A DNA stretch of 64,000 nucleotides from Candidatus Omnitrophota bacterium (GTDB lineage: Bacteria > Omnitrophota > Gorgyraeia > Gygaellales > Profunditerraquicolaceae). Every line of letters begins with the position of its first letter. The first letter of the stretch is position 1. The stretch is from positions 74,244 to 138,243 of the forward strand of contig JALOQK010000001.1 in the NCBI GenBank assembly GCA_025453395.1. The letters run 5' to 3'. The position numbers were made by a program, and so were the translations under genes. Positions 1 to 64,000 of this stretch are shown piece by piece. Below the pieces are notes generated by a model. That model ran no database searches. It was not told where the DNA came from and was given only the letters and a program-made list of their open reading frames with translations.

Positions 1-70
1 CGTAAATTCTGTTCCAGAATTTACTTCGCACGCTTCGGGATAATTAAATTTTCCCGTAGGGAAAATTTAA

Positions 71-141
71 TTGGGACGCATGGATTCGAACCATGATAGC
101 CAGACCCAAATTCTGGAGTCCTACCATTGGACGACATCCCA
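71..141 (-). tRNA. tRNA-Gln (anticodon UUG)
   Basis: Reverse complement folds as a cloverleaf: acceptor TGGGATG/CGTCCCA (one G-U), D-loop with AATGGTAGGAC, anticodon stem CCAGA/TCTGG with loop ATTTGGG (UUG), T-arm CATGG-TTCGAAT-CCATG, discriminator A. No encoded CCA. Confidence 0.85.
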
Positions 142-155
142 GAGCTGTTGTCAAT

Positions 156-551
156 TTAAACTGCCGCGCCCCTTAGTTTCTCCTGCTCGTAGGCATCCAG
201 GATCCTTTTCTGCACATATTCCCGGAAGGCTTGCGTGATCGGATGGGCAATATCTTTCTGATCGCTTTGAGAATTCGCCGGCTGCTCCTGCGAAACTACC
301 GGTTGAACAACAACCGGCAACTGCGCGCCGCACTGATTACAATATTTACTGCGCACTTCATTCTTAAAATTGCATTTAGGGCAAGGCTGTTTAACTTTCC
401 TGGAGGGCATAGCGATAAACAACCCCTTAGTGCCTTCAATGACTTTAATATTTCTGACCACAAAGGCGTTGTCAAAGGTAAGCGTAGCGTATGCCTTTAG
501 TTTTTTGTCCGGAGAATCTTTCAAAAAAACCCTGACCTCGGTAATTTCCAT
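156..551 (-). CDS. spoVG: SpoVG-family protein with an inserted CxxC-x10-CxxC zinc ribbon
   Basis: N-terminus MEITEVRVFLKD...KLKAYATLTFDNAFVVRNIKVIEG..GLFIAMPSRK and the later DIAHPI motif match canonical SpoVG. Between them sits PCPKCNFKNEVRSKYCNQCG where SpoVG normally has about 8 residues (TPDGEFR). Confidence 0.8.
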   Translation of the reverse strand: MEITEVRVFLKDSPDKKLKAYATLTFDNAFVVRNIKVIEGTKGLFIAMPSRKVKQPCPKCNFKNEVRSKYCNQCGAQLPVVVQPVVSQEQPANSQSDQKDIAHPITQAFREYVQKRILDAYEQEKLRGAAV

Positions 552-584
552 GGCCCTCCCCCTCCCATTTGCTGCTTTTTACGC

Positions 585-1457
585 TTAAACTGTTTCCGCT
601 GTAAACACGCTTGACTCCAGCTGTGCCTTAAGCAGCTTTGCCCAAGCTTTTGCTTCTCTCTTTGAAGAAGCAATCGCAAAGACTGTCGGGCCGCTGCCCG
701 ACATTAATAACATATCCATCCCCAAAAGCCTCATTTTCTCTTTAAGAAAACGCACTTTTGGGTACAGTTTAAAAGTAACCGGCTCTAAGCCGTTAAAAAG
801 CAACTTTTTTAAAGAGGACTTATCTTTATCCCTTTTAATCAGGGTAATTAGTCTATCATCATATCGCGGCATTGTCAATCCTGAAAGTTGGCTCCAATTA
901 CGGTAAATAACTCTGGTGGAAACCGCTATTTTGGGCACTACAATCACAAGGTAAAGCTTAAAATGCTTCAGGGCGCGGATAGGCGCTATAATCTGCCCTC
1001 TTCCTTCTGCTTTAGCAAAAGAACAATCGTAAATAAAGAAAGCTACGTCACTGCCTAATAAAGAGGCCAAAAAAACAAGCTGCTTTTTAGCTAAACCTAA
1101 TTTCCAGAGCCGGTTTAGCCCCATCAAAACACCAGCAGCGTTACTGGAGCCTCCGGCCATACCGCTTGAAACCGGGATATTTTTCTTAATGATAATATCC
1201 ACGCCTTTTTTTATTTTATATCTATCTTTTAGAAGTTTAGCGCTTTTAAAAGCAAGGTTGGCATGGTCTTTGGGGATTTCCCGGGAAGAAGTAATAATCT
1301 TTATCTTATCATCAGAACGGGTTTTAAGGGTGATCCTATCCGCCAGGCTTATCCTATGGAAAATAGTTGATATATCATGAAAGCCGTCCGGGCGTTTGCG
1401 CAGGATATTAAGATGGAGGTTGACTTTGGCGTGGGAATCAAAAGATATTCTAGCCAT
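585..1457 (-). CDS. ispE: 4-diphosphocytidyl-2-C-methyl-D-erythritol kinase
   Basis: GHMP kinase motifs (VPVSSGMAGGSSNAAGVL) and an N-terminus (ISFDSHAKVNLHLNIL) typical of IspE. Confidence 0.85.
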   Translation of the reverse strand: MARISFDSHAKVNLHLNILRKRPDGFHDISTIFHRISLADRITLKTRSDDKIKIITSSREIPKDHANLAFKSAKLLKDRYKIKKGVDIIIKKNIPVSSGMAGGSSNAAGVLMGLNRLWKLGLAKKQLVFLASLLGSDVAFFIYDCSFAKAEGRGQIIAPIRALKHFKLYLVIVVPKIAVSTRVIYRNWSQLSGLTMPRYDDRLITLIKRDKDKSSLKKLLFNGLEPVTFKLYPKVRFLKEKMRLLGMDMLLMSGSGPTVFAIASSKREAKAWAKLLKAQLESSVFTAETV

Positions 1458-1469
1458 GGGGAGAGGATG

Positions 1470-2396
1470 CTACTTAACTATGCTAAAAACTGCTTTTTCT
1501 ATATCAAAGCTGGTCAGGTTATATTCTTTCAACAGGTCTTGAGGCTCACCCGACTGTCCATACCTATTCTTAATGCCTAAACGCAATACCTTGACCGGAT
1601 GATTTTCCGCGACCACTTCATCAACCGCCGAAGCTAAACCTCCAACGGTAGCATGCTCCTCGCAAACTACAATGCCTTTAGTCTCTTTGGCAGCGCTAAT
1701 AACCGCATCCTGATCTATAGGGCGGATAGTATGCATATTAAGGACTCTTGCGTTTATCCCTTTTCCTGATAATAATTCAGCGGCAACTATCGCCTCATAA
1801 ACCATAACCCCGCAGGCGATAATGGTGATATCATCACCCTGCCTTAAAACCTGCGCCTTGCCGAATTGAAATTCAGGCTTATTCTCAATAGTAGTAAACT
1901 TTGGCCTGCCCAGGCGCACATAAAACGGGCCGTTTATTTTAGAACACGCGATAATCGCTTCGCGAGTCTGCGGCCCATCACAAGGCACGATAATATTCAT
2001 ATTGGAGATAACCCGCATCAAAGCTATATCTTCGATGGCCTGATGGCTTGAACCGTCGGGGCCGACAGTAATCCCAGCGTGGGTGGCAACGATCTTAACA
2101 TCGCAATTATTATAACTTACGGTATTTCTTACCTGATCCCAGGCCCTGCCCGAAGCAAAAATAGCGAAAGTGGAAACAAATACTTTCTTGCCGCAACTTG
2201 CCATGCCGGCGGCAGAGGCCATCATATTCTGTTCGGCAACCCCAAAATTAAAAAACCTCTCGGGAAACTGCTTAGCAAAAACGCTTGTACGGGTTGAGCC
2301 GGAAAGATCAGCGTCAAAAACAACCACATTGGAATTTTGCTTTCCTAATTCCACCAAGGTATTCCCATAAACATCACGTTGATATAAAGCGCTCAT
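1470..2396 (-). CDS. tkt: transketolase, C-terminal (pyrimidine-binding) subunit
   Basis: Transketolase C-terminal half motifs (FNFGVAEQNM, THAGITVGPDGSSHQ); split-gene arrangement with the upstream N-terminal subunit. Confidence 0.85.
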   Translation of the reverse strand: MSALYQRDVYGNTLVELGKQNSNVVVFDADLSGSTRTSVFAKQFPERFFNFGVAEQNMMASAAGMASCGKKVFVSTFAIFASGRAWDQVRNTVSYNNCDVKIVATHAGITVGPDGSSHQAIEDIALMRVISNMNIIVPCDGPQTREAIIACSKINGPFYVRLGRPKFTTIENKPEFQFGKAQVLRQGDDITIIACGVMVYEAIVAAELLSGKGINARVLNMHTIRPIDQDAVISAAKETKGIVVCEEHATVGGLASAVDEVVAENHPVKVLRLGIKNRYGQSGEPQDLLKEYNLTSFDIEKAVFSIVK

Positions 2397-2442
2397 TTTT
2401 TATGCTTTTTCTTTTTACCTTTTTACTTTTGACTTTTTACTT

Positions 2443-3264
2443 TTACTTGAGTTCCTCAAGTGCCTGCGTTGTTTCTTCCTTAGTCGGGGCGCGGCCGTGA
2501 AAATCACAAGAATTCTCCATAAAAGAAACCCCCTTGCCTTTTACGGTGCGCCCGATAATAATTGAAGGCTTACCCTTAAAGCCTTTTGCTTTTTCATAAG
2601 CCTCTAATATTTGACGCATATTGTGTCCATCAATATTAATCACATTCCAACCAAATGCCTGCCACTTATCCGCTAAAGGCTCCAGATTCATTATCTCACA
2701 GGTGCGCCCGTCAATCTGAAGCCCATTATAATCCAAGATTGCGCAAAGATTATCAACCTTGTAATGAGCGCATGCCATAGCCGCTTCCCAAATATTTCCT
2801 TCTTGGGTTTCTCCGTCGCCTAAGAGCACATAAACCCGGTAATCTTTTTTATCAAGCCTGCCAGCTAAACTCATCCCTAAAGCTACAGATAATCCCTGGC
2901 CCAAAGAACCAGAGGCTACTTCTACCCCGGGGGTCCTTTTATCCGGATGCCCTTGAAGCATAGAGCCTAACTGGCGCAAGGTAAATAATTTATCCTCGGG
3001 GAAAAAACCTCTTTTTGCCAATACCGCGTACAGCAAAGGGCAACAATGCCCTTTAGATAAATGAAACCTATCCCTATCCGGATAATGCGGCTCTTTAGGG
3101 CGGTTGTTTAAGACATGAAAAAATAAAGCTGTAACCATGTCCGCGGAAGAAAGGCTGCCTCCCGGATGCCCGGAACCGGCTTTAGCTATCATCTGGACAA
3201 TTAAGCGGCGGATTTCTTTGGCTTGTAACTCTAAATCCTTTATGGTCTTATCATCAAAAGGCAT
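2443..3264 (-). CDS. tkt: transketolase, N-terminal (TPP-binding) subunit
   Basis: GHPGGSLS, LLGDGE and NIWEA motifs of the transketolase TPP-binding domain; 273 aa, adjacent to the C-terminal subunit. Confidence 0.85.
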   Translation of the reverse strand: MPFDDKTIKDLELQAKEIRRLIVQMIAKAGSGHPGGSLSSADMVTALFFHVLNNRPKEPHYPDRDRFHLSKGHCCPLLYAVLAKRGFFPEDKLFTLRQLGSMLQGHPDKRTPGVEVASGSLGQGLSVALGMSLAGRLDKKDYRVYVLLGDGETQEGNIWEAAMACAHYKVDNLCAILDYNGLQIDGRTCEIMNLEPLADKWQAFGWNVINIDGHNMRQILEAYEKAKGFKGKPSIIIGRTVKGKGVSFMENSCDFHGRAPTKEETTQALEELK

Positions 3265-3265
3265 A

Positions 3266-4228
3266 TTATTTCTCTAATCCTTCTATTTTCTCTTTGACCG
3301 CCTGCTGTTTGGGATCCATCTTAAGAGATTTCTCCCAATTCTCTTTCGCGTTTACCTTGTCGCCTAAAACAAGATACAGATCACCCAGATGCAGGTAGAT
3401 TTCCGGGTCTTCTAAAGATGAGGCGGCCTTTTCTAAAAGCTTTTTCGCGTCTTCGTATTTTTTCTGCTTAAAATAAACCCAACCCAAACTATCAATATAG
3501 GCAGGATTATCCGGTTCAAATTCCAACGCTTTTTTTATTATTATTTCGGCTTGATCTAAGTTCTTTCCAGCCTGAGCATACATATACCCCAAAAAATTAA
3601 GCGCCTGATGAAAATCAGCTTTTATCTCTATGGCTTTTTTTAAAGAGCCTTCAGCCTTTTCAAATAAAGCTTGGCTGTAATACGCATCGGCTAACTGCAA
3701 ATAAATTAACGGCTGGTTGGGAAAGATTTTAAGCATTTCCTGGCATAAACTTTCCGCTTCTTTGTATCTGCCTTGGCGCGCGTAGAGGCTGGCCAAAACT
3801 TCTTGGATCTTTAAATTATCCGGTTGCAGCACTGAAGCGTTCTTAAGGGCCCTTTCATAGGACTTATCGGATTTTATCTTATCGTCTTTCAGGCCGTAAA
3901 GCACAGCGCAGACGAAATTTGCCTCTACAGAATCAGGCTGCAACTTTGAAACAACCTCAAGATGAACAATAGCTTTATCTATCTGGTTATTCTTAATATA
4001 TATGGCAGCTGAATTTAAATGAGCCAGGCTATTATCAGGGTCAAATTTAAGGGATTTTTCGTATTCAGCCAAGGCCTGGGTATCTTTATCAAGGTTTGAA
4101 TAATAAGAACCCATGATAAAATGGGACAGCGCTTCCGGAAACCCCCTATCGGAAGCAAAAACAGCTGACGCGCAAAATAATAGAAAAACAAAGAAAGGGC
4201 ATGCTTTTCTTTTTAAAAAAACAAACAT
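3266..4228 (-). CDS. TPR-repeat protein with signal peptide
   Basis: Hydrophobic N-terminus followed by multiple 34-aa TPR-like repeats (AxxYxxxGxY patterns). Confidence 0.6.
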   Translation of the reverse strand: MFVFLKRKACPFFVFLLFCASAVFASDRGFPEALSHFIMGSYYSNLDKDTQALAEYEKSLKFDPDNSLAHLNSAAIYIKNNQIDKAIVHLEVVSKLQPDSVEANFVCAVLYGLKDDKIKSDKSYERALKNASVLQPDNLKIQEVLASLYARQGRYKEAESLCQEMLKIFPNQPLIYLQLADAYYSQALFEKAEGSLKKAIEIKADFHQALNFLGYMYAQAGKNLDQAEIIIKKALEFEPDNPAYIDSLGWVYFKQKKYEDAKKLLEKAASSLEDPEIYLHLGDLYLVLGDKVNAKENWEKSLKMDPKQQAVKEKIEGLEK

Positions 4229-4257
4229 AATGTTTTAATGGATGCAACTGACTACTA

Positions 4258-4388
4258 AGAATGAGACTTGGGTAATGGGTAGTAAGCTTAAGATGAGGGT
4301 TAGGTTGAAGAATAATTTAAAGATTTTTCCCCACAACCCACCCACACTCTCGACCCACAACCTACATCCCACGACTCACTCTTATCCT
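4258..4388. repeat. Interspersed element family A, copy 1 (G/T-rich arm followed by C/A-rich arm)
   Basis: gggtaatgggtagtaag...gagggttaggttg...ccccacaacccacccacactctcgacccacaacctacatccc; near-copies at 53286-53405 (same orientation) and 5755-5885 (inverted). Confidence 0.7.
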
Positions 4389-4535
4389 AAAAAGTTACCT
4401 TAGCTGATAAAGGCTAACCCCAGCTTCTCTTCTTCAGGTGGCGAAGACGGCGGCGCATCTTTTTTCTTTTATGCGTGCGTATCTTCTGTCTTTTTCTTTT
4501 TCTGCCGCAAGGCATCGTTTACTCCCTTCGATCGT

Positions 4536-4712
4536 AAAACTAAAAATTAAAAAGTAAAAGCGCAAAACTATAATTTAAAACTAAAAATTAAGAAAAATGC
4601 ATAAAAAACAAAAGATAAAAGTGTAAAAGATTGTATTAACGTTTTTAGTTTCGTTTTTTTAGTTTTAAATTTTAAGCTGTAGTTTTTAATTTTGCGCTTT
4701 ACGCTTTACATT
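4536..4712. repeat. Heptamer-built AT-rich palindromic element, family B copy 1
   Basis: Left arm aaaagtaaaagcgcaaaactataatttaaaactaaaaatt mirrors right arm agtttttaattttgcgctttacgctttac; abuts the hisG stop. Confidence 0.7.
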
Positions 4713-4713
4713 T

Positions 4714-5595
4714 CTAATATATGACTTTGTTCAACGGATACTCTATAATCCCTGTAGCTCCGGCTCTTTTTAATTCCGGAATAAGCGTGCGCACAACCTT
4801 CTCGTCTATAATTGTTTCCACAGCCACCCATCCGTCTTCTGAAAGGCTGGACACTGTAGGCTTTTTTAACGCGGGCAAAACAGCAAGGATCTTTTTTATG
4901 TCATTTTTCCTTACGTTCATCTTCAGGCCCACCTTAGATTCGGCAGCAATAGCTCCTTGAAGTAAAACCGCGATTTCCTCCATCTTTTGCCTTTTCCATG
5001 GGTCTTTATACGCCTTCTTATTGGCAATAAACTGCGTGGTGGATTCGCAAATCGTATCAATTATCGCCAGCTTATTGGCCTTCAAGCTTCTTCCGGTTTC
5101 AGTCAATTCCACAATCGCATCTACCAGGCCGGAACTTACCTTTACTTCAGTAGCGCCCCAGCTAAACTCCACATCCACATTGATCTTGTTTTTCTTAAAA
5201 TACTGCTTTGTCACATTAACCAATTCTGTGGCAATGCGCTTGCCGCTTAAATCTTTTGCCGATTTAAAACCCGACGCCTCCGGAACAGCCAAAACCCACC
5301 TAACCTTGCTTAAACTCTGTTTAGCGTAAACTAAGTCCGTAACCCGGACGACATCTGAAGCATTTTCCAATATCCAGTCATTGCCGGTAATCCCGCAGTC
5401 AAGCGCCCCGTCAGCGACATAACGCGACATCTCCTGCGCGCGTAAAAGCACCGGCTCTATCTGTCCATCGTCAATAGAAGGAAAATAAGACCTCTCCGAG
5501 GGCAGATTTACATTAAACCCTGCCTTGCGGAACATCTTGAAAGTCGCCTCCTGGAGGCTGCCCTTTGGTAAACCTAATTTCAGAATTTTATCCAT
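4714..5595 (-). CDS. hisG: ATP phosphoribosyltransferase, long form
   Basis: 293 aa with the HisG catalytic region ([18 protein letters not shown]) plus a C-terminal regulatory domain. Confidence 0.8.
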
Positions 5596-5754
5596 AGTAA
5601 TTTAAGCCTTTTGTTAAGTTTTACACTCGCAAAGGCTGTATTATACCTTCCGGATAAGTTTTTGTAAAGAAAATTTACCTGTTTTTATTTACAAAATGTC
5701 CCCTTTGCCTTATAATAGGAGAACACTACTTAAAATGAAATTAAACCTAAATTA

Positions 5755-5885
5755 AGTCATCCGAGAATGAGCCGTGAGTTGTGAGCCGTGAGTTTGGGGC
5801 TAGAGTGAGTTGGGAGGAATTTATATTTAAACTCATCCTTATCCTCATCCCAAACCCAATACCCATTACCCATTTCTCATCCTTA
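5755..5885. repeat. Family A element, copy 2 (inverted relative to copies 1 and 3)
   Basis: gagtgagttgggagg...cccaaacccaatacccattacccatttctcat is the reverse complement of the A1/A3 arms; sits in the divergent hisG/ppiD-like promoter region. Confidence 0.65.
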
Positions 5886-5926
5886 TAAATCAAAGAATTT
5901 ACAATTATTTTATGGAGAAAATATAA

Positions 5927-7357
5927 ATGCTCAAATTCCTTCGCGACCGCAAAAATTCAAAAAAGATCTGGATATTCTTGGCCATTGTCATAGTGATCCC
6001 CTTTGCTTTCTGGGGGGCAGGATCAGTTGTTTCTGATAAAAACTACGCCGGCTACGTTGGCACTATCTGCGGAAGAAAAATCACAAGCTCGCAATTTCAG
6101 GATTCTTATAACGCCACAGCCGCCAGGCTGCGCCTGCAATTCCCGGATCAATTCGATCAATTAAAAGACTCCCTGGACCTTGAATCCCAGGCCTGGGAGA
6201 GGCTGGTACTTATCAGCGAAGCCAAAAGGCGCAATATCAAGGTAACAGATCAAGAAGTTATAAAAGATATAACCGCCAACCCCACTTTTCAAGGGAAAAA
6301 CGGCTTTGATGATTCCGCCTACAAACATATTATAAAATATTACCTGCACAGCTCACCACGGGCATTTGAAGAACAGACCCGGGAAAGTTTAATGCTTGCC
6401 AAATTATATGATCAGGTCACCTGCGTTGTAAAATTAGACGACGAGCAATTAAAAGAAGAATACCGCAAAGCCAACGAAGAATTAAGCATCTCTTACATAA
6501 GCGCGCAATACGCAGAGCTTGAAAAGAATATCCAGGCCGATGATGAAACTTTAAAATCATACTTTCAAAACAACTCCATAAAATTCAAAGAGCCGCTGTC
6601 CTTTAATTTAGAATACGTCAAAATAGAGGCCGAGGAAAAAACAAGCCTTAAACAGAGAAGCGAAAAGATATTCCTTCTGGCGCAAAAAAATATCCCTTTA
6701 AAGAAAATAGCCCAGGAAAATAAACTTACCCTTAAGGAAACCGGCCTGTTCCCGGAAACCGGCCCCATCCCGGAAATTGGATGGGCAAAGCAGATAATCA
6801 ACGCGCTGCCTAAAATAAAGCCTGACGAATACCTGCCCCCTTACTGTAATCAACAGGCCTGTTTTTTAGCGAAAATAAAAGTAAAAATGGACCCCTATAT
6901 ACCGGAGTTTACAACCATCAAGGATAAAATAAAAATCATCTTTTCCAGAGAAAAAGCCAAAGAACAAGCTAAAGAAAGAATTGAAAAATGCCTGGCGCGC
7001 CTTAAGGAACAGCCGGATTCAGATATTTTTGAAACAACTGCCGTGGAAAACGGGCTAAAATACGCCTCCACTTCCTTTTTTAAATTCGCCAGCTACATCG
7101 AAGGCATTGGCTCATCCTCTGAATTCTGGTTAACAGCAGAAAAATTACAACCAAACAAGGCCAGCGAAATTATCTCTACCCCCACAGCGTTATTTATTAT
7201 CCGTTTAAAAGAAAAAAAGGAAGCGGATTGGAATAAATTTGAAGAAGATAAGAAAACATTCTCGGAAAAAATACTTTCCGATAAAAAAAATGAATACTTT
7301 ACCTCTTTCTTAAAAGAACTTGATAAAAAGGCCTTTTTTAAAACAAGCCAAAGCTAA
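5927..7357 (+). CDS. Periplasmic chaperone, PpiD/SurA-N-domain-like, membrane-anchored
   Basis: N-terminal signal-anchor (IWIFLAIVIVIPFAFWG), then a SurA-N-like helical region; length and organisation resemble PpiD. No clear parvulin catalytic motif seen. Confidence 0.5.
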   Translation: MLKFLRDRKNSKKIWIFLAIVIVIPFAFWGAGSVVSDKNYAGYVGTICGRKITSSQFQDSYNATAARLRLQFPDQFDQLKDSLDLESQAWERLVLISEAKRRNIKVTDQEVIKDITANPTFQGKNGFDDSAYKHIIKYYLHSSPRAFEEQTRESLMLAKLYDQVTCVVKLDDEQLKEEYRKANEELSISYISAQYAELEKNIQADDETLKSYFQNNSIKFKEPLSFNLEYVKIEAEEKTSLKQRSEKIFLLAQKNIPLKKIAQENKLTLKETGLFPETGPIPEIGWAKQIINALPKIKPDEYLPPYCNQQACFLAKIKVKMDPYIPEFTTIKDKIKIIFSREKAKEQAKERIEKCLARLKEQPDSDIFETTAVENGLKYASTSFFKFASYIEGIGSSSEFWLTAEKLQPNKASEIISTPTALFIIRLKEKKEADWNKFEEDKKTFSEKILSDKKNEYFTSFLKELDKKAFFKTSQS

Positions 7358-7368
7358 ATAAGCATAAA

Positions 7369-7911
7369 TTGCCTGTTGCCATGAATAAACTAAAGAAATC
7401 CTTAGCCAACAAAGGTATGGCCCTGGCAGAAGTGCTGGTAGCGGCATTTCTTTTAAGTGGCGCCTTTGCCGGAACAATCGCCTTTATCTCGCAATACCTG
7501 CGCGGTCTTGAACACTCCCAAAATATGACCTTGGCAATTAATGCCGCCCAGCAAAGAATTGAATCTATCTTGGGCCGCGTCAACCCCACAGCTCCAGATA
7601 CGGTAGAAGACTTTTTCAGCGATACGATAAGCGACTACACTAATAACCCTACCTTTAACGTCTATGACTCTACCGGATCCGCCATGCCAAATTTTAAAGG
7701 CACAACTTATATAAGCAGTCAAAACATCAATGACCTTACCTTTTACAGGATAAAAGCTGTGGTTTGCTGGGAGCAAGCAGGAGGGATACTTATCGGAGAA
7801 GATAAGAATTTAAACGGAGTGCTTGATTCAGGCGAAGATAAAGCCGGCGGAACAGCCAACGAACTTGATTCTCCGGTGAGCATTATTATAAATATAACTA
7901 ATATAGACTAA
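7369..7911 (+). CDS. Type IV minor pilin / pseudopilin (prepilin-type N-terminal cleavage/methylation domain)
   Basis: Leader MNKLKKSLANKG | MALAEVLVAAFLL has G(-1) and E(+5) followed by a hydrophobic helix. Confidence 0.75.
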   Translation: MPVAMNKLKKSLANKGMALAEVLVAAFLLSGAFAGTIAFISQYLRGLEHSQNMTLAINAAQQRIESILGRVNPTAPDTVEDFFSDTISDYTNNPTFNVYDSTGSAMPNFKGTTYISSQNINDLTFYRIKAVVCWEQAGGILIGEDKNLNGVLDSGEDKAGGTANELDSPVSIIINITNID

Positions 7912-7912
7912 A

Positions 7913-8554
7913 ATGCGCGCAAAAAACAAAAAAGGATTTACTCTTTTAGAATTAATGATTAGCGTAGGCATAACCGCGATTATTTCTGCGGCGATACTTA
8001 ATATCTTTAGCATAGGCCTGTCCTCATGGCAGATCGGGGAAGCAAAAATAGAAAGCCAATATCAGGCAAGAAAGGCAATGCAGGAAATAACCCAGGATTT
8101 AAGACTCAGCAATCCCGGGCATATAGACGTGCTTAATGATAGCAATACCGAGATACAAACAGGAATAGGGACAAAACTGCGTTTTCAAGTGCCTTCATAC
8201 GATAACAAAATAATCCATTTCCTGGGCGGCGATGTGGCTTTAGCCGCGATACGGCTAGATAATGACAATAACATTATCTGGGGCGCGGATAATACCAATG
8301 GTTATTTTATACAATACCAGCTGGTTACATCAGGGACGAACCATCAGTTAGCAAGGGTTATTCTTAACAGCTCCTTTACGCAGGTATCGCGCAGGGTTTT
8401 GGCGAATAATATCTTAGCCGTGGGTTTCAAAGGTATTCCCAGCGGCACCTCTAACCCGCGTTCGGTTGAGATATCCATAACCGGCAGCAATACTATTAAT
8501 ACCGGCCGGTCCGTAAGTTTTAAGCTAACATCACTGATAAATGCACGCAATTAA
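7913..8554 (+). CDS. Type IV minor pilin / pseudopilin, PilW-like
   Basis: Canonical class III signal KKG | FTLLELMISVGI; overlaps the stop of the previous pilin by 1 bp, indicating an operon. Confidence 0.8.
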   Translation: MRAKNKKGFTLLELMISVGITAIISAAILNIFSIGLSSWQIGEAKIESQYQARKAMQEITQDLRLSNPGHIDVLNDSNTEIQTGIGTKLRFQVPSYDNKIIHFLGGDVALAAIRLDNDNNIIWGADNTNGYFIQYQLVTSGTNHQLARVILNSSFTQVSRRVLANNILAVGFKGIPSGTSNPRSVEISITGSNTINTGRSVSFKLTSLINARN

Positions 8555-8637
8555 AGATGTAAATCAATTGTAAAAACTTATCATTCAGCATAGTGTTGCT
8601 TTAAAATACAGGCTATACTGTTTATTGGAGTAAAAAT

Positions 8638-11577
8638 ATGGCGCATATATTAAGAAATAAAAAAGCCTCGGCATTATTGCTTTCTATGATAACGATTATT
8701 TTTCTAATTAGCGTAACCGCGGCCGCGCTTTTGCGTTATATCACTGAACAAAAATCCACAAATTCAACCCTGGGCAGAATCAAAGGCATCTTTAACGCTG
8801 AAGAAGGCATTTACTATGCCTACGCGGAGCTTTCTAAAAATGCCTTTAACTGGGGCACACACGAATGGAAAAACTCTCAACTTCAGAAAATAGCCAATCC
8901 AACTTTCTCTGTTGCACAAGCTGGCTTTAATAACGACGGCTCATATTACGTGGCCAATCATAATTTTAAGGTGATTGTCTTCCCGGAATTAAGAACTGAC
9001 GGCTCTGAAACAAACGTAGTTATTGTCCGCTCACAGGGCCTTGATAATACAGCAGCCCCTTTGCGCACCATAGAGCTGCGCGTGAGCAAACAATCATTGT
9101 TTGATTATTTTTATTTCTTCCCCTATGACAAAACATTTTCTACCGCCACCTACGACGGCGCCGGTTACGGCAAAATGCACGCCAACGGTAATATTTATTT
9201 TTCCGGTAACCCTATTTTCATTAATCTGACGGAATTGAGCACCGCTGGAAAATTCGCCTTGTCCAACTCCCAATACGCTTCCCCCTATTCTTTTGACAAT
9301 AACAACACAACCATTGACGGAAAAGCGGATCTCTATGGATCATCTGCCCCCCCTTACGAATATTACCTGCCAAGCTCTTTATATAACCCGGGTTATTTTT
9401 TTAACGGAAACTACTATCCTTCAGCAAACAATAACGCGACAGTTGACGGAATAAAACTTCCTATAACATTAGCTACCTCTTGGAAATGGGACCAATACTC
9501 CGGGACAAAAACACAAGCAGAAGTGCCTGTTTCATTCACCGTTGATAACAATGCTCTTTCCTGGCTTGCCAGCAATAAAAGTTTTCTCCCCCCGGCTGAC
9601 TACGCTTCTTTTTCAGCAGCTGTAATAGACGGCACAACGGATAGCTTCTGGAACGCCTGGAAAGCCGCCAATTACACAGACGCAAATACAAGCACCACGG
9701 GAAACTTGGCAAGGGCTTATTGGACAACCTTTTTGGGGCCTACTTATATAAACAATTACGTGAATAACGAATGGTGGACAGATTTAGTTTATGGCAATGG
9801 CCGGACAACCGATGCGAGCTCGGATTTAATTGATGTCAATTTCCTGGACACATCGCAACAAACATCTGACTGGTCAAGCTGGCTATCAGGAAAAAAAGTT
9901 GATATCGTAAAACAGGATACTAACGCTACCGGAACTTTAGATTTGCAAGATATTCTAAAAGATAATTCCAACGGCGGGAAATACCTTACCCCTATAGACA
10001 TACAAACTGATTACAAGGCCAAGGCTTCTTCCGGAGGGATACTCTTAGGTCAAGTTGAAACAAGCGGATATACAGCATGGCTGAATCAACCAAGAACTTT
10101 TACATATTCAGGACATACGTTTAATTATACCATGCGCCAAGACGCAAATGTATATACTTGGGGAACCAACAGGGTAGAGTATATTACAGCTAAAGATGAT
10201 ACTGTTAACCGGTTCTGCGCGGCAGCAGGATATGATCAGGATTGCAGTGACTGCTATGATCTAAGAGATGCTTTTGAATCGGAATTAAGCAGTAATTATT
10301 ATGCCGGTGACGTTATGGGGTGGAACACTGAAGAATTGGAAGAAAAGGGTATTGTAAGCTTTAAAGAATTCTATAACCCGGTCAGGCCTGCCGGATCATC
10401 TTCTTATCTAAATGATTCACAAAATATTGCCTCAGCCAAGAAAACCAAAGCTTTAAATATTGACGTGGAGAAACTGCGCGCCTACCTGGCGGGCAAAGAT
10501 TATAACGGAATTATTTATGTGGAAACGCCAGACGAATCTGACCTTTCTTATGATTATTCGGTCTCTCTTACCAATGCCGGGATATTGCCGGAAAAAGGGT
10601 TAACACTGGTTACCCCGCATAATATTTACGTGAATGGAAGCTTTAACCTTGATTACACAAGAGACAGCGCGACTGAAGCATTCACTCATTATCAAGCAAC
10701 ACATACAGAGAACAACAGCAATGATTATAAATGGCGCAATGCCGCTCTTATAAGCACCAAACGCCTAATTTACACGGTGTCTGACCAATTCTTGGATTAT
10801 GCTGCAAACTTATCTTCTTTCTCAGATATCGCCTCATACCATTACTGGGAACCTAACAGCTCAAGCACATCTTATCCTTATTCATTAGGAAGCTTAAACT
10901 TTATCAATACTTACCTTAATGCTGCCGGGGTAACAGGAAACAATTCTCCGCAGGCGGTAAAAGACTTTTACGCCAAGTACCCGGGCCTAAGCATTCCCGG
11001 TTTATGGACACCTGCGGATATTGAATTCTTAAAATCTAAAGCTGTTTACGACCCCTCTGCGGCAACTGCCGCGAAAGCGCTTCTTGATGCCGGAGAACAA
11101 AATTATGCCACCGCAACTGAATCTAAACAACCCAACAGGGTACTTTATGATATAACTTATAACACCGCTATGGTCTCTGCTTATGACCCCAGCGGTTATA
11201 CCTTAGAGCGCTGGATTAACTCAAGCGGACAAACAGTAAAAAGAAACATTACCGGCGCGTTTATACAGCTTACTGCTGATAAACGCGCTTCTGTGCCATC
11301 AAACTATTCAATAAAAGTTGGAGGAAAATTTTGTTATCAAGTAGGGCCAGGATATGATTATTGGGGTTATTACAGATCTGGCAGGTTTGGGAGCAATCGA
11401 TACGTTCCGCAATTCTCCGACGCATATAACCCCATTTATAATTACGCTTATGAAATTAACTTCGCCAAGAATTCCGCAAGTGGAGCAAGTACCGGCCCCA
11501 TTGCCACAGGCAAAAAGAGTTGGATAGAACTTCCTAATAGCGACTTTTTCCCGGTAAAGAAAATATATTGCCCTTAA
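8638..11577 (+). CDS. Giant PilX-N-domain protein, putative pilus-tip adhesin (979 aa)
   Basis: N-terminus KKASALLLSMITIIFLISVTAAALLRYITEQKST...AEEGIYYAYAEL resembles the PilX_N domain. The rest is N/Y/S/T/G-rich with no catalytic motifs. Last gene of the minor-pilin operon. Confidence 0.6.
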   Translation: MAHILRNKKASALLLSMITIIFLISVTAAALLRYITEQKSTNSTLGRIKGIFNAEEGIYYAYAELSKNAFNWGTHEWKNSQLQKIANPTFSVAQAGFNNDGSYYVANHNFKVIVFPELRTDGSETNVVIVRSQGLDNTAAPLRTIELRVSKQSLFDYFYFFPYDKTFSTATYDGAGYGKMHANGNIYFSGNPIFINLTELSTAGKFALSNSQYASPYSFDNNNTTIDGKADLYGSSAPPYEYYLPSSLYNPGYFFNGNYYPSANNNATVDGIKLPITLATSWKWDQYSGTKTQAEVPVSFTVDNNALSWLASNKSFLPPADYASFSAAVIDGTTDSFWNAWKAANYTDANTSTTGNLARAYWTTFLGPTYINNYVNNEWWTDLVYGNGRTTDASSDLIDVNFLDTSQQTSDWSSWLSGKKVDIVKQDTNATGTLDLQDILKDNSNGGKYLTPIDIQTDYKAKASSGGILLGQVETSGYTAWLNQPRTFTYSGHTFNYTMRQDANVYTWGTNRVEYITAKDDTVNRFCAAAGYDQDCSDCYDLRDAFESELSSNYYAGDVMGWNTEELEEKGIVSFKEFYNPVRPAGSSSYLNDSQNIASAKKTKALNIDVEKLRAYLAGKDYNGIIYVETPDESDLSYDYSVSLTNAGILPEKGLTLVTPHNIYVNGSFNLDYTRDSATEAFTHYQATHTENNSNDYKWRNAALISTKRLIYTVSDQFLDYAANLSSFSDIASYHYWEPNSSSTSYPYSLGSLNFINTYLNAAGVTGNNSPQAVKDFYAKYPGLSIPGLWTPADIEFLKSKAVYDPSAATAAKALLDAGEQNYATATESKQPNRVLYDITYNTAMVSAYDPSGYTLERWINSSGQTVKRNITGAFIQLTADKRASVPSNYSIKVGGKFCYQVGPGYDYWGYYRSGRFGSNRYVPQFSDAYNPIYNYAYEINFAKNSASGASTGPIATGKKSWIELPNSDFFPVKKIYCP

Positions 11578-11580
11578 AAA

Positions 11581-11660
11581 AATAAAGGGGACGGTTCAAA
11601 ATAAAGGGGACGGTTCAAAATAAAGGGGACGGTTCTATTAAATAGAGCCGTCCCCATATT
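11581..11660. terminator. Bidirectional rho-independent terminator with triplicated 19-bp left arm
   Basis: (aataaaggggacggttcaa)x3 then ttaaa tagagccgtcccc; hairpin GGGGACGGTTCTA/TAGAGCCGTCCCC flanked by an A-run upstream and T-run downstream. Lies between convergent genes. Confidence 0.7.
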
Positions 11661-11677
11661 TTTGTTTTTACCTGTTT

Positions 11678-11860
11678 TTAGCTTACCTTAATCGCGTTTA
11701 CCGGACACTGATCAGCTACTTCCGCAAGATTATGGATAGAGCAAACTTGCGCTTTGACATGCGCTAACCCGTCACCCTGCACTTGAAAAACTTCCGGACA
11801 AGACTGCTCGCACAAACCACAACCCACACAAGTTGATGTATCTACTGTTACCTTGGCCAT
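11678..11860 (-). CDS. 4Fe-4S ferredoxin (single-cluster, about 60 aa)
   Basis: CVGCGLCEQSCP ... C ... CP; same size and pattern as Thermotoga/Pyrococcus-type ferredoxins. Confidence 0.8.
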   Translation of the reverse strand: MAKVTVDTSTCVGCGLCEQSCPEVFQVQGDGLAHVKAQVCSIHNLAEVADQCPVNAIKVS

Positions 11861-11960
11861 TTCTTCTTAACCTCCCCTTTTCAGTTTTCAGCTTTCAGTC
11901 TTCAGCTTTCAGCCGTCAGCAAAAGCTTTAAGCTAATAGCTGACAGCTGATGGCTGATAC
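11861..11960. repeat. Heptad-repeat palindrome (TTCAGCT x5 ... GCTGACAGCTGATGGCTGA), family F
   Basis: ttcagtt ttcagct ttcagtc ttcagct ttcagcc gtcagc | loop | gctgacagctgatggctga; a related element lies at 47305-47351. Confidence 0.65.
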
Positions 11961-12439
11961 TATCTTTCTAACAAATTCTCAAACATTTCTTCGTGTGTCA
12001 CTTCTTCAGAGATTATATGCGAAATAAGATTGTAAGTAACGTGATCTTTGCCAAATGTTTTCTTTAAAATTTTGTGGTACACTTCTATCGCGCCTTGTTC
12101 GGCTTCAGTAACAATACGAATGATCCGGTTGATATCAGCGCTATTCTTGGGAGGCATGGCATATGGGGCATTGGCGTTTTTCTCCAACTCTATAGGATTG
12201 GCAATCGGCACCCCGCCTAATTTTGTGATAAGATCCGCTAGTTCTCCCGCGTGCTCAAGTTCGTCCTTAGCTACCTTCTCCAGCATCTCCTGCATATCTT
12301 CATAGGCCTTGCCGGAAACTATTCTTGCCATATACCAATAAAGGTAAAATGCCAGCCATTCATCCGCGTAGGCCTTATTCAAGTCATGCACTAATTCTTT
12401 AAGGCTTAAATCCACAATTGACCTTGCCTGTTTTCCCAT
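11960..12439 (-). CDS. Ferritin-like diiron protein (bacterioferritin/Dps-like family)
   Basis: 159 aa with paired E..H ligand motifs (DELEHA, EEVTHEE) at ferritin-like spacing. Confidence 0.55.
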   Translation of the reverse strand: MGKQARSIVDLSLKELVHDLNKAYADEWLAFYLYWYMARIVSGKAYEDMQEMLEKVAKDELEHAGELADLITKLGGVPIANPIELEKNANAPYAMPPKNSADINRIIRIVTEAEQGAIEVYHKILKKTFGKDHVTYNLISHIISEEVTHEEMFENLLER

Positions 12440-12464
12440 ATCTACTACCCCCTTTTGCGCTGCT

Positions 12465-13334
12465 TTAAGCCTTCAGTCCGTACTTAGCGATATTGTTATC
12501 TGCTATGGCCTGAATCTTTCTTATCTCTTCCGGATTATTCAGAAGATGCTTGAACCTGCCTTGCACCTTAAGATATTCCTCTACCGGCTTAGGCTGGATT
12601 TTACGCACTTGCGCCAAGACGCCATTCTCATATTCAATTAAAGGATAAAGCCCGGTTTCTACTGCTAACTTGCCAACCTCGAGGGTCATAGAAGATTCAT
12701 GTCTCCAGCCTAAAGGACAGGGGACATGAATTTGCATATATTTTGGCCCCTTGATGCTTAAGGCCTTTTTAACTTTGCGCTGTATATCTTGCGGCAAACT
12801 AGCTGATGCTGTAGCAACATAAGGGATCCCATGAGCCACGGCAATTTCCGGCATAGGTTTCTTGGGACGGATATTGCCCGTGGAACCAGCGCCTATGGGG
12901 CTGGTGGTAGTATTAGTATCAAAAGGCGTCAAACCGCTTCTCTGGACACCGGTATTCATATAAGCTTCATTATCATAACAAACATATAAAATATCATGGC
13001 CTCTTTCCAGCATCCCGGAAAGAGCCTGCAGGCCAATATCTGCTGTTCCTCCGTCACCTGCCTGAGCGATAACATTAATATTATCTTTCTTGCCTAAATA
13101 TTTCAGGCCTGCCTCTACTCCGGAAGCCACCGCCGCGCAGTTTTCAAATAAAGAATGCATCCAGGGAATTTCCCAGGCTGATTCCGGAAATTTAGTAGAA
13201 AAAACCTCAAGGCACCCGGTATTATTTACTACCATGGTATTCTTACCGGCAGTATCAATTACCATTCGGGCGGCTAATGCCTGGCCGCATCCGGCGCAAG
13301 CAGTATGCCCACAAGCTAAAAGGCTATTGCTCAT
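12465..13334 (-). CDS. porB: Pyruvate:ferredoxin oxidoreductase beta subunit (TPP-binding)
   Basis: CAGCG, GDGG and YVCYDNEAYMNTG motifs of the PFOR/2-oxoacid:ferredoxin oxidoreductase beta subunit. Confidence 0.85.
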   Translation of the reverse strand: MSNSLLACGHTACAGCGQALAARMVIDTAGKNTMVVNNTGCLEVFSTKFPESAWEIPWMHSLFENCAAVASGVEAGLKYLGKKDNINVIAQAGDGGTADIGLQALSGMLERGHDILYVCYDNEAYMNTGVQRSGLTPFDTNTTTSPIGAGSTGNIRPKKPMPEIAVAHGIPYVATASASLPQDIQRKVKKALSIKGPKYMQIHVPCPLGWRHESSMTLEVGKLAVETGLYPLIEYENGVLAQVRKIQPKPVEEYLKVQGRFKHLLNNPEEIRKIQAIADNNIAKYGLKA

Positions 13335-14508
13335 AACTCTCCTTCAAAAGTTCGGGCTTTAAATCAATAAAATCGCCGTTTAATTCTTTAGCAGTCAAAA
13401 GGCGGAAAATTTCTTTTATGGACTCCCTGGTGATATCTCTTCCGCCAAGGCCTAAGACAAAACTGCTTATTACTTTAGGCGCTTTCTTCTTTCCGCAAAA
13501 GGCAGCTTTTACCTCCGCGGCAATAGGAGCAAACGATCCTAAAGATACGGATTTATCTACTATTGCTACTTTCTTGGCATTCTTCAACGCCTCGCAGACA
13601 GCCTGCGCCGGGAAGGGGCGGAAAGTGGTAATTTTTAACAAGCCCACTTTCTTGCCCTTTGACCTTAACTGATCAATAGTATCTTTTATTGTCCCGCATA
13701 CAGAGCCCATGGCCACGATCACCCGTTCAGCGTCTTCAAGCTGGTATCCTTCAACTAAGCCGTTATAATTTCTGCCGAATGCCTTGCCAAAATCAGCAAA
13801 TACCTTAGGTATGAATTCTAAAGCCTTTTCATGGGTTTTATGAAGGGCATACCGGGTCTCAAGGTAAGAATCGGGATCCACTAAGGGGCCTAAAGTCATT
13901 GGGTTATCCACATCTAATTTATATAATGCCTTATATGAAGGCAAGAATTTATCAACTGTTGCCTGATCCGGAATATCCACTGTTTCTATCCCGTGGGTTA
14001 GGATAAAACCGTCCATGCACACCATTACCGGAAGCATCATCCCGGCATCTTCAGCAATGCGATAAGCCAAAACATGAAAATCCACTGCTTCCTGCACGTC
14101 TTCAGCGTAAAACTGGATCCATCCGGCGTCCCTTAAAGAAATGGAATCCTGCTGGTCGTTCCAGATATTGATCGGAGCGGAGATCGCGCGGTTAGCGCAG
14201 GTCATTACTACCGGCAGCCTCATTCCCGCAATATTAAAAACTACCTCTGCCATCAAGAAAAGCCCTTGGGAGCTTGTGGCGGTATAAGAACGCACCCCTG
14301 TTGCGGATGCGCCCAAGACTACCGAAGCTGCCGAATGCTCTGATTCCACATTCACAAACTCTGCTTTAAGTTTTCCATCGGCGACTATCTGGGCCAAATC
14401 TTCCACAATATGCGTCTGGGGAGTAATCGGATACGCCGAAATAACTCCGGGCCTGCATAATTTAACGATCTCTGCTATAGCGTGAGAGCCTTCAATAAAT
14501 TCTTTCAT
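13324..14508 (-). CDS. porA: Pyruvate:ferredoxin oxidoreductase alpha subunit
   Basis: 394 aa, typical PorA N-terminus (EGSHAIAE...CRPGVISAYPITPQT), overlaps porB. Confidence 0.85.
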   Translation of the reverse strand: MKEFIEGSHAIAEIVKLCRPGVISAYPITPQTHIVEDLAQIVADGKLKAEFVNVESEHSAASVVLGASATGVRSYTATSSQGLFLMAEVVFNIAGMRLPVVMTCANRAISAPINIWNDQQDSISLRDAGWIQFYAEDVQEAVDFHVLAYRIAEDAGMMLPVMVCMDGFILTHGIETVDIPDQATVDKFLPSYKALYKLDVDNPMTLGPLVDPDSYLETRYALHKTHEKALEFIPKVFADFGKAFGRNYNGLVEGYQLEDAERVIVAMGSVCGTIKDTIDQLRSKGKKVGLLKITTFRPFPAQAVCEALKNAKKVAIVDKSVSLGSFAPIAAEVKAAFCGKKKAPKVISSFVLGLGGRDITRESIKEIFRLLTAKELNGDFIDLKPELLKESYEQ

Positions 14509-14509
14509 C

Positions 14510-14773
14510 TTATTCCTTGGCCTCTTCTTTGATCATTACGATATCTTTCTTAGGGCAAATTGCCGCGCAATTGCCGCAGCCTTTACAATACAACAAATCG
14601 CAATTATAGGTATTCTTGGCGCTGCCGGTAATGCATCCTTCGGGACAGATCAATAAACACATCTTACAGCCAATACAATCTTTTTGTAAGAATTTGGGCT
14701 TTACTTCTGTCCTCCAGGAACCGGTCTTATTATCCCTGCTTTTGCCGGATTTACAAATTAACGGACCAAACAT
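14510..14773 (-). CDS. porD: Pyruvate:ferredoxin oxidoreductase delta subunit (2x[4Fe-4S] ferredoxin)
   Basis: CIGCKMCLLICP and CKGCGNCAAICP motifs; position between porG and porA. Confidence 0.85.
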   Translation of the reverse strand: MFGPLICKSGKSRDNKTGSWRTEVKPKFLQKDCIGCKMCLLICPEGCITGSAKNTYNCDLLYCKGCGNCAAICPKKDIVMIKEEAKE

Positions 14774-14781
14774 TCATACTC

Positions 14782-15321
14782 CTATTTTTTAATGAAAGAA
14801 AAACCCTGTTTCACCGCTTCAATATTGCCCTCAAGCGCCTTACCGGAAAAACGGTGTTTTACTGCTTCCAAAAGCGCGTCTAACTCTAATTCACCAGTAG
14901 CCGCGCAAAAAGCCCCCAATAAAGCGGTATTACCTAAGGGCCGTCCAATAGTCTTTAAAGCAATGTCATTGGCCGGGATCACATAAAGCTTCTGGCGGGC
15001 ATTAAGCTTAGGGATCTCCACGCCTTCTTTTTGGTTAATTATAGCAATGCCACTATCTTTTAAGCCTGCGAAACAATTAAAACCTCTTAAAAGCGTGGCA
15101 TCCATGATTAAAAGGTAATCCGGCTCATATATTTGGCTGCGCAGGCGCACAGGTTTAGCATCAACCCTGACAAAGGCGTTCATAGGAGCGCCCATTCTGG
15201 CCGCGCCAAAATGCGGAAAAGCGTAAGGATACATCCCCTTTAAAAAGTAGGCATCCCCTAACAAGGCCGCGGTAGTAATTGCCCCCTGCCCGGCACGGGC
15301 ATGGATCCTGATCTCTTTCAT
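14782..15321 (-). CDS. porG: Pyruvate:ferredoxin oxidoreductase gamma subunit
   Basis: 179 aa, N-terminus EIRIHARAGQGAITTA typical of PorG; first gene of the porGDAB operon. Confidence 0.85.
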   Translation of the reverse strand: MKEIRIHARAGQGAITTAALLGDAYFLKGMYPYAFPHFGAARMGAPMNAFVRVDAKPVRLRSQIYEPDYLLIMDATLLRGFNCFAGLKDSGIAIINQKEGVEIPKLNARQKLYVIPANDIALKTIGRPLGNTALLGAFCAATGELELDALLEAVKHRFSGKALEGNIEAVKQGFSFIKK

Positions 15322-15401
15322 TTTACAATAAACTCCTTAATGGATAATTTGGAAAACGAGAGTATCAATATACCTTCTCCTAAAGCCTTTGTCAACTATT
15401 T

Positions 15402-16433
15402 TTAATTTGGCCTTATCAGGCCGGAAACTTCAGAAAGAAGCTTCAAAACCCCTGAAGCATCTTGTGCAGACAAAGTCCCTAAACCGCAGCTTGGGGAGAT
15501 AAGAAGGTTTTCTAAAAGCGCTTGTTTGTCTAAGCCTTTCCTGAAAAAGGCCTCTATGCCTTTATTGATCTTCTCTGCCAAGAAAGAAGCCTTCATATCA
15601 GAGCTATACCCTTGAGCCGGCACAATGCCCCAACAAAGGATCCTCTCCTGCTTTAAAAAATTTTCTATTTCCGGGCTATACAAAATAAGCTTATCCAAGA
15701 AGCCGAAAGCGTCAAAATTTATGATTTTCAGGCTGTTGATTTGAGTAAATATGGACCAATCGGTATTGCCGCAGCAATGCACCCCCGGCAATATCCCCGC
15801 CTGGGCTAAACAATCGCAAAATTCGGATAGTGTTGCTACCACGCTTTCCCGCCCCAGCGCGGAATAAGCTGAACCAAAACAGGCCAGATAAGGCTCATCA
15901 ATGAATAAAATAACCGGCTTGCCGAATTCCTCAAGGAATTGCGCCTGCCACAATGCCTTCATTAAAAGGCCTTGGGTAATCGCCTGCATAAAAACCTGAT
16001 CATGTAGAAGTATGACGCCTTTTTCATCTTTGATGCTGGCGGCCATAGTAAACGGCCCGGTAACATGGCACTTTAAGAAAGAAACCCCGCTTAGATCTGT
16101 TTTCTTCAGGCGCTTTCTAAAGGCATATAACCCGCTGGCATAGGCTTCGGAAATGGCAAAATATGCCATCTGTTTACTTATTATCTTCTCGTAAAATACT
16201 TCTAACTCTTTTTCTTTATTTTCCGGAGAGAAAATTACCCCTTCAGCACTGGTCTTAATGCAGGGCAGGCCTTCAATAAACTGCGCGGTCATGCCTTCAC
16301 GCGCGTCTTTCTTAGGAAGCTGCGGCCAAAAAGGTATTTGAGGGGCGTATTGAAAAACTAAATCCAGGGCTTCTTGCGGGTCTTTATAGGGGAGGCTTCC
16401 TATTCCGGTTGCTAAACCTTTAATATTCTTCAC
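15402..16433 (-). CDS. Cobalamin-independent methionine synthase (MetE C-terminal-domain-like / URO-D-like TIM barrel), short form
   Basis: 343 aa; IGSLPY near the N-terminus, VHCCGN and C-terminal PSCGLG resemble the Zn-ligand motifs of the short (archaeal-type) MetE. Confidence 0.5.
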   Translation of the reverse strand: MKNIKGLATGIGSLPYKDPQEALDLVFQYAPQIPFWPQLPKKDAREGMTAQFIEGLPCIKTSAEGVIFSPENKEKELEVFYEKIISKQMAYFAISEAYASGLYAFRKRLKKTDLSGVSFLKCHVTGPFTMAASIKDEKGVILLHDQVFMQAITQGLLMKALWQAQFLEEFGKPVILFIDEPYLACFGSAYSALGRESVVATLSEFCDCLAQAGILPGVHCCGNTDWSIFTQINSLKIINFDAFGFLDKLILYSPEIENFLKQERILCWGIVPAQGYSSDMKASFLAEKINKGIEAFFRKGLDKQALLENLLISPSCGLGTLSAQDASGVLKLLSEVSGLIRPN

Positions 16434-16894
16434 ATCTGCTCCCTTTGCAAGCCTCCGCTTGGCTTTATTTCCACAAGCTCTTTAACCTCTATTCTTAAAA
16501 CCACAAATTTTTCTGGTATGGCAAGCTCAAAGCTAGAGTGTTTCTTGCCCTTGGAAATTCCTTCAATAATACGGCTAGCAGAGAGGCTTACCTGCTTTTG
16601 GGAAAGCTCATGAAATATCTTCTCATACTCATGGCCGTTTTCTAAGATATGCGCCTTGCCGTTTAACTGATAGCCCAAAAGTGTTTCAGTATCCATAAAG
16701 GAAAGCGATATCAGAGGATTTACCTTCAGATTCTCCCAAGTAGTCCCAATAGTATAATCAATAAGATAAATAAAATTCCCCTCACACTTAAGTATAAATT
16801 TCGGGGCGGCGTTGGGCTTGCCCTTAAGGCTTGAGGTTGCAACGCTTATAAATTCTTTTTGCTTAAGCAATCCCCTGATCTTTTCCGGAAGCAT
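16430..16894 (-). CDS. Pyridoxamine 5'-phosphate oxidase-related FMN-binding protein
   Basis: 154 aa split-barrel-type sequence (FISVATSS..GKPNAAPKF..EGNFIYL). Confidence 0.55.
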   Translation of the reverse strand: MLPEKIRGLLKQKEFISVATSSLKGKPNAAPKFILKCEGNFIYLIDYTIGTTWENLKVNPLISLSFMDTETLLGYQLNGKAHILENGHEYEKIFHELSQKQVSLSASRIIEGISKGKKHSSFELAIPEKFVVLRIEVKELVEIKPSGGLQREQM

Positions 16895-16897
16895 ATT

Positions 16898-17197
16898 CTA
16901 AAATCCCGGCAGGGCTAGCCCGCTTATATCCTTCATCTTGCTGGCGGCTATTTCCTGCGCGCGCTTGATCGCGCGGTTGTATGTATCCTTTATCGCCTGT
17001 TCTAATTTACCCTTGTCCACCTTACTATAGGAATCAGCTAAAATCACATCTTTAATTTCCTGCGCGGCATTCATAACCACTTTAAAAACGCCGTCAGAGC
17101 TTGAAACTTCAAAGGTTGCCTGCTCCAGCTGCTTCTTAAGTTCCTGAACTTTCTTTTGCAAATCCATCATCTGTTTCATTTTATCAAACATGAGCAA
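16898..17197 (-). CDS. ybaB: Nucleoid-associated protein YbaB/EbfC
   Basis: 99 aa, MxxMMxxxQKxQ N-terminus, coiled coil, C-terminal GLPGF. Confidence 0.85.
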   Translation of the reverse strand: MLMFDKMKQMMDLQKKVQELKKQLEQATFEVSSSDGVFKVVMNAAQEIKDVILADSYSKVDKGKLEQAIKDTYNRAIKRAQEIAASKMKDISGLALPGF

Positions 17198-17816
17198 CTT
17201 CTCCTTGTTCCAATTTACGATAAATATAGGCGTAGGCTAAAGAAGTAAGCGGAATAGTCACTAAAAGCCCTACCACCAGGCACAATAATCCGGCGATGTT
17301 TACAAGAACTGTTAGCAAGGCGAATAAGAAAAGCTGCCATTTCTGCCCGCGAGTTATCCGGGAACTCTCTTTTAAAGCCTGCATGGGGCCGGTTTTCTTA
17401 TCTACTATAAAATATGCGAAAAACTGCAGCTGTAACCCAAGGATAATTCCCGGCACAATCAAAACAATGATACCGCCTATTACCGCTAAAGTCATAAGAA
17501 TGGCGCTTAATAGATAGGGGAAGAACTGCTTGGCGCAGGAAAATAAATCGTCAAAATCAGCTTTCTGCTTGTCATAAAATTTAAGCGCTATCTTTATGAA
17601 TCCCATGCCTACGATCATGCTCAAAATGTTGGAAATAAGGCTGAAAATAAAAGAAATAACCGGGTATGTTTTCTCGGTGACGCTGCTGACGAATGCCGGC
17701 ACATAAACCACCACAAACACTACAAGGCTTAAGCCAATAAAGAAACCAATATTGCCGGTTACAGTTTCCCAGCCAAACTTCAAAGCTTGCTTTTTAGAAA
17801 ATTTTCTTTCTTCCAC
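17184..17816 (-). CDS. Polytopic membrane protein, unknown function
   Basis: Four to five predicted TM helices; no catalytic motif recognised. Confidence 0.5.
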   Translation of the reverse strand: MEERKFSKKQALKFGWETVTGNIGFFIGLSLVVFVVVYVPAFVSSVTEKTYPVISFIFSLISNILSMIVGMGFIKIALKFYDKQKADFDDLFSCAKQFFPYLLSAILMTLAVIGGIIVLIVPGIILGLQLQFFAYFIVDKKTGPMQALKESSRITRGQKWQLFLFALLTVLVNIAGLLCLVVGLLVTIPLTSLAYAYIYRKLEQGEVAHV

Positions 17817-17846
17817 GCTGGCCTCCTATTTGCTGTTATTTATGCG

Positions 17847-18308
17847 CTATTTTACCCCAAGGATTTTCTTTATTTGCTCATCCGGGTAACGGTTATCCCG
17901 GGCGGCAATGTTTCCTTCTTTATCAATTATAATATAAGCGGGAATCCCATAAACCATAAAAGAACCTACCACTGTTTGCTGTTGATCCAAAAGAACCGGA
18001 TATTTCAAATCACGCAATTGCACGAATTTCTCAACTTTTTCCCGTGATTCCCCGATATTAATCGCCAAGATCTCAAGCCCGCCCTTTGAAGTTTCCGGAT
18101 ATTTGCCATTAACATCCAGAAGCGCCTGACGGCAATACGGGCACCAGGTGGTCCAAAAAAGAAGAAGCACCGGCTTTTGATTCTTAAAGCTAGTTAAGGT
18201 AACCTCTTGCCCTTTTAGATCCTTAAGCTTAAAATCCTGGGCAAAACAAACCCCGGACAATAAAACAAATAACGCAACCAAACTTACGGTTAATTTCTTA
18301 ATTCTCAT
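17847..18308 (-). CDS. Thiol:disulfide oxidoreductase, TlpA/ResA family (thioredoxin fold, WCPYC)
   Basis: Signal peptide MRIKKLTVSLVALFVLLSG and FWTTWCPYCRQ active site. Start moved to the MRIKK Met, which overlaps the ccdA stop; the longer ORF extends to 18395. Confidence 0.8.
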   Translation of the reverse strand: MRIKKLTVSLVALFVLLSGVCFAQDFKLKDLKGQEVTLTSFKNQKPVLLLFWTTWCPYCRQALLDVNGKYPETSKGGLEILAINIGESREKVEKFVQLRDLKYPVLLDQQQTVVGSFMVYGIPAYIIIDKEGNIAARDNRYPDEQIKKILGVK

Positions 18309-18979
18309 TAAAGCCCCCTTATCCCTGAAAAAATAATAACTGCCCCCATGATTAATAAAATCAACGCTGCCGCGCGTTTTGCATAAAACATCCACTTTCC
18401 GGATTTAGGCATTGATAAAATCACGCTTCCTAAAAATCCGGCAAGAATAAATATCATCCCCAGGCCATAGGCAAAGCTTAAAAGAAGACTTGCGCCGTAG
18501 AAAACATTTTGTTTTGCCGCCAACAAAAGCAATATCGAGCCTAATACGGGGCTGACACAAGGGGTGATCACCAAAGCAGAAGTTATCCCTAAAACAAAAA
18601 CCCCTGAATAGCCGCATCCCTTAGGTTTTACTGACTTGGTAATATTTAAAAAAGGTAGATTCACCAAGTCAAACATTGCCGCACCAAATAAAATAACGAT
18701 TAAGCCGATGATGATCTGGGTAACTGGGTGGCTTGAAACAGTGCCAAAGACTTTTCCAGTCAAAGAGGCCAAGATCCCAAGCAGCATATAGGTAAAAGCT
18801 AACCCCGAACTATAGGCTAATCCTAAAAGGAACCCTTTTAGTTTTGAGCCGGCACAGCTTATACCGATATAACTTAAGCTAACCGGCAAAAGCGGATACA
18901 CGCAAGGAGTCAAGCTTAAAAGAACGCCCCCCAAGAAAGCAATTAAATAATCAAGAATTCCGCCGGACAGATTCATCAA
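18308..18979 (-). CDS. ccdA: Cytochrome c-type biogenesis / disulfide-transfer membrane protein CcdA (DsbD TM domain)
   Basis: Two-Cys motif CVYPLLP and the six-TM architecture typical of CcdA; coupled to the downstream TlpA gene. Confidence 0.85.
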   Translation of the reverse strand: MMNLSGGILDYLIAFLGGVLLSLTPCVYPLLPVSLSYIGISCAGSKLKGFLLGLAYSSGLAFTYMLLGILASLTGKVFGTVSSHPVTQIIIGLIVILFGAAMFDLVNLPFLNITKSVKPKGCGYSGVFVLGITSALVITPCVSPVLGSILLLLAAKQNVFYGASLLLSFAYGLGMIFILAGFLGSVILSMPKSGKWMFYAKRAAALILLIMGAVIIFSGIRGL

Positions 18980-19271
18980 TCCATTTAAGGTAGCTTTTTA
19001 TTCCGCCGATTATAGGAAGGGCTATAATTTCCGGAACTTGGTAACTATGTAGAGATTTTACCTTTTTAATGATCTTATTCAAAAGTGATTTCTTAGACTT
19101 AATTATCATCAAGCACTCATTTGCCTGATCAATCTTTTTTTCCCACCAGAAAAATGAACTTACCCCCTGCAAAATATTCACGCAGGCGGCCAATTTATTT
19201 TCCAGAAGGCCGTTTGATATTTTTACTGCTTCCTCTTTGCTGGAAGCTGTGACTAAAACTACGATATACAT
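18951..19271 (-). CDS. cutA: Divalent-cation tolerance protein CutA
   Basis: 106 aa with the LAACVN...WW.K CutA1 signature. Confidence 0.85.
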   Translation of the reverse strand: MYIVVLVTASSKEEAVKISNGLLENKLAACVNILQGVSSFFWWEKKIDQANECLMIIKSKKSLLNKIIKKVKSLHSYQVPEIIALPIIGGIKSYLKWIDESVRRNS

Positions 19272-19339
19272 TATTGTCCCCTATATTAGAATCATACCAC
19301 GAAATAAACTTATCTTCAAGGCATCCGGAAGCTCTTATA

Positions 19340-19588
19340 CTAATTAGAAGCCTTTTCCTCTATCTTCATGGATTTTATTTTCCCGAATTGCGCGCAGATG
19401 TCAAAGATGATCGTCGGCTCTTCCACAGTCATGCTGATCTTATACTGATCAGTCCGCGATAAACCATTCTCTTCTATTTGAGCTACTTGAATAGCCTGCG
19501 CGAATTCCACAAGGGCACTTTTTACCGCCTGAAGGTTTGTCGCGGTATACGTGTGAAGAATAAAATCTAAAGTATAGTAAGGTATCAT
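19340..19588 (-). CDS. Small hypothetical protein (82 aa), possibly ferredoxin-like/ACT-like fold
   Basis: 4-bp start/stop overlap with pgeF suggests a real, translationally coupled gene; no motif recognised. Confidence 0.4.
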   Translation of the reverse strand: MIPYYTLDFILHTYTATNLQAVKSALVEFAQAIQVAQIEENGLSRTDQYKISMTVEEPTIIFDICAQFGKIKSMKIEEKASN

Positions 19589-20301
19589 TTAAGCATAAGC
19601 GCTGACATCATCCTGCCGCAAGAAACGCCTTCTTTACGATAAGAAAAATATTTATTATTATTGCAAAAGTTACACTCTTGTTTATCCTCAATGTTTCTTG
19701 GATCGACCCCCCAAGAAACTATCTGCCTTTTATTGGCATTTCCCAAATCGAAATAATATTTACCGCCTTTAAAAGTTACATCTTCGGGAAAGAAATCTTT
19801 GAATTCTTCTCCCACTTCATAGCAACAACTCTTTATGCGGGGGCCGAACCCGCAATACACGTTCTCTGGAGAAGTAGAAAACTCTTTGCGCATATATTCC
19901 AGAGTTTTTAAACATATCTGTTTTTTTGTCCCGCGCCATCCGGCATGCACTATTCCCGCGGCATGATTCTTTTTGTCATAGATAAAAACTGCTAAGCAAT
20001 CCGCGGTAAATACTGCCATGGGCAAGCCTGCGGCATTAGTAATAAAGGCATCAGTTTTATCAAAAGCGCTATCAGGCGACAACGCGCCCCTTCCAGCATC
20101 TGCTAAGACTACTTTTCTTACCATAGCAGAATGCGCCTGAACCCCGCAGGCAAGCTTCTTGTAATCTATACCCAAAAAACTTAAGAAATCTTTCCGATTC
20201 TGCAAAGAGCTTGTTGTGTCCCCGTGGGCCAAAGACATATTATAAGGCTTACTGCTTGTAGCGCAAATTAAACCTGGAAGATTAAACACGCAGGGCATCA
20301 A
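19585..20301 (-). CDS. pgeF: Peptidoglycan editing factor PgeF / YfiH (DUF152 purine nucleoside phosphorylase/laccase-domain)
   Basis: HSAMV, FTADCLAV and HAGWRGT motifs characteristic of YfiH/PgeF. Confidence 0.85.
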   Translation of the reverse strand: MMPCVFNLPGLICATSSKPYNMSLAHGDTTSSLQNRKDFLSFLGIDYKKLACGVQAHSAMVRKVVLADAGRGALSPDSAFDKTDAFITNAAGLPMAVFTADCLAVFIYDKKNHAAGIVHAGWRGTKKQICLKTLEYMRKEFSTSPENVYCGFGPRIKSCCYEVGEEFKDFFPEDVTFKGGKYYFDLGNANKRQIVSWGVDPRNIEDKQECNFCNNNKYFSYRKEGVSCGRMMSALMLK

Positions 20302-21212
20302 GATTGTTTTTCCTGTATCTTTTCCAGCTGCTGGGTAATTTTCTCCAGATGTTTAAAGCTTTCTTCAAATTTACCGCGGGTGTTATTAATATGCGCGCCT
20401 AAAGTAGTAAAATCCTCCTGAAATTTATTCATCTGAACGCCAAGCGCGCTTAACCCTTTGAGTATTGCCTTGGCATTTTCTTCTATCTGAAGCCCTTTTA
20501 AACCCATACAAATAATCTCTAGATAAGCGTAAAAGGTATTCGGTGATACCGGAATGATCTTCTTGGCAGTAAAAATACCCAGCATGTCCTGGTTGACAAT
20601 GATTTCATAGTAGACATTTTCCGCCGGAATATACATAAAAGCAAAATCATAAGTACCCTCATCAGGAAGAATGTACTTAGAGGAGATTTCGTCAATGCGA
20701 TTCTTCACATCCTGTGTAAAACGCTTACGAAAAGAATTCTTGGCGTCTTCATCAACTGCTTCCTGCAAGCGCTGAAAATTCTCTAAGCTGAACTTGGCGT
20801 CAATAGAAAGCACTTTTCCGGCAAGCTTGATTACCGCGTCCACCGCGTCGCCGGTTTTAAAACGATATTGAAGCGCGAAATATTGTTTAGGCAAAACTTC
20901 AGCTAAAAGATTTTCCAGCATCCGTTCGCCTAATTGCCCGCGGAATTTAGGCGCTCTTAAAAGCTGCTGCAAGGCAGATATATCCCGGCTTATCTCAACG
21001 ATCTGGCGGTTGGTTTCTTCCAGCTTACCCAGCTTTTCATACACCCCGCTAAACACTGTGGTGGTATTTCCAAGCGACTGGGTAAAGAATTTCCTGGCCT
21101 CATCCACCGCGCCTGTAACTTCAGAAAGCTTCTGATTGATCTTGCGGATAAGAAAAAATAACAGGCAGGCGATAAATATACCAACAATAATTAACACTAA
21201 ATTAGTTATCAT
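20298..21212 (-). CDS. rmuC: DNA recombination protein RmuC
   Basis: N-terminal TM helix, long coiled coil, C-terminal FDFAFMYIPAENVYYE RmuC core. Confidence 0.8.
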   Translation of the reverse strand: MITNLVLIIVGIFIACLLFFLIRKINQKLSEVTGAVDEARKFFTQSLGNTTTVFSGVYEKLGKLEETNRQIVEISRDISALQQLLRAPKFRGQLGERMLENLLAEVLPKQYFALQYRFKTGDAVDAVIKLAGKVLSIDAKFSLENFQRLQEAVDEDAKNSFRKRFTQDVKNRIDEISSKYILPDEGTYDFAFMYIPAENVYYEIIVNQDMLGIFTAKKIIPVSPNTFYAYLEIICMGLKGLQIEENAKAILKGLSALGVQMNKFQEDFTTLGAHINNTRGKFEESFKHLEKITQQLEKIQEKQS

Positions 21213-21235
21213 TATTCTCTATTCCCGATTTCCGC

Positions 21236-21350
21236 CATCTTTTTTATCTTTTTATTTTGGTTATTGGACATTGGTGTTTGATTATTATTTGGTTATTTAA
21301 CATTTGGTTATTGGTTATTTACTACTTTTACCTTTTTGCTTTATTTATTA
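21236..21350. repeat. 'ttggttatt'-rich element (family G, single arm)
   Basis: ttttggttattggacattggtgtttgattattatttggttatttaacatttggttattggttattt; resembles the arms of the palindrome at 33050-33240. Confidence 0.6.
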
Positions 21351-21363
21351 TACCATTTACCCG

Positions 21364-22083
21364 CTAAAGCAAGTAATCCTTTTTCACGCGCTTAATACTT
21401 CTGAAGATGTTTTTCTTCACATCGGGGCAGACTTTTTCCAACTCTTGTATGATGCGGGAAATTCTGGTGCGATTTGAGATGTGGTAATTAGGACATGTGC
21501 AATCATAGGTTTTAAGTTTCTCGGATTTTACAAACCTCTCTATCAACCTTTCCTCCACATAGGCCAAGGGGCGGATAATCTGGATTTTCCCGTGGAATAA
21601 TTCCTGTTTGGGATTCATCGCGGAAATCTCGCCTTGAAAGAAAAGATTTAAAAGCGTAGTCTGGATAATATCGTCAAAATGATGCCCTAATGCCACCTTA
21701 TTACAACCCAACCTGTCCGAACATTTAAAAAGCGCCTTGCGCCTGTTCCAGGCGCACCAAAAACAGGTAATATCCTTTTTCTTCATCTTTCTTAACTCAT
21801 CGGTTTTTTCTATATGATACTCTACCCCCATTTTCTGGAAGTGCTTTTCCAGTTGTTTTGCCGATGATTTGGGATAACCCATGTCAATATGGATAGCTAC
21901 CAGGGAATATTTGATAGGGACAAAGGTCCTTCTGTCGTTTAAAACCCGAAGAAGCGTCAAGCTGTCTTTACCGCCAGAAACAGCAACCGCAACCTTATCG
22001 CCTTCCTGAAGCATATCATAGTCGGTAATTGCCTTTCCGATACGCTTGGAAACATAAAACTCTTCGCCCTTAATAATTGACAT
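21364..22083 (-). CDS. ttcA: tRNA 2-thiocytidine(32) synthetase TtcA (PP-loop ATPase)
   Basis: SGGKDS PP-loop and the CxxC pairs (CFWCAWNRR, CTCPNY) of TtcA. Confidence 0.8.
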   Translation of the reverse strand: MSIIKGEEFYVSKRIGKAITDYDMLQEGDKVAVAVSGGKDSLTLLRVLNDRRTFVPIKYSLVAIHIDMGYPKSSAKQLEKHFQKMGVEYHIEKTDELRKMKKKDITCFWCAWNRRKALFKCSDRLGCNKVALGHHFDDIIQTTLLNLFFQGEISAMNPKQELFHGKIQIIRPLAYVEERLIERFVKSEKLKTYDCTCPNYHISNRTRISRIIQELEKVCPDVKKNIFRSIKRVKKDYLL

Positions 22084-22127
22084 AGCGTTTAATTATACAG
22101 CCTCAAATTAAAAAACCAAACATATTT

Positions 22128-22236
22128 CTTAGCTAAAAAATTAAAGCGTAAAGCTAAAAACTACAGTGCAAAATTAAAAATTTTTAATTTTGAATTATGG
22201 TTTTTAGTTTTACGCTTTTAGCTTTACGCTTTTTGC
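22128..22236. repeat. Family B heptamer palindrome, copy 2
   Basis: aaagcgtaaagctaaaaactacag...ggtttttagttttacgcttttagctttacgcttt. Confidence 0.7.
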
Positions 22237-22240
22237 CTCT

Positions 22241-22453
22241 TTATCTACTGCGGCGTATGGCAGCTAAACTTATTTTTCTTTTTGTTTCGGCGGAATGGTG
22301 CTTTCCGTACATGGGGTTATTTTTGCCTTTAGTAGCTTGTGATATTTTAGCCAGGGAAGATTTCTTGTGGCGCTTTCCGTACATGGAATTACTCTTTCCT
22401 CTTTGCGCTAAACTGATCTTGCGCTTTGTCGCCTCTGACTGCTTTCTCTTCAT
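22241..22453 (-). CDS. Standalone NUMOD3-repeat DNA-binding mini-protein (70 aa), homing-endonuclease remnant-like
   Basis: Three tandem NUMOD3-type motifs: SEATKRKISLAQRGK..., KSSLAKISQATKGKNNPMYGK, SAETKRKISLAAIRRS. No nuclease domain in frame upstream. Confidence 0.65.
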   Translation of the reverse strand: MKRKQSEATKRKISLAQRGKSNSMYGKRHKKSSLAKISQATKGKNNPMYGKHHSAETKRKISLAAIRRSR

Positions 22454-22580
22454 ATGCCCTCCATTTGTTTATATTATACCCCAATCCAGTCAAAATCTCA
22501 ATCTTAAATTTTGCCAAAAAGGCTAACACCCGCGCAATACAAGTTAAGCGCGGGTGCCGGAACAAAACAACAATATCTAT

Positions 22581-22600
22581 TTAGCTAAAGCGTCTACAAA
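22581..22600. repeat. 20-bp direct repeat TTAGCTAAAGCGTCTACAAA (left boundary of 2-kb cassette)
   Basis: Identical 20-mer recurs at 24615-24634. Confidence 0.8.
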
Positions 22601-22603
22601 CTA

Positions 22604-23002
22604 TTAACTAACCTCAACGCCATGTTTTCGCTTAAATTCTTCTTTCACTTTGGGAAAAATCAGGAAAGATAATTTATAATAAGGTTTAATAAATAAGGAA
22701 TTTAACAACTGCGGGATTTCGCTTTCTGGTGTTACAGGCTCAAAGAAATATTCCTTGGCCTGCTCAACAGTTAAAAAAGGCTTCCAAAGAAGCATTCCAA
22801 CACCCATACCTAAAAATGTAAAAATATAAAGCATTGTTCCAGTTAATGGCAGGACTGCGCAAAAAATTATAAAACGGCTTGGTTTTGGCCCGAATATAAA
22901 TGCTAAAAAACAAATTGAGGCTATTATGCCTACGAAAATAACAAACATCATTACCAGAAAAGCTATAAAATTAACCAACTGTTTAAATTTTTCTTTGTTC
23001 AT
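22604..23002 (-). CDS. Small membrane protein, unknown function (132 aa)
   Basis: Three predicted TM helices; lies inside the direct-repeat-bounded cassette. Confidence 0.5.
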   Translation of the reverse strand: MNKEKFKQLVNFIAFLVMMFVIFVGIIASICFLAFIFGPKPSRFIIFCAVLPLTGTMLYIFTFLGMGVGMLLWKPFLTVEQAKEYFFEPVTPESEIPQLLNSLFIKPYYKLSFLIFPKVKEEFKRKHGVEVS

Positions 23003-23030
23003 AGTTATTTTCTGTCGGCCTTGCCTTTTC

Positions 23031-23582
23031 TTACTTGAATGATTTTAAGGTAAAGGCCCCTATTAAACCTAATCCAAAACATATTGGCACAGTATAAGCA
23101 GCCATCTTAGCAAGCGCCTTCATGGATTCACGAAATGAAACTTCCTTGGTGCCTTGGGCTTCCTTATTAAATACTTTTCTGGCTGGCGGGATACACCAAG
23201 CCAAAAGATTTGCTACTATCATCCCCAACGCCAGAGAAGAAAAAATAAGAGGCACCATAAGAAGAAAACTTGAAATAAAGCTTTCGGCGGACATCTTCCC
23301 TCTCCAGAATTGCGAAAACTTACCGGCATGTTCCGGGAATATCAGGATATGAATATTCCATAGTATTTTGAATTGAAAAACCCAACTAAACCATACACCC
23401 AACACAGTAAACGGTATTAAAATCAAATTCCACGGACTTTTTCTACGGCCGGCTCTTGCAGTAGCTTCGGTCAGATATTCCCCACCGGATTTAGTCTTGG
23501 AAGCTATATGCAAAATAACCCAGATAAGAATTATGCTAACAGCTGGAACAAGTAAACTAGATAAGATTTCTCTTTTCATCAT
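23031..23582 (-). CDS. Membrane protein, unknown function (183 aa)
   Basis: Four to five hydrophobic helices; lies inside the cassette. Confidence 0.5.
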   Translation of the reverse strand: MMKREILSSLLVPAVSIILIWVILHIASKTKSGGEYLTEATARAGRRKSPWNLILIPFTVLGVWFSWVFQFKILWNIHILIFPEHAGKFSQFWRGKMSAESFISSFLLMVPLIFSSLALGMIVANLLAWCIPPARKVFNKEAQGTKEVSFRESMKALAKMAAYTVPICFGLGLIGAFTLKSFK

Positions 23583-23696
23583 ATTTATTATATCGCTGTC
23601 AAATCAAAATCTCAATTATAATTTTCGACCGGTCACAAATTGTGACCAGTTCATCTATTTCAGCTTTTGCCACCTCCCTGCCCAGAAAGGGCACAT

Positions 23697-23724
23697 TTGC
23701 GCCTGCCTGCCGGCAGGCAGGCAA
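23697..23724. repeat. 28-bp perfect palindrome TTGCGCCTGCCTGCCGGCAGGCAGGCAA (family C)
   Basis: Exact dyad symmetry. The same 22-bp core is at 46663-46684, with variants at 33170-33191 and 24655-24690. Confidence 0.85.
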
Positions 23725-23786
23725 TTCCGATAAGCACAAGGTATCTACCTTATTAGACGAGGGAGATTGTTAAATCTTACAAAAAT

Positions 23787-23826
23787 AAAAAGGACGGTTA
23801 TTTTTAATAGAACCGTCCCTTTATTT
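23787..23826. terminator. Bidirectional terminator hairpin GGACGGTT...AACCGTCC, downstream of brnA
   Basis: aaaaaggacggttatttttaatagaaccgtccctttattt; A-run upstream, T-run downstream. Confidence 0.7.
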
Positions 23827-23836
23827 GCTTATTTGC

Positions 23837-24088
23837 TTATCTTACCCCTTGCGCCACCTGATGCAGGATTTCGGAAATAAAAGTTTGGTATTTAACGCCC
23901 AATTGCCTTGCTTTTTGCTTAATATGTTCCAGATCATAGCTATTCACCCGGATATTCAACACCGCGTCTTTCTTTCTGGCTTCAAGCATCCGCGCGATTC
24001 TATCGTATTCCTCTTTACCCGCAGGCACAAACTCTTCAAAATGATCTTCAATCCATTGCTCCTCTTTGGTTAATTTTATCTTTCTCAT
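23837..24088 (-). CDS. brnA: BrnA-family antitoxin (ribbon-helix-helix)
   Basis: 83 aa; LNIRVNSYDLEHIKQKARQLGVKYQTFISEILHQ matches the BrnA C-terminal RHH pattern. 4-bp overlap with the upstream toxin gene. Confidence 0.75.
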   Translation of the reverse strand: MRKIKLTKEEQWIEDHFEEFVPAGKEEYDRIARMLEARKKDAVLNIRVNSYDLEHIKQKARQLGVKYQTFISEILHQVAQGVR

Positions 24089-24345
24089 ATAATCACCTCT
24101 TTCTTATAAATTTTCTTGTATTTACGACACGGATATAATGTTTTTAAGAAAATACCTTCTGCGTCAGCAACAAATGGCGCCGCCCAAACATACCCATTAT
24201 GTTCATATATCAAAATCCCTTGATTGTTCCTGCTTGGATGTTGCAGGACATCTAAAAACTTTGCTTTGACTATTTCTTCGAATGAAACGCCACGTATGCG
24301 TTTTAATCTTGCACTTTTTGTTACATTCCATCTGATTGCCTCCAT
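24085..24345 (-). CDS. brnT: BrnT-family toxin (DUF497 RNase)
   Basis: 86 aa; W..K...N..KHGVSFEE-like N-terminus (RWNVTKSARLKRIRGVSFEEIVKAKF); toxin-first gene order typical of BrnTA. Confidence 0.75.
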   Translation of the reverse strand: MEAIRWNVTKSARLKRIRGVSFEEIVKAKFLDVLQHPSRNNQGILIYEHNGYVWAAPFVADAEGIFLKTLYPCRKYKKIYKKEVII

Positions 24346-24442
24346 AAAATTGTCGTGCCGCTTGTTGTATATACAATTGTATTATAAAGAGACCTCCTTG
24401 TCAAATTCTTTTATTTCCACGGCACCTACCCCCTTTCATCCA

Positions 24443-24585
24443 TATTAGACGAAGGAGGTTGCTGAATCTTACACAAAAAGTGTAGGCCAGCTTATCCTAT
24501 AAAGCTGGGCCTTACAAAAAAGTCACAAGGTCACAAAAAAAGGACGGCTCATTTTAATGAGGCCGCCCTTTATCCTGCCCTTAAT
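24443..24585. repeat. Second copy of the ~80-bp 'ttagacgaRggaG...aaaggacgg...ccgtccctttat' element (with insertions); first copy at 23745-23830
   Basis: catattagacgaaggaggttgctgaatcttaca...aaaaaaaggacggctcattttaatgaggccgcccttta aligns with ccttattagacgagggagattgttaaatcttaca...aaaaaggacggttatttttaatagaaccgtcccttta. Confidence 0.65.
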
Positions 24586-24614
24586 TGTTTTGTAATTTAT
24601 TGGAAGACTAGAGG

Positions 24615-24634
24615 TTAGCTAAAGCGTCTACAAA
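24615..24634. repeat. 20-bp direct repeat TTAGCTAAAGCGTCTACAAA (right boundary of cassette)
   Basis: Identical to 22581-22600. Confidence 0.8.
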
Positions 24635-24811
24635 TAATGAATTTTAAATTGTGGTTTTGCCTGCCTGTCTGCCGTAGGCAGACCTACCGGCAGGTAGGCG
24701 TTTTTCGCTTTTAGCTTTACGCTAACTAAGCTCTACCCGAGCTAGTGACAATCTGTCCTGCTTCGCCATTTAACTAACAAAATATGGTATGGCTTCGCAG
24801 AGACTGCGCCA

Positions 24812-26650
24812 TCATGCAAGTCTATTAGAATCGGCGATGGCTTGCTTTATCTTATCCGTTACTTTATGCTTAGCTAATTCTTCCAAAGAAAGCGGAAGAA
24901 CCAAAGACCAGTTGGTCTGATTGGTAGTTCCGGGAAAGTTGATGCGGTATTGGTAAGGATCACCTTTAAAAATGCCTCCCATAGAGAGTAAATCCGTGAT
25001 CAATTGGATGGAAAATATTGCGGAAGTTTCATAATTAAACTTTAACGCCTTTTCTACTAGCTCATCACTTGCTTCTTCTTGCATGACACCAGTCATTCCT
25101 AGAAGTTTCCAAAGTTTTTCTTTTTCCTGATAAGTATTCTGATACATCTCAATAAAGTCGCCGACTTCTTCTTTTCTTTTGCCTAAGATCCAAACCAAAG
25201 TATCAATATTATCTATTGAATTTTTCCAACGCAAACGCCCATGGCAGGATAACGCGGCATCAAAAAGTTTATCTTTAGTCAACTCGTAATCTATTCTTCT
25301 ATCCTGACACTTACAGGCAAAAAGCCCGTCGTCAATTGTGCCTGCCTCATATTTCCACCAGGCAGCGAAATTTGTCGTGTCATGAGTTGAGAGCATGGTT
25401 ACAGAAGTTTTACGATACTCATAAGCAGGCAAAAAATCATGCCGGTTGCTCCAATCCTTGACCCAGCGCGCCACATCATTACCCGGTATGCCCATATCAC
25501 GCAGGGTATCTGTGCAAACCTTAGGGATTACCCCTAGATCCTCAGCGCACAAAAGCATATCCGATGAATCAAGCATTACTGACAAAATATCCCGGCCCTG
25601 TTTGCCCCAAACATTTTCATCAACTGGGTCAAACGCGCCGCGGCTGCCTTTATTCTCTTCTGGGTCGCTATAAGGAATACTCCAAATTCTAAACAACCCC
25701 ACCACATGGTCCACGCGCAAGATATTATAGAAATTAGAAGCGTATTTAAACTTCTCGCGCGCGTACCTGTAATCATCTTTAGCGATATTCTGCCAGTTAT
25801 AAGTAGGCATGCCCCAACGCTGACCCCTAGAGCAATACATATCAGGAGGGGCCCCTGATGCAAATTCAAGCTTAAAGAATCCCGGATTAGCCCAGACATC
25901 CGCGCTGTCCCGCGACACCAGAATCGGAAGGTCCCCCTTCAGAAAAACCCCCTTAGAATTGGCATGTTTCAAAACATCATTTAACTGTTTAAAAGCTACA
26001 TACTGCAGCCAAACCTGAAAATCTATTTCCTGTTTATTCTTGCGCTGTGCATGCTCAAGGGCTTTTTTGTCACGGCTTGCCAAATCCAAATCCCAATCAT
26101 ACCAGGCGCGCCCGCCTTGTGTTGCCTTAAGCACTTTAAAAAAAGCAAAGTCCTCCAGCCAATAGCTGTTCTCATGCCGGAATCTTATTAAAGCCTTATC
26201 ATCGCAAGTGCCGCTTAAAGAAAATATCTTCCAGAATAATTCCATTTTCCTTTGTTTGATCCGGTAATCCAGGTTCTTCGCAGGCAAAGGAAATTCCGCG
26301 CGGATTTTTTCTATATCCTGTTTCACATGCTTGATCTGCCCTGCAGGCAATAAAGAAAATGATATATACAAAGGCTCAATAGCAAAAGAACTCAAAGCAT
26401 CATAGGGGCAATTAACCCAGCCCATTTCATTAAGCGGCAATAGCTGCAAAATAGAATTACCGGTCTTGGCGCACCAGTCCACAAACTTTTTTAAATCCGC
26501 GAAATCTCCTACGCCAACGCTATCGCGTGAATACAGGGAAAATAAAGGCAGCGCCACCCCTGCTCTTTTTCCTGTTCCAATCTTCTGCCACTTAGAAGCG
26601 GATATGGTATTTAAAAGCGGATTTTCTTCTGCGAGTTTTTTATCTGTCAT
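24812..26650 (-). CDS. malQ: 4-alpha-glucanotransferase (amylomaltase, GH77)
   Basis: GVALPLFSL, GDLPILVS and DHVVGLFRIW motifs of GH77; 612 aa with an N-terminal extension. Confidence 0.8.
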   Translation of the reverse strand: MTDKKLAEENPLLNTISASKWQKIGTGKRAGVALPLFSLYSRDSVGVGDFADLKKFVDWCAKTGNSILQLLPLNEMGWVNCPYDALSSFAIEPLYISFSLLPAGQIKHVKQDIEKIRAEFPLPAKNLDYRIKQRKMELFWKIFSLSGTCDDKALIRFRHENSYWLEDFAFFKVLKATQGGRAWYDWDLDLASRDKKALEHAQRKNKQEIDFQVWLQYVAFKQLNDVLKHANSKGVFLKGDLPILVSRDSADVWANPGFFKLEFASGAPPDMYCSRGQRWGMPTYNWQNIAKDDYRYAREKFKYASNFYNILRVDHVVGLFRIWSIPYSDPEENKGSRGAFDPVDENVWGKQGRDILSVMLDSSDMLLCAEDLGVIPKVCTDTLRDMGIPGNDVARWVKDWSNRHDFLPAYEYRKTSVTMLSTHDTTNFAAWWKYEAGTIDDGLFACKCQDRRIDYELTKDKLFDAALSCHGRLRWKNSIDNIDTLVWILGKRKEEVGDFIEMYQNTYQEKEKLWKLLGMTGVMQEEASDELVEKALKFNYETSAIFSIQLITDLLSMGGIFKGDPYQYRINFPGTTNQTNWSLVLPLSLEELAKHKVTDKIKQAIADSNRLA

Positions 26651-26651
26651 A

Positions 26652-27461
26652 TTAGTAGCAAATTACCATGTTTAAAATATTGCCATAAAAAAATAGCGAC
26701 GCCAAAGCCGCCAATGCCAAAAATGGCCCATAAGGCAGAGTGTGGTCTTTTTTCACGATCATATTTACTACCCCAAAGATGATCCCGGCAAAGGGAGCCA
26801 AGAAAAATGTCATAAGCGCTCTTTCCCAGCCTAAGAAAGCTCCGATCATCGCCAAGAGCTTTACGTCTCCTCCGCCCATGGATTCAGTTTCTCCATTAAT
26901 CGCGGGTTTTTTAAGCAATTTAAAATAGATAAGATCAAATATCCAACCGGTCAAATAAATTACTCCCCCGCCAATAATAATCCCCGAAAGCGAGTAAACT
27001 GCTGGATGCCAATTCCACGAGAAAGGTTTTAAGCTTAAGCCTCTTATAATGTTAAAAACAAGCCCCAAGACTATCCCTCCGATGGAGATTTCATCCGGAA
27101 TAATCCTGTGTTTGATATCCACGAATGTGCCCACAATTAACCCGCAGATAAAGGTAAGATAATAAAAGAAACTGAAACTTAAACCATAAAGGTTAAAACA
27201 TAAAAGAAACACAAGCGCGGTTAAAAGCTCAACCAGTATATAGCGCGGGGAAATCGGCTTCTTGCAATAACGGCACTTCCCCAACAAAAATATATAACTT
27301 ATAAAAGGAATATTATCATACCAAGAAAGCGGTTTTTTGCAGGAAGGGCAATGCGAAGCCGGAAAAACTACCGATTCTTCCAAGGGCATCCTATGGATGC
27401 AGACGTTTAAGAAACTGCCCACAATCGAGCCAAAAAGAAAAACAAATATCTTTTCTAACAT
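26652..27461 (-). CDS. pilD: Prepilin peptidase (type IV leader peptidase / N-methyltransferase, A24 family)
   Basis: N-terminal CPSC...CRYC zinc motif, catalytic Asp-containing loops, eight TM helices. Confidence 0.8.
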   Translation of the reverse strand: MLEKIFVFLFGSIVGSFLNVCIHRMPLEESVVFPASHCPSCKKPLSWYDNIPFISYIFLLGKCRYCKKPISPRYILVELLTALVFLLCFNLYGLSFSFFYYLTFICGLIVGTFVDIKHRIIPDEISIGGIVLGLVFNIIRGLSLKPFSWNWHPAVYSLSGIIIGGGVIYLTGWIFDLIYFKLLKKPAINGETESMGGGDVKLLAMIGAFLGWERALMTFFLAPFAGIIFGVVNMIVKKDHTLPYGPFLALAALASLFFYGNILNMVICY

Positions 27462-27463
27462 TT

Positions 27464-28303
27464 TTAACCTTTCGCTATAGCGTTATTTAAAGCATCGCGC
27501 ATTACATCAATGGGGGCGATTTTGCCGGTAAATATCTCAAAGGACTTTGCCCCCTGATAAAGAAGCATGCCTAAACCATTTAAAGCGGCAGCTTTTTTCT
27601 TGCGCGCCAATTCTAAAAGTTTGGTTTGGGCTGGATTATAAATTAGATCATAGACGTATAATTCCGGATAGATCATCTCCAAAGCAACCAAGCAGGGATC
27701 ATCTTGTTTCATCCCTACGGGGGTGGCATTGACCAAAAGCTGCGCCTGTTTTATATTCAATTCTTCTACCGAAGAAGCGCAGGAAAATTTAATCTTGGGA
27801 AATTTGTTTCTTAGCCGCGATAGAAGTGTTTCGCATCTGGAAGAATCAAGATCATACACAGCTAAGCTTTGGATCCCGGCAAAAGCCAAATACGCGCTAA
27901 CTGCCTTGGCTGCCCCTCCGCAGCCCAGCATGGCTACTTTCTTATTACGCGGGTCAAACCTCATGTCACTTGTCAAATGCCTGATAAACCCTTCGCCATC
28001 AGTATTAAAACCTGTGAGTTTACCGGCTTCGGCCTTAATAGTATTAACCGCGCCGATAAATTCTGCTTCCGGAGAAAGACTTGTCAAATAGGCAATGACT
28101 TTTTCTTTATAAGGGACAGTAATATTTAGGCCGTGGATATTATTGTCCGCTAAAGTTTTAATAAAATTATCTAATTCTTCGGGATTTTTCTCAAAAAGCT
28201 TATATTCAGCGTCAATTTGCAACTTCTGGAAGGCGGCGTTGTGCATTGCCGGAGAAAAACTGTGTTTGACAGGAAAACCCAAAACCCCGTAGATTTTAGG
28301 CAT
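27464..28303 (-). CDS. aroE: Shikimate dehydrogenase
   Basis: GVLGFPVKHSFSP N-terminus, NITVPYK motif and GCGGAAKA Rossmann motif. Confidence 0.85.
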   Translation of the reverse strand: MPKIYGVLGFPVKHSFSPAMHNAAFQKLQIDAEYKLFEKNPEELDNFIKTLADNNIHGLNITVPYKEKVIAYLTSLSPEAEFIGAVNTIKAEAGKLTGFNTDGEGFIRHLTSDMRFDPRNKKVAMLGCGGAAKAVSAYLAFAGIQSLAVYDLDSSRCETLLSRLRNKFPKIKFSCASSVEELNIKQAQLLVNATPVGMKQDDPCLVALEMIYPELYVYDLIYNPAQTKLLELARKKKAAALNGLGMLLYQGAKSFEIFTGKIAPIDVMRDALNNAIAKG

Positions 28304-28310
28304 AAATATT

Positions 28311-29816
28311 TTATAGACTCTCGATTTTATTCAATGCGTTGATATATGCCCTTACTGAAGATTCAATAATATCCGTACTTGCCCCTCTGGAAGTAACTAC
28401 CCTGCCCTTGGCTTTTAGTTTCAAGCTTACTTCGCCAAGCGCGTCTTTTCCTTGAGTGACCGCTTCAATGCGGTAATCCTGAAGTTCACCTTTAATGCCA
28501 GTAGCTTTATCAATGGCCTTAAAGCAGGCATCTACCGGGCCATCTCCTGTGGAAGAAGCGCTTAATTTTTTATTTTTGTAGATCATTGTTACTTCGGCTT
28601 TGGGCGCGATCTTGGTGCCGGAATGAATTTGAAAACCAACAAGCTTCCATACCGGCTTTATGGACTTTATTTCATCTTCCACAAGAGAAACCAAATCATC
28701 ATCAAAGATATTTTTCTTTTTATCGGCTAATTCCTTGAAGCGAAAGTTTACTTTCTCCAACTGCTCTTGGCTTAGAGACACCCCCAGGTCTTTCAGGCGC
28801 TCTGCCAAGGCATGCCTTCCGGAATGTTTGCCCAAAACTATTCCTGTTCCGGTAAACCCCACATCCTCAGGCAAAATAATTTCATAGGTAGAGCGCTCTT
28901 TCAATACCCCGTCTTGATGAATACCGGATTCATGGCGAAAGGCATTTCCTCCCACAATTGCTTTATTCGGAGCAACTACAAATCCTGTAAGTTTACTCAC
29001 CAATCGCGATACTCTATATATCTGATTACAGGCGATATTAGTTTTAACATCCTTAAATATATCCTGGCGGGTTTTGATATTCATTACGATCTCTTCCATA
29101 GAAGCATTGCCCGCGCGCTCGCCAATACCGTTTATAGTGCACTCAACCTGGCGCGCTCCGCTTTTAATTGCTTCCAGGGAATTTGCTACCGCCATACCCA
29201 GATCGTTATGGCAGTGCGTTGAGATAATCGCCTTATTAATATTCGGGACATTGTTCTTGATACTGCGGATCAAATCACCGTATTCTTCAGGCTGGGTGTA
29301 ACCTACGGTATCCGGGATATTTACCGTTGTTGCTCCGGCATTGATTACCGCTTCCAATACCTTAAAGATAAATGCGCGCTCGCTTCTTGAGGCGTCTTCC
29401 GGAGAAAATTCCACATCCGGGCAAAACTTCTTAGCGTATTTTACGCTTTCTACTGCCAAGCGCAAAATCTGATCTTCGGCTTTCTTCAATTTATACTGCA
29501 TGTGGATCTTGGAAGTCGCCAAAAATACATGGATTCGCCCGCGTTTAGCCGGCTTGATCCCGCAAGCGGCCGCGTCAATATCAGCTTTTATTGCCCGCGC
29601 CAAAGCGCAGACAACCGGCCCCTTAATCTCTTTGGCAATTTTTTTAACAGACTGCAAATCTCCGGGGCTGGAGATAGGGAAACCGGCCTCAATAACATCA
29701 ACGCCCATACTGGCTAAAGCATGGGCGATTTCCATCTTTTCAGCAGGGTTAAGGCTTGCCCCCGGCGCCTGCTCCCCGTCGCGAAGTGTAGTATCAAATA
29801 TAATTAGGTTATCCAT
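28311..29816 (-). CDS. leuA: 2-isopropylmalate synthase (or citramalate synthase) LeuA/CimA family
   Basis: IFDTTLRDGEQ start region, HCHNDLGMAVANS motif, C-terminal LeuA dimerisation/regulatory domain. Start placed at MDNLIIFDTT; the longer ORF extends to 29864. Confidence 0.8.
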   Translation of the reverse strand: MDNLIIFDTTLRDGEQAPGASLNPAEKMEIAHALASMGVDVIEAGFPISSPGDLQSVKKIAKEIKGPVVCALARAIKADIDAAACGIKPAKRGRIHVFLATSKIHMQYKLKKAEDQILRLAVESVKYAKKFCPDVEFSPEDASRSERAFIFKVLEAVINAGATTVNIPDTVGYTQPEEYGDLIRSIKNNVPNINKAIISTHCHNDLGMAVANSLEAIKSGARQVECTINGIGERAGNASMEEIVMNIKTRQDIFKDVKTNIACNQIYRVSRLVSKLTGFVVAPNKAIVGGNAFRHESGIHQDGVLKERSTYEIILPEDVGFTGTGIVLGKHSGRHALAERLKDLGVSLSQEQLEKVNFRFKELADKKKNIFDDDLVSLVEDEIKSIKPVWKLVGFQIHSGTKIAPKAEVTMIYKNKKLSASSTGDGPVDACFKAIDKATGIKGELQDYRIEAVTQGKDALGEVSLKLKAKGRVVTSRGASTDIIESSVRAYINALNKIESL

Positions 29817-29825
29817 AATATTTAA

Positions 29826-29912
29826 CTTAAAATTTAAAGCGTAAAGCGTAAAACCATAATTCAAAATTCAAAGTTTTTAGTTTTACGTTTTTCGCTTTAC
29901 GTTTTACGCTTT
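29826..29912. repeat. Family B heptamer palindrome, copy 3
   Basis: aaagcgtaaagcgtaaaaccataattcaaaattcaaagtttttagttttacgtttttcgctttacgttttacgctttc; overlaps the ilvC stop codon. Confidence 0.75.
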
Positions 29913-30899
29913 CTTCATCCAGGGCATCATCTCACGCAGCTGCTTACCCACCTTCTCTATCAAGTGATTATCCCCTGCGGCAATAAGCTTATTGAAATTG
30001 GGGCGGCCTTGTTCATTTTCCTTGATCCATTCCTTGGCAAATTCCCCAGACTGGATTTCTTTTAATATTTTTTCCATTTCCTTGCGCGTTTCTTTGGTAA
30101 TAACTCTTGTGCCGCGGGTTAAATCTCCGTAACAGGCGGTATTAGAAACGCCACGGCGCATCCCGGAAATCCCTCTTTCCTGAATTAAGTCCGTAATAAG
30201 TTTTAACTCATGCAATACTTCAAAATAAGCGATTTCCGGTTGATAGCCTGCGGCAACCAAAGTATCAAACCCGGCCATGATCAATTCGCTTGCCCCGCCG
30301 CATAAAACCGCTTGCTCTCCAAATAGGTCAGTTTCTGTTTCTTCTTTGAAATCCGTCTGGATAACCCCTGCTTTTGTGGCCTTAAGCGCCTTGGCATAGG
30401 CTAAAGCCAGGTCAAGCGCCTTGCCGGTTGCGTTCTGATAAACTGCTACCAACGACGGCACCCCCTTGTCCTCTTCATACATTTTTCTTACCAAAGCTCC
30501 CGGGCCTTTGGGAGCAACCATAAAGACATCCACATCCTTAGGCGGGACTATTTGTTTAAAATGAATATTAAACCCGTGCGAAAAACAAAGCGCCTTGCCG
30601 GCTTTTAAATTCGGCTCAATAGATTCTTTGTAAACTTTTGCCTGCACGTGGTCTTGGGTTAATATCTGGATAATATCCGCCTGCTTGGCTGCTTCCGCGG
30701 CACTTACCGGATCAAACCCATCTTTTTTGGCTTGCTCGTAGTTAGGCGTGCCGGAGGTTTCTGACACAACCACGCTTACCCCTGAATCACGCAAACACAA
30801 AGACTGTCCTCTTCCCTGTATGCCATATCCGATAATCGCGACTTTTTTATTTTTTAATAAATCCAAATTTGCGTCTTTCTCGTAATAAACCTTAATCAT
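29904..30899 (-). CDS. ilvC: Ketol-acid reductoisomerase
   Basis: [17 protein letters not shown] Rossmann region and class I KARI length (331 aa). Confidence 0.9.
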
Positions 30900-31383
30900 C
30901 TTGCGTGTCTCCTTTCGCCATAGCGATTTTTCCGGTGCGAATCAATTCCACGACGGTAAATCTTCTTAATTCCTCCAGAAGCTTTTTTATATTGTCCTGT
31001 TCCCCTACCGCTTCAATAATAGCGGTTTTGTTCTTTGAAAAAACTATCTTTGCCACGTAGCTGTTGACAATATTATCTAATTTTGCCTTATCTTTAAGGC
31101 TATGATTTACCTTAGCTAAAATAAGCTCTCTTTCCACGTGCTCCCTTTTGGTAAAATCAGTGATGGAAATAACATCAATGAGTTTATTCAGCTGTTTTTT
31201 AATCTGCTCAAGTATCTTCTCGTCTTTGGCATCCACGACAATAGTCATGCATGAAATCTCCGGATCCAAGGTCTCGGAAACAGCCAAAGATGAAATATTA
31301 TAACCTCTGGCGCTGAATAATCCGGAAATCCGCGCCAAGACCCCAAATTTATTTTCCACTGATACCGTAATCGTATGCCTCAT
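30892..31383 (-). CDS. ilvH: Acetolactate synthase small (regulatory) subunit
   Basis: ACT-domain N-terminus ([28 protein letters not shown]); overlaps ilvB and ilvC. Confidence 0.85.
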
Positions 31384-33044
31384 GCTAAACCCTCAATCAT
31401 TCTATTTAATGCTTCTCCTGCCGGCACCATAGGAAACACATTCTCTTCCGGCTCAATACGAAAATCTATCAAGACGGTATTTTCTGTATTAATCGCCTTT
31501 TCGATTGCGGCTGTTACATCTTTTTTCTCGGTGACCCTTATCCCCAGCGCGCCATAACTATCGGCCAATTTCACAAAGTCAGGGCTGGTGATGCCCACAT
31601 GCGAATAGCGCCTTTTATAAAAAAGTTCCTGCCATTGCCTGACCATACCTAAATAACCGTTATTAAGGATAGCGACTTTCACGTGGATCTTATTGGCCAC
31701 GCAAGTTGCCAATTCCTGTATATTCATCTGAATAGACCCATCCCCTGCCACATCAAAAACTTCTCTGTCCGGGAAAGCTACTTTTGCTCCCATGGCTGCT
31801 GGAAGCCCGAATCCCATTGTCCCCAAGCCTCCGGAAGAAATAAAGGTGCGCGGATTATTATATTTATACCACTGCGCCGCCCACATTTGATTCTGCCCGA
31901 CTTCAGTAGTAATAATCGCCTCGCCCTTAGTAATCTTATCAATCTGCTCTATAACATATTGCGGCTTGATTTTGCCTTCATCCTTATATATTAAGGGATG
32001 TTTTTTCTTATAGGTGTCCACTATTTTCAACCACTCTTTTGTATCGGGGGCTTTCTTGATTTCTTCAAGAAGCGCTCCTAAAATATTCTTGGCATCTCCC
32101 ACAATCGGGATGTGCACTGCCACGTTCTTGCTTATTGAAGAAGGGTCAATATCAATATGCACGATTTTAGCGTTGGGCGCAAAGGCATCGAGCCTGCCGG
32201 TCACCCGGTCATCAAAACGGGCTCCCACCGCGATAATCACATCCGCTTCCATGATCGCGTGATTGGCGTAAGCTGTGCCATGCATCCCCAACATCCCTAA
32301 AGATAATTCGTGATCCGACGGAAAAGCCCCGATACCCATCAGCGTCCAAGTTACAGGGGCCTGGATCTTATTGGCAAACCTAAGAAGCACTTCACTGGAA
32401 GCGCTTGTAATGACCCCGCCGCCTATATAAAGAAGCGGCTTCCTGGCTTCGGAAATTATTTTAGCTGCTTTTTTGATCTGGCCCGGATGCCCAAAATAGG
32501 TCGGCTTGTAACTTCTTATCTGTACCTCTTGCGGAAAGATAAATTCCGTATCCTGCATCTGCACATCAGAGGGGATATCAATTAACACCGGGCCCGGACG
32601 GCCAGTTGAGGCCACATAAAAAGCCTCGCGCACAATGCGCGCTAGATCTTTAACATCTTTAACTAAATAATTATGCTTGGTGATCGGACGGGTAATACCG
32701 GTAACATCCGCTTCCTGGAAGGCGTCGTTTCCGATCAGGAAACTTTTTACCTGCCCTGTGATCGCCACCATGGGAATTGAATCCATATAAGCTGTGGCAA
32801 TTCCTGTGGTCAGATTAGTCGCTCCCGGTCCGGAGGTAGCCAAGCACACCCCCACTTTCCCAGTAGCGCGGGAATACCCGTCGGCAGCGTGAGCAGCTGC
32901 CTGTTCATGACGCACTAAAATAAGCTTTAAATCCGAATCATAAAGCTTGTCAAAAATAGGCAAAACCTGCCCCCCGGGGTAGCCAAACAGCACCTCTACC
33001 CCTTCACGTTTTAAAGATTCAATAAGTATTTGAGCACCCGTCAT
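31380..33044 (-). CDS. ilvB: Acetolactate synthase large subunit
   Basis: TPP enzyme motifs (GYPGG, GDGSIQMNIQE) and ALS-specific residues; 554 aa. Confidence 0.9.
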   Translation of the reverse strand: MTGAQILIESLKREGVEVLFGYPGGQVLPIFDKLYDSDLKLILVRHEQAAAHAADGYSRATGKVGVCLATSGPGATNLTTGIATAYMDSIPMVAITGQVKSFLIGNDAFQEADVTGITRPITKHNYLVKDVKDLARIVREAFYVASTGRPGPVLIDIPSDVQMQDTEFIFPQEVQIRSYKPTYFGHPGQIKKAAKIISEARKPLLYIGGGVITSASSEVLLRFANKIQAPVTWTLMGIGAFPSDHELSLGMLGMHGTAYANHAIMEADVIIAVGARFDDRVTGRLDAFAPNAKIVHIDIDPSSISKNVAVHIPIVGDAKNILGALLEEIKKAPDTKEWLKIVDTYKKKHPLIYKDEGKIKPQYVIEQIDKITKGEAIITTEVGQNQMWAAQWYKYNNPRTFISSGGLGTMGFGLPAAMGAKVAFPDREVFDVAGDGSIQMNIQELATCVANKIHVKVAILNNGYLGMVRQWQELFYKRRYSHVGITSPDFVKLADSYGALGIRVTEKKDVTAAIEKAINTENTVLIDFRIEPEENVFPMVPAGEALNRMIEGLA

Positions 33045-33049
33045 AATCC

Positions 33050-33240
33050 ACCTCTAATCAATAACCAAACACCAAATTACAATAACCAAATAATCATCAA
33101 ACACCAATTACCAATACCCAAACCTGTTTGGTCCATTGGTTATTGATTATTGGATATTGTTTGATATTTGCCTGCCTGCCGGTAGGCAGGAAATTTGGTT
33201 ATTGATTATTAACATTTAGTTATTGTAATATTGCTCCTTT
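33050..33240. repeat. ~190-bp 'aaccaaa/ttggtt' palindromic element (family G) containing the family C near-palindrome CCTGCCTGCCGGTAGGCAGG at 33170-33191
   Basis: Left arm aataaccaaacaccaaattacaataaccaaataatcatcaaacaccaattaccaata mirrors right arm cattggttattgattattggatattgtttgata...tttggttattgattatt. Confidence 0.7.
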
Positions 33241-34872
33241 ATCCGCGGAACTGACCAACCTAGAATACCTTGATAAATATCCGGTCTTGATTTTTGGTTC
33301 TAGAATCTTAAGCTTCTTTAATCTCTTATCTATTTCCTTATTTGTCAGGCGGACATTGATACGCCTTGCGGCAATATCAATATCAATTATATCGCCATTT
33401 TTCAAAATTGCAATGGGCCCGCCCTTGGCGGCTTCCGGAGAAACGTGGCCTATGCAAGGGCCTTTGGTGCCTCCGGAGAATCTTCCGTCGGTAATAAGCG
33501 CCACTGAATCCGACAGCCCTAATCCCACAATCGCTGATGTAGGGGCTAACATCTCGCGCATGCCCGGGCCGCCTGATGGGCCCTCATAGCGGATAACAAC
33601 CACATCAGCGGATTTTATTTTATTAGCAAGAATCGCTTCCATCGCGTATTCTTCGCGCTCAAACACCCGCGCGCGGCCTGTGAACTTCATCATTTTAGGG
33701 CTTACCGCGGCCTGCTTGACCACTGAGCCGTCAGGAGCTAAATTGCCGAATAAAACCGCCAAGCCGCCTTCTTTATGATAAGCTCTGTCCAGCGGGCGGA
33801 TAACATCTTCATTAGAAATACAGGCCTGATCGGCAATATCATGAATTTTTCTTCCGCTTACAGTAGTAAGATTATGTAATTTGCTTTTTAGCCGTTTCAT
33901 TACTGCCGGGATTCCTCCGGCAAATTCCAGATCCTCCATATAATGCTCTCCGGCGGGCTCAAGCAAAGTAATATGCGGTACAGTCTTTCCAATCTTATCA
34001 AAAGTCTTTAAGTCCAATTTTATCCCTGCTTCATGGGCAATGGCCATAAGATGCAAAATAGTATTACTCGAACCGCCCAAAGCCATATCGACGACAATGG
34101 CGTTCTCAAGAGAATCTTTAGTAATAATGTCCCGCGGCTTGATATCTTTCTTGACTAATTCCACGATCCGCTCTCCGCTTGCCTGGGCGATCCTTCTTTT
34201 TTTGGCAGAAACCGCTAAAGCGGTCCCGCAGCCCGGAAGAGACATCCCTAAAGTTTCAGTTAAGCATGCCATAGTATTGGCGGTATATAACCCTTGGCAG
34301 GAACCAGCTCCGGGGCAAGCCTCTTCTTCCAAACATGCTAATTCGCGGCTTAAGATCCGGCCGTTCTTGGCTTTGGCTATTGCCTCATAAGTATCATGCA
34401 CAAAAGCTAACTTTTTCTGATTTAATCTTCCAGAAAGCATGGGGCCCGCGGTAACAATAATCGCCGGGATATTCAAGCGCGATACCCCCATAATCATTCC
34501 GGGAGTGATTTTATCGCAATTAGTCAAACAGACAATTCCGTCTAACTGATGCGCGTTACAAACAGTTTCAATTGTGTCCGCGATGATCTCACGCGATGCC
34601 AAAGGATAACACATCCCCAAATGCCCCATGGCAATTCCGTCGCAAATTCCGGGAACACCGAAGAAGAATGGGACCGCCCCGGCGTAACAAACCCCTCTTT
34701 CAATATAGCGTTCTAAATCGCGCATGCCCACGTGCCCCGGGATAAGGTCAGTAAAAGAAGTAGCCACCCCTATAAAGGGTTTATCAAAATCCCTTCTAGA
34801 TAAACCTGTCGCGTGTAATAGCGCGCGATGCGGTATCCTCTCAATGCCTTTCTTAATCTTATCCGACCTCAT
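33220..34872 (-). CDS. ilvD: Dihydroxy-acid dehydratase
   Basis: Conserved ILVD/EDD motifs ([14 protein letters not shown]) and Cys cluster; 550 aa. Confidence 0.9.
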
Positions 34873-34892
34873 ATTTTACCTCCAAGTCACAA

Positions 34893-35028
34893 GTTAGCGT
34901 AAAGCGTAAAACGAAAAGTGTAAGACTATAATTTAAAATTCAAAAATTTTAAATTTTGCGCTATAGTTTTACATTTTACGCTTTTCGCTTCTGTTTTTCG
35001 CTTTTCGCTTTTCGCTTTTCGCTTTCTA
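34893..35028. repeat. Family B heptamer palindrome, copy 4, with (TTTTCGC)x6 tandem run
   Basis: gttagcgtaaagcgtaaaacgaaaagtg...gttttacattttacgcttttcgcttctgtttttcgcttttcgcttttcgcttttcgctttc. Confidence 0.75.
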
Positions 35029-36351
35029 GTCCGCGCCTTCTCCATCATGCACCACCTGCGAATCTTCTTTGGCTTTGCGCACAATGACCCTTTTTAAGGT
35101 TATATATTTATCTACCTCGGGCTTGGTATTTCCCACATTAAGCTGTTTGAATAAAAATTCAAATTTGGCTTCAATGTCGGAAGTGATCTTATCGCGGGTT
35201 TCTTTTGGTAGCCCCATAATCTGCTTCTTAAACGGCCCCAGGGCTTTTTTACGCGCCTTATAGAAAAACTGATCATCGCTTTCGCCTTCTTTTCTTTCGT
35301 TGGCGGCATTTACCTTAAGCCATTCGTAAATCTTATTCTTCAATTCCATGGGAAAATGCGCGCTGTCAAACATCATGTTCTGAAAACCGGTGGCCAAATG
35401 CACTTCGGCTGTTGTAACTTCAGGGAATTTATGGAATGCTTCGTCAGGAAGAGTAGATGCCCCGTGCTGCACCGCTCCTGCTAATCCATAATCCTTGCGC
35501 GCGATCTCAGAAATAACTCTTAATGCTTCAAAATCAAGCTTTACTTCCGCTACTCTTCCGTCGGGAAGCACTACCCCTCCGTGAGAAGTCCCGGTTTGGA
35601 TGCTTATCTTGCTAATCCCGGCTCTTCCTTTTCTTAGGCGCTGGGTGAACCCCTGCATAAAAGCGTGAAAATCTTCAGGAGTAGAATTCTTATGCCCCAC
35701 CTCTCCAATCTCTCCGCCCACAGAAACCTCAACCCCTCTGGGTTGTATTTGACGAATAAATTGGGTCAATTTCGCGCAAACTTCATAATTATTAAATTGC
35801 TGCTTCTTCAGGTCCTCTTTGGACAGATCCACCAATGTAGAGGAATCTATATCTATATTGTAAAACCCTGCGTCAATGGCATCCTGAATAAGCGCCTTTA
35901 AGGCGTCTAATTCCTTATCCGGGTTTTCCTGGAATTTCTTTAAATTTACCTGGGTGTGGTCAGCCTGAATAAACACCGGGCCGGTGTAATCTTCTTTTAC
36001 CGCCGCAGCTAAAATTACCGCCGAGAATTCCGCGGGTATCTGATTGGTATAGCCCATTTCAGATTTGGCAATCTCAAAAATAAACGCCCCGGCGTTATTT
36101 CTCTTGGCAACTCTGAATAACGCGCGCGCCAGATCATAGGTCATACTGCGCAAATTTATCGCCGGGACAGTAAAACCTTTGACTTCGCCTTTACCCATAG
36201 CCATATATAACTCATGGATACTTGAAGGATACACTCCTTTTTTATAGGCGATATCCACTATTTTCTTAGCTAAAATCTTTTTCACTGTCACATCGTCATT
36301 CATAATTAAGTCCATGGCGATGTTTTCAATATCAAGCGGCCTTCTTCCCAT
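35026..36351 (-). CDS. fba: Class II fructose-bisphosphate aldolase family protein (long form)
   Basis: 441 aa; TVPAINL and HGG-containing class II aldolase motifs; gene directly downstream of pfkA. Confidence 0.65.
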   Translation of the reverse strand: MGRRPLDIENIAMDLIMNDDVTVKKILAKKIVDIAYKKGVYPSSIHELYMAMGKGEVKGFTVPAINLRSMTYDLARALFRVAKRNNAGAFIFEIAKSEMGYTNQIPAEFSAVILAAAVKEDYTGPVFIQADHTQVNLKKFQENPDKELDALKALIQDAIDAGFYNIDIDSSTLVDLSKEDLKKQQFNNYEVCAKLTQFIRQIQPRGVEVSVGGEIGEVGHKNSTPEDFHAFMQGFTQRLRKGRAGISKISIQTGTSHGGVVLPDGRVAEVKLDFEALRVISEIARKDYGLAGAVQHGASTLPDEAFHKFPEVTTAEVHLATGFQNMMFDSAHFPMELKNKIYEWLKVNAANERKEGESDDQFFYKARKKALGPFKKQIMGLPKETRDKITSDIEAKFEFLFKQLNVGNTKPEVDKYITLKRVIVRKAKEDSQVVHDGEGAD

Positions 36352-36368
36352 TAGGTGTTTCCTCCTTA

Positions 36369-37328
36369 TTAACTTACGGTCTTAAGTAACCGGTATAACT
36401 TCTCTACATCCCATTCTTTTTTCTTAACTGCATCTTCAAAATCAATAGTAATAAGTTCTCCGTACCTTAAACCTACAGCGATATCTGCTTCTCCAGACAA
36501 AAGTGATTCTACGGCCAACTGCCCCAGATTAAGCGCCAAAGTCCGACTAAAAGCTGTAGGCTTACCCCCACGCTGGACATGCCCCAAAACTACCGAACGG
36601 GTTTCAAGGCTTGTTCTTTCTCTAATATTGCGCGCTACCTCTTCTGCCTTAGCTGCTCCCTCAGCAAGAACAATGATCCAACTTATCTTGCCACGGATAT
36701 TGCCACCCACGATACTATGGCAAAGATCCGAAAAATCACATTTTTTCTCTGGGATAATCACGTCTTCGCATCCCCCGGCTAAAGCTACCTGAAGCGCCAT
36801 ATAACCGCATTCCCTTCCCATAACCTCAATCACAAAAATCCTCTCCATGGAAGTGGCGGTATCACGCACCTTATCAATGGCGTCAAGCGCGGTATTAATG
36901 GCGGTGTCTGACCCAATAGTAACATCTATGCCATTAACATCATTATCTATGGAAGCAGGTATCCCCACGCAAGGAAATTGATATTGCAGGTAAAATTCAT
37001 GCGCGGCCGAAAAACTGCCGTTGCCGCCGATAACGATCATCCCCTCAATATTATTTCTCTTTAAAGTTTCAAGGGCCTGTTTCTTGCCGTCCTCGGTTTT
37101 AAACTCCGGGCAACGCGCGGTTTTTAAGATTGTCCCGCCCTGATTAATAATACCTGACACGGAACGGTGATTAAGCGGCTTTATATCTTCGTCAATAAGT
37201 CCTTGGTATCCGCGATACACGCCCATGACTTCAACTTTTCTGGCTAATGCCGAGCGCACCACCGCTCTTACAGCCGCGTTCATCCCCGGAGCGTCTCCTC
37301 CAGTAGTCAAAACCGCAATACGCTTCAT
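36369..37328 (-). CDS. pfkA: ATP-dependent 6-phosphofructokinase
   Basis: IAVLTTGGDAPGMNAAVRAVV, GGNGS and MGRxCG motifs. Confidence 0.9.
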   Translation of the reverse strand: MKRIAVLTTGGDAPGMNAAVRAVVRSALARKVEVMGVYRGYQGLIDEDIKPLNHRSVSGIINQGGTILKTARCPEFKTEDGKKQALETLKRNNIEGMIVIGGNGSFSAAHEFYLQYQFPCVGIPASIDNDVNGIDVTIGSDTAINTALDAIDKVRDTATSMERIFVIEVMGRECGYMALQVALAGGCEDVIIPEKKCDFSDLCHSIVGGNIRGKISWIIVLAEGAAKAEEVARNIRERTSLETRSVVLGHVQRGGKPTAFSRTLALNLGQLAVESLLSGEADIAVGLRYGELITIDFEDAVKKKEWDVEKLYRLLKTVS

Positions 37329-37334
37329 AAACTC

Positions 37335-39461
37335 TTAACCTGCCTTTTGTTTTTTCCTATTGGCTATCTTTCTAATAATAAATGCTAATCCGCCAAGCAC
37401 TATAAAAAGCTTAACCCAATTTAATAAGGTATAAAATCCATACATAAAATAGGCTGAGACATAAGGGCTTTCTTTTTCAGTAATAAGTAATTTAGAGAAA
37501 CGGTACGAACGCCCAAGCTGCGGGACATCTATTCTAATTGGAAGCGCCCCTTTGACTTGCGCCTGCTGCAACTCTTCCTGGAACTGTTCATCCTGCACCA
37601 TCTGCTGTGAAACAAAGTTAGAACCAACTGCATAAGACCCTGATCTTTGTGATTTATGCATTATGTACCCTTGCGCCTGGTTTCGCTCTAATTTCACATC
37701 TCCGCCAAAAGCAAAATAACGGTAGTCTTTAGGAAGATACAGCGACCAGAAAAGACTGCTTATGGGTATATCTGTTTTGGGAAGATGCAATTTAAAATTC
37801 CCAAAGAAACCAACTTTACTTGCAGAATCAAGATAAACTATTTCTACAGGAAACTGCGTAAGGCTATCGCCGCTTAACTGCGATTTCTCAAGCGGAACTA
37901 GTATATCGCCATTTTTATCCTTAGCTGGCTTTGCGGGCCTTCCGGAGACAAAGGCGCTCCAAAGAACTGCGTTCTTAGGCAGATTCAAGTGGATAAACTG
38001 CTTAACATTATTCCTGATCTGAAACACTGCCTTAGTTAAAACTTTTCCCTCGTCGGTATAAAGGGTCATATAATCCACAGAATCAATCGCCGTAACTAAA
38101 ACCGGCAGCTCCTCATGTTTGGTTACATCAATAGCAATATTTACCGGATGATTCAAATATTTAAAAGCCAGTAATATTGGGCTATTGGAACTAGACCAAA
38201 TATCAGAGGGAAGTTCCTTCACATCGATACTGGTAACGTTATCCGCCTTATTTACCGCTAGCTCCACATTAGTAGAAGCGGCAACGCCAAAGAATCCAGT
38301 TTCCCTTTCTGCGCCTACTACCTTAACCCAGGGCATAGAGGCCACAGTTGAACCTATGCCGATATTTCTTTCATATATGATATTCAGGTTATAACTACCC
38401 TTAACTCCGAAATTTAGATACACATCCGCATATTGCACGCCCTGCTCTTTAGAAACTTTCCAATCGCGTAAGTCTTTTCCCTGCACATCCAAAACACCCA
38501 CATCGTCGGGTAGCGCAAGCCTAAAACTTGAAACTTCTGACTGTAGTATTGAATATTTTATTTTGGTCTGAGCGCGCACCAAACCTTCGCCGATACTAGC
38601 GTAAGTAGCTGTATCCGCGTATATTTTAGGCTCTAATTTTACCGGCGCGATAGTTTCCTTAGGCAATGCCTTTGCCCAACGCACTGAAACTTTGTTTGTA
38701 TTAGGCATAACTGCCCAGGCTACGGTCTGCTTATTTTCTTTCTTAATCTCTAATCTAATTGAAGGTTCAACAAAAATATCCAAGTCTTCTTCAGGCATTC
38801 GCATTTCAAACTGTGAAATAGGAGCGGGTATTACCTCAAATTCAAAACTCCCCGGGCCATTTTCTCTTTCCCGGGCGGCCTTAACCAAAAACTCCATATC
38901 CAGGCTGTATCTTCCGGGCTTATTCACCATACAATAATATTTACCGTCCTGATTTATCACTAATGACGGAGAGCGGTTAAGTTTTACCTCAATAAGGCCC
39001 ACACTTGTAGAGCAGACTGGAATTCTGGTCCATCCGGGTTTAAAAACATCAAAAAGGACATTTCCGCTTATAGAAACAACATTATCCTCTAATTCGGTAT
39101 TATATTCAGTTCGATAAACAATGTAACCTGCGGCAACCGGGAAAAGAGATTCCTGCGGTTTTGGCGAATAAGCCACTTGGTTAACTTCAGAAGATGAAAC
39201 TATATCAACTTCAACCTTGCGGGATCTATCGTCTACTATTTCTTTTTTACCAAGTTGCTGATCCCTATCATGCTTATAAGAATCTTTCTTACCTTCTTGC
39301 TCATTATTGTAATCATATTGCAAAATAGGCTGGTTATTACTGGAATTAAGCTTATTTTGAATCTTTTCTTTAAACACACCGCCAGCTAAGGCAGATTGGA
39401 GACAAAAACAAAGAGTAAGAATTAAACACGCAAAAAAAGCCCTTATTGGGTTCTTTCTCAT
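37335..39461 (-). CDS. Large secreted, C-terminally membrane-anchored protein of unknown function (708 aa)
   Basis: N-terminal signal peptide (AFFACLILTLCFCLQSALA), C-terminal TM helix plus basic tail (LFIVLGGLAFIIRKIANRKKQK); no recognisable domain. Confidence 0.5.
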   Translation of the reverse strand: MRKNPIRAFFACLILTLCFCLQSALAGGVFKEKIQNKLNSSNNQPILQYDYNNEQEGKKDSYKHDRDQQLGKKEIVDDRSRKVEVDIVSSSEVNQVAYSPKPQESLFPVAAGYIVYRTEYNTELEDNVVSISGNVLFDVFKPGWTRIPVCSTSVGLIEVKLNRSPSLVINQDGKYYCMVNKPGRYSLDMEFLVKAARERENGPGSFEFEVIPAPISQFEMRMPEEDLDIFVEPSIRLEIKKENKQTVAWAVMPNTNKVSVRWAKALPKETIAPVKLEPKIYADTATYASIGEGLVRAQTKIKYSILQSEVSSFRLALPDDVGVLDVQGKDLRDWKVSKEQGVQYADVYLNFGVKGSYNLNIIYERNIGIGSTVASMPWVKVVGAERETGFFGVAASTNVELAVNKADNVTSIDVKELPSDIWSSSNSPILLAFKYLNHPVNIAIDVTKHEELPVLVTAIDSVDYMTLYTDEGKVLTKAVFQIRNNVKQFIHLNLPKNAVLWSAFVSGRPAKPAKDKNGDILVPLEKSQLSGDSLTQFPVEIVYLDSASKVGFFGNFKLHLPKTDIPISSLFWSLYLPKDYRYFAFGGDVKLERNQAQGYIMHKSQRSGSYAVGSNFVSQQMVQDEQFQEELQQAQVKGALPIRIDVPQLGRSYRFSKLLITEKESPYVSAYFMYGFYTLLNWVKLFIVLGGLAFIIRKIANRKKQKAG

Positions 39462-39476
39462 ACTATCCTCTCCTTT

Positions 39477-40733
39477 TTAAGTTCCAGCTTCCCAACTTGC
39501 TAAATATTTCTTTTGCTCGGCAGTTAATTTGTCTATTTTTACGCCCATACTTTCTAATTTCAAAAGCGCGATATTTTTATCAATATCTTCTGGGACTTTA
39601 TAGACCTGATTTTCTAATTTCTTATAATTCTTCAGCATATATTCAGCACCTAAAGCCTGGTTGGCAAAAGACATATCCATAACCTGCGCCGGGTGCCCCT
39701 CGGCAGCAGCCAAATTAATCAGACGGCCTTCTCCTAAAAGATAAACTCTTCTACCGTCTTTTAACGTATACTCATCGGTAAAATCACGAATCGTGCGCTT
39801 GGATTTACTTAAAGATTCTAATCCCGGAATATCTAACTCTACATTGAAGTGCCCGGAATTAGCAACGATTGCACCATCTTTCATAATTGCAAAATGTTCT
39901 TTGCGGATAACATTTATGTCACCAGTAACGGTAATAAACACATCGCCTAGTTTAGCGGCATCTTTAATCGGCATGACCTCAAATCCATCCATACAAGCTT
40001 CTATGCCGCGCAAAGGATCAACTTCAGTAACCACAGTCTTGGCGCCTAATCCTTTTGCGCGCATAGCTACTCCCTTACCGCACCAACCATAGCCAGAAAC
40101 CACAACTGTGGAGCCGGCGATTAATTTATTGGTGGCACGGATAACTCCGTCTATAGTTGACTGACCCGTACCATAGCGATTATCAAAAAGATGCTTAGTC
40201 TGGGCGTCGTTTACGGCAATAATCGGATATCTTAATTTTTTCTGATCTGCCAATGCCCTCAAACGGATAACACCCGTTGTAGTTTCCTCAGTACCACCAA
40301 TAATATTATTGTGGACTGATCTGTCACGCTGATGAATGGTGCCGACTAAATCCGCGCCATCGTCCATAGTAATCTGCGGTTTGACTTTCAATACTTCCTG
40401 GAGATGATTGTAATATGTTTTTGTATCCTCGCCTTTAATAGCAAAACACGAGATTTTCAAGTCCTTTACCAAAGAGGCTGCCACGTCATCCTGTGTGGAA
40501 AGTGGATTTGAAGCGCACAAAGAAACTTCGGCCCCAGCGGATTTTAAAACTTCCATCAACACCCCTGTTTCAGTAGTAACATGCAAACAACAGGCCAGCT
40601 TAATCCCATCAAGCGGTTTTTCTTTGGCAAAACGTTTCTTAACTAGAGCCAAAACCGGCATATTGTTTCTTGCCCATTCAATCCTCAATGCGCCTTTTTT
40701 AGCCAGCGCCATATCCTTAATATCGTAATCCAA
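39477..40733 (-). CDS. ahcY: Adenosylhomocysteinase
   Basis: [14 protein letters not shown] and NAD-binding [10 protein letters not shown] motifs; 418 aa. Confidence 0.9.
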
Positions 40734-40809
40734 AATATCTCCTCCCTCTACAGGCTTGCGCCTGTAGTATCTTTATTCCCCACGCGGCAGCTTGGGGTTA
40801 ATCGTTATT

Positions 40810-41970
40810 TTATAATTTTGCCGCGGCTTTTTTCAAAACCGCTGCCTTAGCAGTACTTTCCCAAATAAACTCCGGCTCTGTCCTTCCAAAGTGCCCGTAA
40901 CAAGCGGTCTTGCGGTAAATTGGCCGCAAAAGATCAAGCTCTTTTATCATCCCGCGCGGAGTAAGGTCAAAATTCTCCATGATCAATTTCATAAAAGAAG
41001 CTTCTGAAATTTTCCCTGTCCCGTATGTATCCACTAAAACCGATAAGGGCTCTGGTTTTCCAATTACATAAGCCACATGAATCATGCATCTATCTGCTAA
41101 GCCTGCAGCTACGATATTTTTGGCGATGTATCTGCCCATATACGCGCCAGACCTGTCCACTTTAGTCGGGTCTTTCCCGGAGAAAGCCCCGCCGCCGGGA
41201 GCAGCTGCTCCGCCATAGGTATCCACAACAATTTTTCTGCCGGTCATGCCGGTATCTGACTGGGGGCCTCCGACGACAAACTTACCCGTCTCGTTCACGT
41301 AGTATTTGGTATTTTTATCAATATAATTCTTTAAAACAGGCTTGGCCACATGATCAATGATCTCCTGGCGCGCCTGCTTGGTGATTTTTTCTTTTGTGGA
41401 ATCAAGGATCTCTTCGGTATGCTGACAAGCCAAAACCACTGAGTCCACTCTCTTAGGCAGGCCATCATGGTATTCCACGGAAACCTGCGATTTGCAATCG
41501 GGCCCTAAATATTTCAATGTTCCGTCTCTTCTCACATCTGCCATGCGCTTGACTAATTTATGCGATAGCATCAACGGTAAAGGCATTAATTCCTCTGTTT
41601 CTTTGCATGCGTAACCAACCATAAATCCCTGATCTCCGGCTCCGCCTCTGTCAACCCCTTGGGAGATATCCGGAGATTGCGCGTTAATAGTATTAATAAT
41701 AGCGCAAGTATGGTAATCAAAACCATATTTGGGATGGGTGTATCCGATGTCTTTAATCACTGAACGGGCTAATTTCTGAATATCCACATAGGCGCTGGTA
41801 GTAATTTCTCCGCCTACGATTAATAAGCCCATAGTAACATACGTCTCACAGGCAACCCTGCCCGTGGGATCATGCTTTAATACTTCATCTAATACCCCGT
41901 CTGAAATCTGGTCGCAAAGTTTATCCGGATGCCCCTCACCAACTGATTCAGAAGTAAACAGATACTTACG
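40810..41970 (-). CDS. metK: S-adenosylmethionine synthase
   Basis: [19 protein letters not shown] and [16 protein letters not shown] motifs. Start placed at [10 protein letters not shown]; the longer ORF to 42027 would overlap the upstream gene. Confidence 0.9.
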
Positions 41971-41986
41971 CATTGCCTTTATCCTC

Positions 41987-42742
41987 CTATTTTCTTGCTT
42001 TATTAGTAATAAAACTTTCTTTGGCATGTTGATAAAATTTCTTATCCCCTATATCATACCATTTACCGCCAAATTTATAGGCGAAAATGTCTTCTTTGCG
42101 CATTAACCAATCTATATAAAATCCCAACGCGTCTTTCTTGTTTTCCTTGGCGCTTAAATATTCTTTAACAAGGCCGAGTTTCTCACGCGGGAAATAATAA
42201 AGGCACATCGCCACAAGAGTAGATGCCGGAACTTGCGGCTTTTCCTGAAATTCCACAACCTTACCATTATCATCTATCTGCACCAATCCATATTTTGAGG
42301 CCTGCGACTTATCTTTTATGTCAAAAACAGCGATAACCGGGCTTTTATTCTTAAGCCGCGCGAAATCAAGCATCAAATTAACGTCGCCGTCAAAAAGATT
42401 ATCACCTCCTATAACCAGAAGATCGTCATTGATGCGCCTTTTCTGAATAGCAAACTGCATATCTGCTATAGCGCCCTTCTTCTGGCTTAGGTCACTGGTC
42501 ATATCGTCGACAACTGTTACAACCTTGTCAGTGTTTATCTTGACCGACCATTTATGGAAATGCTCAAAGAACTTGCTGTTTGTTACGACAATAATCTCAT
42601 CTATCGCTTCAACAACAGATACTTTATCAATAATAAAATCTATCAACGGCCTTTTATTTACTTCTAAAAGGGCCTTGGGGTAATCTTTGGTTAGCGGATA
42701 AAGCCTCGTGGCATACCCTGCGGCAAGGATCAATGCCTTCAT
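41987..42742 (-). CDS. Sugar-phosphate nucleotidyltransferase (NTP_transferase family)
   Basis: [27 protein letters not shown]-terminal G-x-G-x-R-L motif. Confidence 0.7.
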
Positions 42743-42749
42743 ATTTTAT

Positions 42750-44492
42750 TTACTTTAGGATTTCCTTTAATTGGCCGCGGCAGTATTCTTCAACCTGTTT
42801 TCCTGTAGTAAGGCGAAGCGCCTCTTGGGCGATCTTAGCTACCTGCGGGAAAGTAACAGAACGAATAATATATTTTATCTCCGGGATTAAAAACGGCGGA
42901 ACGCTTAATTCGGCAAGGCCCAGGCCAAGAAGTATCAATACCAAAGCTGATTCTCCGGCCATTTCTCCGCACATGCCTACGGGAATCTTAGCGGCGCTTG
43001 CGGCATCCACAATATTTTTGATCATCCGCAATACCGCCGGATGCGCCGGGTCGTACAAGTAAGCTACTTTCTCGTTGGCGCGGTCCACCGCCAAAGAATA
43101 CTGGATAAGATCATTTGTACCGATGCTGAAAAAATTCGCCTCTTTGGCCAGAATATCCGCGGTCATTGCTGCCGACGGCACTTCAATCATCGCGCCAACC
43201 TGTATATTTTGATCAAAGGCAAGGCCTTCTCTGGTTAATTCTTCTTTAGCCTGATAAAGAATAACATTGGCCTGGGTTAATTCTTCTATGCCGGAAATCA
43301 TCGGATACATAAGCTTTAATTTACCATGCACCGAAGCCCTTAATATCGCCCTTAACTGCACCTTAAATACCTCCGGGCGAGCCAAACAAAATCTTATCGC
43401 GCGCCATCCCAAGAAGGGCTGAATTTCGTTAGGGATCTCAAACTGGGATAAAAATTTGTCCCCTCCCAGATCCAAAGTCCTTATGATAACCGGATACGGA
43501 TCCATTGTCTGCGCCACATATTTATAGGCCTGATACTGCTCCTCTTCTGAAGGGGCATCCTTGCGATTCATGTAGAAAAATTCCGTGCGGTAAAGTCCGA
43601 TGCCCTGCCCGCCGTGCAAACGCACCGACGGCACTTCATCAGGAAACTCAATATTCCCATTTACTTCTATATGCTTGCCATCAAGAGTAATAGCGGGTTG
43701 ATCTTTTACCCGCAAGAAATTATCGGTAATGCCCTTTAATTTCTTTTCCTGCTGGCGGTAAAACTCTAAAGTCTGCTCATCGGGATTTATTATGACAAAC
43801 CCCTCAGAGCCGTCCACAATAATCGTATCGCCGGTCTTAATCTTAGCGCTTAAACCGTCTACCCCTACGACTGCCGGTATCTCAAGCGACTTAGCCATGA
43901 TCGCGGTATGCGATGTTTTGCCTCCTATGTCTGTAGCGAAAGCGCAAACATTCTGCTTGTGCATCGCGGCTGTGTCTGACGGAGACAAATCATGCGCGAC
44001 TACAACCACTTTCTCTTTAAGGCTTACCAGGCCCTTATGCTCGGTTTTGCCTAAAAGATTCCTCAATATCCTGCGGCCTACATCATTGACATCGGCAGTT
44101 CTTTCCTTTAAATACTCGTCTTCTATTTTTGAAAAAACATCAATATATTTCTTAAGCACCTCGGAAAAAATATACGGCACATTAAGCCGCTCTTTCTTAA
44201 GCCGTGAGATAACCTCCTCAATAAGCATGCGGTCTTCAAGAACCAGTAAATGCGCGTCAAAGATCTGCGCCTCGTCCTGCCCCATTTGAGAGGCAATATG
44301 CTTCTGCAGGTCGATGATCTCTCTTCTTGTCTTGATCAGCGCCTCTTCAAAAGCCTGGATCTCTAAAGGGATATCCTGCTCGGTAATCGCCTGGCGGGGG
44401 ACAACAAAATCCTCTTTGCCCACCTTATACACAGGGGCAATGGCGATTCCTGACGAAGCGGCAATCCCTTTTATTTTTATCATAAGCGCCAC
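42750..44492 (-). CDS. ptsI: Phosphoenolpyruvate-protein phosphotransferase (PTS Enzyme I)
   Basis: GIAASSGIAIAPV start, GGKTSHTAIMAKSLEIPAVVG His-domain and PEP-utilising C-terminal domain; 580 aa. Confidence 0.9.
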   Translation of the reverse strand: MALMIKIKGIAASSGIAIAPVYKVGKEDFVVPRQAITEQDIPLEIQAFEEALIKTRREIIDLQKHIASQMGQDEAQIFDAHLLVLEDRMLIEEVISRLKKERLNVPYIFSEVLKKYIDVFSKIEDEYLKERTADVNDVGRRILRNLLGKTEHKGLVSLKEKVVVVAHDLSPSDTAAMHKQNVCAFATDIGGKTSHTAIMAKSLEIPAVVGVDGLSAKIKTGDTIIVDGSEGFVIINPDEQTLEFYRQQEKKLKGITDNFLRVKDQPAITLDGKHIEVNGNIEFPDEVPSVRLHGGQGIGLYRTEFFYMNRKDAPSEEEQYQAYKYVAQTMDPYPVIIRTLDLGGDKFLSQFEIPNEIQPFLGWRAIRFCLARPEVFKVQLRAILRASVHGKLKLMYPMISGIEELTQANVILYQAKEELTREGLAFDQNIQVGAMIEVPSAAMTADILAKEANFFSIGTNDLIQYSLAVDRANEKVAYLYDPAHPAVLRMIKNIVDAASAAKIPVGMCGEMAGESALVLILLGLGLAELSVPPFLIPEIKYIIRSVTFPQVAKIAQEALRLTTGKQVEEYCRGQLKEILK

Positions 44493-44756
44493 CTATTCTT
44501 TTAGATTCAATACCTTTTCCAATTCTTCAATCGCTATCGCCGCGTCTTCTCCGTCTGCTTCCACGATTATCTCGGTGCCCTTTTCCGCAGCCAGCATTAA
44601 TATGCCCATAATAGACTTGCCATTTACTTCTTCGCTATCTTTTTTAACTGTCACGCGAGAGTCATATTTATTGGCCACTTGAACAAACAAAGCCGCCGGC
44701 CTGGCGTGAAGCCCCTGCTTATTATTCACCATTAATTTCTTGCTTACTAAAGGCAT
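44493..44756 (-). CDS. ptsH: Phosphocarrier protein HPr
   Basis: NKQGLHARPAALFV with active-site His; 87 aa; abuts ptsI. Confidence 0.85.
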   Translation of the reverse strand: MPLVSKKLMVNNKQGLHARPAALFVQVANKYDSRVTVKKDSEEVNGKSIMGILMLAAEKGTEIIVEADGEDAAIAIEELEKVLNLKE

Positions 44757-44771
44757 AATTTAATCTCTTGT

Positions 44772-46073
44772 TTAAAATTCTTCAACTAAACCTATAATCG
44801 CGCGCGACAATTTCTGCGGGTCATGGCGGATAAGCCCTTCGCTATTTACGATATCTTCTTCAATCACCCTATAACCCATATTACGCACATTTTGAATATC
44901 ATTGACGACCAAATACGCGTCTTCCTGCGCGTAACGCTTTAAGAGGTTAGCGGGGATTTCCCCGATATTGACAATACAATAATCAAAGATCTGCGGGTGG
45001 CTGTGCGCAACTAAAGTCTTGATATGATCCGATACCCGGAATCCGCCTGTTTCCCCGGGCTGGGTCATGATATTGCACACATAAACCTTTGTTGCCTGCG
45101 AAGCGACAATCGCGTCGGTTATTTCCTTGATCAACAGGTTCGGGATAATGCTTGTATAAAGCGAACCCGGGCCCAGGATAATCACCTGCGCCTCTTCAAT
45201 GGCCTTGATCGCTTCAGGAGTAGCAGAGGGCGAATCAGGCTTTAAATACACGCGGTTGATCAATCTTCCGGCTTTAGGGATCTTGGCCTCGCCTTCGGCA
45301 GAAGTCCCGTCTTTGTATTCAGCCGCCAAAACAACATTAGAAAGAGTAGCCGGTATAACTTGGCCTTTCAAGGCTAAAACACGGCTTGTTTCTTTAATCG
45401 CTTTCTCAAAATCGCCTGTCAGCTGGGTCATGACCGTAATAAAAAGATTCCCAAAACTATGCCCTCCCAGTTCTGACTTGGTGTCAAAACGAAACTGAAA
45501 AAGATCGCGCATTAAAGTAGGCGCGTCAGCTAATGCCACCAGGCAATTCCTGATATCTCCCGGAGGCAAGATATCAAACTCCTGGCGCAATCTTCCGGAA
45601 GACCCTCCGTCATCAGCGACAGTGACTATTGCGGTGTTATTAAAGGTATACTCTTTAAGGCCGGTTAACAAAACCGACATCCCTGTTCCGCCTCCGACAG
45701 TGACGATCTTAGGCCCCCGGCCGAGCTGTTTTTTATGATAAAGCATATCAAAAAGCTGGCTATCGCCTCCAGAAGGAATAAAAGCAGTTATAAAAGAACG
45801 GATTAATTTTACAAAGCTTAAAGCCAGTATAACAATCCCGCAGAAAATAAGGACTATATCTAAAAGGCTGTTGACCCAGAAATCCTCGCTTCTTAAAAGA
45901 ACAGAACCCAGAATTATAAGAAGCACCGATAAGAAAGATAACCCTATCCAGCGTTTTATCCCGATACCGGGAGAAAGCCATTTAACCAACCAGCCAAACC
46001 GGGAATGAAACCTGCCGCCCGGAAAGGCCCTGTTAGATTTTCTTTTCATCTTCCTGGCTGATAATCTTGACAA
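44772..46073 (-). CDS. yvcK: Gluconeogenesis factor YvcK/CofD-like (UPF0052) with N-terminal membrane extension
   Basis: KIVTVGGGTGMS...VADDGGSSGRLR core of YvcK. Preceded by about 100 aa holding two hydrophobic helices (WIGLSFLSVLLIILG..., IVLIFCGIVILALSFV). Start uncertain; several in-frame Mets. Confidence 0.75.
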   Translation of the reverse strand: MSRLSARKMKRKSNRAFPGGRFHSRFGWLVKWLSPGIGIKRWIGLSFLSVLLIILGSVLLRSEDFWVNSLLDIVLIFCGIVILALSFVKLIRSFITAFIPSGGDSQLFDMLYHKKQLGRGPKIVTVGGGTGMSVLLTGLKEYTFNNTAIVTVADDGGSSGRLRQEFDILPPGDIRNCLVALADAPTLMRDLFQFRFDTKSELGGHSFGNLFITVMTQLTGDFEKAIKETSRVLALKGQVIPATLSNVVLAAEYKDGTSAEGEAKIPKAGRLINRVYLKPDSPSATPEAIKAIEEAQVIILGPGSLYTSIIPNLLIKEITDAIVASQATKVYVCNIMTQPGETGGFRVSDHIKTLVAHSHPQIFDYCIVNIGEIPANLLKRYAQEDAYLVVNDIQNVRNMGYRVIEEDIVNSEGLIRHDPQKLSRAIIGLVEEF

Positions 46074-46503
46074 TCGCTTCTTGCGTTTCGCAAACTCTTA
46101 GGCTGTCACGGAAATATTTATCTTTAAGAAGGCGTGAAATCCTTGCCAACGCCTTAAGATGCGGGCCGGCAGAATCTTGAGGAGCTAAAAGGAGGAAAAA
46201 TATATAGGCCGGTTCTCCGTCTAGAGAATCAAAATCAACGCCTTTTTTGGAAAGGCCGAATGCCGCCACGAGCTTTGTGACATTCTCGGATTTAGCATGC
46301 GGAATAGCCACGCCTTGTCCTATGGCAGTAGAACCCAAAGACTCTCTGGCCATAAGCGCTTCAAATATCTTAGAGGCATCTTTTTTATCTACCTCTCCGG
46401 CATTGATCAGGGAGTTAACCAGCTCACTAATAATATCTTGCTTTTTAGTTGATTTGATTTCAGGGATGATCGCGCCTTGAGCTAAAAAATCCATTATTTT
46501 CAT
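46033..46503 (-). CDS. ptsN: PTS IIA-like nitrogen-regulatory protein PtsN (EIIA-Ntr)
   Basis: PTS EIIA type-2 fold with GQGVAIPHAK active-site His. Start moved to MKIMDF because the longer ORF reads through the tandem hairpin repeats. Confidence 0.75.
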   Translation of the reverse strand: MKIMDFLAQGAIIPEIKSTKKQDIISELVNSLINAGEVDKKDASKIFEALMARESLGSTAIGQGVAIPHAKSENVTKLVAAFGLSKKGVDFDSLDGEPAYIFFLLLAPQDSAGPHLKALARISRLLKDKYFRDSLRVCETQEAIVKIISQEDEKKI

Positions 46504-46520
46504 GCTTTTTTCTCCTTCAT

Positions 46521-46656
46521 AGTGAATGAACACCGGCCCATCCGATAGGGCCGGGTGTTAGCAGTAGTGAACACCGGCCCATCCGATAGGGCCGGGTGTT
46601 AGCAGTAGTGAACACCGGCCCATCCGATAGGGCCGGGTGTTAGCAGTAGTGAACAC
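46521..46656. repeat. Tandem array, 3 copies of a 41-bp unit each forming hairpin AACACCGGCCC-ATCCGATA-GGGCCGGGTGTT, directly upstream of ptsN
   Basis: Units begin at about 46521, 46566 and 46607 (plus a partial at 46648). Unit agtgaacaccggcccatccgatagggccgggtgttagcagt. Confidence 0.85.
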
Positions 46657-46662
46657 TCCGCG

Positions 46663-46684
46663 CCTGCCTGCCGGCAGGCAGGCA
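46663..46684. repeat. Family C 22-bp perfect palindrome GCCTGCCTGCCGGCAGGCAGGC
   Basis: Identical core to 23701-23722. Confidence 0.85.
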
Positions 46685-46830
46685 ATACATAATAAGCGCC
46701 GGGTGTAGGTATTATGTATAAAGAAACTATTCCTACTCCTCGCCTAATCGCTCTCAAATTTTTAGTGCTGCGCACCAAAAATTTGCTTCGCAGGCTTCGG
46801 AGTGAAATTTTTACTGCGTAAAAATTTCTA

Positions 46831-46903
46831 AGCGGGAGACGGGGTTCGAACCCGCGACATCGACCTTGGCAAGGTCGCGCTCTACCAACTGAGCCACTCC
46901 CGC
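46831..46903 (-). tRNA. tRNA-Gly (anticodon GCC)
   Basis: Revcomp GCGGGAGTGGCTCAGTTGGTAGAGCGCGACCTTGCCAAGGTCGATGTCGCGGGTTCGAACCCCGTCTCCCGCT; anticodon loop TTGCCAA. Confidence 0.9.
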
Positions 46904-47118
46904 GTCGCTCACTTTAGGTGGTTCAATATTATCAAGTAAACTAACAATACTTATTGACGTATCTATTACTAATCTAGCGTTCGCTGGACGTTCGCTCCCC
47001 ATGGGAAAACCAAAGGTTTCCCCTCTGGCGTCGCTTGAGTGACATATCTAAAACTATATGCCCGCTCCTGTCACCCCTTCCTTTTGTCCTATCGATACTT
47101 TCAAAAAACTTTAGTTAA

Positions 47119-47200
47119 TGGGCGGAAGAGGAGTTGAACCTCCAAGGGTTGCCCCATCGGCTCCTAAGGCCGACGCGTATGCCAATTCCGCCATCCGCCC
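47119..47200 (-). tRNA. tRNA-Leu (anticodon UAG), type II with long variable arm
   Basis: Revcomp GGGCGGATGGCGGAATTGGCATACGCGTCGGCCTTAGGAGCCGATGGGGCAACCCTTGGAGGTTCAACTCCTCTTCCGCCCA; anticodon loop CTTAGGA. Confidence 0.85.
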
Positions 47201-47231
47201 GTCGAGGGCTTTGTAACTTTATTTAAATTTA

Positions 47232-47304
47232 TGAGCCTCCCGCGGCTCGAACGCGGCACACCCACCTTAAAAGGGTGGTGCTCTACCAGATGAGCTAGAG
47301 GCCC
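47232..47304 (-). tRNA. tRNA-Lys (anticodon UUU)
   Basis: Revcomp GGGCCTCTAGCTCATCTGGTAGAGCACCACCCTTTTAAGGTGGGTGTGCCGCGTTCGAGCCGCGGGAGGCTCA; anticodon loop CTTTTAA. Confidence 0.85.
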
Positions 47305-47351
47305 AAAATCAGCTATCAGCCGTCAGCTTACAGCTTACAGCTTACAGCTGA
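47305..47351. repeat. Family F heptad-repeat palindrome (ATCAGCTATCAGCCGTCAGC (TTACAGC)x3 TGATT), downstream of frr
   Basis: Shares the TCAGCYNTCAGCYGTCAGC motif with 11895-11955; the outer AATCAGCT/AGCTGATT arms pair. Confidence 0.65.
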
Positions 47352-47912
47352 TTAGATTTCCAAAACTTCTTTTTCTTTATACTTTAATAATTCTTCAACT
47401 TTAGCGGTATATTTATCCGCCGTCTTCTGCAATTCATCTATACCGCGGAATTTATCATCTTCAGAAATAGCCTTGTCTTTTTCAAGCTTCTCTATCGCCT
47501 CTTTGGCGTCGCGGCGGATAGTACGCATAGAAACCCTGCCGTTTTCCGCCATCTGATGCACAACCTTAACCAACTCCTGCCTTCTATCTTTTGACAAAGG
47601 CGGAATAGAAAGCCGGATAATTTTCCCGTCATTAGAAGGAGTAACCCCAAGGCTTGATTTCATAATCGCTTTTTCTATCTCAACAATCGCGGTTATATCC
47701 CAGGGCTGTATGGTGATAAGATGCGCGTCAGAGGCAGAAATAGAAGCCAACTGCTTTAAAAGTGTAGGGGTACCGTAATAATCCACATGCAAACCCTCAA
47801 CCAGCCCCGGATGCGCCCTGCCGGTTCTTACTTCAGAATATTCGCGCGAAACAGATTCTACCGCCTTCTTCATTTTATCTTCTGCGTTATGCAAAACTTC
47901 TTTGATAGTCAT
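47352..47912 (-). CDS. frr: Ribosome recycling factor
   Basis: 186 aa; conserved RRF sequence (VRTGRAHPGLVE, IRRDA). Confidence 0.9.
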   Translation of the reverse strand: MTIKEVLHNAEDKMKKAVESVSREYSEVRTGRAHPGLVEGLHVDYYGTPTLLKQLASISASDAHLITIQPWDITAIVEIEKAIMKSSLGVTPSNDGKIIRLSIPPLSKDRRQELVKVVHQMAENGRVSMRTIRRDAKEAIEKLEKDKAISEDDKFRGIDELQKTADKYTAKVEELLKYKEKEVLEI

Positions 47913-47938
47913 AACCCGCCTCCAACGTTACCCAATCT

Positions 47939-48664
47939 TTAATTTACCTTTGTGCCTATTTTCTCGCCCATTACCACGCGCTTGATATTTCCTTCTTTAG
48001 TCATATTAAAAACAATAATCGGCAATTTATTATCCATACAAAGGCTAACCGCGGTAGCGTCCATTACTTTCAAACCTTTTTTCAAAACATCGAGATACTT
48101 TAAATTCGTGAATTTCTTGGCGTCTTTAAATCTTACCGGGTCGGCAGAATAAACCCCATCAACCTTGGTCGCCTTTAATATCGCATCGGCGCTAATCTCC
48201 ATTGCCCGTAAGGCTGCTGCGGTATCGGTAGTAAAATAAGGATTGCCTGTGCCGGCAACGAAAATCACGATCCTGCCCTTTTCAAGATGGCGCACTGCCC
48301 TGCGCCTAATATAGCTTTCAGCGATGCGCTGCATTTCTATGGCAGTCATCACCCGGGTAGGCATATTCATCTTTTCCAAAACATTCTGCATAGCTAAGCC
48401 GTTTATAACCGTGGCCAACATACCCATATAATCAGCGGTAGAACGGTTCATATCAAGCCCTCTGGAATCGGAATTCTCTTGGCCGCGAAAAATGTTACCC
48501 GCGCCTAAAACAATCGCCACTTCCACATCAAGCTTGCGTATCTGTTTTATCTGACGGGCGATACTTACAAGCACCGCATTATCAATGCCATGCGCTTGAG
48601 AACCCTGCAGGGCTTCTCCGCTTAACTTCAGCACTATCCTCTTATAAACAGGTTTTGCTTTCAT
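47939..48664 (-). CDS. pyrH: UMP kinase
   Basis: [22 protein letters not shown] and [17 protein letters not shown] motifs. Confidence 0.9.
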
Positions 48665-48680
48665 CCCTTTAATAAGCTTG

Positions 48681-49208
48681 TTATTCGCCGATCTTATAAC
48701 GGATAAATTTGCGTATCAGGATATTTTCATTAAACTTTGCCACAAGACTGCCCAAATAATCTTTAATATTTAGAGAAGGATCCTTGATAAATGCCTGCTC
48801 CATAAGGCAGTTCTCTTTATAAAAAAGCTCTTTATCTTTTTCATGCTCTAAAGCTTCCTGCGAGACATCTTCTTTCTTGATATATTTAGGATTAAGAGCG
48901 GCTATCTGCATAGCCAAGTCTTTAGCAAACTGGGCGAATTCCGCGTTACGCGCGACAAAATCCGTTTCGCAATCCACTTCAAGCAACACGCCGATCTTAT
49001 TCCCGTTATGGATATAGGCTTCTACTCTTCCCTCTTTAGCAACGCGATCCTGCTTCTTGGCGGATAGTTCCAGCCCTCTTTTACGCAAAAGCTCAGAGGC
49101 TTTTTTGATGTCTCCGGATGCGTCTTGAAGGGCCTTGCGGCAGTCACTGACGCTTGCGGAAGTGATATTTCTTAATTCTTTAATAGACTCAAGCGGTATC
49201 TTTGTCAT
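48681..49208 (-). CDS. tsf: Elongation factor Ts (short form)
   Basis: [20 protein letters not shown]-like N-terminus and CETDFVARN core; 175 aa. Confidence 0.85.
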
Positions 49209-49234
49209 TTTACTTTTAGTGCCTTTCTTATTTA

Positions 49235-50107
49235 TTATTTGGCTCTTGTTTTTATGTTTTTCTTAGGCAACGCCTGATCCGTCTCCACAACCTCTTCAAT
49301 AACTTTAATTGTGGTTTCTTCTTCGGCAGATATAACCTGAGCCTCCTGAACCGGCTCGTCTTTAATCTTATTCACTCCGGTTTCGGAAAGATAAGACAAA
49401 AACCTCTTTCTTCCTTCTACGGCGCTTTCCGCGATCAAGTTTGTAATAAGCTTAATGGATTTAGCAGCGTCATCATTTCCGGGCACGGGAAAAGCTACCG
49501 GATCAGGATTACAATTAGTATCCAAAAGCCCGATAATGGGAATCCCCAGCTTCAAGGCTTCGCGCACCGCGGTTTCTTCTTTTTTGGTGTCCACGATAAA
49601 AATAGCCTTAGGCATCTTTTCCATCTGGGTGATACCGGAAAAATTCTTTCTTAATTTCTCTAATTCTTTTTCTAAACCGGCGACCTCTTTCTTGGTGAAT
49701 TTTTCATAAGTGCCGTCTTCTTTCATTTTTTCAATTTCCCTTAAACGATTAATGCTGCTTTTAACTGTTGAAAAATTAGTCAAAAGCCCCCCCGGCCAGC
49801 GCTGGGTAACATAAAACATCCCCGAACGCAGCGCTTCCTCATGCACGACGGCTTGGGCCTGCTTTTTGGTCCCCACAAAAAGGACATAGTCCCCTTTAGA
49901 GGTAAGATCCACCACGAAATCACGCGCCTTATTCAGGCACTCTTCGGTCTTTTCAAGGTCAATGATATAAACACCGCTTCTGGAGCCAAAAATAAACTTC
50001 TTCATTTTCGGGTTCCAGCGCGATGTCTTATGGCCGAAATGCACCCCTGCTTCTAAAAGCTGCTTTATTAATTCTGTTGGCACAATAACTCCCCCTTTCA
50101 AAGGCAT
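49235..50107 (-). CDS. rpsB: 30S ribosomal protein S2 with acidic C-terminal extension
   Basis: LLEAGVHFGHKTSRWNPKM and LFVGTKKQAQ S2 motifs; about 40-aa E/V-rich tail. Confidence 0.9.
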   Translation of the reverse strand: MPLKGGVIVPTELIKQLLEAGVHFGHKTSRWNPKMKKFIFGSRSGVYIIDLEKTEECLNKARDFVVDLTSKGDYVLFVGTKKQAQAVVHEEALRSGMFYVTQRWPGGLLTNFSTVKSSINRLREIEKMKEDGTYEKFTKKEVAGLEKELEKLRKNFSGITQMEKMPKAIFIVDTKKEETAVREALKLGIPIIGLLDTNCNPDPVAFPVPGNDDAAKSIKLITNLIAESAVEGRKRFLSYLSETGVNKIKDEPVQEAQVISAEEETTIKVIEEVVETDQALPKKNIKTRAK

Positions 50108-50319
50108 AGCCTGTTTTGTTTCATGCTTTTTAAAGCATTACGCACATGCTTATATTAAAGCCGGAAAACAAGCTATTTTTGCTTTGGTTGCGCGCCTCTT
50201 GATACCTGTGCGTTAATGGCGCTAACCGTGATTTTTACACTGTTTTTCCAAATTAAACGCCAAATATATCACAATTAAACCGCCAATGCAACAAAAAAGA
50301 TGACTTTTTTGAAGGATTA

Positions 50320-52116
50320 TTAAGACAGGCCTAATTCCTGCAACTGGTAGAGTTTGCGGTATATCCCTTTTTTCTCCAAAAGCTCTTGATGGTTTCCTTC
50401 TTCGGCAATTCTTCCTTCGCTTAAAACAATGATCCGGTGGGCGTTCTTAACTGTGGAAAGCCGGTGCGCCACCACAAAAACGGTTCGTCCCTGTATCAGC
50501 TTATCTAAGGCCTGCTGGACAAGCCTTTCAGATTCCGAATCAAGCTGAGAAGTAGCTTCATCAAGGATAAGTATGGGCGGATTTTTCAAAAGCGCACGGG
50601 CTATAGCAATACGCTGCCTCTCTCCTCCGGAAAGCTTAGCGCCCCTGTCGCCGATAAGAGTCTGATATCCTAAACAGGAATTTAAAATAAAATCATGGGC
50701 GCAGGCCTTTTTAGCGGCTTCCTCTATCTGTTCCTGCGAAGCGTTATCTGTTCCGTAAGAAATATTCGCCTGTATAGTATCATTAAAAAGCACCGTCTCC
50801 TGACTGACAATACCGATGTGCGAACGTAATGATTTTAAGGTAAAATCACTTATGTCGTTACCATCAATTATTATCCTCCCCCTTTGCGGATCGTAAAAAC
50901 GCGGGATCAAGTCTATAAAAGTAGTCTTGCCTGTGCCGCTGGGGCCGACAATAGCGATAATCTCCCCCTTATTTACCTTTATATTGATACCTTTAAGGAT
51001 ATCTTTGTCCGCGTACCTGAACCAGACATCTTCAAAAGCTATATAGTTTTTAAACCCGGTAAGAACTCCGGCATGGGGTTTTTCTACGACAGTAGGGACC
51101 ATATCCAAAATCTCATAGATCCTCTCGCTTGCGGCTTGCGCCTGCTGCATAATGGAGCTTACCTGGCTTAATTTCTTAAAGGGGCGGATCATGGATAAAA
51201 GCGCTGCCATAAACAAAGTAAACGTCCCGAATGAAATCTCTCCGCTTACCACCTGTTTCCCGCTGTAATAAATGATCACCAGCGCCACAAAGACCCCGAT
51301 TAGCTCTGTAGCGATACCAAGCAGTAATGTGCGCTTAATGGATTTCATAGCCAAACGGTAATACTGAAAATTCTGCTGCGTGAAACGGGCGATCTCGCGG
51401 GCTTGGGCATTAAAGGCCTTGACGACTTTTATACCGGTAAAAGTCTCCACAAGAGTAGAATTTATATCGGCAGATTTTTCCTGCGAGCGTTTGCTTAATT
51501 TTCTTAAAACCTTTCCCACAGATACCATCGGCCAGGCGATCATCGGCAAGATCACTAAAGAAAGAAACGCCAGCCTCCAATTGATGAAAAATATGAGGAT
51601 CGCGAAAGATATTACCTCAAAAGACTGATAAACCAAATCCGTAAGCGCGTAAGATACCGCGTTTTCAATAAGTTTTACGTCATTGGTAATGCGCGATATT
51701 AGCTCCCCGCTTCTTTTTTGGGTAAAATAGTCTAAGGATAAATCCTGCAGTTTCTCGTAGACCTTATTGCGCACGTCACGGATGACCTTTTGCCCCACAT
51801 CAGACATAATATAGCTTTGCGCGAACTCAAAAACCGCCCTTAAGATTAAAGCTATGGGCATAACAATAAGGATAAGGCTTAAGACCTTTAACGGGGGCAG
51901 GCTGTTTAATTGAACAAGGATCTTCTCTAAGAAAAACGGCAGCTTACCATTCGGGAAAACAATCTGTTTGTTGGTAAAAATACGGTCGATCAAAGGCACT
52001 ATCGCGCTTAGGCGGAAAACATCAAAAAAAGTGACCACCCCCATCAATAATCCGGAAATAACCAGAAGATGGGTATAGGCTTTGGAGAAACTGAATAGCT
52101 TGCGGTAATTTTTCAT
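50320..52116 (-). CDS. msbA: ABC exporter, fused permease/ATPase, MsbA-like (lipid A/lipid flippase family)
   Basis: Six-TM domain followed by Walker A GPSGTGKTT, LSGGERQRIAIARAL signature and Walker B ILILDEATS. Divergent from lpxB. Confidence 0.75.
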   Translation of the reverse strand: MKNYRKLFSFSKAYTHLLVISGLLMGVVTFFDVFRLSAIVPLIDRIFTNKQIVFPNGKLPFFLEKILVQLNSLPPLKVLSLILIVMPIALILRAVFEFAQSYIMSDVGQKVIRDVRNKVYEKLQDLSLDYFTQKRSGELISRITNDVKLIENAVSYALTDLVYQSFEVISFAILIFFINWRLAFLSLVILPMIAWPMVSVGKVLRKLSKRSQEKSADINSTLVETFTGIKVVKAFNAQAREIARFTQQNFQYYRLAMKSIKRTLLLGIATELIGVFVALVIIYYSGKQVVSGEISFGTFTLFMAALLSMIRPFKKLSQVSSIMQQAQAASERIYEILDMVPTVVEKPHAGVLTGFKNYIAFEDVWFRYADKDILKGINIKVNKGEIIAIVGPSGTGKTTFIDLIPRFYDPQRGRIIIDGNDISDFTLKSLRSHIGIVSQETVLFNDTIQANISYGTDNASQEQIEEAAKKACAHDFILNSCLGYQTLIGDRGAKLSGGERQRIAIARALLKNPPILILDEATSQLDSESERLVQQALDKLIQGRTVFVVAHRLSTVKNAHRIIVLSEGRIAEEGNHQELLEKKGIYRKLYQLQELGLS

Positions 52117-52177
52117 AACGATGATGATATCATACTAATTGACTTTTGTCGAGGCGTTTGCTATCATTTTTGTTAAT

Positions 52178-53296
52178 ATGGAAAATTTAAAACATATCTT
52201 TATTATCTGCGGAGAGGCATCCGGAGACCTGCACGCCTCTAACTTGGCAGCTGAACTAAAGAAAATAGACCCCTCTATTAAAATATCGGGTGCGGGAGGA
52301 GCTTTATTAGAAAACACCGGGGCAAACCTCTATGCCAACATCAAAGACTTCGCGGTAATGGGGCTATTTGATGTCTTGAAAAAATTACCTCAATTTTTTG
52401 CCCTCAAAAAACTCTTAATTGAGAAAATCCGCTCGGAAGCCCCTGACGCGCTTGTTTTAATTGACTTCTCCGGATTTAACTTACGCTTAGCAAAGGCAGT
52501 AAATAAATCCCTGCCGGTAATTTATTACATCAGCCCCCAGGTCTGGGCGTCAAGGCCGGGGAGGATTCAAACCATCAAGAAATATATTGATAAAATGATC
52601 GTTATCTATGAATTTGAAAAAAAATTCTATGCCAAACACGGTATTGACGCCCAATACGTAGGAAATCCTCTCTTAGATATTGTTAAAGTCCAGCAAATAA
52701 AACAAAATAATCCGATTGTGGCCCTCTTGCCCGGCTCACGCAAACAGGAAATAACATATATTCTTCCGGTAATGCTTGAAACATCCAGGCTTATTAAAGA
52801 AAAAATACCCGATGCCAGCTTCCTTATTGCCAAGCCGGTAAATCTGGATGAATCTATTTATACAGAAGCAATCAATAAATATAAACTGGATGTGCAGATA
52901 ATTTCCGGGAAAACTTATGATTGTATTAACGCGGCGAGTTTCTGCTTGGTTGCCTCTGGCACTGCCACCCTTGAAACCGCAATACTTGAAAAGCCGTTTG
53001 TTGCTATTTATAAAATGAGCTTATTAAATTATCTTTTTTACCGGCCACAGGTAAAGATTCCTTTTATCTGCATAGTCAATATTATTGCCGGCAAGAAAAT
53101 AATCCCCGAATTCATCCAATTCCATGCCAAGGCAAAAAAAATAGCCGGTGAAGTTGTTAAAACCTTGACCGACCATCAATATTACCGCCAGATCAAAGAA
53201 AATCTTGTTTCCTTTAAAGCGCTTCTTGGAAAAACAGGCGCCTCGCAGCGCGCCGCAGAGATTATTTTGAATACTGTCAGAATGGGAAATGAGTAA
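52178..53296 (+). CDS. lpxB: Lipid-A-disaccharide synthase
   Basis: IFIICGEASGDLHASNLAAELKK N-terminus typical of LpxB (GT19). Start placed at MENLKH; the longer ORF starts at 52139. Confidence 0.85.
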   Translation: MENLKHIFIICGEASGDLHASNLAAELKKIDPSIKISGAGGALLENTGANLYANIKDFAVMGLFDVLKKLPQFFALKKLLIEKIRSEAPDALVLIDFSGFNLRLAKAVNKSLPVIYYISPQVWASRPGRIQTIKKYIDKMIVIYEFEKKFYAKHGIDAQYVGNPLLDIVKVQQIKQNNPIVALLPGSRKQEITYILPVMLETSRLIKEKIPDASFLIAKPVNLDESIYTEAINKYKLDVQIISGKTYDCINAASFCLVASGTATLETAILEKPFVAIYKMSLLNYLFYRPQVKIPFICIVNIIAGKKIIPEFIQFHAKAKKIAGEVVKTLTDHQYYRQIKENLVSFKALLGKTGASQRAAEIILNTVRMGNE

Positions 53297-53405
53297 TGGG
53301 TAGTGGGTCCAAGGTGAGAATTGGGTTGAGTAAAAAACTTTAGAATTTTCCCCACAACTCACCCCCACTGTTTACCCACAACTCATGTCTAACAACTCAC
53401 CCTCA
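53286..53405. repeat. Family A element, copy 3 (overlaps last codons of lpxB)
   Basis: gagtaatgggtagtgggtccaaggtgagaattgggttgag...ttttccccacaactcacccccactgtttacccacaactcatgtctaacaactcaccc. Confidence 0.7.
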
Positions 53406-53633
53406 TTTTGGAAGGATGTTAATAAAGGTCCTTACAGAACCCTTGGGAGATTTCTTTTTGGTAAAATAAACTGTCCCGCAAGCTATCGCGTAGACAGTCC
53501 CCTCTCCTTTAACATTTTTCCCGGCCTTGTAGCGATTAATCCCCCGGCAAAGAATAGTGCCTGTTTTAACCGGCTGCCCTTGGGAAACTTTTAAAACTTC
53601 ATCTTTTTTTCCAGTTGCTTTACCGCCTGCCAT
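53403..53633 (-). CDS. rpmA: 50S ribosomal protein L27
   Basis: G..V..G.I..R..G.....G.NV..G.D.T..A...G.V.F pattern (GQPVKTGTILCRGINRYKAGKNVKGEGTVYAIACGTVYF); 76 aa. No rplU adjacent. Confidence 0.7.
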   Translation of the reverse strand: MAGGKATGKKDEVLKVSQGQPVKTGTILCRGINRYKAGKNVKGEGTVYAIACGTVYFTKKKSPKGSVRTFINILPK

Positions 53634-53657
53634 ATTACTACCTCCTTAAATAATAAG

Positions 53658-53762
53658 TTTAGCTTAAAGCTAAAAGCGAAAAATTAAAAATCATAATTCA
53701 AAATTTAAAGTTTTTAATTTTACACTATAGTTTTTCGCTTTACGCTTTACGTTTTGCGCTTA
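53658..53762. repeat. Family B heptamer palindrome, copy 5
   Basis: ttagcttaaagctaaaagcgaaaaattaaaaatcataattcaaaatttaaagtttttaattttacactatagtttttcgctttacgctttacgttttgcgct. Confidence 0.75.
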
Positions 53763-53779
53763 ATAATACCATAGAACTA

Positions 53780-55174
53780 TTACTGGAGCAATACTTCTTC
53801 GCCCTTAGCCGGCAAGTAAGCGCTTATGCCTTTTTGGGTTAAAGCCTGAAAAAAACCCTGCGACTGCTCCTCTTCACCGTGCACTAAGAACACCTTTTTC
53901 AAAGGAAGACATGCAGATACAAAATCCATAAGCTCGCCTTGATCGGCGTGCCCGGAAAAAGCATTTATAACCACAACCTCCGCGTTTAACTGATACTCAG
54001 AGCCATAAATTTTCACATATTCCTGTTTATCAACTATCCTTCTTCCTAAAGTATCTTTTGCCATATAGCCCACAACAAGTATAGTGTTGCGCGCATCTTC
54101 AATATTATTCTTCAAGTGGTGTAATACTCTTCCTGATTCACACATGCCGCTTCCAGCAATAATGATCATCGGCCGGTCGTCATTATTCAGGGATTTTGAT
54201 TCCTTCTGGTCGCGCACATAACGTAAATTCAAGAATTCAAAGGGGCTTCTGCCGGAACTTATCGCAAAACGCGCCTCTTTATTCAAATAAGCAAGCTGCT
54301 TAGAAAAAACCTGCGTAATATCTGTTGCCAAGGGGCTGTCCACGTAAACCGGGACAACAGGGATCTGTTTCTTCTCTAAAAGCTCATTTAAGAAATAAAT
54401 CACTTCTTGCGCGCGCTCAAGCGAAAAAGAAGGAATGATGACCTTGCCCTTGCGCGCGATAGTGCGGTTAATGACTTCCTTTAACTTCCCCTGGGCCTGA
54501 TCAATGGGCGTGTGGCTCTTAGCGCCATAGGTAGTTTCAAGGATAAGATAATCTAAATTCTTGGGGATTACCGGATCCTCTAATAACGGCAAGCCTCTTC
54601 TTCCCAAATCCACGGCACAACCAATGCGCAAATTCCCGGCTTCATCTTTAACATCTAAAACAATAATCCCTGACCCTAAGATATGCCCGGCATTAAAAAA
54701 AGTCAAAAAAACATTCTTGGCAATGCACAGCCTTTGATTATAGGAAAGCGGATGAAATTTAGAAGCGGCTTTCGAAGCTTCTCTGCGGTTATATAATGGC
54801 TTGCGGATACTGCCGCCGAAACGCCTGCCGATCTTATTCAAATACCGCGCATCTTCTTCCTGGATCTTCCCGGAATCTTCAAGCATCAGGCTTGCTAAAG
54901 CCTTAGTGGCATGGGTAGAATAGATACGGCTTTTCAAACCGTTCTTGACTACCGTAGGGATATTACCGCAATGGTCAATATGCGCGTGAGAGACAACCAC
55001 AGCGTTTATCTTGTGCGGATTATAAGAAAGGCTGGTATTTACCGCGTAAGACTCATCGCGGCGGCCGTGAAAAAGCCCGGCATCAAGTAAAACCTGGGAC
55101 CTGCCGGAAGTCACAAGATGCGACGAACCGGTCACTGTCCTTACCCCGCCCATAAATCTTATAGTTACAGCCAT
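53780..55174 (-). CDS. MBL-fold beta-CASP ribonuclease (RNase J / CPSF73-like RNA-metabolising metallo-beta-lactamase)
   Basis: IRFMGGVRTVTGSSHLV...LLDAGLFHG N-terminus, HAHIDHCG metal motif, beta-CASP region. Start placed at MAVTIRF; the longer ORF extends to 55219. Confidence 0.75.
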   Translation of the reverse strand: MAVTIRFMGGVRTVTGSSHLVTSGRSQVLLDAGLFHGRRDESYAVNTSLSYNPHKINAVVVSHAHIDHCGNIPTVVKNGLKSRIYSTHATKALASLMLEDSGKIQEEDARYLNKIGRRFGGSIRKPLYNRREASKAASKFHPLSYNQRLCIAKNVFLTFFNAGHILGSGIIVLDVKDEAGNLRIGCAVDLGRRGLPLLEDPVIPKNLDYLILETTYGAKSHTPIDQAQGKLKEVINRTIARKGKVIIPSFSLERAQEVIYFLNELLEKKQIPVVPVYVDSPLATDITQVFSKQLAYLNKEARFAISSGRSPFEFLNLRYVRDQKESKSLNNDDRPMIIIAGSGMCESGRVLHHLKNNIEDARNTILVVGYMAKDTLGRRIVDKQEYVKIYGSEYQLNAEVVVINAFSGHADQGELMDFVSACLPLKKVFLVHGEEEQSQGFFQALTQKGISAYLPAKGEEVLLQ

Positions 55175-55175
55175 A

Positions 55176-56834
55176 TTAGATATCGTAGGTTGAATAAAAA
55201 TAAGGAGTGTACGCTTCAAACTCTGCGGCGCAGGTGTCTACTAATTTAAATGATGGGACAACCCCTAAAGATTTGCGCAGAACACAGATTTCTTCTTCGC
55301 TTTTGCCAACTAATTCCCCAAGCTGCTTATCGCTAAAACCGTATTCCTTGGCCTTTAAAATAAGTTCTTTATCCAAGGTATTTGCCGACGATATTTCTTT
55401 TTCGAATTGGATAATTTGCTTAATATTATGTATAAACCAGGGGTCTATTTGGGTTAATTCATGGATTTTACTTTCATCCACTCCGGCACGCAAAGCATCT
55501 CCGATATAAAATATCCTCTCGGCGTAAGGCACTCTTATTTTATCATAAATAGTCTTTAAGGCTTCCGCGGACGGATTAATATCTTTTGCCCCCTTAAAAA
55601 GAATGCTCTCCAGGCCGGATTTCTTAATTTCAAGCGAACGCAAGCCTTTTTGCAAGGCCTCCTTAAAAGTCCTTCCAATAGCCATCGCCTCGCCCACGGA
55701 TTTCATAGAAATATTAAGCCTGGGGTCGGCCTTAGCAAATTTCTCAAAAGTAAAACGCGGTATTTTCACCACGCAATAATCAATGGACGGCTCAAAACAA
55801 GCTGGAGTCTGTTTAGTAATGTCATTGGGAATTTCATCAAGGGTATACCCGACAGAAAGTTTGGCCGCGATCTTAGCGATAGGAAAACCCGTTGCCTTAG
55901 AGGCAAGCGCGGAGCTTCGCGACACCCGCGGGTTCATTTCAATGACCACCATTCTTCCAGTTGCGGGATGCACGGCGAATTGTATATTTGAACCGCCTGT
56001 CTCAACGCCGATTTCCCGAATACAAGCTATGGCAGCGTCACGCATCTTTTGATATTCTTTATCGGTTAAGGTCTGGGCTGGCGCAACCGTAATACTATCC
56101 CCGGTATGCACACCCATGGGGTCAAGATTCTCAATGGAACAAATGATAACCACATTATCTTTGGTATCGCGCATAACCTCAAGCTCAAATTCCTTCCAGC
56201 CTAAAACCGATTCTTCGACAAGTATTTCGCTTATCATGCTTGCTTCCAAGCCTGTGCGCGCCAGGCCTTTGAACTCTTCCATGCTATAAGCAATGCTTCC
56301 GCCCGTGCCCCCCAATGTAAAACTAGGCCGGATAATTATTGGGAACCCTATCTTCTTGGCTATTGCAAGGGCTTCTTCAATATTGTAGGCAAGCCCGCTC
56401 TTGGGAAGATCAAGCCCGATTTTCTCCATTGCCTGTTTAAAAAGTTTTCTGTCTTCGGCTTTCTTAATCGCCTTGATGTTAGCTCCGATAACTTCCACTT
56501 TATATTTCTTTAAGACGCCTTTCTCTGCTAAACCAACTGCGGTATTCAAAGCTGTCTGCCCGCCAAGCGTGGGCAGAAGCGCGTCAGGCAATTCCTTGGC
56601 AATAATTTTCTCCACCATCTCCACAGTGATCGGCTCAATATAAGTTTTATCCGCCATCTGCGGATCAGTCATGATCGTGGCCGGATTAGAATTAACCAGG
56701 ATTACTTTGTATCCTTCCTGCCTTAGAACCTTGCAGGCTTGAGTGCCGGAATAATCAAATTCACAGGCCTGGCCGATAACAATCGGGCCGGAGCCGATAA
56801 TCATGATTTTCTTAATGTCTGTGCGTTTGGGCAT
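55176..56834 (-). CDS. carB: Carbamoyl-phosphate synthase large subunit, N-terminal half only (split carB: first ATP-grasp plus oligomerisation domain)
   Basis: [25 protein letters not shown] start; ends ...[24 protein letters not shown], exactly where full-length CarB begins its second ATP-grasp domain. No second half in any frame downstream. Confidence 0.8.
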
Positions 56835-56840
56835 ATTAAA

Positions 56841-56942
56841 AGTGTAAAATTAAAAGCGCAAAGCGTAAAATTAAAATTCAAAACTAAGAATTTTGAGCTT
56901 TAAATTATGGTTTTTAGTTTTTCGCTTTTCGTTTTTCGCTCT
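56841..56942. repeat. Family B heptamer palindrome, copy 6
   Basis: gtgtaaaattaaaagcgcaaagcgtaaaattaaaattcaaaactaagaattttgagctttaaattatggtttttagtttttcgcttttcgtttttcgctc. Confidence 0.75.
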
Positions 56943-58032
56943 CCATTATTCTTGTAAACTCCTTAAAAAGATAGCGCGCGTCGTGCGGACCGGGCCCCGC
57001 CTCTGGATGAAACTGCACACTAAAAACCGGAAGCTTCTTGTGGCGCATACCCTCTAAAGTCTTATCATTTAAATTAATGTGGGTTAATTCAACTTCTTTC
57101 TTATTTAAAGTATCCATGTCCACGCAAAAACCATGATTCTGCACAGAGATAGAGACCTTCCCTGTTTTTAAATCTTTTACCGGATGGTTGCCTCCATGAT
57201 GGCCGAATTTAAGCTTAAAGGTCTTGCCTCCTAAGGCCTGCCCCAACATCTGATGCCCCAGGCAAATCCCAAAGATCGGGATCTTCCCCAACAACTCTTT
57301 TGTGGTATTAACCACATACGGAACAGCTGATGGGTCTCCGGGCCCATTTGATAAAAGCACTCCTTGGATTTTAAGCTTAAGGATATCACCCGACGGTGTT
57401 TTGGCCGGAACAACTGTAACCCGGCAATCATTTTCTTCTAAACAACGCAGGATATTATATTTTACCCCGCAGTCTAAGACTGCCACGTGGTATTTGCCAT
57501 TTTTATTCCAAACATATTCAGCTTTAGGCTGGACTTCTTTTACTAGATCTATTCCCTCTAAACCTTTTGATTTTTTTGCTTTTTCTACAAGGCTTTCTTT
57601 ATTAAGGTCAACAGTAGAAACAACACAACGCATGGCGCCGGTTTTACGTATATGAAGCGTTAGCTTGCGGGTATCCACGCCTTCAATGCCGATGATATTG
57701 TTTTTTTTCATATAATCTGGAAGGCTCTCTGAAGCTCTCCAATTGCTGGTAATTTTACTGACCTCTTTTACCACAACAGCCTCAAGAAACGGCTTACGCG
57801 ATTCGGCATCCTCAATATTCACCCCGTAATTACCGATCAGAGGATAAGTCATTACCACAATTTGGCCCTTATAAGAAGGATCGGTAATAATTTCCTGATA
57901 ACCGGTAAGGCTAGTATTGAATACCGCTTCTCCATAAGCTTCGCCTTCTGCGCCAAAAGAATACCCGCACAGGACCGTGCCATCTTCAAGGGCGATCATC
58001 GCCCTTTTTAATTTATCGCTTGGATTTGCCAT
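56914..58032 (-). CDS. carA: Carbamoyl-phosphate synthase small (glutaminase) subunit
   Basis: GICLGHQMLG class-I amidotransferase Cys and a CarA-specific N-domain; 372 aa. Confidence 0.9.
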   Translation of the reverse strand: MANPSDKLKRAMIALEDGTVLCGYSFGAEGEAYGEAVFNTSLTGYQEIITDPSYKGQIVVMTYPLIGNYGVNIEDAESRKPFLEAVVVKEVSKITSNWRASESLPDYMKKNNIIGIEGVDTRKLTLHIRKTGAMRCVVSTVDLNKESLVEKAKKSKGLEGIDLVKEVQPKAEYVWNKNGKYHVAVLDCGVKYNILRCLEENDCRVTVVPAKTPSGDILKLKIQGVLLSNGPGDPSAVPYVVNTTKELLGKIPIFGICLGHQMLGQALGGKTFKLKFGHHGGNHPVKDLKTGKVSISVQNHGFCVDMDTLNKKEVELTHINLNDKTLEGMRHKKLPVFSVQFHPEAGPGPHDARYLFKEFTRIMESEKRKAKN

Positions 58033-58037
58033 CTTTA

Positions 58038-59561
58038 TTATTCCTCAACAAAAAGATTGCGGGATGAAAACTCTCCGTCAGTGGTAAGGTTTACTCCCAG
58101 ACGCTTTAATCCAACATCATCCCCGGGGGTGGGGATATGAGTCATATGCAATTCGCATTTATTTAAATCCGCTAATTTATTCATCGCCAACTCTGCCGTA
58201 TGGTTAGTAGTCGCACTTATAGCCAGGGCGATCAATGCCTCTTCCAAATCCAGGCTCTCTGATTCCGTGCCTAGTATATCCTTCTTAAGCTTGGATATTT
58301 GCTTAATTACCTGCGGCGAAAGAAGAAGAATTTCATCCGGGATATTAGCTAACAGCTTAAGCGCGTTTAAAATCAGGCTTGATGCCGCGTGCATCAAATG
58401 AGAATTCTTTCCAGTAATAATTTTCCCATTTGGCAACTGCATAGCTGCCCCGCAATAGACCCCAAAATTACCCTTGCCCTTGCCTTCTGCTTCTTGCGCT
58501 GCCTTGCGGGCAACTTCTACTACCGGCCGATCAACGACTTTTACCTGCAACTCTTCCATTAATGCGGCGACTCTATCAACCGCTGATTTTTTTTCAATCC
58601 CCATCAAATATTCGCTATTATACCTGAAATACCTGCGGATCAATTCCTGACGCGAAGCTTCCCGCACCAAACTGTCGTCCACGATCCCGAATCCGGCGCG
58701 GTTGACCCCCATATCTGTGGGAGAATTATACATCGGAGCGCTGGAACTTCCGCTTGAGATGCGGCTTAAGATAAGCTTTAAAATCGGAAAACATTCCACG
58801 TCTCGGTTATAATTTATCGCGGTCTTGTTATATGTGCTTAAATGGAACGGATCAACTAAATTAAAATCCAATATATCGGCAGTTGCCGCCTCATAAGCAA
58901 CATTGACCGGATGTTTTAAAGGAAGGTTCCAAATCGGGAATGTCTCAAATTTAGCGTAACCGGCGTTTATGCCTCTTTTATGCTCATGATAAAGCTGGGA
59001 AAGGCATACCGAAAGTTTTCCGCTATTTGGCCCGGGAGCAGTAACCACAACAATGGGTTTCTTTGTGGCAATATAATCATTCTTGCCAAGACCCCTCTCG
59101 CTTACCACATAGTCCACATTCGTAGGGTATCCATCAATTGGATAATGCAAATAAACTTTAACATTTCTTCTCTCCAGCTTATTCTTAAAGATAATTGCGG
59201 CATGCTGATTGGCAAAACGGGTGATCACCACTGATGAAATATCCAGCCCCCACTTTCTTAGATCATCGATAAGCTTGAAGGTGGCCGCGTCGTAGGTGAT
59301 CCCGAAATCTCCGCGCACCCTGCCGCGCTCAATATCTGCGGCATAGATACAAAGCACAATTTCAATCTTATCTTTGAGTAACTGCAGAAGGCGGATTTTT
59401 ACATTGGGATCATACCCGGGCAAAACCCGCGCGGCATGGTAGTCAAAACAAAGCTTGCCCCCAAATTCAAGATAAAGCTTATTGCCGAATTTACTTACCC
59501 TCTCGGTAATCGCAGAAGTCTGCTCTTCAAGGTATTTCTCGTTATCAAAACCGTTTTTCAT
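58038..59561 (-). CDS. DUF1846/UPF0371-family protein (about 500 aa, unknown function)
   Basis: N-terminus GFDNEKYL...LYLEFGGKL...DYHAARVLPGYDPN recalled as the UPF0371 signature. No catalytic motif assignable. Confidence 0.5.
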   Translation of the reverse strand: MKNGFDNEKYLEEQTSAITERVSKFGNKLYLEFGGKLCFDYHAARVLPGYDPNVKIRLLQLLKDKIEIVLCIYAADIERGRVRGDFGITYDAATFKLIDDLRKWGLDISSVVITRFANQHAAIIFKNKLERRNVKVYLHYPIDGYPTNVDYVVSERGLGKNDYIATKKPIVVVTAPGPNSGKLSVCLSQLYHEHKRGINAGYAKFETFPIWNLPLKHPVNVAYEAATADILDFNLVDPFHLSTYNKTAINYNRDVECFPILKLILSRISSGSSSAPMYNSPTDMGVNRAGFGIVDDSLVREASRQELIRRYFRYNSEYLMGIEKKSAVDRVAALMEELQVKVVDRPVVEVARKAAQEAEGKGKGNFGVYCGAAMQLPNGKIITGKNSHLMHAASSLILNALKLLANIPDEILLLSPQVIKQISKLKKDILGTESESLDLEEALIALAISATTNHTAELAMNKLADLNKCELHMTHIPTPGDDVGLKRLGVNLTTDGEFSSRNLFVEE

Positions 59562-59605
59562 ATGGCGGTTATTATATTATAGGAGGCTGGCTTTGTAAAG
59601 GCATA

Positions 59606-60703
59606 TCATTGGCGGGCTTTTTCAATAATCCCTCCCCCTAAAACCGAATCCCGCAGGTAAAAAACAACTGACTGTCCGGGGGTAATAGACATCTGCGGCT
59701 TGTCAAAAACAACCCTTGCCATATTTTTATCTTGCGCAATAACCGTGCAAGGCTGTTCTGGATGGCGAAAACGTAATTTGGCTTTAGCTTTTATCTTACT
59801 GGGCAGTTTTAAATTAGAGATCCAATTGACATCTTTAGCAATCAAAAAGCGGGAAAAAAGTTCGTCTTTTTTGCCGGCAATTACTTTATTTTTACAGGCA
59901 TCAAGCCCCACAACATAAAAGGGCTCTTTTAGGCCTCCGATATTCAAACCTTTGCGCTGCCCAATAGTATAATAAACGATCCCCCTGTGCTTGCCGATTA
60001 CTTTTCCTGAAGTATCCACAATTTCACCCGGGTAAATCTTATTCTTTGGGAAAAAAGCCGAAAAATCATCGCCTTCGTAGAAATCCTGGCTTTCCGGTTT
60101 CTCTACAAAATCCTTAAGGCCGATTTCCATGGCCAGCTTCTTGACCTGTTTCTTGAGAAACCCGCCCAGCGGAAATATTGTTTTTCTAAGCTGCTGTTGT
60201 TTCAAGCGATAGAGAAAATAGGTCTGATCTTTTTCTGGATCAAGGCTTTTCTTAAGTAAATACCTTTTAGTTTTCCGGTCAAACTCTATACGCGCGTAAT
60301 GCCCGGTAGCGAATAAATCAAAATCAATCCCCAGCTTATCCGCCTTATCCAGTAATAACCCGAATTTGATCTTCTGATTACAAACAATGCAGGGATTAGG
60401 GGTTTTACCGGATAAATATTCTTTTGAGAAATACCCTAAGACTAACTTTTTATATTCATCCTTGAGATTTACTACATAATGCGGAATTCCAATTTTTTCG
60501 GCAGCTTTTTGCGCGTCCAAAATATCTTTGCCTTCGCCAGGGCCGTAACATCCGCTTTTTATAAAATCCCCCGAAGATGAAGCATCATCCCAGATTTTCA
60601 TGGTGATGCCTTTTACATCATACCCCTGTTCTTTAAGCAAATACGCGGCGATTGTGGAATCTACTCCTCCGCTTAAGGCGGCTAATACTTTCTTTTTTTT
60701 CAT
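59606..60703 (-). CDS. mnmA: tRNA-specific 2-thiouridylase MnmA
   Basis: VLAALSGGVDSTIAAYLL PP-loop and the catalytic Cys region CIVCN; 365 aa. Confidence 0.85.
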   Translation of the reverse strand: MKKKKVLAALSGGVDSTIAAYLLKEQGYDVKGITMKIWDDASSSGDFIKSGCYGPGEGKDILDAQKAAEKIGIPHYVVNLKDEYKKLVLGYFSKEYLSGKTPNPCIVCNQKIKFGLLLDKADKLGIDFDLFATGHYARIEFDRKTKRYLLKKSLDPEKDQTYFLYRLKQQQLRKTIFPLGGFLKKQVKKLAMEIGLKDFVEKPESQDFYEGDDFSAFFPKNKIYPGEIVDTSGKVIGKHRGIVYYTIGQRKGLNIGGLKEPFYVVGLDACKNKVIAGKKDELFSRFLIAKDVNWISNLKLPSKIKAKAKLRFRHPEQPCTVIAQDKNMARVVFDKPQMSITPGQSVVFYLRDSVLGGGIIEKARQ

Positions 60704-61680
60704 AAATTAGCTCCGGAAACAATTGTGCGGCCCAAGGCGCGCGCCATTTTCTCTACGCATCCGCGGCAACGAAGCGCATCTTCACTAATACAAATCTTAT
60801 CCGGATAGATCTGGTAGAGCTTTCTGTATTTAGCGTCAGTAATATTGGGCATTAAAACATTCGCTCCGCAGGCTAATGCCTTTTGCCTGCCCAAGGCGTC
60901 AATTGTCCCAACAGCAGTAGTTGCCGGAATATTTGTGTTCTTGGTAACAATTCTAGTTAAAGCCAATACCTTCAAGACTTTTTCCAGTGTTCCGGTTTTA
61001 TTTCTTGCTAAAGGCGTGTGAGGATGCGGGATAAAAGGCCCTACGCCGATCATGTCCAATTTAAACTTCTTAAAAAGCATGATATCATCGGCCAAACTTT
61101 CATCAGTTTGCCCGGGCAAACCCACCATAACTCCGGATCCGGTTTCAAAACCTAACCTTTTTAGATTCTTCAAACAAGAAAGCCTCGTAGACAACAAACA
61201 CCCGGGCTTTAATTTTTTGTAGAGTTTCGGGTCAGATGTTTCAAACCTTAGCAAATACCTGTCTGCGCCGGCTTTACGCAATTTCTTATAGTCTGCGTAA
61301 GAACACTCGCCGATAGATAAAGTAACAACCAACCCCAATTTCTTTATTTCCCTAATTAAAGCACAAAGCTTATCTATTTTATACCAAGGGTCTTCCCCGG
61401 ACTGCAAAACAACTGTAGGAATTTTTAAATCTTTGGCTTTAATAGCGTGCCTGAAGATTTCCGGATAATCCATGCGGTAGCGCTTAAGATTTTTGTTATC
61501 TCTTCTTAAACCGCAATAAGCGCAATTTCTCTTGCAGTAATTGGAAAATTCAATGATCCCGCGCAAGTGTATTGCATCCCCCACAAAATCCTTGCGCGCT
61601 TGATCCGCGCGAGAAAATAATTGATCAATATCGTGCTTCTTGTCGGAATTTAGAAAAGAAAAGATTTCTTCTTTATTCAT
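60700..61680 (-). CDS. hydE: Radical SAM protein, HydE/BioB family ([FeFe]-hydrogenase maturase HydE-like)
   Basis: CKRNCAYCGLRRDN (CxxxCxYCGLR) is the HydE-type radical SAM motif, as opposed to BioB CxxxCxYCPQ. No hydG/hydF/hydA in window. Confidence 0.5.
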   Translation of the reverse strand: MNKEEIFSFLNSDKKHDIDQLFSRADQARKDFVGDAIHLRGIIEFSNYCKRNCAYCGLRRDNKNLKRYRMDYPEIFRHAIKAKDLKIPTVVLQSGEDPWYKIDKLCALIREIKKLGLVVTLSIGECSYADYKKLRKAGADRYLLRFETSDPKLYKKLKPGCLLSTRLSCLKNLKRLGFETGSGVMVGLPGQTDESLADDIMLFKKFKLDMIGVGPFIPHPHTPLARNKTGTLEKVLKVLALTRIVTKNTNIPATTAVGTIDALGRQKALACGANVLMPNITDAKYRKLYQIYPDKICISEDALRCRGCVEKMARALGRTIVSGANL

Positions 61681-61716
61681 CTGATGGGCCCTTTTTCTAC
61701 ATAATACCATGGAAAC

Positions 61717-63425
<1,709 letters not shown>

Positions 63426-63568
63426 GGGAAATAAAAAAACGTTTAGCGCCGATACTTCGGCCACCAAACGCCGCTGTTTTATAATCTTTTAAGAAACTCG
63501 CCCTTGAGCCTCTTCTTAAGTATTAATATAGCACTGCCCTAGACAAATGTCAAGCTCCAGAGGACAAT

Positions 63569-64000
63569 TTATTCATATCCATACCTGTTAATAAACCAAC
63601 CCTTAACAGCTTGCACCGTAAACAAGTAACCTGCTACAATAATTAATAGGGCAATAAAATAGGTTGGCGCAGGCGCCACAAAACCAAAATATTTCCCAAG
63701 CGGAATAAATGGAAGTATCAAACCTATTGTCACAATATAAATAGAAGTAAATATCAGGAACTGGCTAGGTCTACTTTCTGCAAAAGGGATTTTTCCCGTG
63801 CGTATAACATGAATTACCAATGTCTGCGTGCAAAGAGATTCCAGAAACCATCCGGTCTGGAAGAATGCTGCGTTGGCGTGGAAGATAAACCATAAAGTCC
63901 CGAAGGTTATATAATCAAAAAATGAGCTTACCGGGCCGATAAAAACCATAAATCTCTTAATATAGTTCACGTTCCATGCCCTTGACTTTAAAAGATACTC
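63569..64000 (-). CDS. mgtA: Mg2+-importing P-type ATPase, C-terminal part (gene continues beyond window end)
   Basis: LESLCTQTLVIHVIRTGKIPFAESRPS ... VKGWFINRYGY matches the MgtA C-terminal TM9-10 region (QTLIVHMIRT..IPF..S). N-terminus truncated by the window. Confidence 0.75.
   Translation of the reverse strand, partial: EYLLKSRAWNVNYIKRFMVFIGPVSSFFDYITFGTLWFIFHANAAFFQTGWFLESLCTQTLVIHVIRTGKIPFAESRPSQFLIFTSIYIVTIGLILPFIPLGKYFGFVAPAPTYFIALLIIVAGYLFTVQAVKGWFINRYGYE

Follow-up and report, generated by a model that had tools for sequence, protein, structure and literature searches.

What does the DNA-binding module of a homing endonuclease do in a bacterium when it is encoded by itself, with no nuclease attached? 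The question is raised by a 70-amino-acid open reading frame within the 64,000-nucleotide stretch of a Candidatus Omnitrophota genome analysed here (the window). NUMOD3 is the minor-groove-binding α-helix module of I-TevI, I-HmuI and I-BmoI, the last of which has three predicted NUMOD3 repeats (PMC3664794). The original prediction, made from the letters of the sequence, read the open reading frame as an orphan set of such repeats and offered two answers: a decayed homing endonuclease that marks a past invasion, or a domesticated small DNA-binding regulator.

The open reading frame is present on the reverse strand as described, its translation being MKRKQSEATKRKISLAQRGKSNSMYGKRHKKSSLAKISQATKGKNNPMYGKHHSAETKRKISLAAIRRSR, and the three peptides that had been quoted as NUMOD3 motifs are exact substrings of it (residues 9–20, 34–51 and 56–68). 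The profile search that had been set beforehand as a check gave a strong match: the score for Pfam NUMOD3 (PF07460) is 88 bits (E = 3.7e-25), where the gathering cut-off lies at 20.4 bits; the match is in two stretches, the best of which spans positions 1–37 of the 37-position model. Judged by this score, the match is far above chance and the protein belongs to NUMOD3. To speak of three tandem motifs is reasonable: three predicted helix modules are joined by two conserved loops (Table 1), an anatomy that corresponds to two full Pfam repeats and an additional N-terminal helix.

The protein is small and very basic (8.0 kDa, pI 11.8, net charge +20), with 22 lysine and arginine residues against two aspartate and glutamate residues, and hydrophobic residues are almost nil; across the mini-protein family, net charges range from +18 to +29. 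The AF2 model has confident local helices (pLDDT 88) without a globular fold (pTM 0.42). Pfam and the model reveal no hydrophobic core and no effector, dimerization or sensor/ligand-binding domain, and both the helix–turn–helix (HTH; NUMOD1) and the zinc finger are absent from the 70-residue chain. Foldseek comparison of the model with the PDB gave no significant match, the method being uninformative for a non-globular chain; the alignment to 1i3j was likewise not significant (E = 7.9, 29 columns, r.m.s.d. 3.7), as expected for a short non-globular segment. The family sequence profile matches residues 40–69 of 1i3j_A (E = 2.3e-4), which identifies the mini-protein, at the level of the profile, as a homologue of the I-TevI segment that is known from structures to lie in the minor groove. 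The endonuclease profiles TIGR01453 (group I intron endonuclease, NCBIfam) and phrog_314 (PHROG ‘homing endonuclease’) match solely through their internal DNA-binding part; for TIGR01453, the match covers positions 96–157 of a 215-position model at 42.6 bits, below the 56.05-bit cut-off.

An antisense open reading frame of 109 amino acids (22197–22526, forward strand) overlaps the gene and has no Pfam match. We rejected it as a real gene: its apparent conservation in four orthologous loci (L005, L007, L015 and L017) mirrors the conserved sense frame and is treated as an artefact.

The absence of a catalytic domain in frame, as originally stated, extends to the flanks and to the whole window. 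The NUMOD3 gene is separated by 150 nucleotides from the upstream gene and by 157 nucleotides from ttcA downstream, and six-frame translation of 21950–23050 revealed nuclease-like sequence in neither gap. A frameshifted nuclease domain immediately upstream, which had been named as the sign of a recent pseudogene, was looked for in all six frames and none was found. Pfam detects neither a GIY-YIG domain nor an HNH/His-Me finger motif in the 70-residue protein. A GIY-YIG hidden Markov model (HMM) made from full-length endonucleases, which detects the positive controls L023 and L036 at 94–118 bits, gave zero matches in all frames of the window, and HNH-type N-terminal queries re-matched only the NUMOD3 segment. 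Searching the window in six frames with the family HMM recovered the known open reading frame alone, with no second NUMOD3 gene. Nor was an intron or intein location seen, as the gene is intergenic with its own Shine–Dalgarno site and ttcA is intact, encoding 239 amino acids as do its homologues. The 70-residue protein thus lacks all of the defining features of a GIY-YIG or HNH homing endonuclease. Around the other examined orthologues, no GIY-YIG or HNH gene lies within about 5 kb, with the exception of one locus (L001) that has a stand-alone 89-amino-acid GIY-YIG gene 5.4 kb from the orthologue.

The label of orphan did not survive the homology searches. The first of these returned 17 proteins of 62–80 amino acids that are 57–81% identical and contain NUMOD3 only, and 334 relatives came from a profile search (E ≤ 1e-8). 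Pfam detects no nuclease domain in the best 120 of these 334; 83 of the 120 are 62–86 amino acids long, and all of the named proteins in that size range are Omnitrophota entries called ‘NUMOD3 domain-containing DNA-binding protein’. Proteins labelled in this way by NCBI in Candidatus Omnitrophota metagenome-assembled genomes (MAGs; for example, P0008, P0186, P0200, P0214, P0237 and P0256) are 62–86 amino acids long and 48–81% identical, with a common architecture and common invariant residues and essentially no difference from the window protein. By sequence, the window protein is one more member of this Omnitrophota family of NUMOD3-only mini-proteins. The NCBI name itself is an automatic, domain-based label.

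Identity to the window protein in an 18-member alignment is 53–76%. Scanning one genome per species, we found an orthologue in at least about 24 other species-level MAGs, at one locus each among the 80 pattern matches listed; these MAGs carry the label Omnitrophota or, in the case of some bins with automatic names, Planctomycetia. Of 25 orthologues, 24 are intact (69–80 amino acids) and only one (L033) appears frameshifted. DPANN archaea and Firmicutes supply most of the remoter matches of the same scan; these remoter matches are 210–325 amino acids long, many with a GIY-YIG or HNH N terminus. Since each repeat adds to the score, long, multi-repeat proteins of the endonuclease type dominated a search of a representative library, which says little about the small family. 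Among uncultured viral contigs, the best 32 matches are all 194–469 amino acids long, several with a recognizable GIY-YIG N terminus, and none of the 32 is a mini form; matches in cultured phages are annotated homing endonucleases (33–48% identity). Given the length of the viral matches, the mini form is a cellular specialization and not a viral one.

The family is intact and under strong purifying selection. Where dS is measurable, dN/dS (Nei–Gojobori) ranges from 0.07 to 0.18 (L011/L012, 0.07 with dS 0.99; L016/L017, 0.077; L013/L018, 0.069; window/L059, 0.096; L017/L019, 0.18); most other pairs are saturated in dS, their proteins still being 60–88% identical. A Shine–Dalgarno-like site stands at the proper spacing in 22 of the 25 orthologues. 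Gene order is conserved in a clade of seven loci that includes Ca. Aceula, in which the order is aconitase, NUMOD3, three small genes, leuCD and aroC and the mini-protein is as conserved as its neighbours or more so (for example, 88% versus 79%, 81% versus 64% and 72% versus 63% identity), and again in a second syntenic pair (L021 and L026). The gene is therefore inherited vertically in at least two clades, and the selection figures, Shine–Dalgarno sites and synteny together are what marks a functional gene passed on by vertical descent. Beyond these two groups the genomic context differs genome by genome, with no conserved adjacent partner gene (blastp, E ≤ 1e-3, neighbours within 2.5 kb), and the window has no neighbours in common with any of the 24 orthologue loci. 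Relaxed selection, variable truncation, frameshifts and lost translation signals, the marks of a pseudogene, do not characterize the family. Of the two answers first offered, it is domestication that these data bear out.

In the window genome, the gene is borne on a variable island between malQ and ttcA (Table 1), which tempers, without overturning, the picture of a conserved host gene. The island also contains an 86-amino-acid gene and an 83-amino-acid CopG-type gene, and the genes for two uncharacterized proteins, of 183 and 132 amino acids, that look like membrane proteins. In the closest relatives as measured by TtcA (74–75% identity; L063, L064 and L065), malQ directly adjoins ttcA, with a gap of 21 nucleotides in the last two, and no NUMOD3 remnant is present at the junction. 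In a further genome (L062) the site is occupied by other accessory genes, one of them a transposase-type HTH gene, and the CopG-type pair alone (50–72% identity) is common to the two islands. Genes for an integrase, a transposase or replication were not found in the island of the window, nor was a tRNA found near it, and the orthologues elsewhere are linked neither to the CopG-type pair nor to the 183- and 132-amino-acid protein genes. What had been called a mark of past invasion is therefore correct in so far as the gene sits in an island that the closest relatives lack; the pattern is one of island variability, not of homing. The window TtcA is 100% identical to a protein of a Candidatus Omnitrophica MAG, and the approximately 120 relatives that rank next are Omnitrophota proteins. 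For a gene that encodes a core chromatin protein, it would be unusual to lie in an accessory island that the closest relatives lack at that site.

The NUMOD3 gene looks like an independent transcription unit in the window genome, judging from the signals around it. It is preceded by a Shine–Dalgarno sequence and by a site that resembles a σ70-type promoter in 11 of 12 consensus positions and from which transcription may start. Further upstream, a G+C-rich hairpin with an 11-bp stem (CACCCGCGC.../...GCGCGGGTG) and a predicted folding energy of −25.8 kcal/mol (z = −3.4) is probably the terminator of the gene for the 132-amino-acid protein, parting that gene from the NUMOD3 unit. In other genomes the NUMOD3 gene starts 9–45 nucleotides after housekeeping genes, so a strong promoter of its own would be specific to the window genome.

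Table 1. Features of the NUMOD3 gene, its protein and the surrounding island (nucleotide positions are those of the window)
Feature	Position	Strand	Basis or description
ttcA	21364–22083
Variable island, 2.7 kb	22084–24811	−	Between malQ and ttcA
Imperfect palindrome, AT-rich, 100 nt	22131–22230	.	Directly after the stop codon; 50-nt arms, 80% complementary
Coding sequence, 70-aa NUMOD3-only protein	22241–22453	−	Open reading frame with ATG start; Pfam
Shine–Dalgarno sequence, GGAGG	22458–22462	−	Read from sequence; 4 nt before ATG
σ70-type promoter-like site, TTGAGA-17 nt-TATAAT	22473–22501	−	Consensus scan; 11/12 consensus
G+C-rich hairpin (22525–22558) followed by U-rich run	22516–22558	−	RNA fold
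malQ (GH77)	24812–26650
Predicted basic helices	Residues 7–16, 31–40, 55–69		70-aa protein
Conserved loops, GKxN(S/P)MYGKxH	G19–H29, G43–H53		Join the three helices
Family invariants	G19, N22, G26, H29, G43, N46, P47, M48, G50, H53, K60		18-member alignment

The gene had been placed between a palindrome and a direct-repeat cassette. The palindrome is there, directly downstream; a cassette was not found by repeat search or TRF, and the upstream side holds only the terminator-like hairpin and the promoter-like site. The palindrome is built of 7-nucleotide units (AAAGCGT/AAAGCTA), is predicted to fold as RNA at −32.4 kcal/mol (z = −3.9) and is followed on the transcript by a U-run, which makes it terminator-like. 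Its core has 30 matches in the window where 0.74 are expected, and copies occur at 6–7 other intergenic sites, between co-directional genes. The repeat family was found solely in contigs of the organism of the window and not beside any orthologue. The specific link between protein and palindrome that the original prediction implied is accordingly rejected, the repeat being dispersed, confined to one organism and missing at the orthologous loci. Rfam returned only spurious microRNA-hairpin matches in the island, on this palindrome.

We propose that the family derives from the NUMOD3 module of GIY-YIG or HNH homing endonucleases and that it has been domesticated as a stand-alone, nuclease-free protein that binds the DNA minor groove. 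On balance, and with modest confidence, we take its role to be that of an abundant, low-specificity architectural (nucleoid-associated-like) or general DNA-binding protein and not that of a dedicated operon regulator. Such a general role is favoured by the lack of an effector, dimerization or sensor domain and of an HTH, by the lack of a conserved partner or target neighbourhood, and by the strong expression signals in the window genome; the preference over a specific regulator draws on these absences, on the variable genomic context and on the sequence-tolerant binding described for the parent module. Because it has no hydrophobic core and a net charge of +20, the free protein is probably disordered. 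It may be an extended chain that becomes ordered on DNA, laid along the minor groove as is the homologous segment of I-TevI, with each helix in or along the groove and each GKxN(S/P)MYGKxH loop tracking the backbone; the footprint would be roughly 15–20 bp. High abundance and low-specificity binding across the genome would be expected of such a protein; the net charge, the strong promoter-like site and the Shine–Dalgarno sequence in the window genome, and the lack of a partner or effector domain, support this indirectly.

Other explanations have to be weighed against this one. That the gene is the drifting C-terminal remnant of a GIY-YIG or HNH enzyme is a reading in which we place almost no credence. 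Its closest characterized relatives are indeed homing endonucleases (phrog_314, TIGR01453 and the phage matches), the gene lies in an island that close relatives lack and one orthologue (L033) is apparently frameshifted, but the other 24 are intact, dN/dS is low, with dS saturated, no nuclease remnant is present in the flanks in any frame, Shine–Dalgarno sites are conserved, synteny is stable in two clades, and the window gene has a proper start codon, a Shine–Dalgarno sequence and a promoter-like site. The selection and conservation data effectively refute the decayed-endonuclease reading. Alternatively, the protein could be the DNA-targeting subunit of a split nuclease, recruiting a separate GIY-YIG or HNH enzyme for homing, defence or repair. 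The modular build of homing endonucleases, in which a flexible linker joins the nuclease to the DNA-binding domain (PMC3664794), fits this idea, and the solitary GIY-YIG gene at the L001 locus could be such a partner; however, the window and the surroundings of the other examined orthologues have no such gene, no adjacent partner is conserved, and the protein consists wholly of DNA-binding repeats with no evident interaction domain, all of which makes this highly improbable. We consider it just as improbable that the gene is cargo of mobile or variable islands, serving in partition or plasmid stability or protecting sites against homing endonucleases. Its position next to the CopG-type pair, in a hot spot with other cargo in L062, and the varying context of most orthologues would fit such a role. 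Against it, the window island encodes no integrase or transposase and lacks replication genes, the orthologues show no linkage to the other island genes, the syntenic clades place the NUMOD3 gene among central-metabolism genes, and none of the best 32 viral matches is a mini form.

A sequence-specific transcriptional regulator is the most probable of the alternatives, although we regard it as unlikely. I-TevI represses transcription through its DNA-binding domain (PMC3384342); a NUMOD3 repeat of I-BmoI has been proposed to anchor at a specific base, G+7 (PMC3664794); and the strong sequence conservation of the family would fit a conserved target. Yet no neighbouring gene or upstream region is conserved across contexts as a target, unlinked targets being possible, and the protein has neither the HTH (NUMOD1) on which much of the specific binding by I-TevI depends nor a dimerization or ligand-binding domain. 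The parent module is also described, in the title of Bryk et al. 1993 (cited in PMC3664794), as making sequence-tolerant minor-groove contacts. A small basic protein that binds RNA or the ribosome, with the NUMOD3 scaffold re-used for structured RNA, is very unlikely. With a net charge of +20 in 70 non-globular residues it resembles small ribosomal and RNA-chaperone proteins, and in some genomes it has RNA-related neighbours (ttcA in the window; in L055, a methyltransferase of the RsmE type). However, these neighbours are not conserved, no ribosomal structure was matched significantly in the fold search (E = 4.5) and significant homology extends solely to a DNA minor-groove module.

A general DNA-binding protein, the reading that we prefer, can be set beside known systems. 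The closest is the central DNA-binding segment of I-TevI (PDB 1I3J/1T2T), in which the family profile aligns to GENNSFFNHKHSDITKSKISEKMKG. In both, a basic helix rich in S/T comes after a GxxN(S/P)(M/F)(Y/F)-x-K-x-H loop, and both are extended and non-globular. In I-TevI, a single NUMOD3 unit lies between a zinc finger and an HTH and is tethered to a GIY-YIG nuclease, whereas the window protein consists of three helices with two loops between them and has none of these other parts. I-BmoI (GIY-YIG) and I-HmuI (HNH) likewise use tandem NUMOD3 repeats for minor-groove binding of an extended site, and the number of repeats in I-BmoI, three, equals the number of helix modules in the window protein. 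Those enzymes are mobile phage or intron proteins of 200–300 or more amino acids, often present in multiple copies, whereas the 70-residue protein is chromosomal, under purifying selection and encoded once per genome among the matches listed. Retention by the host of a DNA-recognition part without cleavage, and the regulatory use of such a part, have parallels in WhiA/DUF199, which derives from LAGLIDADG enzymes, and in the autorepression by I-TevI (PMC3384342). WhiA keeps an inactivated nuclease fold together with an HTH, whereas the window protein has kept the minor-groove repeat alone, and a regulatory role for it would be conjectural. A functional analogy may also be drawn to HU/IHF, AT-hook proteins and the chlamydial Hc1, which are small, highly positive, non-enzymatic proteins that bind the minor groove or the backbone. 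They have no sequence or fold relationship to the window protein, in which Pfam detects NUMOD3 only.

In the searchable literature, we found no prior description of a conserved, nuclease-free bacterial protein consisting of NUMOD3 only and no functional study of the NUMOD3 mini-proteins labelled by NCBI; the sole nuclease-free NUMOD3 protein that we found discussed is the plant gene ClNUM1. The family was already known in the sense that public databases label it automatically; what appears to be new, as judged from that literature, is the NUMOD3 repeat alone as a conserved cellular protein. It is predicted to be a minimal natural minor-groove binder, with three repeats in approximately 8 kDa. 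Should it turn out to bind DNA and to be abundant in the cell, the few known kinds of bacterial nucleoid protein would be joined by another, and protein engineers would gain a modular scaffold for DNA binding of very small size. The I-TevI linker, to which the mini-protein is related, is already in use in engineered nucleases.

To our knowledge, Omnitrophota have no cultured model and their chromosome biology is poorly known. A bolder version of the architectural reading, which we consider distinctly doubtful, is that the family is a phylum-wide Omnitrophota chromatin protein and a new nucleoid-associated class, made up wholly of the domesticated homing-endonuclease repeat, in which an extended, disordered chain would coat or bend DNA, unlike the folded dimer of HU. 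A still more speculative extension is that, in the organism of the window, such a protein might preferentially recognize the A-tract-phased heptamer palindromes between genes. Even if the protein has only a minor accessory role, it holds a lesson for annotation: three family members (P0005, P0211 and P0223) carry the JGI label ‘group I intron endonuclease’, which is the wrong label for open reading frames of this kind.

Comparison of the window with four relatives (L062–L065) identifies the malQ–ttcA junction as an accessory-gene hot spot. The junction is empty in L064 and L065, where 21 nt separate the two genes; in L063 these genes are 525 nt apart, with only non-coding DNA between them. The window carries the island with the NUMOD3 gene at this position, and L062 carries at least 5 kb of cargo that includes a transposase-type HTH gene, ORF6N, a YgjP-like gene and a cupin. 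The junction contains neither an integrase nor a tRNA. Within the island, two genes that overlap by 4 nt, one of which has no Pfam match (86 aa) and the other of which is CopG-antitoxin/NikA-like (83 aa), look like a toxin–antitoxin-like pair. The same pair occurs in the L062 island at the same site, with 50% and 72% identity.

NUMOD3 proteins without a nuclease also occur beyond Omnitrophota. These include multi-copy proteins of 135–140 aa with four to five repeats in the Thaumarchaeota MAG SAT137 (L020, L031 and L032) and proteins of 54–55 aa with a single repeat in Bacteroidota/Prevotella (L043 and L047); a further NUMOD3-only class of 92–140 aa was recovered by profile search. The nuclease may have been lost from NUMOD3 proteins several times. 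Selfish proliferation of endonucleases is clearly seen on an Aenigmatarchaeota contig (L023), in which at least one of four GIY-YIG genes encodes a GIY-YIG–NUMOD3 protein, whereas the Omnitrophota mini-protein was seen in one copy per genome. The only nuclease detected near any orthologue is an 89-aa GIY-YIG protein in an Omnitrophota MAG (L001), which is probably of the common stand-alone type and unrelated to the mini-protein.

A single Omnitrophota orthologue, in L033, appears disrupted: its N-terminal half is that of a normal NUMOD3 protein and its second half is out of frame, reflecting either a real pseudogene or an error in MAG assembly. Inside the NUMOD3 ORF of the window, the two loops share 82% DNA identity over 33 nt. 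This identity is greater than amino-acid constraint strictly needs, and could result from an internal duplication of recent date, from gene conversion or from codon preference. The antisense ORF that covers the gene has no Pfam match, and in L005, L007, L015 and L017 its apparent ‘homologues’ likewise run antisense to the orthologue; because its conservation mirrors the NUMOD3 sense frame, we treated it as an artefact.

Coordinates of features in the window and in the compared loci
Feature	Location	Strand	Remarks
Island	window 22084–24811	−	malQ–ttcA junction; 2.7 kb
Two-gene pair	window 23837–24345	−	86-aa and 83-aa genes
NUMOD3 loops	window 22296–22328, 22368–22400
Antisense ORF	window 22197–22526	+	109 aa; spans entire NUMOD3 gene
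Palindrome copies	window 4534–4709, 22131–22230, 29828–29912, 34889–35030, 53665–53749, 56841–56940
Weaker palindrome matches	window 24702–24725, 11922
Junction cargo	L062, about 700–6000
GIY-YIG genes	L023 1766–6944		four in a row; one short archaeal contig
Stand-alone GIY-YIG protein	L001 363–632		89 aa; 5.4 kb upstream of NUMOD3 mini-gene
Disrupted orthologue	L033 5001–5228

Dispersed through the window are copies of an AT-rich, imperfect palindrome of about 90–180 nt, composed of phased 7-nt units (AAAGCGT, AAAGCGA or AAAGCTA), the core of which has 30 matches in the window against 0.74 expected. Rfam returned only spurious miRNA-hairpin matches for these palindromes. Among the 61 loci compared, the family is confined to contigs of this organism. 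Its sites lie directly 3′ of stop codons with co-directional genes on both sides, and the copies resemble either a REP/MITE-like element or terminators of unusual length.

Follow-up and report, generated by a model that had tools for sequence, protein, structure and literature searches.

The locus considered in this study lies within a 64-kb stretch of DNA from an Omnitrophota bacterium, which we refer to as the window. Here, a PP-loop TtcA-type gene and a GH77 MalQ gene are separated by a gap of 2,728 bp that contains five small genes, all of them on the minus strand (Table 1). The genes beside the gap have housekeeping roles and keep their synteny throughout the phylum, with the nearest TtcA 75% identical and the nearest MalQ 62% identical. 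A pair of 20-mers bounds 2,034 bp of the DNA between these two genes, and this segment is only a part of the larger accessory gap. The sequence of the locus is identical in three independent assemblies; therefore, the locus should not be considered an assembly artefact.

Table 1. Coordinates of the genes, repeats and predicted signals found in the malQ-ttcA gap (positions are those of the window).
Feature	Position	Strand	Description
Complete AT-rich palindromic element	22123-22232		Between the NUMOD3 gene and the ttcA start
Outer direct repeat, left copy	22207-22230	+	23/24 identical to 24700-24723
70-aa gene, NUMOD3 DNA-binding motifs only	22241-22453	-	E 3.7e-25
Hairpin, 11-bp, GC-rich, followed by a U-rich tail	22525-22558	-	From folding
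Left 20-mer	22581-22600	+	Solo terminal arm of the AT-rich repeat family
mem132, small membrane protein	22604-23002	-	Several hydrophobic segments
mem183, membrane protein	23031-23582	-	Several hydrophobic segments
mem183-mem132 promoter region	23587-23647	-	TTGAGA-17-TATAAT (23587-23615) and upstream palindrome GGTCACAAATTGTGACC (23631-23647)
Perfect GC palindrome ("family C" of the preliminary description)	23699-23725		Perfect 22-bp GCCTGCCTGCCGGCAGGCAGGC within
Repeated element, copy b	23747-23838	-	brnTA terminator hairpin 23788-23822 and 38-nt D7 box
BrnA-like ribbon-helix-helix (CopG) antitoxin gene	23837-24088	-	Overlaps the toxin gene by 4 nt
Diverged BrnT-like putative toxin gene, 86 aa	24085-24345	-	From homologs and structure model
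brnTA promoter region	24365-24404	-	TTGACA-17-TACAAT (24376-24404) and 12-bp perfect palindrome TTGTATATACAA (24365-24376)
Repeated element, copy a	24439-24590	-	D7 box, inserted 59 nt with a hairpin, and malQ-following terminator hairpin 24539-24571
Right 20-mer	24615-24634	+	Left terminal inverted-repeat arm of the AT-rich element 24615-24725
AT-rich element, degenerate seventh member, 111 bp	24615-24725		malQ 3′ region; from nhmmer and folding
GC-rich palindrome nested in the AT-rich element	24657-24699		Diverged relative of 23699-23725
Outer direct repeat, right copy	24700-24723	+	23/24 identical to 22207-22230

The gap has a modular structure, with three promoters that each match the consensus at 11 of 12 positions and with three terminator hairpins. 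Two separate transcription units, brnTA and mem183-mem132, make up the DNA between the 20-mers. The hairpin that follows mem132 is likely the intrinsic terminator of the mem183-mem132 unit. Beyond this hairpin, the NUMOD3 gene has a strong promoter of its own (22473-22501), and its product, which lacks a catalytic domain, aligns with the central part of group I intron endonucleases.

To judge from their sequences, the spacers inside the bounded segment are resident repeats. The 27-mer that holds the perfect GC palindrome is identical at 27/27 positions to 46660-46686, and the terminator hairpin at 23792-23822 is 87% complementary to 11623-11653. The two copies of the outer direct repeat are the right ends of AT-rich elements. 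The interval that they enclose takes in the NUMOD3 gene and the whole segment bounded by the 20-mers, and it measures 2,517 bp with both copies of the outer repeat counted. A preliminary description of this DNA, prepared from its letters, had recognized a NUMOD3-only gene outside the left repeat, two polytopic membrane proteins, a BrnT/BrnA pair, an enclosed perfect palindrome and duplicated terminator elements. Each of these features was found again in our analysis, and one of the duplicated elements proved to carry the 59-nt insertion; the BrnT/BrnA assignment was borne out by the homologs and fold of the toxin and by the family match of the antitoxin described below.

The BrnT/BrnA-like pair and the membrane proteins

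The 86-aa protein itself had no match to the Pfam, NCBIfam or PADLOC HMMs and none by sequence to the PDB. However, 30 of its 74 homologs match PF04365 (best E 1.9e-9). Its alignment-based structure model is of high quality (pLDDT 91.3), whereas the single-sequence model is poor (pLDDT 61.7), and the top match of the toxin model among solved structures is the BrnT structure 3U97 (probability 1.00, TM-scores 0.51/0.56, all 77 target residues aligned, 19% identity). Because of the family matches of the homologs and the rank of 3U97, we consider the protein to be BrnT-like and its gene to be a diverged brnT encoding a putative toxin. The 83-aa partner scored 28.7 bits against Pfam CopG_antitoxin (PF12441), which is marginal relative to the cut-off of 28, and 17.6 against the NCBIfam BrnA model, for which the cut-off is 60. 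The perfect palindrome at the brnTA promoter, TTGTATATACAA, is a candidate autoregulatory operator.

Neither mem132 nor mem183 belongs to a family in Pfam, NCBIfam or PADLOC. A single homolog of mem132 (62% identity) was found in public data, and it occurs in a distant relative at the same locus (L088), upstream of a ttcA remnant and rmuC. This context contains no mem183, no toxin-antitoxin pair and no 20-mer. The nucleotide identity between the two mem132 genes is 76%, compared with 70.5% for the flanking rmuC, and the seven C-terminal residues of the window protein differ from those of the homolog. A closely similar promoter and the upstream palindrome GGTCACAAATTGTGACC also precede the operon of the mem132 homolog. 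The mem183 family comprises approximately 39 uncharacterised members, most of which are 154-171 aa long, and shares the invariant motif RRKSPWNLILIP; the window protein has an extra N-terminal hydrophobic segment. The homologs of mem183 are solitary and were found in at least seven different contexts, with recR, CorA, CrcB, SBF/ArsR or VWA genes as neighbours. A 133-aa gene beside one of them (L085) was considered as a partner corresponding to mem132 and was rejected as unrelated. The cargo genes of the gap are not linked to one another elsewhere.

According to the preliminary description, the two membrane proteins and the toxin-antitoxin pair could form a joint abortive-infection or defence module. 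The genes are indeed adjacent, and in other genomes the same junction often carries genes of the toxin-antitoxin or defence type (AbiEii, NYN, DUF3800). However, PADLOC returned no match for the toxin, the antitoxin, mem132 or mem183, and the two units have separate promoters and terminators. Moreover, a toxin-antitoxin pair was present neither in the examined contexts of the mem183 homologs nor in the single context of the mem132 homolog, and the proposed linkage between membrane genes and toxin-antitoxin genes is therefore not conserved. We consider a joint defence function to be extremely improbable.

The malQ-ttcA junction in Omnitrophota

The gene order malQ, ttcA, rmuC and yfiH is kept in 49 Omnitrophota genomes. 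The gap between malQ and ttcA ranges from approximately 0 bp to 5.5 kb in these genomes and is shorter than 300 bp in 31 of the 49. No homologs of the five small gap genes were found in the 31 genomes with gaps shorter than 300 bp, and the larger gaps carry unrelated cargo, including AbiEii with HTH_3, a DUF6036 nucleotidyltransferase, HAMP-HD_5, HAD with DUF6498, NYN, DUF3800 and a cyclase. Because the gap is short in most genomes and the large gaps contain unrelated genes, we regard the 2,728-bp gap of the window as an accessory islet, located at a hotspot that the whole phylum shares. The junction between malQ and ttcA is a hotspot of gene gain across Omnitrophota, and the earlier remark that the segment interrupts a housekeeping region is correct in the sense that accessory DNA has been placed within a conserved gene order. 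The three assemblies from the same population contain the occupied form only, and exact look-ups of the NUMOD3, MalQ, TtcA and mem132 proteins gave the same result. With the nearest TtcA at 75% identity and the nearest MalQ at 62%, the relatives in which malQ adjoins ttcA are too distant for a base-level comparison with an empty site.

The 20-bp direct repeat and the AT-rich repeat family

The sequence TTAGCTAAAGCGTCTACAAA has exactly two copies in the window, both on the plus strand, and no further copy was found there when up to three mismatches were allowed. It contains an 8-bp palindrome, TTAGCTAA. Two matches to the 20-mer occurred in 0 of 100 shuffled sequences, and a chance origin of the pair was rejected on this basis. 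Only four exact dispersed repeats of at least 18 bp occur in the 64 kb, and the 20-mer is among them. The perfect same-strand pair reported earlier is thus real, with 20/20 identity. The similarity said to extend into the flanks can be measured (24/27), but it is not significant, given that the local alignment scores of the flanks fall within those of shuffled sequences. We also looked for gapped or longer similarity around the two copies and rejected it, as there is none past 20 bp and the loss of similarity is abrupt on both sides. An outer match of 12/14 between 22605-22618 and 24723-24736 was likewise discarded because it lies within the shuffle range.

The exact 20-mer was absent from 97 retrieved loci, apart from re-assemblies of the same locus. 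An exact scan of JGI metagenome contigs, in which we estimate that approximately one match would be expected by chance, returned a single match in coding-looking DNA of an unrelated contig, and the idea of a widespread 20-mer was rejected.

The identity of the 20-mer became apparent from a family of AT-rich palindromic repeats of approximately 110 bp with terminal inverted arms. Six full copies of this family, together with the element beside malQ, are present in the 64 kb. All copies are intergenic and lie among housekeeping genes, for example at ilvD, between ilvC and leuA, and between carA and carB. Copies also occur in two other species, and the position of one copy, upstream of ilvD, is kept in three species. 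In the copy at 22.1 kb, the two 50-nt halves are 80% complementary. Both ends of an independent short-read contig are located inside copies of the family. An nhmmer profile built from the six other copies, with the present locus left out, matches both strands at 24608-24729 (E 1.1e-4 and 6.5e-3), and the element beside malQ has a fold z of -3.4. Base pairing joins its termini, 24615-24626 and 24714-24726, and involves 12 nt of the 20-mer. The motif TTAGC(N)TAAAGC has six sites, compared with 0.14 expected, and these sites are the termini of the elements and both 20-mers. The 20-mer is a terminal inverted-repeat arm of the AT-rich family. The preliminary description had named membership in a repeat family as a finding that would speak against its interpretation. 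Such membership applies to the first 11-12 nt of the 20-mer, which are the terminal motif of the family, but not to the exact 20-mer, which occurs only twice in the window. The other members of the family are only 60-85% alike, in contrast to the 20/20 match of the two 20-mers. This is a first account of such AT-rich palindromic repeats in Omnitrophota.

A different explanation for the perfect match is selection, which would hold the 20-mer identical as a functional site of the 3′ UTR, such as a binding site for a protein or small RNA or a processing signal. On the transcribed minus strand, both copies come after a stop codon and ahead of a terminator hairpin, at a distance of 43 nt from one hairpin and 22 nt from the other (the left copy begins 3 nt past the mem132 stop codon and stands 22 nt ahead of the hairpin at 22525-22558), and the palindrome within the 20-mer would suit such a role. 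However, there are only two copies among the dozens of transcription units in the 64 kb. A conserved secondary structure common to both contexts was not found, and the search for known RNA families in the region (Rfam) yielded only hairpin noise on the AT-rich element. Furthermore, the first half of the 20-mer is explained by its membership in the repeat family. We therefore regard selection for a 3′ UTR site as highly unlikely.

Discussion

In the preliminary description, the two 20-mers were interpreted as att-like or target-duplication ends of a single mobile cassette. This interpretation is not supported, since the right 20-mer is the arm of a dispersed repeat and the cargo genes are unlinked. 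An att-bounded element should have identical direct cores at both ends, a recombinase in or adjoining the element, and cargo that moves as a unit. The first of these is present here, but the second and third are not. The five gap proteins contain no recombinase or transposase domain according to Pfam, NCBIfam and PADLOC, and the earlier statement that the cassette has no integrase is accurate. The combination of terminal inverted repeats, a transposase and a short duplication, by which a transposon or insertion sequence is recognized, was also not found, and the insert ends, 22601-22630 and 24585-24614, show no inverted-repeat relationship. A plasmid or phage origin was rejected because the DNA has no similarity to plasmids or phages. 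By contrast, two properties of a REP/MITE-like family, namely, dispersed, diverged intergenic copies and a palindromic body with arms that include the 20-mer, were observed.

We are inclined, with some reservation, to view the gap as a composite accessory islet at a hotspot, in which the 20-mers are the ends or the scar of repeat elements and not the attachment sites of a cassette. Accordingly worded, the 20-mer pair would represent either the ends of sister repeat elements or a recombination scar. The islet consists of three independently transcribed modules: a BrnT/BrnA-like type II pair, the mem183-mem132 operon and the NUMOD3-only mini-gene. Each module has its own strong promoter and has either a terminator hairpin or a repeat element after it, and resident short repeat families separate the modules from one another. 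The right 20-mer belongs to the whole AT-rich element in the malQ 3′ region, and the left 20-mer would be a solo arm of the same sub-variant that was left beside the mem132 stop codon.

Two observations count against the repeat-scar reading. The 20/20 identity fits a recent local duplication, for example, by an insertion event, and the removal of one 20-mer together with the enclosed DNA gives a natural-looking malQ 3′ end, in which the hairpin at 22525-22558 comes after the repeat element. These observations would fit a single insertion, in which the 2,034-bp segment carrying brnTA and mem183-mem132 entered an AT-rich element 20 nt from its end, such that the 20-mers are true boundaries. The insertion may have proceeded through a circular intermediate by short homology or may have used a recombinase encoded elsewhere, with the 20-mer duplicated or left flanking the insert. 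The abrupt loss of similarity on both sides of the perfect match, the start of the left 20-mer so close to the mem132 stop codon, and the order of malQ, repeat element and terminator hairpin restored by conceptual excision are all in line with such an event, and the dissimilar C-terminus of mem132 is what would be expected near a junction. However, a single insertion has to contend with a gap that encodes no recombinase or transposase domain, with insert ends that form no inverted repeats and with the absence of plasmid or phage similarity. Target-site duplications are usually 2-14 bp long, and 20 bp far exceeds this range. In addition, the cargo genes are never linked elsewhere, and the three assemblies contain only the occupied form. 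The mem132 homolog at the same locus of a distant relative, with an identity that is at least that of rmuC, fits a long residence and not a pristine scar. On balance, we regard a single insertion as possible but doubtful.

A broader version of this idea is that the AT-rich elements serve as docking sites for integrase-less gene modules and that the 20-bp repeat is the fresh footprint of a 2-kb unit that entered 20 nt inside such an element. We think that this is unlikely, although, if repeats do mediate the insertion of modules, they would offer a simple, integrase-free route of gene gain.

Under the composite-islet reading that we prefer, the locus illustrates that, where accessory genes are flanked by a perfect short direct repeat, its copies may come from the ends of a repeat family rather than from attachment sites. 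It also indicates that the malQ-ttcA junction is a phylum-wide hotspot that has repeatedly collected genes of the toxin-antitoxin or defence type. The locus itself belongs to a familiar type, here in a phylum that has been little studied: a small variable islet with a diverged BrnT/BrnA pair, orphan membrane proteins and resident repeats.

Comparison with known systems

The toxin-antitoxin pair resembles BrnT/BrnA in several respects. In the toxin model, an antiparallel sheet of four strands packs against two short helices, as described for BrnT. The partner is a CopG/ribbon-helix-helix protein (PF12441) whose gene overlaps that of the toxin, and the promoter is accompanied by a palindrome. 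Unlike in BrnT/BrnA, the toxin sequence falls below the Pfam and NCBIfam BrnT models, which only its homologs reach, and the pair is known here from sequence and a structure model.

Attachment-site-flanked or Xer-borrowing integrative elements also have perfect direct repeats of approximately 20 bp around accessory DNA that lacks its own integrase. However, the 20-mer is not dif-like, as it lacks a central spacer flanked by two inverted binding arms. It also belongs to a dispersed repeat, the cargo shows no coherence, and the three assemblies provide no evidence of excision.

With REP/MITE-like repeats, the AT-rich family shares its length of approximately 110 bp, its AT-richness, its palindromic structure with terminal inverted arms, and its diverged intergenic copies. 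Small palindromes are nested within the elements, short-read assemblies are broken by them, and solo ends are left behind. The family differs from such repeats in that no target-site duplication is visible around the element in the window and in that the copy upstream of ilvD holds its position in three species, which is unusual for a purely selfish element.

The genomic islets of intergenic hotspots likewise have conserved core flanks, a gap that is empty or nearly so in most relatives, and cargo that varies by lineage and includes toxin-antitoxin genes. The islet in the window differs from them in being very small (2.7 kb), with neither a tRNA target nor an integrase, and in being composed of three one- or two-gene modules that are split by resident repeats.

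The malQ-ttcA junction

The source sequence is a 272-kb MAG contig, and every gene from 13 to 35 kb of the window lies on the minus strand. The relatives of MalQ and TtcA all belong to Candidatus Omnitrophota, and the nearest are distant (MalQ at most 62% identical, TtcA at most 75%). The order malQ, ttcA, rmuC, yfiH is kept in 49 other Omnitrophota genomes, in which the malQ-ttcA gap varies from about 0 bp to 5.5 kb (<300 bp in 31, >1 kb in 10); in the window it measures 2,728 bp (22084-24811). Larger gaps elsewhere hold unrelated cargo, namely an AbiEii toxin with an HTH_3 protein, a DUF6036 nucleotidyltransferase, a HAMP-HD_5 protein, HAD with DUF6498, NYN, DUF3800 and a nucleotide cyclase, and no homolog of the window's five small gap genes occurs in 80 loci. 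Because the order is conserved, the gap variable and the cargo unrelated, the junction is a phylum-wide hotspot and the window DNA within it is accessory, the latter as the preliminary description had proposed.

Junction cargo of toxin-antitoxin or defence type lies in comparison loci at L029:11783-13186, L053:11801-13218, L067:11789-17269 and L061:10466-14328. The recurring types, AbiEii with HTH_3, DUF6036 nucleotidyltransferase, NYN, DUF3800 and nucleotide cyclase, suggest that the junction is a small hotspot for defence or toxin-antitoxin genes which the phylum has conserved.

Identity of the 20-bp direct repeat

The 20-mer TTAGCTAAAGCGTCTACAAA occurs on the plus strand at both 22581-22600 and 24615-24634, with no third copy in the window at up to three mismatches. 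Two matches arose in 0/100 shuffles, only three other dispersed exact repeats reach 18 bp or more in the window, and the locus is 100% identical in three independent assemblies (the source contig, a Logan contig, L089, and a JGI contig, L090). Therefore, the repeat is real, and it is present exactly twice in one orientation, as first described. The similarity had also been said to extend a few more bases; however, neither a 24/27 extension nor local alignment of either flank scores outside the range of shuffles, so the similarity ends at the 20-mer.

Full copies of an AT-rich palindromic family lie near 4.6, 22.1, 29.8, 34.9, 53.7 and 56.9 kb. A profile from these six copies matches 24608-24729 on both strands (E 1.1e-4 and 6.5e-3), the GC palindrome there being handled as an insertion. 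When 24610-24730 is folded, 24615-24626, inside the 20-mer, pairs with 24714-24726 at the element's other end (z-score -3.4). The terminal motif TTAGC(N)TAAAGC has 6 sites against 0.14 expected. It marks the ends of the copies at 34.9 and 53.7 kb and each end of the one at 24.6 kb, and occurs also in the left 20-mer and at a degenerate site at ~11.9 kb. Profile match, arm pairing and motif enrichment together identify the right 20-mer as a family member's terminal inverted-repeat arm, and the left 20-mer as an arm of that shortened sub-variant standing alone. That the 20-mer is a selected functional motif of 3′ untranslated regions is highly improbable, given two copies only and a repeat family that already explains its first half.

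Family copies stand between housekeeping genes (upstream of ilvD, at ilvC/leuA, at carA/carB, between a beta-CASP gene and the L27 gene, and beside hisG), the Logan contig stops within a copy at each end, and the family is also present in two other species. The preliminary description had stated that membership of the 20-mer in a genome-wide repeat family would refute its reading, and this proved half true: it belongs to the AT-rich family, which also supplies an outer direct repeat (22207-22230 and 24700-24723, 23/24 identical) spanning 2,517 bp of the gap.

In the window (34893-35000), as in two other Omnitrophota species (L011:1191-1308, L028:1146-1241) whose MalQ is only 56-58% identical, an AT-rich element precedes ilvD by 20-35 bp. 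This long-kept position hints at a regulatory role and counts against a purely selfish repeat.

Organization of the gap

Features of the malQ-ttcA gap, in minus-strand reading order
Feature	Position	Strand	Basis or remark
malQ stop codon	24812	-	
AT-rich element with nested GC palindrome	24725-24615		profile search
Right 20-mer	24634-24615		last 20 nt of AT-rich element
Terminator hairpin	24571-24539		folding
Further hairpin and 38-nt D7 box	within 24439-24590		
Promoter TTGACA-17-TACAAT	24404-24376	-	
12-bp palindrome TTGTATATACAA	24365-24376		sequence
brnT-like gene	24345-24085	-	4-nt overlap with next
brnA-like gene	24088-23837	-	
Terminator hairpin	23822-23788		
Second D7 box	23785-23748		
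Perfect GC palindrome	23699-23725		
Palindrome GGTCACAAATTGTGACC	23631-23647		
Promoter TTGAGA-17-TATAAT	23615-23587	-	
mem183	23582-23031	-	
mem132	23002-22604	-	
Left 20-mer	22600-22581		
Terminator-like hairpin	22558-22525		folding
Third promoter	22501-22473	-	
NUMOD3-only gene	22453-22241	-	
Complete AT-rich element	22232-22123		
ttcA start	22083	-	

Each of the three promoters matches the consensus at 11/12 positions and the hairpins are stable on folding, which gives three predicted transcription units, two of them inside the 20-mer pair.

The match of the 70-aa NUMOD3-only protein to group I intron endonucleases is confined to their middle part (TIGR01453 positions 96-157), and the protein lacks a nuclease domain. 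Over 40 nt, the promoter region of its gene shares 78% identity with that of mem183 (23586-23625), and both contain an exact TTGAGATTTTGA that the rest of the window lacks.

Other repeats reside elsewhere in the window. A 41-bp unit stands in tandem (46527-46656, about three units, 100% identity), followed directly by a 27-mer GC palindrome identical to the one at 23699-23725. The block, which ends at 46686, has three clustered tRNA genes (46831-47304) ~150 bp away. At 11579-11653 the 19-mer AAAATAAAGGGGACGGTTC stands three times in perfect tandem ahead of a terminator-like hairpin, which shows 87% complementarity to the terminator of brnA (23792-23822). A 979-aa plus-strand ORF (8638-11577), the sole large plus-strand gene in that part of the window, has no Pfam match at E ≤1e-5.

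Single insertion or composite islet

Insertion of the whole 2,034 bp at once, 20 nt inside the AT-rich element, would account for the perfect identity of the 20-mers and the sharp repeat edges, and conceptual excision gives back a natural malQ 3′ end. Against it stand the distribution of the cargo genes and the make-up of the gap. The mem183 family comprises about 39 uncharacterised proteins, most of 154-171 aa, with the invariant motif RRKSPWNLILIP; its members are solitary, beside recR, CorA, CrcB, SBF/ArsR or VWA genes and once a tRNA. For mem132, one homolog was found among 5.8 billion proteins. It lies (L088) upstream of a pseudopilin gene, a SIR2 gene, a 48-aa ttcA remnant, rmuC and yfiH, and is preceded by a zinc-ribbon membrane gene, the GTCACAAATTGTGAC palindrome and a promoter closely similar to the window's; mem183, the toxin-antitoxin pair and the 20-mer are all absent. 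Its nucleotide identity (76%) at least equals the 70.5% of the neighbouring rmuC, which fits mem132 having long resided at the locus better than recent arrival. Moreover, the spacers within the supposed cassette are resident repeats, none of the gap proteins carries a recombinase or transposase domain, on inspection the two insert ends do not form inverted repeats, plasmid or phage similarity was not found, and the records contain the occupied form only.

We therefore regard a single insertion as rather unlikely and find the att-like cassette first proposed unsupported, with its cargo unlinked elsewhere and its boundaries probably repeat-family arms. We lean slightly towards a composite islet in the hotspot, in which the 20-mers would be either the ends of repeat elements resident there or a scar left by recombination at such an element. 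A more novel but unlikely reading is that gene modules without an integrase use the palindromic repeats as docking sites. The suggested joint defence module of membrane proteins and toxin-antitoxin pair we hardly credit, as PADLOC gives no match and the linkage is not conserved.

Several mem183 homologs have a conserved leader (...CCCTCTGTGATAATATAT...GGGCAGAG...) before the start codon (L085:560-741, L095:2167-2356, L091:1-130); the window gene has an extra N-terminal hydrophobic segment instead. The homolog P0125 (L091) starts directly after a tRNA-like sequence, judged by eye only. The GTCACAAATTGTGAC palindrome (window 23631-23647; L088:34-48) precedes a TTGAGA-17-TATAAT promoter in both genomes, followed by mem183-mem132 in the window and by the zinc-ribbon gene and mem132 homolog in L088, and looks like a candidate shared operator for an unknown regulator. 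The ttcA remnant (L088:2298-2465; GCA_041643025.1, JBGGHK010005258.1) is in frame and retains ~14 residues from the start and ~34 from the end, its last 42 aligning to window TtcA 198-239 at 74% identity; the SIR2-family gene is directly upstream and the mem132 homolog ~1.3 kb further upstream.

The toxin-antitoxin pair and known systems

The 83-aa protein matches Pfam CopG_antitoxin at the cut-off (28.7 vs 28). The 86-aa protein has no direct match; it has 582 relatives at E ≤0.001, and 30/74 aligned relatives match PF04365 (BrnT_toxin). Its alignment-based model (pLDDT 91.3) combines a four-stranded sheet with two short helices, as has been described for BrnT (PMC5086665), and the top solved structure is Brucella BrnT, 3U97 (probability 1.00, TM-scores 0.51/0.56), with RelE third. 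On these grounds, the original BrnT/BrnA assignment is right at the family level, for a diverged member of putative toxin activity. The components are of kinds already known, a variable islet, REP/MITE-like repeats and a BrnT-family toxin-antitoxin pair, here in an under-studied phylum.

Follow-up and report, generated by a model that had tools for sequence, protein, structure and literature searches.

GC-rich palindromes in an Omnitrophota genome are probably solo copies of a 20-bp hairpin repeat that accompanies small, tRNA-linked GIY-YIG nuclease genes

A GC-rich palindrome recurs between the genes of a 64-kb window (the whole stretch of DNA that was analysed) from a metagenome-assembled genome (MAG) of an Omnitrophota bacterium, and the question arose of whether it is a local signal or a copy of something more widespread. 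The window is a housekeeping stretch with ilvD, ilvB, ilvN, ilvC, leuA, malQ, PTS genes, rpsB, tsf, frr and carAB, and its genes are located nearly all on the minus strand. A perfect 22-nt palindrome, GCCTGCCTGCCGGCAGGCAGGC, to which no strand is assigned, was found twice, at 23701-23722 (copy 1) and at 46662-46683 (copy 2); a preliminary description of the window had recognised both as identical and exactly palindromic but had placed the second one nucleotide too far, at 46663-46684. The 20-nt core of copy 1, CCTGCCTGCCGGCAGGCAGG, lies at 23702-23721, and the element in the window is usually 22 bp long by one extra G:C pair. Both exact copies share the 27-mer GCGCCTGCCTGCCGGCAGGCAGGCAAT; the 3 + 4 flanking bases that are thus also alike are not predicted by a strictly 20-nt unit. 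The palindrome does not extend to the 28 bp previously suggested (23697-23724, TTGC...GCAA), as the outer bases are 2 nt out of register. Copy 3 at 33171-33190, again without strand, carries one C>T transition in the 20-nt core (CCTGCCTGCCGGTAGGCAGG); described before as a one-mismatch version at 33170-33191, it is that with respect to the core, but the 22-mer has two mismatches. It was also said to lie inside a ttggtt palindrome, but the TTGGTTATTGATTATT blocks around it (33136-33151 and 33195-33210) are direct repeats and not arms. The fourth site, for which a rearranged version at 24655-24690 had been given, does exist as a degenerate composite, GCCTGCCTGTCTGCCGTAGGCAGACCTACCGGCAGGTAGGC, but is located at 24659-24699; it has no strand, is built as CCTGCCTG-TCTGCC-GTA-GGCAGA-CCTACCGGCAGGTAGG and can be read as copies that have decayed or are nested. 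Elsewhere in the 64-kb window, neither copies nor half-sites were found. With up to three mismatches allowed, the 22-mer gave 3 matches in the window versus 0.00 expected from 100 dinucleotide-preserving shuffles, and all four sites are non-coding, although only 7.9% of the window is (P ~4e-5). The earlier impressions of a highly non-random and strictly intergenic motif were therefore correct; the dyad is, however, not "GC-only" but has a G+C content of 82% (22-mer), and the genome, put at roughly 40%, was measured at ~43% G+C. As single-stranded DNA (ssDNA), the palindrome is predicted to form an 8-10-bp GC hairpin, and the surrounding regions to fold stably with -8 to -19 kcal/mol (z = -2.2 to -3.5). 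Copy 3 is reproduced in an independent Logan assembly (L001, run SRR12684589).

The surroundings of the four sites have little in common. Site 1 lies downstream of the canonical U-tract terminator of the upstream gene (23822-23788, minus strand) and ~90 nt ahead of the promoter-like site (23615-23587) of the gene at 23582-23031. Site 2 is located between a tRNA-Gly gene (46831-46903, minus strand) and a PTS-EIIA(PtsN)-like gene and adjoins three tandem 41-nt repeats (46527-46656), and site 3 is in the ilvD-ilvB spacer, within a heptamer-periodic array of TTGGTTA/TTGATTA. Site 4 lies between the malQ stop codon (24812) and a canonical terminator (24575-24540, minus strand). Since ordinary U-tract terminators are present in this genome and site 1 follows one and site 4 precedes one, the element has no fixed place in the transcription unit. 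The genes next to the four sites (hypothetical/CopG, malQ, ilvD-ilvB and tRNA-Gly/ptsN) are unrelated. No T-run follows the element at any of the four sites, and a terminator scan flagged only a 6-bp sub-hairpin within the composite (24683-24698) on the strand opposite to the genes. An intrinsic terminator, already doubted in the preliminary description for want of a clean U-tract, was rejected because the three clear copies are without a T-run on either strand and site 1 lies beyond a canonical terminator. A GIY-YIG gene was not found in the 64-kb window with the family HMM run over six frames or with Pfam scans of 59 ORFs, nor was a Y1 (HUH) or any other transposase among the window ORFs checked (62/63), and no tRNA-derived flanks were found at the window copies. 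Rfam 15 at gathering threshold returned tRNAs only, in the window as well as in ten of the cassette loci described below. The nearest MalQ homologues are only ~62% identical and, therefore, comparisons of filled and empty sites rest on loci other than the four of the window.

A scan of GTDB r232, with one genome per species, for CCTGCCTGCCGGYAGGCAGG (C or T at position 13) revealed at least 120 loci elsewhere, and the motif is thus neither restricted to the window nor a product of local duplication, an origin that had been considered before. By depositor labels, the carriers among the matches listed were mostly low-GC genomes and comprised Bacteroidota, many Patescibacteria lineages, Omnitrophota, Planctomycetota, Nitrospirota, Bdellovibrionota, Chloroflexota, Ignavibacteria, Thermodesulfobacteriota/"delta" and uncultured Gammaproteobacteria; cultured Bacteroidota were represented by Winogradskyella, Flagellimonas, Olivibacter, Longitalea and Flavivirga. 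The 20-mer is letter-for-letter the same in about ten bacterial phyla among these matches and in phage contigs, and it is surrounded by unrelated DNA: besides the core, no 12-mer except A/T runs was common to the loci listed, and no flank conservation that would imply a longer element was seen among them. Most carriers have a G+C content of 32-50%, at which the chance expectation is far below one. The exact 20-mer was present in 35 stretches of IMG/VR viral contigs; two control palindromes matched to it in composition and 4-nt period (GGACGGACGGCCGTCCGTCC and CCAGCCAGCCGGCTGGCTGG) gave 0 and 0 matches in this collection. One 29.5-kb phage contig has six copies, several of the listed loci come from the same MAGs, and four copies lie in the 64 kb of the window. 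The plasmid collection yielded a single weak match, which served as an Ssn-type positive control, and the 20-mer was not found in any paper searched.

All-against-all clustering of the ORFs from the listed loci (at least 120) revealed one family near the palindrome, with a median distance of 63 nt. Its members are GIY-YIG proteins of 77-88 amino acids, nearly completely covered by the Pfam domain GIY-YIG (PF01541) and annotated only as "GIY-YIG nuclease family protein" or "putative endonuclease"; decayed fragments of such genes were found beside further copies. A five-member alignment was then used for a search of JGI metagenomes by the protein pattern only; from the 553 relatives found, the best 80 were retained. 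The palindrome is almost always present beside these nuclease genes: in 54/80 loci it was found with at most one mismatch within 140 nt of the gene, usually ending 10-50 nt before the start codon, and 12/80 further loci had recognisable variants (a 19-nt form, CCCGCC forms and nested forms). The other 14/80 loci contained mostly decayed or nested copies, and in one or two of them none was seen. Among the 127 genomic copies listed, only 5-7 were near a GIY-YIG gene, so that ~95% are solo copies, and none of the eight Omnitrophota loci recovered had the nuclease beside the palindrome. The family is very large (>7,700 clusters at 90% identity among 8,000 candidates scored). The canonical 20-mer was found throughout the protein tree, in which the partner proteins have diverged to ~45-55% identity, and co-variation of protein subclades with palindrome variants was not seen in this tree of 80 loci.

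The nearest solved structures to the partner protein are UPF0213 and SLX1. A further group of comparison is Ssn, single-domain GIY-YIG proteins (cd10448; Chenal et al., Nat Commun 2025, PMC11893778) whose genes have "Ssn-related motifs" (SRM), repeats with hundreds of copies, on their flanks (PMC11893778). An hhalign comparison of the family profile with a 94-aa Rhizobium GIY-YIG protein, around whose gene 5 canonical SRMs lie within 1.6 kb, gave 97.2% probability, E = 4e-11 and 32% identity; kinship to Ssn was thus gauged with this SRM-flanked homologue as proxy for cd10448/SsnA (CAX49033.1), and the similarity to UPF0213 is about equal. Judged by sequence comparison, the relatives of the partner family are UPF0213/SLX1 and the Ssn ssDNA nucleases.

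A second frequent neighbour is a tRNA gene, and the nuclease gene lies between this intact tRNA and a duplicated pseudo-copy into which the palindrome is inserted. In ~70/80 loci a tRNA gene on the same strand was found within a few hundred nucleotides, most commonly starting 3-25 nt past the stop codon of the nuclease gene; in a mirror layout, the tRNA gene lies just upstream of the nuclease gene and the palindrome in a tRNA copy downstream. The palindrome is present on both sides of the gene in L124, L139, L142, L147 and L171, and the whole cassette is repeated in tandem in L139, L142, L150 and L171. In L139, for example, the pseudo-tRNA fragment that is carried along is not the same as the intact tRNA beside it, which suggests that cassettes recombine with tRNA genes. 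In many cassettes the gap between palindrome and ATG is just 10-19 nt and, therefore, the palindrome must be part of the mRNA leader. The base that precedes the palindrome is A in 58/65 GIY-linked copies. For copies in general, it is A, G or C and rarely T, and the rule is only weakly obeyed by solo copies, 56% of which have a 5' A versus 44% expected. In the literature searched, small GIY-YIG genes were in no case connected with both tRNA genes and a palindrome.

The tRNA copies make it possible to read the insertions base by base. The curated complete WWE3 genome L053 has a partial tRNA-Lys copy that reads GTGGTAGA-[20-mer]-GCAGCGGC, and the intact tRNA-Lys, 260 nt downstream of it, reads GTGGTAGAGCAGCGGC. 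In L026 and in L094, the latter with two insertions, the 20-mer is likewise all that sets the pseudo-tRNA copy apart from the intact tRNA next to it. Of 43 metagenomic loci studied in detail, 38 have a left flank that stops at a tRNA position X and a right flank that continues at that same X; the insertions are exactly 20 nt long, with neither duplication nor loss of target bases in 38 comparisons of filled and empty sites. For the 38 mapped loci, X was 20-24 in 26, 31-32 in five, 14-15 in five and 39 and 10 in one each. Positions 20-24 extend from the end of the D-loop to the start of the 3' strand of the D-stem, and the mapped positions are loop/stem junctions of the cloverleaf. The interrupted tRNA is always the redundant copy, never the intact one, and next to the nuclease gene, the same 20-mer is inserted at positions that vary from one pseudo-tRNA copy to another. 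In a phage tRNA-Met, which ARAGORN still calls as a tRNA, the 20-mer occupies the variable loop.

Insertions were also found in protein-coding genes and in the element itself. About one third of the listed genomic copies lie within open frames of at least 120 codons, and the plausible coding copies all read xLPAGRQ, in FtsK, TrpS, RfbB, a histidine kinase and others. A 7-residue insert, GLPAGRQ, distinguishes the TrpS of L095 from the PDB homologues and from all eight closest homologues (77-83% identity), which lack it; at the DNA level, the insert amounts to 21 nt, a G plus the 20-mer. Nested copies are located at CCG^G in the loop of an older copy in L027, L060, L066, L113, L138, L188 and L201 and at the mirror position in L021 and L033. 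Solo copies lie in the loop of a pre-existing hairpin in 8% versus 0.6% in controls; this is a minority, and insertion into existing hairpin loops was rejected as a general rule for solo copies. Thus, what is inserted is a discrete unit, the core, with a length of exactly 20 nt (21 nt where it lies in frame in genes), and no target-site duplication accompanies it. An origin as a MITE or another IS-derived element was rejected, since the unit of 20 nt consists of two arms only and the 38 comparisons revealed no target duplication.

In sum, the sites in the window are probably solo, non-autonomous copies of the 20-bp element CCTGCCTGCCGGCAGGCAGG, the cognate hairpin repeat of a tRNA-linked GIY-YIG family of ~77-88 amino acids. 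The palindrome so belongs to a widespread nuclease-plus-hairpin system, selfish or domesticated, and is not a local regulator site. The window copies probably have no dedicated regulatory role, and any effect of the hairpin in RNA or DNA would be secondary. We propose that the small nuclease binds the hairpin of the palindrome in ssDNA, by analogy to SsnA and the hairpin of its repeat (NTS), and that new copies may be pasted in where it nicks the DNA, at helix junctions or unpaired positions and typically 3' of an A; ligation of the excised hairpin and template-switch copying are candidate routes. By such nick-and-paste of the hairpin, copies would pile up in DNA that tolerates them, that is in intergenic spacers, pseudo-tRNA copies and protein loops. 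Insertion sites at cloverleaf junctions after A, insertions into the element's own loop and boundaries at stem ends together suggest that the targets are folded single strands, nicked where single- and double-stranded DNA meet, and nicking at such junctions is typical of GIY-YIG/SLX1-type enzymes. GIY-YIG enzymes are hydrolytic nucleases, and we know of none with strand-transfer or ligation activity. The cassette as a whole may move by recombination with tRNA genes, with the carried tRNA fragment as homology and tandem arrays as a by-product.

A more far-reaching picture, which we put forward tentatively and to which we give somewhat less than even chances, is that the 20-nt hairpin is a mobile DNA unit that looks autonomous, the smallest one known, and that it is bounded by its own base-pairing. 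A GIY-YIG ssDNA nuclease of ~80 amino acids would cut and paste it on ssDNA, at helix junctions and unpaired positions, without target duplication, and the nuclease gene would be a ~300-bp cassette that targets tRNA genes via the tRNA fragment that it carries. The pair would then have crossed about ten phyla and phages with an invariant DNA partner, scattering LPAGRQ inserts in proteins and 20-nt arms in tRNAs.

Other explanations have to be weighed against a nuclease-borne element. The palindrome could be spread by host replication and repair, through template switching at hairpins and CCTG slippage, and the GIY-YIG cassette could merely carry it as a 5'-UTR hairpin or transcription signal, with a nuclease that makes no copies. 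The predominance of solo copies, arms that are built of CCTG units, the nested and expanded versions, the leader position 10-19 nt before the ATG in many cassettes and the lack of any known paste enzyme would all agree with that. But a general mutational process should not favour one sequence in about ten phyla, nor the 20-mer in 35 viral stretches over control palindromes with 0 copies; independent insertions of the 20-mer at different pseudo-tRNA positions next to the nuclease gene speak against it as well, and the related Ssn enzymes bind and cut at cognate hairpins (PMC11893778). We therefore regard spread by the host alone as unlikely. A cis-element under selection at operon boundaries, be it an operator, an RNA stabiliser or processing site or a factor-dependent terminator, is very unlikely: the unrelated neighbour genes, the inconsistent placement relative to terminators and promoters and the missing T-run argue against it, even if all four copies are intergenic, two of them have 27 nt in common and the predicted ssDNA hairpin is stable. 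A high-affinity operator for a dimeric regulator, as envisaged in the preliminary description, does not fit the same 20-mer in about ten phyla beside unrelated genes, in coding frames, in pseudo-tRNA copies and on phage contigs.

The same description had called the palindrome REP-like and had pointed to a RAYT gene as the partner to look for. The first part is right insofar as the element is a dispersed intergenic hairpin repeat with a dedicated nuclease family, but the partner is a small GIY-YIG gene: there is no RAYT gene in the window, and the loci that were chosen by the protein alone carry GIY-YIG genes. A classical REP/REPIN mobilised by a RAYT (Y1, HUH) transposase would likewise be a short GC-rich intergenic palindrome with several copies per 64 kb, but the missing Y1 gene and end tag (GTAG/CGTC), the identity across phyla of a sequence that in REPs is species- or clade-specific and a linked GIY-YIG gene in 80/80 independent loci make this highly improbable. 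An artefact of assembly, adapters or amplification comes to mind as many carriers are MAGs and short-read contigs often end near such repeats; L001 itself ends ~65 nt beyond the palindrome, within the adjacent repeat array. Its probability is close to nil, given the occurrence in cultured isolates and in a curated complete genome, the copy 3 reproduced by Logan, flanks that are ordinary continuous genes and the bias towards in-frame LPAGRQ with 21 rather than 20 nt in genes, which indicates natural selection.

The nuclease-linked element accounts for a conspicuous intergenic repeat that annotation pipelines ignore in the poorly known Omnitrophota, Patescibacteria and Bacteroidota; such repeats also break short-read assemblies. 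It extends the Ssn nuclease/hairpin paradigm to a second, very large clade with a symmetric, invariant DNA partner, and this palindrome is a candidate for a new site-specific ssDNA nuclease specificity. The exact filled and empty sites (dozens in pseudo-tRNAs, one in TrpS, and the nested ones) are direct genomic evidence for the insertion of a discrete unit and define target rules: after A and at loop/stem junctions. With its disrupted duplicate, the tRNA cassette lets a minimal selfish gene hold an essential locus without being lethal, in a manner not described before. That one 20-mer is kept across phyla while the protein partner has diverged is an unusual evolutionary constraint.

Several known systems share features with the element. 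As in REP/REPIN with RAYT and in the "peel and paste" of IS200/IS605, short GC-rich intergenic palindromes flank a dedicated single-copy nuclease gene, and ssDNA hairpins are the likely substrate. REP palindromes have a conserved GTAG or CGTC tetranucleotide at one end (PMC3733652); the palindrome described here has no such tag and is not clade-specific. The enzyme differs too, being a hydrolytic GIY-YIG and not a HUH protein with a covalent intermediate as in RAYT. Rickettsia palindromic elements are ~100-150 bp long and confined to Rickettsia, whereas the present element has 20-21 nt (7 residues) and crosses phyla. Mitochondrial GC clusters and PstI palindromes are organellar and lineage-specific, sometimes lie in genes and are often nested or clustered. 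To our knowledge, a linked nuclease gene family has not been demonstrated for them or for fungal palindromic microsatellites. With the GC clusters of yeast mitochondria, the PstI palindromes of Neurospora and the fungal palindromic microsatellites (PMC7218506), the element has in common that tiny GC-rich units invade AT-richer intergenic DNA. SegB of phage T4 is a free-standing GIY-YIG homing endonuclease in a tRNA gene cluster, whose cleavage in tRNA DNA drives its own inheritance and can yield segmental amplification (PMC2330249, PMC13096335). It resembles the present family as a GIY-YIG gene among tRNA genes (compare the cassette arrays L142, L171 and L139), but SegB is larger, has a DNA-binding domain, cuts double-stranded DNA and is not accompanied by a dispersed cognate palindrome.

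Of the known systems, Ssn/NTS comes closest. SsnA of N. meningitidis binds the NTS hairpin repeat and cuts only ssDNA beside it (PMC11893778); the Neisseria repeats of the Ssn system are dRS3/NTS, and its authors pointed out an IS-like layout, NTS-ssnA-NTS, and put forward the hypothesis that the repeat has expanded through the gene (PMC11893778). Like Ssn, the partner genes, which were found in genomes other than that of the window, encode single-domain GIY-YIG proteins of less than 100 amino acids and are flanked by a hairpin-forming inverted repeat of 20-50 nt; the phylogenetic spread is wide in both, and the repeat may likewise be dispersed over a genome in many, mostly intergenic copies. 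The proteins are likened to Ssn through the SRM-flanked homologue, but the repeat itself is not an SRM: the search pattern HGTCWYN(0-2)YYVSBRHN(0-5)WNVSBRGN(0-2)RNCYNB (PMC11893778) matched 0/65 GIY-linked copies and none in the window, and it recovered the 5 copies around the Rhizobium GIY-YIG gene as a positive control. Unlike SRMs, the palindrome is perfect and non-directional and lacks a conserved upstream GTCAT box; unlike the repeats of Ssn, it is identical across phyla and does not co-diverge with the protein. The proteins have 77-88 instead of 94 amino acids and a KSGxGKE C-terminus, and their genes are located at tRNA genes with a duplicated, palindrome-disrupted tRNA copy, whereas tRNA is unmentioned in the Ssn study (PMC11893778). 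Mobility is only hypothesised there; exact filled and empty sites and in-frame coding insertions are documented here. Thus, it is the tRNA-linked layout and the evidence for insertion that are new.

Palindrome copies 1 (23701-23722) and 4 (the degenerate composite, 24659-24699) lie on either side of a small gene pair at 23837-24345, which encodes a CopG/NikA-like protein of 83 aa and a protein of 86 aa without a Pfam match and looks like a toxin-antitoxin module. A RmuC-family gene is found at 20298-21212. RmuC reportedly limits recombination at short inverted repeats, a role that stands out in a genome with so many palindromic spacers.

Many intergenic gaps of the window are occupied by heptamer-periodic arrays (2405-2448, 4535-4715, 11879-11957, 21271-21320, 22131-22233, 29828-29912, 33063-33210, 34896-35026, 47307-47353, 53665-53761 and 56832-56940), built from units such as CTTTTTA, TTTCAGC, TTGGTTA/TTGATTA, TTTTCGC/TTTACGC and CAGCTTA and often laid out as a long quasi-palindrome whose arms reach 2 x 50 nt. 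Unrelated genomes and phage contigs (loci L067, L106, L203/L232, L224 and L226) show a similar periodicity of 7-8 nt in the sequences that flank their copies of the palindrome. Other repeats were also present. A perfect tandem repeat of 3.2 x 41 nt (46527-46656), whose unit forms a hairpin (CACCGGCCC ATCCGATA GGGCCGGGTG), is located directly upstream of a PtsN-like gene and borders palindrome copy 2, and a perfect 3 x 19 nt repeat of AAAATAAAGGGGACGGTTC, followed by its inverted partner (11579-11664), lies after a 979-aa gene and looks like a multiplied terminator. Further, two 128-nt repeats (4258-4385 and 53279-53406) share 73% identity at a spacing of 49 kb.

Outside the window, the 20-mer was found in the variable loop of a phage-encoded tRNA-Met on two IMG/VR contigs (L227, 2239-2330; L204, near 8616) and resembles a long variable arm in this position; the tRNA-Met of L204 has an extra deletion after the palindrome. 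In a Thermodesulfobacteriota MAG (L090, 2790-4895), a GIY-YIG domain of the family is in frame within a type I restriction HsdS-like ORF and is preceded by the palindrome, which reads PACRQAG. The taxonomy given by the depositors needs caution for MAG loci: contig CAZFVS010000055.1 (L095), labelled as uncultured Gammaproteobacteria, is probably mis-binned, since its TrpS is 77-83% identical to proteins of Candidatus Daviesbacteria.

At four loci (L142, L171, L139 and L150), the whole unit of pseudo-tRNA fragment, palindrome and GIY-YIG gene is present in tandem arrays, which resemble the segmental amplification driven by SegB of phage T4 (PMC13096335). The heptamer-periodic arrays of the window are reminiscent of the STRR heptamers of cyanobacteria. 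A textbook locus of the Ssn/SRM type, that is, a single-domain GIY-YIG ssDNA nuclease with its cognate hairpin repeats (PMC11893778), is found on plasmid pRheCIAT894e of Rhizobium sp. CIAT894 (L238, 585719-587313): a 94-aa GIY-YIG gene is flanked by five copies of CGTCATCCCAGGGCTTGACCCTGGGATCCA, and the locus adjoins an IS4 transposase gene.

Follow-up and report, generated by a model that had tools for sequence, protein, structure and literature searches.

A tandem hairpin array upstream of ptsN in an Omnitrophota genome is a recent triplication of a dispersed, covarying hairpin module docked at translation starts

This study shows that three identical hairpins lying directly upstream of a ptsN-like gene in an Omnitrophota genome arose very recently by the local triplication of a single member of a dispersed hairpin-module family, and that this family, found in some Omnitrophota lineages only, consists of strand-specific, covarying modules docked at translation starts. 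The DNA analysed, referred to here as the window, is a stretch of 64,000 nucleotides which forms part of a short-read metagenome contig (JGI Ga0392394_0000006). Our best explanation, which we favour tentatively and stop short of calling probable, is that of a REP-like copy-and-paste module that docks at RBSs, was amplified by slippage at ptsN and has a plausible role at the RNA level.

Employing Tandem Repeats Finder, a perfect array was located at positions 46527 to 46656 (minus strand; period 41, 3.2 copies, 100% matches, score 260), the standout array of the window, and a repeat search of the window returned three 48-nt copies at a spacing of 41 nt, all 100% identical. The array comprises 3.17 copies of a 41-nt unit composed of a 31-nt hairpin and a 10-nt linker (CACUACUGCU), and the hairpin core (AACACCGGCCCATCCGATAGGGCCGGGTGTT) has three exact matches in the window as against none in 100 shuffles, which bears out the three head-to-tail 41-bp units reported in a preliminary description of this DNA; the start of 46521 given there has to be moved to 46527, where perfect periodicity begins. 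On the minus strand, which is the ptsN-sense strand, the most 5′ hairpin (unit 1) occupies 46611 to 46641 (AACACCCGGCCC-UAUCGGAU-GGGCCGGUGUU; 51.8 bits, E 2e-12 with a covariance model), while the identical units 2 and 3 lie at 46570 to 46600 and, proximal to the RBS, at 46529 to 46559. Each unit is predicted to fold into an 11-bp stem with an 8-nt loop, as had been proposed, and with one bulged C besides, at −19.2 kcal/mol as RNA of either strand and −11.2 kcal/mol as single-stranded DNA.

The copy number of three derives from one short-read assembly, the second of the two available assemblies breaking within the array: an independent Logan assembly of the same organism (L005) ends exactly in the last unit, and a perfect 41-nt repeat extending over 130 nt is hard for short reads. 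An artefact of short-read metagenome assembly, whether in the copy number or in the array as such, is nevertheless very improbable, as the independent contig also carries the unit, at its edge, and a dozen further loci do so too, and multi-unit arrays also occur in three other contigs (L011, L012 and L014).

Downstream of the array on the ptsN-sense strand follow CAUUCACUAUG, the Shine-Dalgarno (SD) sequence AAGGAG (46512 to 46517), 8 nt and the AUG at 46503, so that the array ends 9 nt upstream of the SD, in agreement with its earlier placement in the ptsN leader. Directly 3′ of unit 3 lies a terminal mini-hairpin, CAU-UCACU-AUG (46518 to 46528), and the GGA of the SD is found 28 nt after the loop GGA of unit 3. 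The ptsN-like EIIA gene (PF00359; 46033 to 46503, minus strand) encodes 156 amino acids from the start MKIMDF, the start already favoured in the preliminary description and one that is substantiated by the 120 best homologues, nearly all of which are 156 aa long. The accompanying claim, that the longest ORF reads through the array, does not stand, as this ORF (GTG at 46533, 166 aa) reaches no further into the array than its first 7 nt. The JGI gene call adopts the 166-aa ORF and thereby extends PtsN by 10 residues into the hairpin, an instance of how these hairpins distort public gene calls.

The genes downstream of ptsN are cofD/yvcK-like, HPr and enzyme I genes, while tRNA-Gly, tRNA-Leu, tRNA-Lys, frr, pyrH, tsf and rpsB lie upstream on the same strand; tRNA-Gly(GCC) (46831 to 46903, minus strand), the last gene of the tRNA-Lys/Leu/Gly cluster, is located upstream of the ptsN leader. 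Adjoining the array is a degenerate unit of a sister type (46652 to 46706, minus strand; ACACCCGGCGC-UUAUUAUGUAUU ... GCGGAGUGUU), into whose loop region a 22-nt perfect GC palindrome (GCCTGCCTGCCGGCAGGCAGGC, termed family C; 46662 to 46683, a feature without strand) is inserted, interrupting the unit. What had been read as a partial fourth copy running into this palindrome is the 3′ foot of the degenerate unit and not a copy of the array unit.

On the gene-sense strand the module is made up of an 11-bp hairpin with the 8-nt loop UAUNGGAU and an adjoining mini-hairpin of 3–5 bp. The foot of the hairpin reads ACAC(C)C.../...GGUGU with an invariant bulged C, and GGA occupies loop positions 5–7 in 23/23 units. 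The stems, in contrast, vary: at least ten different ones were found, which remain complementary, with the loop UAUNGGAU kept, and units near the 'master' copy carry fully complementary stems such as CCCAGCC/GGCUGGG, CCAAUCC/GGAUUGG, CUUGGCC/GGCCAAG, CCGACA/UGUCGG and CCGAACA/UGUUCGG. Pairing holds in 96.8% of stem cells over the 23 distinct units, and double-sided changes occur at 10 of the 11 pairs, bearing in mind that the inner seven pairs were ascertained by required pairing and that only the outer four pairs and the mini-hairpin are unbiased; the observed values were reached in 0 of 500 shuffles and slid registers pair at no more than 43%. The outer four pairs covary too, and the mini-hairpin does so across the family (CAU/AUG, CAC/GUG, CGC/GCG, CCGC/GCGG, GUCC/GGAC, GUCU/AGAC, GCCGC/GCGGC and ACAC/GUGU). 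Its loop is pyrimidine-rich (e.g. UACU or UUCU), and in two variants its 5′ arm, CUCC, pairs with the SD.

The main-hairpin stems are almost purely Watson-Crick, with 273 such pairs as against three G.U and three A.C, and this pairing looks more like that of a DNA-level palindrome than that of a typical structured RNA; an asymmetry of G.U over A.C, considered as a means of telling RNA from DNA, thus gave no signal in the main hairpin (3 vs 3). In the nested form of the module, seen at several places, the loop of one unit is split at its centre, between UAUC and GGAUA, by a complete second module, and here the outer stems contain several G.U pairs, a weak excess by an eye count. These nested units are predicted to fold as three-way junctions with complementary outer stems, and the nested unit of L007 was rejected as a chimera of two units because its outer arms pair in the fold, using G.U pairs. 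A sister type, with the 12-nt loop UUAUGAGGAAUU, was found intact in two related contigs (L023 and L024) upstream of frr and tRNA-Gly; the window holds two degenerate copies, namely the one beside the array and one at 22513 to 22558 (minus strand; GCACCCGCGC-UUAACUUGUAUU-GCGCGGGUGU with the mini-hairpin GCC-UUUUU-GGC), which is without GGA and lies upstream of a TTGAGA-17-TATAAT promoter.

A covariance model, R1, built from the GGA-loop hairpin gave 29 hits at E < 1e-4 in 155 kb (the fetched loci and the window), 11 of them in a single 10-kb contig (L014), and proved strand-specific, the same units scoring approximately 50 bits in sense and 12 bits in antisense. With filters off, exactly four hits were obtained on the window, i.e. 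the three array units and 24482 to 24514. The latter belongs to the fourth GGA-loop unit of the window (24469 to 24514, minus strand; GGCCCAGCUU-UAUAGGAU-AAGCUGGCCU; 41.1 bits), which has a different stem and the mini-hairpin ACAC-UUUUU-GUGU and is not next to an RBS. R1 gave no hits in approximately 50 kb of syntenic DNA from two other relatives. A known RNA family was rejected, as the window has no Rfam 15 match even at E ≤ 10 (chance microRNA hits reached at most 20 bits as compared to gathering scores of at least 70); the unit-rich contig L014 likewise has no Rfam 15 hits at E ≤ 1. No description of this hairpin family was found in the searchable literature.

A scan of one genome per species located the identical 31-mer in one Omnitrophota MAG, at an unrelated locus, and a scan with only the stem fixed found the identical hairpin in 13 further metagenome contigs. 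After removal of duplicates there are 12 distinct loci with the identical 31-mer, all of them in Omnitrophota metagenomes; a scan of viral contigs gave no match, and a phage origin was rejected on this ground. At 11 of the 12 loci the hairpin is in sense orientation relative to the gene that follows and flush with its start region, and the single clear exception is a unit antisense between two tRNA genes (L009). The genes that follow the identical hairpin are mutually unrelated, with small membrane proteins among their products, and include ptsN, L19 (rplS), SpoVG, DnaE, an entericidin-like lipoprotein, a DUF3185 protein, a CBM11 secreted protein, a treble-clef zinc-finger protein and a glycosyltransferase; one locus carries the unit at an operon junction. 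For units at the end of an array the SD starts 9–13 nt and the start codon 20–26 nt after the hairpin, while the offset to GGAG varies by 1–4 nt among units, and at the dnaE locus (L017/L018) there is no SD and the module directly borders the AUG. Even where more than 100 nt of free intergenic DNA is present upstream, arrays are found flush with the SD. Some units are located away from any RBS, namely the window unit at 24482, that of L009 and the sister units upstream of tRNA-Gly or a promoter. Since the window has almost all of its genes on a single strand, orientation with respect to genes is there inseparable from orientation with respect to replication. Other palindrome families occupy the same intergenic regions.

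Several further identities were considered for the array and its parts. A CRISPR array was rejected because the units are head-to-tail with an identical 10-nt linker and no unique spacers. An integron attC site, judged against the general layout of such sites, was rejected because the AAC/GTT boxes stand at the outer and not the inner stem ends, and because the unit is much shorter and is flanked by core genes. Loop-loop kissing through the quasi-palindromic AUC-G-GAU was rejected as loop position 4 is free to be C, A or U, and a promoter in the mini-hairpin (TACTAT) was rejected since it lacks a suitably spaced −35 element and transcripts begun there would be without the SD.

The ptsN locus was compared in L019 (a 714-kb contig), L020–22, L023–25, L026–35 (one species in ten datasets) and L036–39. 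The order frr-tRNA-ptsN-cofD-HPr-EI is kept in all of these relatives, and the PtsN of L019 is 83% identical to that of the window; none of their ptsN leaders carries a GGA unit, so that the array is a lineage-specific acquisition and the family is patchy and subject to fast turnover. In L036 approximately 50 nt without a hairpin separate tRNA-Gly and ptsN, and this leader looks like an empty site. The suggestion that the array is a device of the ptsN leader is not upheld by these data, as the hairpin also precedes at least ten unrelated genes and relatives with PtsN 77–83% identical and the frr-tRNA-ptsN synteny lack the unit; the array is thus unconserved in relatives, one of the observations that the preliminary description had named as speaking against its proposal, and a ptsN-specific leader was rejected. 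Relatives do carry unrelated hairpins in the tRNA-ptsN spacer, also just upstream of the SD of frr and ptsN.

The location of the array between tRNA-Gly and ptsN, a spacer in which a promoter scan found no convincing sigma-70 promoter, could be taken to indicate a leaky terminator or attenuator array by which the PTS-Ntr operon is shielded from the strong transcription of the tRNA-Lys/Leu/Gly cluster just upstream, the more so as a stable GC stem followed by UGUUCAUU is flagged as terminator-like by a simple scan and as relatives have unrelated hairpins in the same spacer. We give this reading little credence: there is no real U-tract, the tail being UGUUCAYU or CACUACUG, the identical unit stands directly before rplS, spoVG and dnaE and within an operon junction, places at which a terminator would do harm, neither a conserved loop nor a mini-hairpin is needed for termination, and L036 has no hairpin between the two genes. 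An intrinsic terminator was accordingly rejected (GC stem present, U-tract absent), and the attenuator proposed in the preliminary description is weak, given that UGUUCAYU follows the hairpin and that rplS and dnaE are preceded by the identical unit. It is also quite improbable that the units are generic 5′ stabiliser or insulator hairpins whose sequence details are historical accident, a stem 5′ of the SD protecting the mRNA 5′ end and preventing upstream sequence from pairing with the RBS. Unpaired SD and AUG in predicted folds would suit such a function, as would the unrelated hairpins just upstream of the frr and ptsN SD in relatives and the highly expressed type of several downstream genes (rplS, frr and spoVG), but the invariant GGA, the bulged C, the covarying mini-hairpin and the units situated off RBSs would be left unexplained.

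Turnover at short range was visible in a comparison of L014 with L016, two sequences with 88% identity over 1.7 kb between which 37 of 176 four-fold sites (21%) differ. The SD-adjacent module of a shared lipoprotein gene is extra or exchanged in L014 relative to L016, and the differing module of L014 (44 nt, with another stem) is too divergent to be a local duplication. In a nested unit the outer arms and mini-hairpins have diverged at an approximately neutral rate, a deletion included, whereas two intact GGA hairpins are identical at 31/31 and 32/32 positions, i.e. 63/63. At the four-fold rate the probability of 63 unchanged sites is approximately 4e-7, and the intact hairpins are therefore either under host-level constraint or repeatedly homogenised, with the proviso that this conservation concerns two hairpins only and could reflect gene conversion.

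It seems likely that the modules have spread by some REP-like copy-and-paste process that favours sites immediately 5′ of single-stranded purine motifs containing GGA. The landing sites would comprise gene SDs, the loop centres of other modules, which would account for the nested three-way junctions, and the 5′ end of tRNA-Gly. In the window, a single module would first have come to lie between the remains of the older unit and the ptsN RBS. A 7-nt direct repeat, TGAACAC, flanks the 41-nt segment on both sides, one copy being at the start of the segment itself and the other stemming from the 3′ foot of the degenerate unit, and replication slippage or unequal exchange between these repeats may have produced two and then three identical copies. 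The linker mini-hairpin is broken in the two distal units (CAC-UACU-GCU) and intact in the terminal one. Slippage or unequal exchange between the TGAACAC repeats, with homologous slippage thereafter, would explain at once why the period is 41 nt, why the copies are perfectly identical, why there is an extra 0.2 copy and why the distal mini-hairpins are broken while the terminal one is intact.

It may be that nothing beyond such spreading is involved, i.e. that the hairpin is a purely selfish or neutral REP-like palindrome which is mobilised as single-stranded DNA and merely tolerated at ptsN, a reading that we take seriously while leaning against it. The movers would be a RAYT/IS200-type or other HUH enzyme with a preference for single-stranded GGA targets, or template switching, and position and orientation would follow from target choice, the direction of replication and the purging of harmful insertions. 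It agrees with the identical copies at many unrelated loci in several species, the patchy distribution with empty sites in relatives, the occurrence of nested and of degenerate copies and of a unit invaded by other palindromes, and the difference of a whole module between 88%-identical genomes; the near absence of G.U pairs from the main hairpin, the one-strand genes of the window, which confound gene orientation with replication orientation, and the presence of other palindrome families in the same intergenic regions also speak for it. Evidence against it, on the other hand, comes from stems that vary around a conserved loop, the opposite of classical REPs, and from intact orthologous hairpins conserved far beyond four-fold sites, which calls for host constraint or very frequent conversion. 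Arrays flush with the SD despite more than 100 nt of free intergenic DNA upstream are likewise unfavourable to it, the variation of 1–4 nt in the offset to GGAG and the SD-less copy at an AUG fit a fixed target poorly, and no transposase was found in 185 kb.

Under the reading that we favour, in which a REP-like module has acquired a role at the RNA level, the transcribed hairpins would matter to the host as a binding platform, a possibility that we judge from the sequences to be plausible if not quite probable. It is suggested by the invariant loop GGA, the GGAUG motif, the SD GGA at a distance of 28 nt and the 41-nt spacing, and also by the mini-hairpin variants that would sequester the SD and by the conserved intact orthologous hairpins; in this respect the earlier notion of the constant loop as a binding site gains support, the loop UAUNGGAU being retained across 23 members with differing stems. 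The array would be transcribed as the 5′ leader of ptsN, probably via read-through from the tRNA cluster, and would form three independent hairpins of −19 kcal/mol, with the SD and AUG kept free of pairing and three GGA loops exposed 41 nt apart, the last of them 28 nt from the SD GGA. A dimeric GGA binder of the CsrA type would be able to bridge a loop site and the SD and thereby occlude the latter, and the most likely effect on the host would be tuned translation or stability of the ptsN-yvcK-ptsH-ptsI mRNA. More unit copies would mean more binding sites, and three copies would be expected to raise occupancy on this mRNA.

No csrA, fliW, RAYT or IS200-type gene was detected in the 185 kb examined, tblastn queries with YafM and the IS200 and IS608 TnpA gave no hit there, Pfam analysis of 20 small ORFs of the window revealed no CsrA, FliW, RAYT or IS200, and no paper linking CsrA to Omnitrophota was found. 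Like these negative results, several observations point away from a binding platform, namely the lack of a detected ptsN promoter, the units off RBSs and the nearly pure Watson-Crick stems, and so patchy an occurrence in close relatives speaks against a conserved regulon. A bolder proposal, and an unlikely one on present sequence evidence, is that the module might be a portable, self-propagating cis-regulatory RNA cassette, composed of the GGA-loop hairpin and the mini-hairpin, which inserts flush with RBSs and with each insertion recruits a further gene into the regulon of a global GGA-binding regulator of translation in Omnitrophota; ptsN would then have been recruited with three-fold dosage and the nested three-way junction would represent a second functional architecture.

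Even if the family is only REP-like, it represents a hairpin element of an uncultured phylum with an unusual docking rule, being flush with RBSs in sense orientation and also docked within its own loops. If the GGA loops are bound, the family would constitute a new class of 5′-leader RNA motif, with regulatory sites spreading by copy-and-paste, the ptsN array would amount to a dosage series provided by nature, and with the covariance model the idea could be put to the test in genomes and metatranscriptomes of Omnitrophota. If the cassette proposal were true, a regulon would be wiring itself through transposition of its own operator RNA.

The family may be set against four known systems. With guanidine-II (mini-ykkC) riboswitches it shares tandem small hairpins that have covarying stems and conserved loops and lie directly upstream of an SD, but the guanidine-II loop is ACGR and its genes are guanidine exporters, whereas here there is no Rfam hit at E ≤ 10, loop position 4 varies and kissing is not conserved. 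CsrA/RsmA targets are known from the hcnA, glgC and hag leaders, and the CsrB/RsmZ sponge RNAs carry tandem GGA hairpins; the SELEX consensus of CsrA is RUACARGGAUGU, and a CsrA dimer bridges 10–63 nt. The present units have an invariant GGA in the loop of a stable hairpin in 23/23 cases, a second GGA at the SD within bridging distance (28 nt in the window array), a tandem arrangement and a GGAUG that matches the 3′ part of this consensus, yet the ACA part is absent, the identical hairpin is found at many genes, units may be nested or far from an SD, and no csrA was found in the 185 kb examined. The family would thus resemble CsrA targets or sponges in its working, while membership of that class cannot be claimed.

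REP, BIME and REPIN sequences are proteobacterial elements mobilised by RAYT tyrosine transposases. The module is like them in being an imperfect palindrome of 30–40 nt with a bulge, dispersed in extragenic DNA as single, tandem or clustered copies, lineage-specific, of fast turnover and presumably co-transcribed with flanking genes; the REP hallmark of an imperfect palindrome of about 20–40 nt in many extragenic copies is found here at 31 nt and with 29 hits in 155 kb. REPs have a conserved GTAG-type tetranucleotide at the 5′ foot; next to the foot on the antisense strand the window array reads AGTAGTG, with a G-Y-A-R (GTAG-like) motif, and other units read GTAA, GCAG, GCAA, GAAA or CCAG, this stretch being part of the covarying mini-hairpin. 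The differences are that the loop is conserved and the stems vary, the reverse of REPs, that the units lie in sense orientation flush with RBSs and not after stop codons, that they are arranged head-to-tail or nested in loops and not as inverted pairs, and that no RAYT gene was found in the 185 kb. Mycobacterial MIRUs are not known to form hairpins and contain short ORFs that are coupled to the genes on either side, and here the hairpins are strong and stop codons block read-through; nonetheless, MIRUs are equally direct tandem repeats of 40–100 bp at many intergenic sites in and between operons, oriented with the genes and prone to changes in copy number by slippage. The family as a whole therefore resembles REP/BIME elements in kind while departing from their pattern of a conserved stem and a free loop, and its tandem arrangement gives it the behaviour of a MIRU-type minisatellite.

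The degenerate hairpin unit that adjoins the ptsN array, at window positions 46652-46706 (-), holds an inserted GC palindrome of the family GCCTGCC(TGCC)GGCAGGC, whose members in the window are located at 23701-23718, 24660-24700, 33171-33190 and 46662-46683. Two further repeated intergenic boxes were recorded, these being TTTGTAGACGCTTTAGCTAA, at ~22585-22610 and ~24615-24640 (minus strand), and GTAAGATTnAnCAAnCTCCnTCGTCTAATA, at ~23760-23790 and ~24445-24475. The 3-kb stretch that carries these boxes also encodes an orphan NUMOD3 protein, a CopG-antitoxin pair and two further proteins that lack a Pfam match, and this stretch looks like a small mobile island.

Two near-consensus promoters of the form TTGAGA-17 nt-TATAAT were identified on the minus strand of the window (~22470-22500 and ~23600-23630), which suggests that promoters of the sigma-70 type can be recognised in this organism; no similar sequence was found in the region upstream of ptsN.

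Hairpin units of the sister type, with the 12-nt loop UUAUGAGGAAUU, are present in two relatives that share the frr-tRNA-ptsN synteny (loci L023 and L024), where they lie 100-170 nt upstream of tRNA-Gly and where the end of the modules is exactly nucleotide 1 of this tRNA. In the frr leader of L023 (568-625), the CUCC arm of the mini-hairpin of such a module pairs with the Shine-Dalgarno sequence. In the metagenome locus L014 (8890-8944), one hairpin unit lies within the 3' end of an upstream ORF for a 504-aa acyltransferase/PP-binding protein, encoding the last ~18 residues of the product, and the stop codon of this ORF overlaps the start of the next gene.

An AT-rich hairpin whose loop reads GCA (GAAAUUUUUAC-GCA-GUAAAAAUUUC; window 46804-46828, L019 2414-2440) is located directly 3' of tRNA-Gly. 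Since it is retained with compensatory changes in L019, the nearest of the relatives that have a long contig, it may represent a signal for tRNA-trailer processing or termination. Long imperfect palindromes, likewise AT-rich, occur in the window at 4535-4631, 22131-22230, 29835-29912, 34896-35026, 53665-53761 and 56910-56940. Their arms measure at most 50 nt and incorporate heptamer building blocks such as AGCGTAA / TTTACGC, and each of them occupies an intergenic gap behind minus-strand genes. These palindromes may constitute a second repeat family or else unusual bidirectional terminators. Just 3' of a large plus-strand gene, a perfect tandem repeat of 19 nt x 3, AAAATAAAGGGGACGGTTC, spans 11579-11635.

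At the protein level, SpoVG of the window (156-551, minus strand) and that of the relative at metagenome locus L011 bear a zinc-ribbon insertion of ~25 residues inside the SpoVG domain. Between tRNA-Lys and tRNA-Leu, L019 carries an ORF of ~200 aa (1335-1945) where the corresponding site in the window consists of spacer only, and the product, as read from its sequence, looks like a putative LAGLIDADG homing endonuclease.
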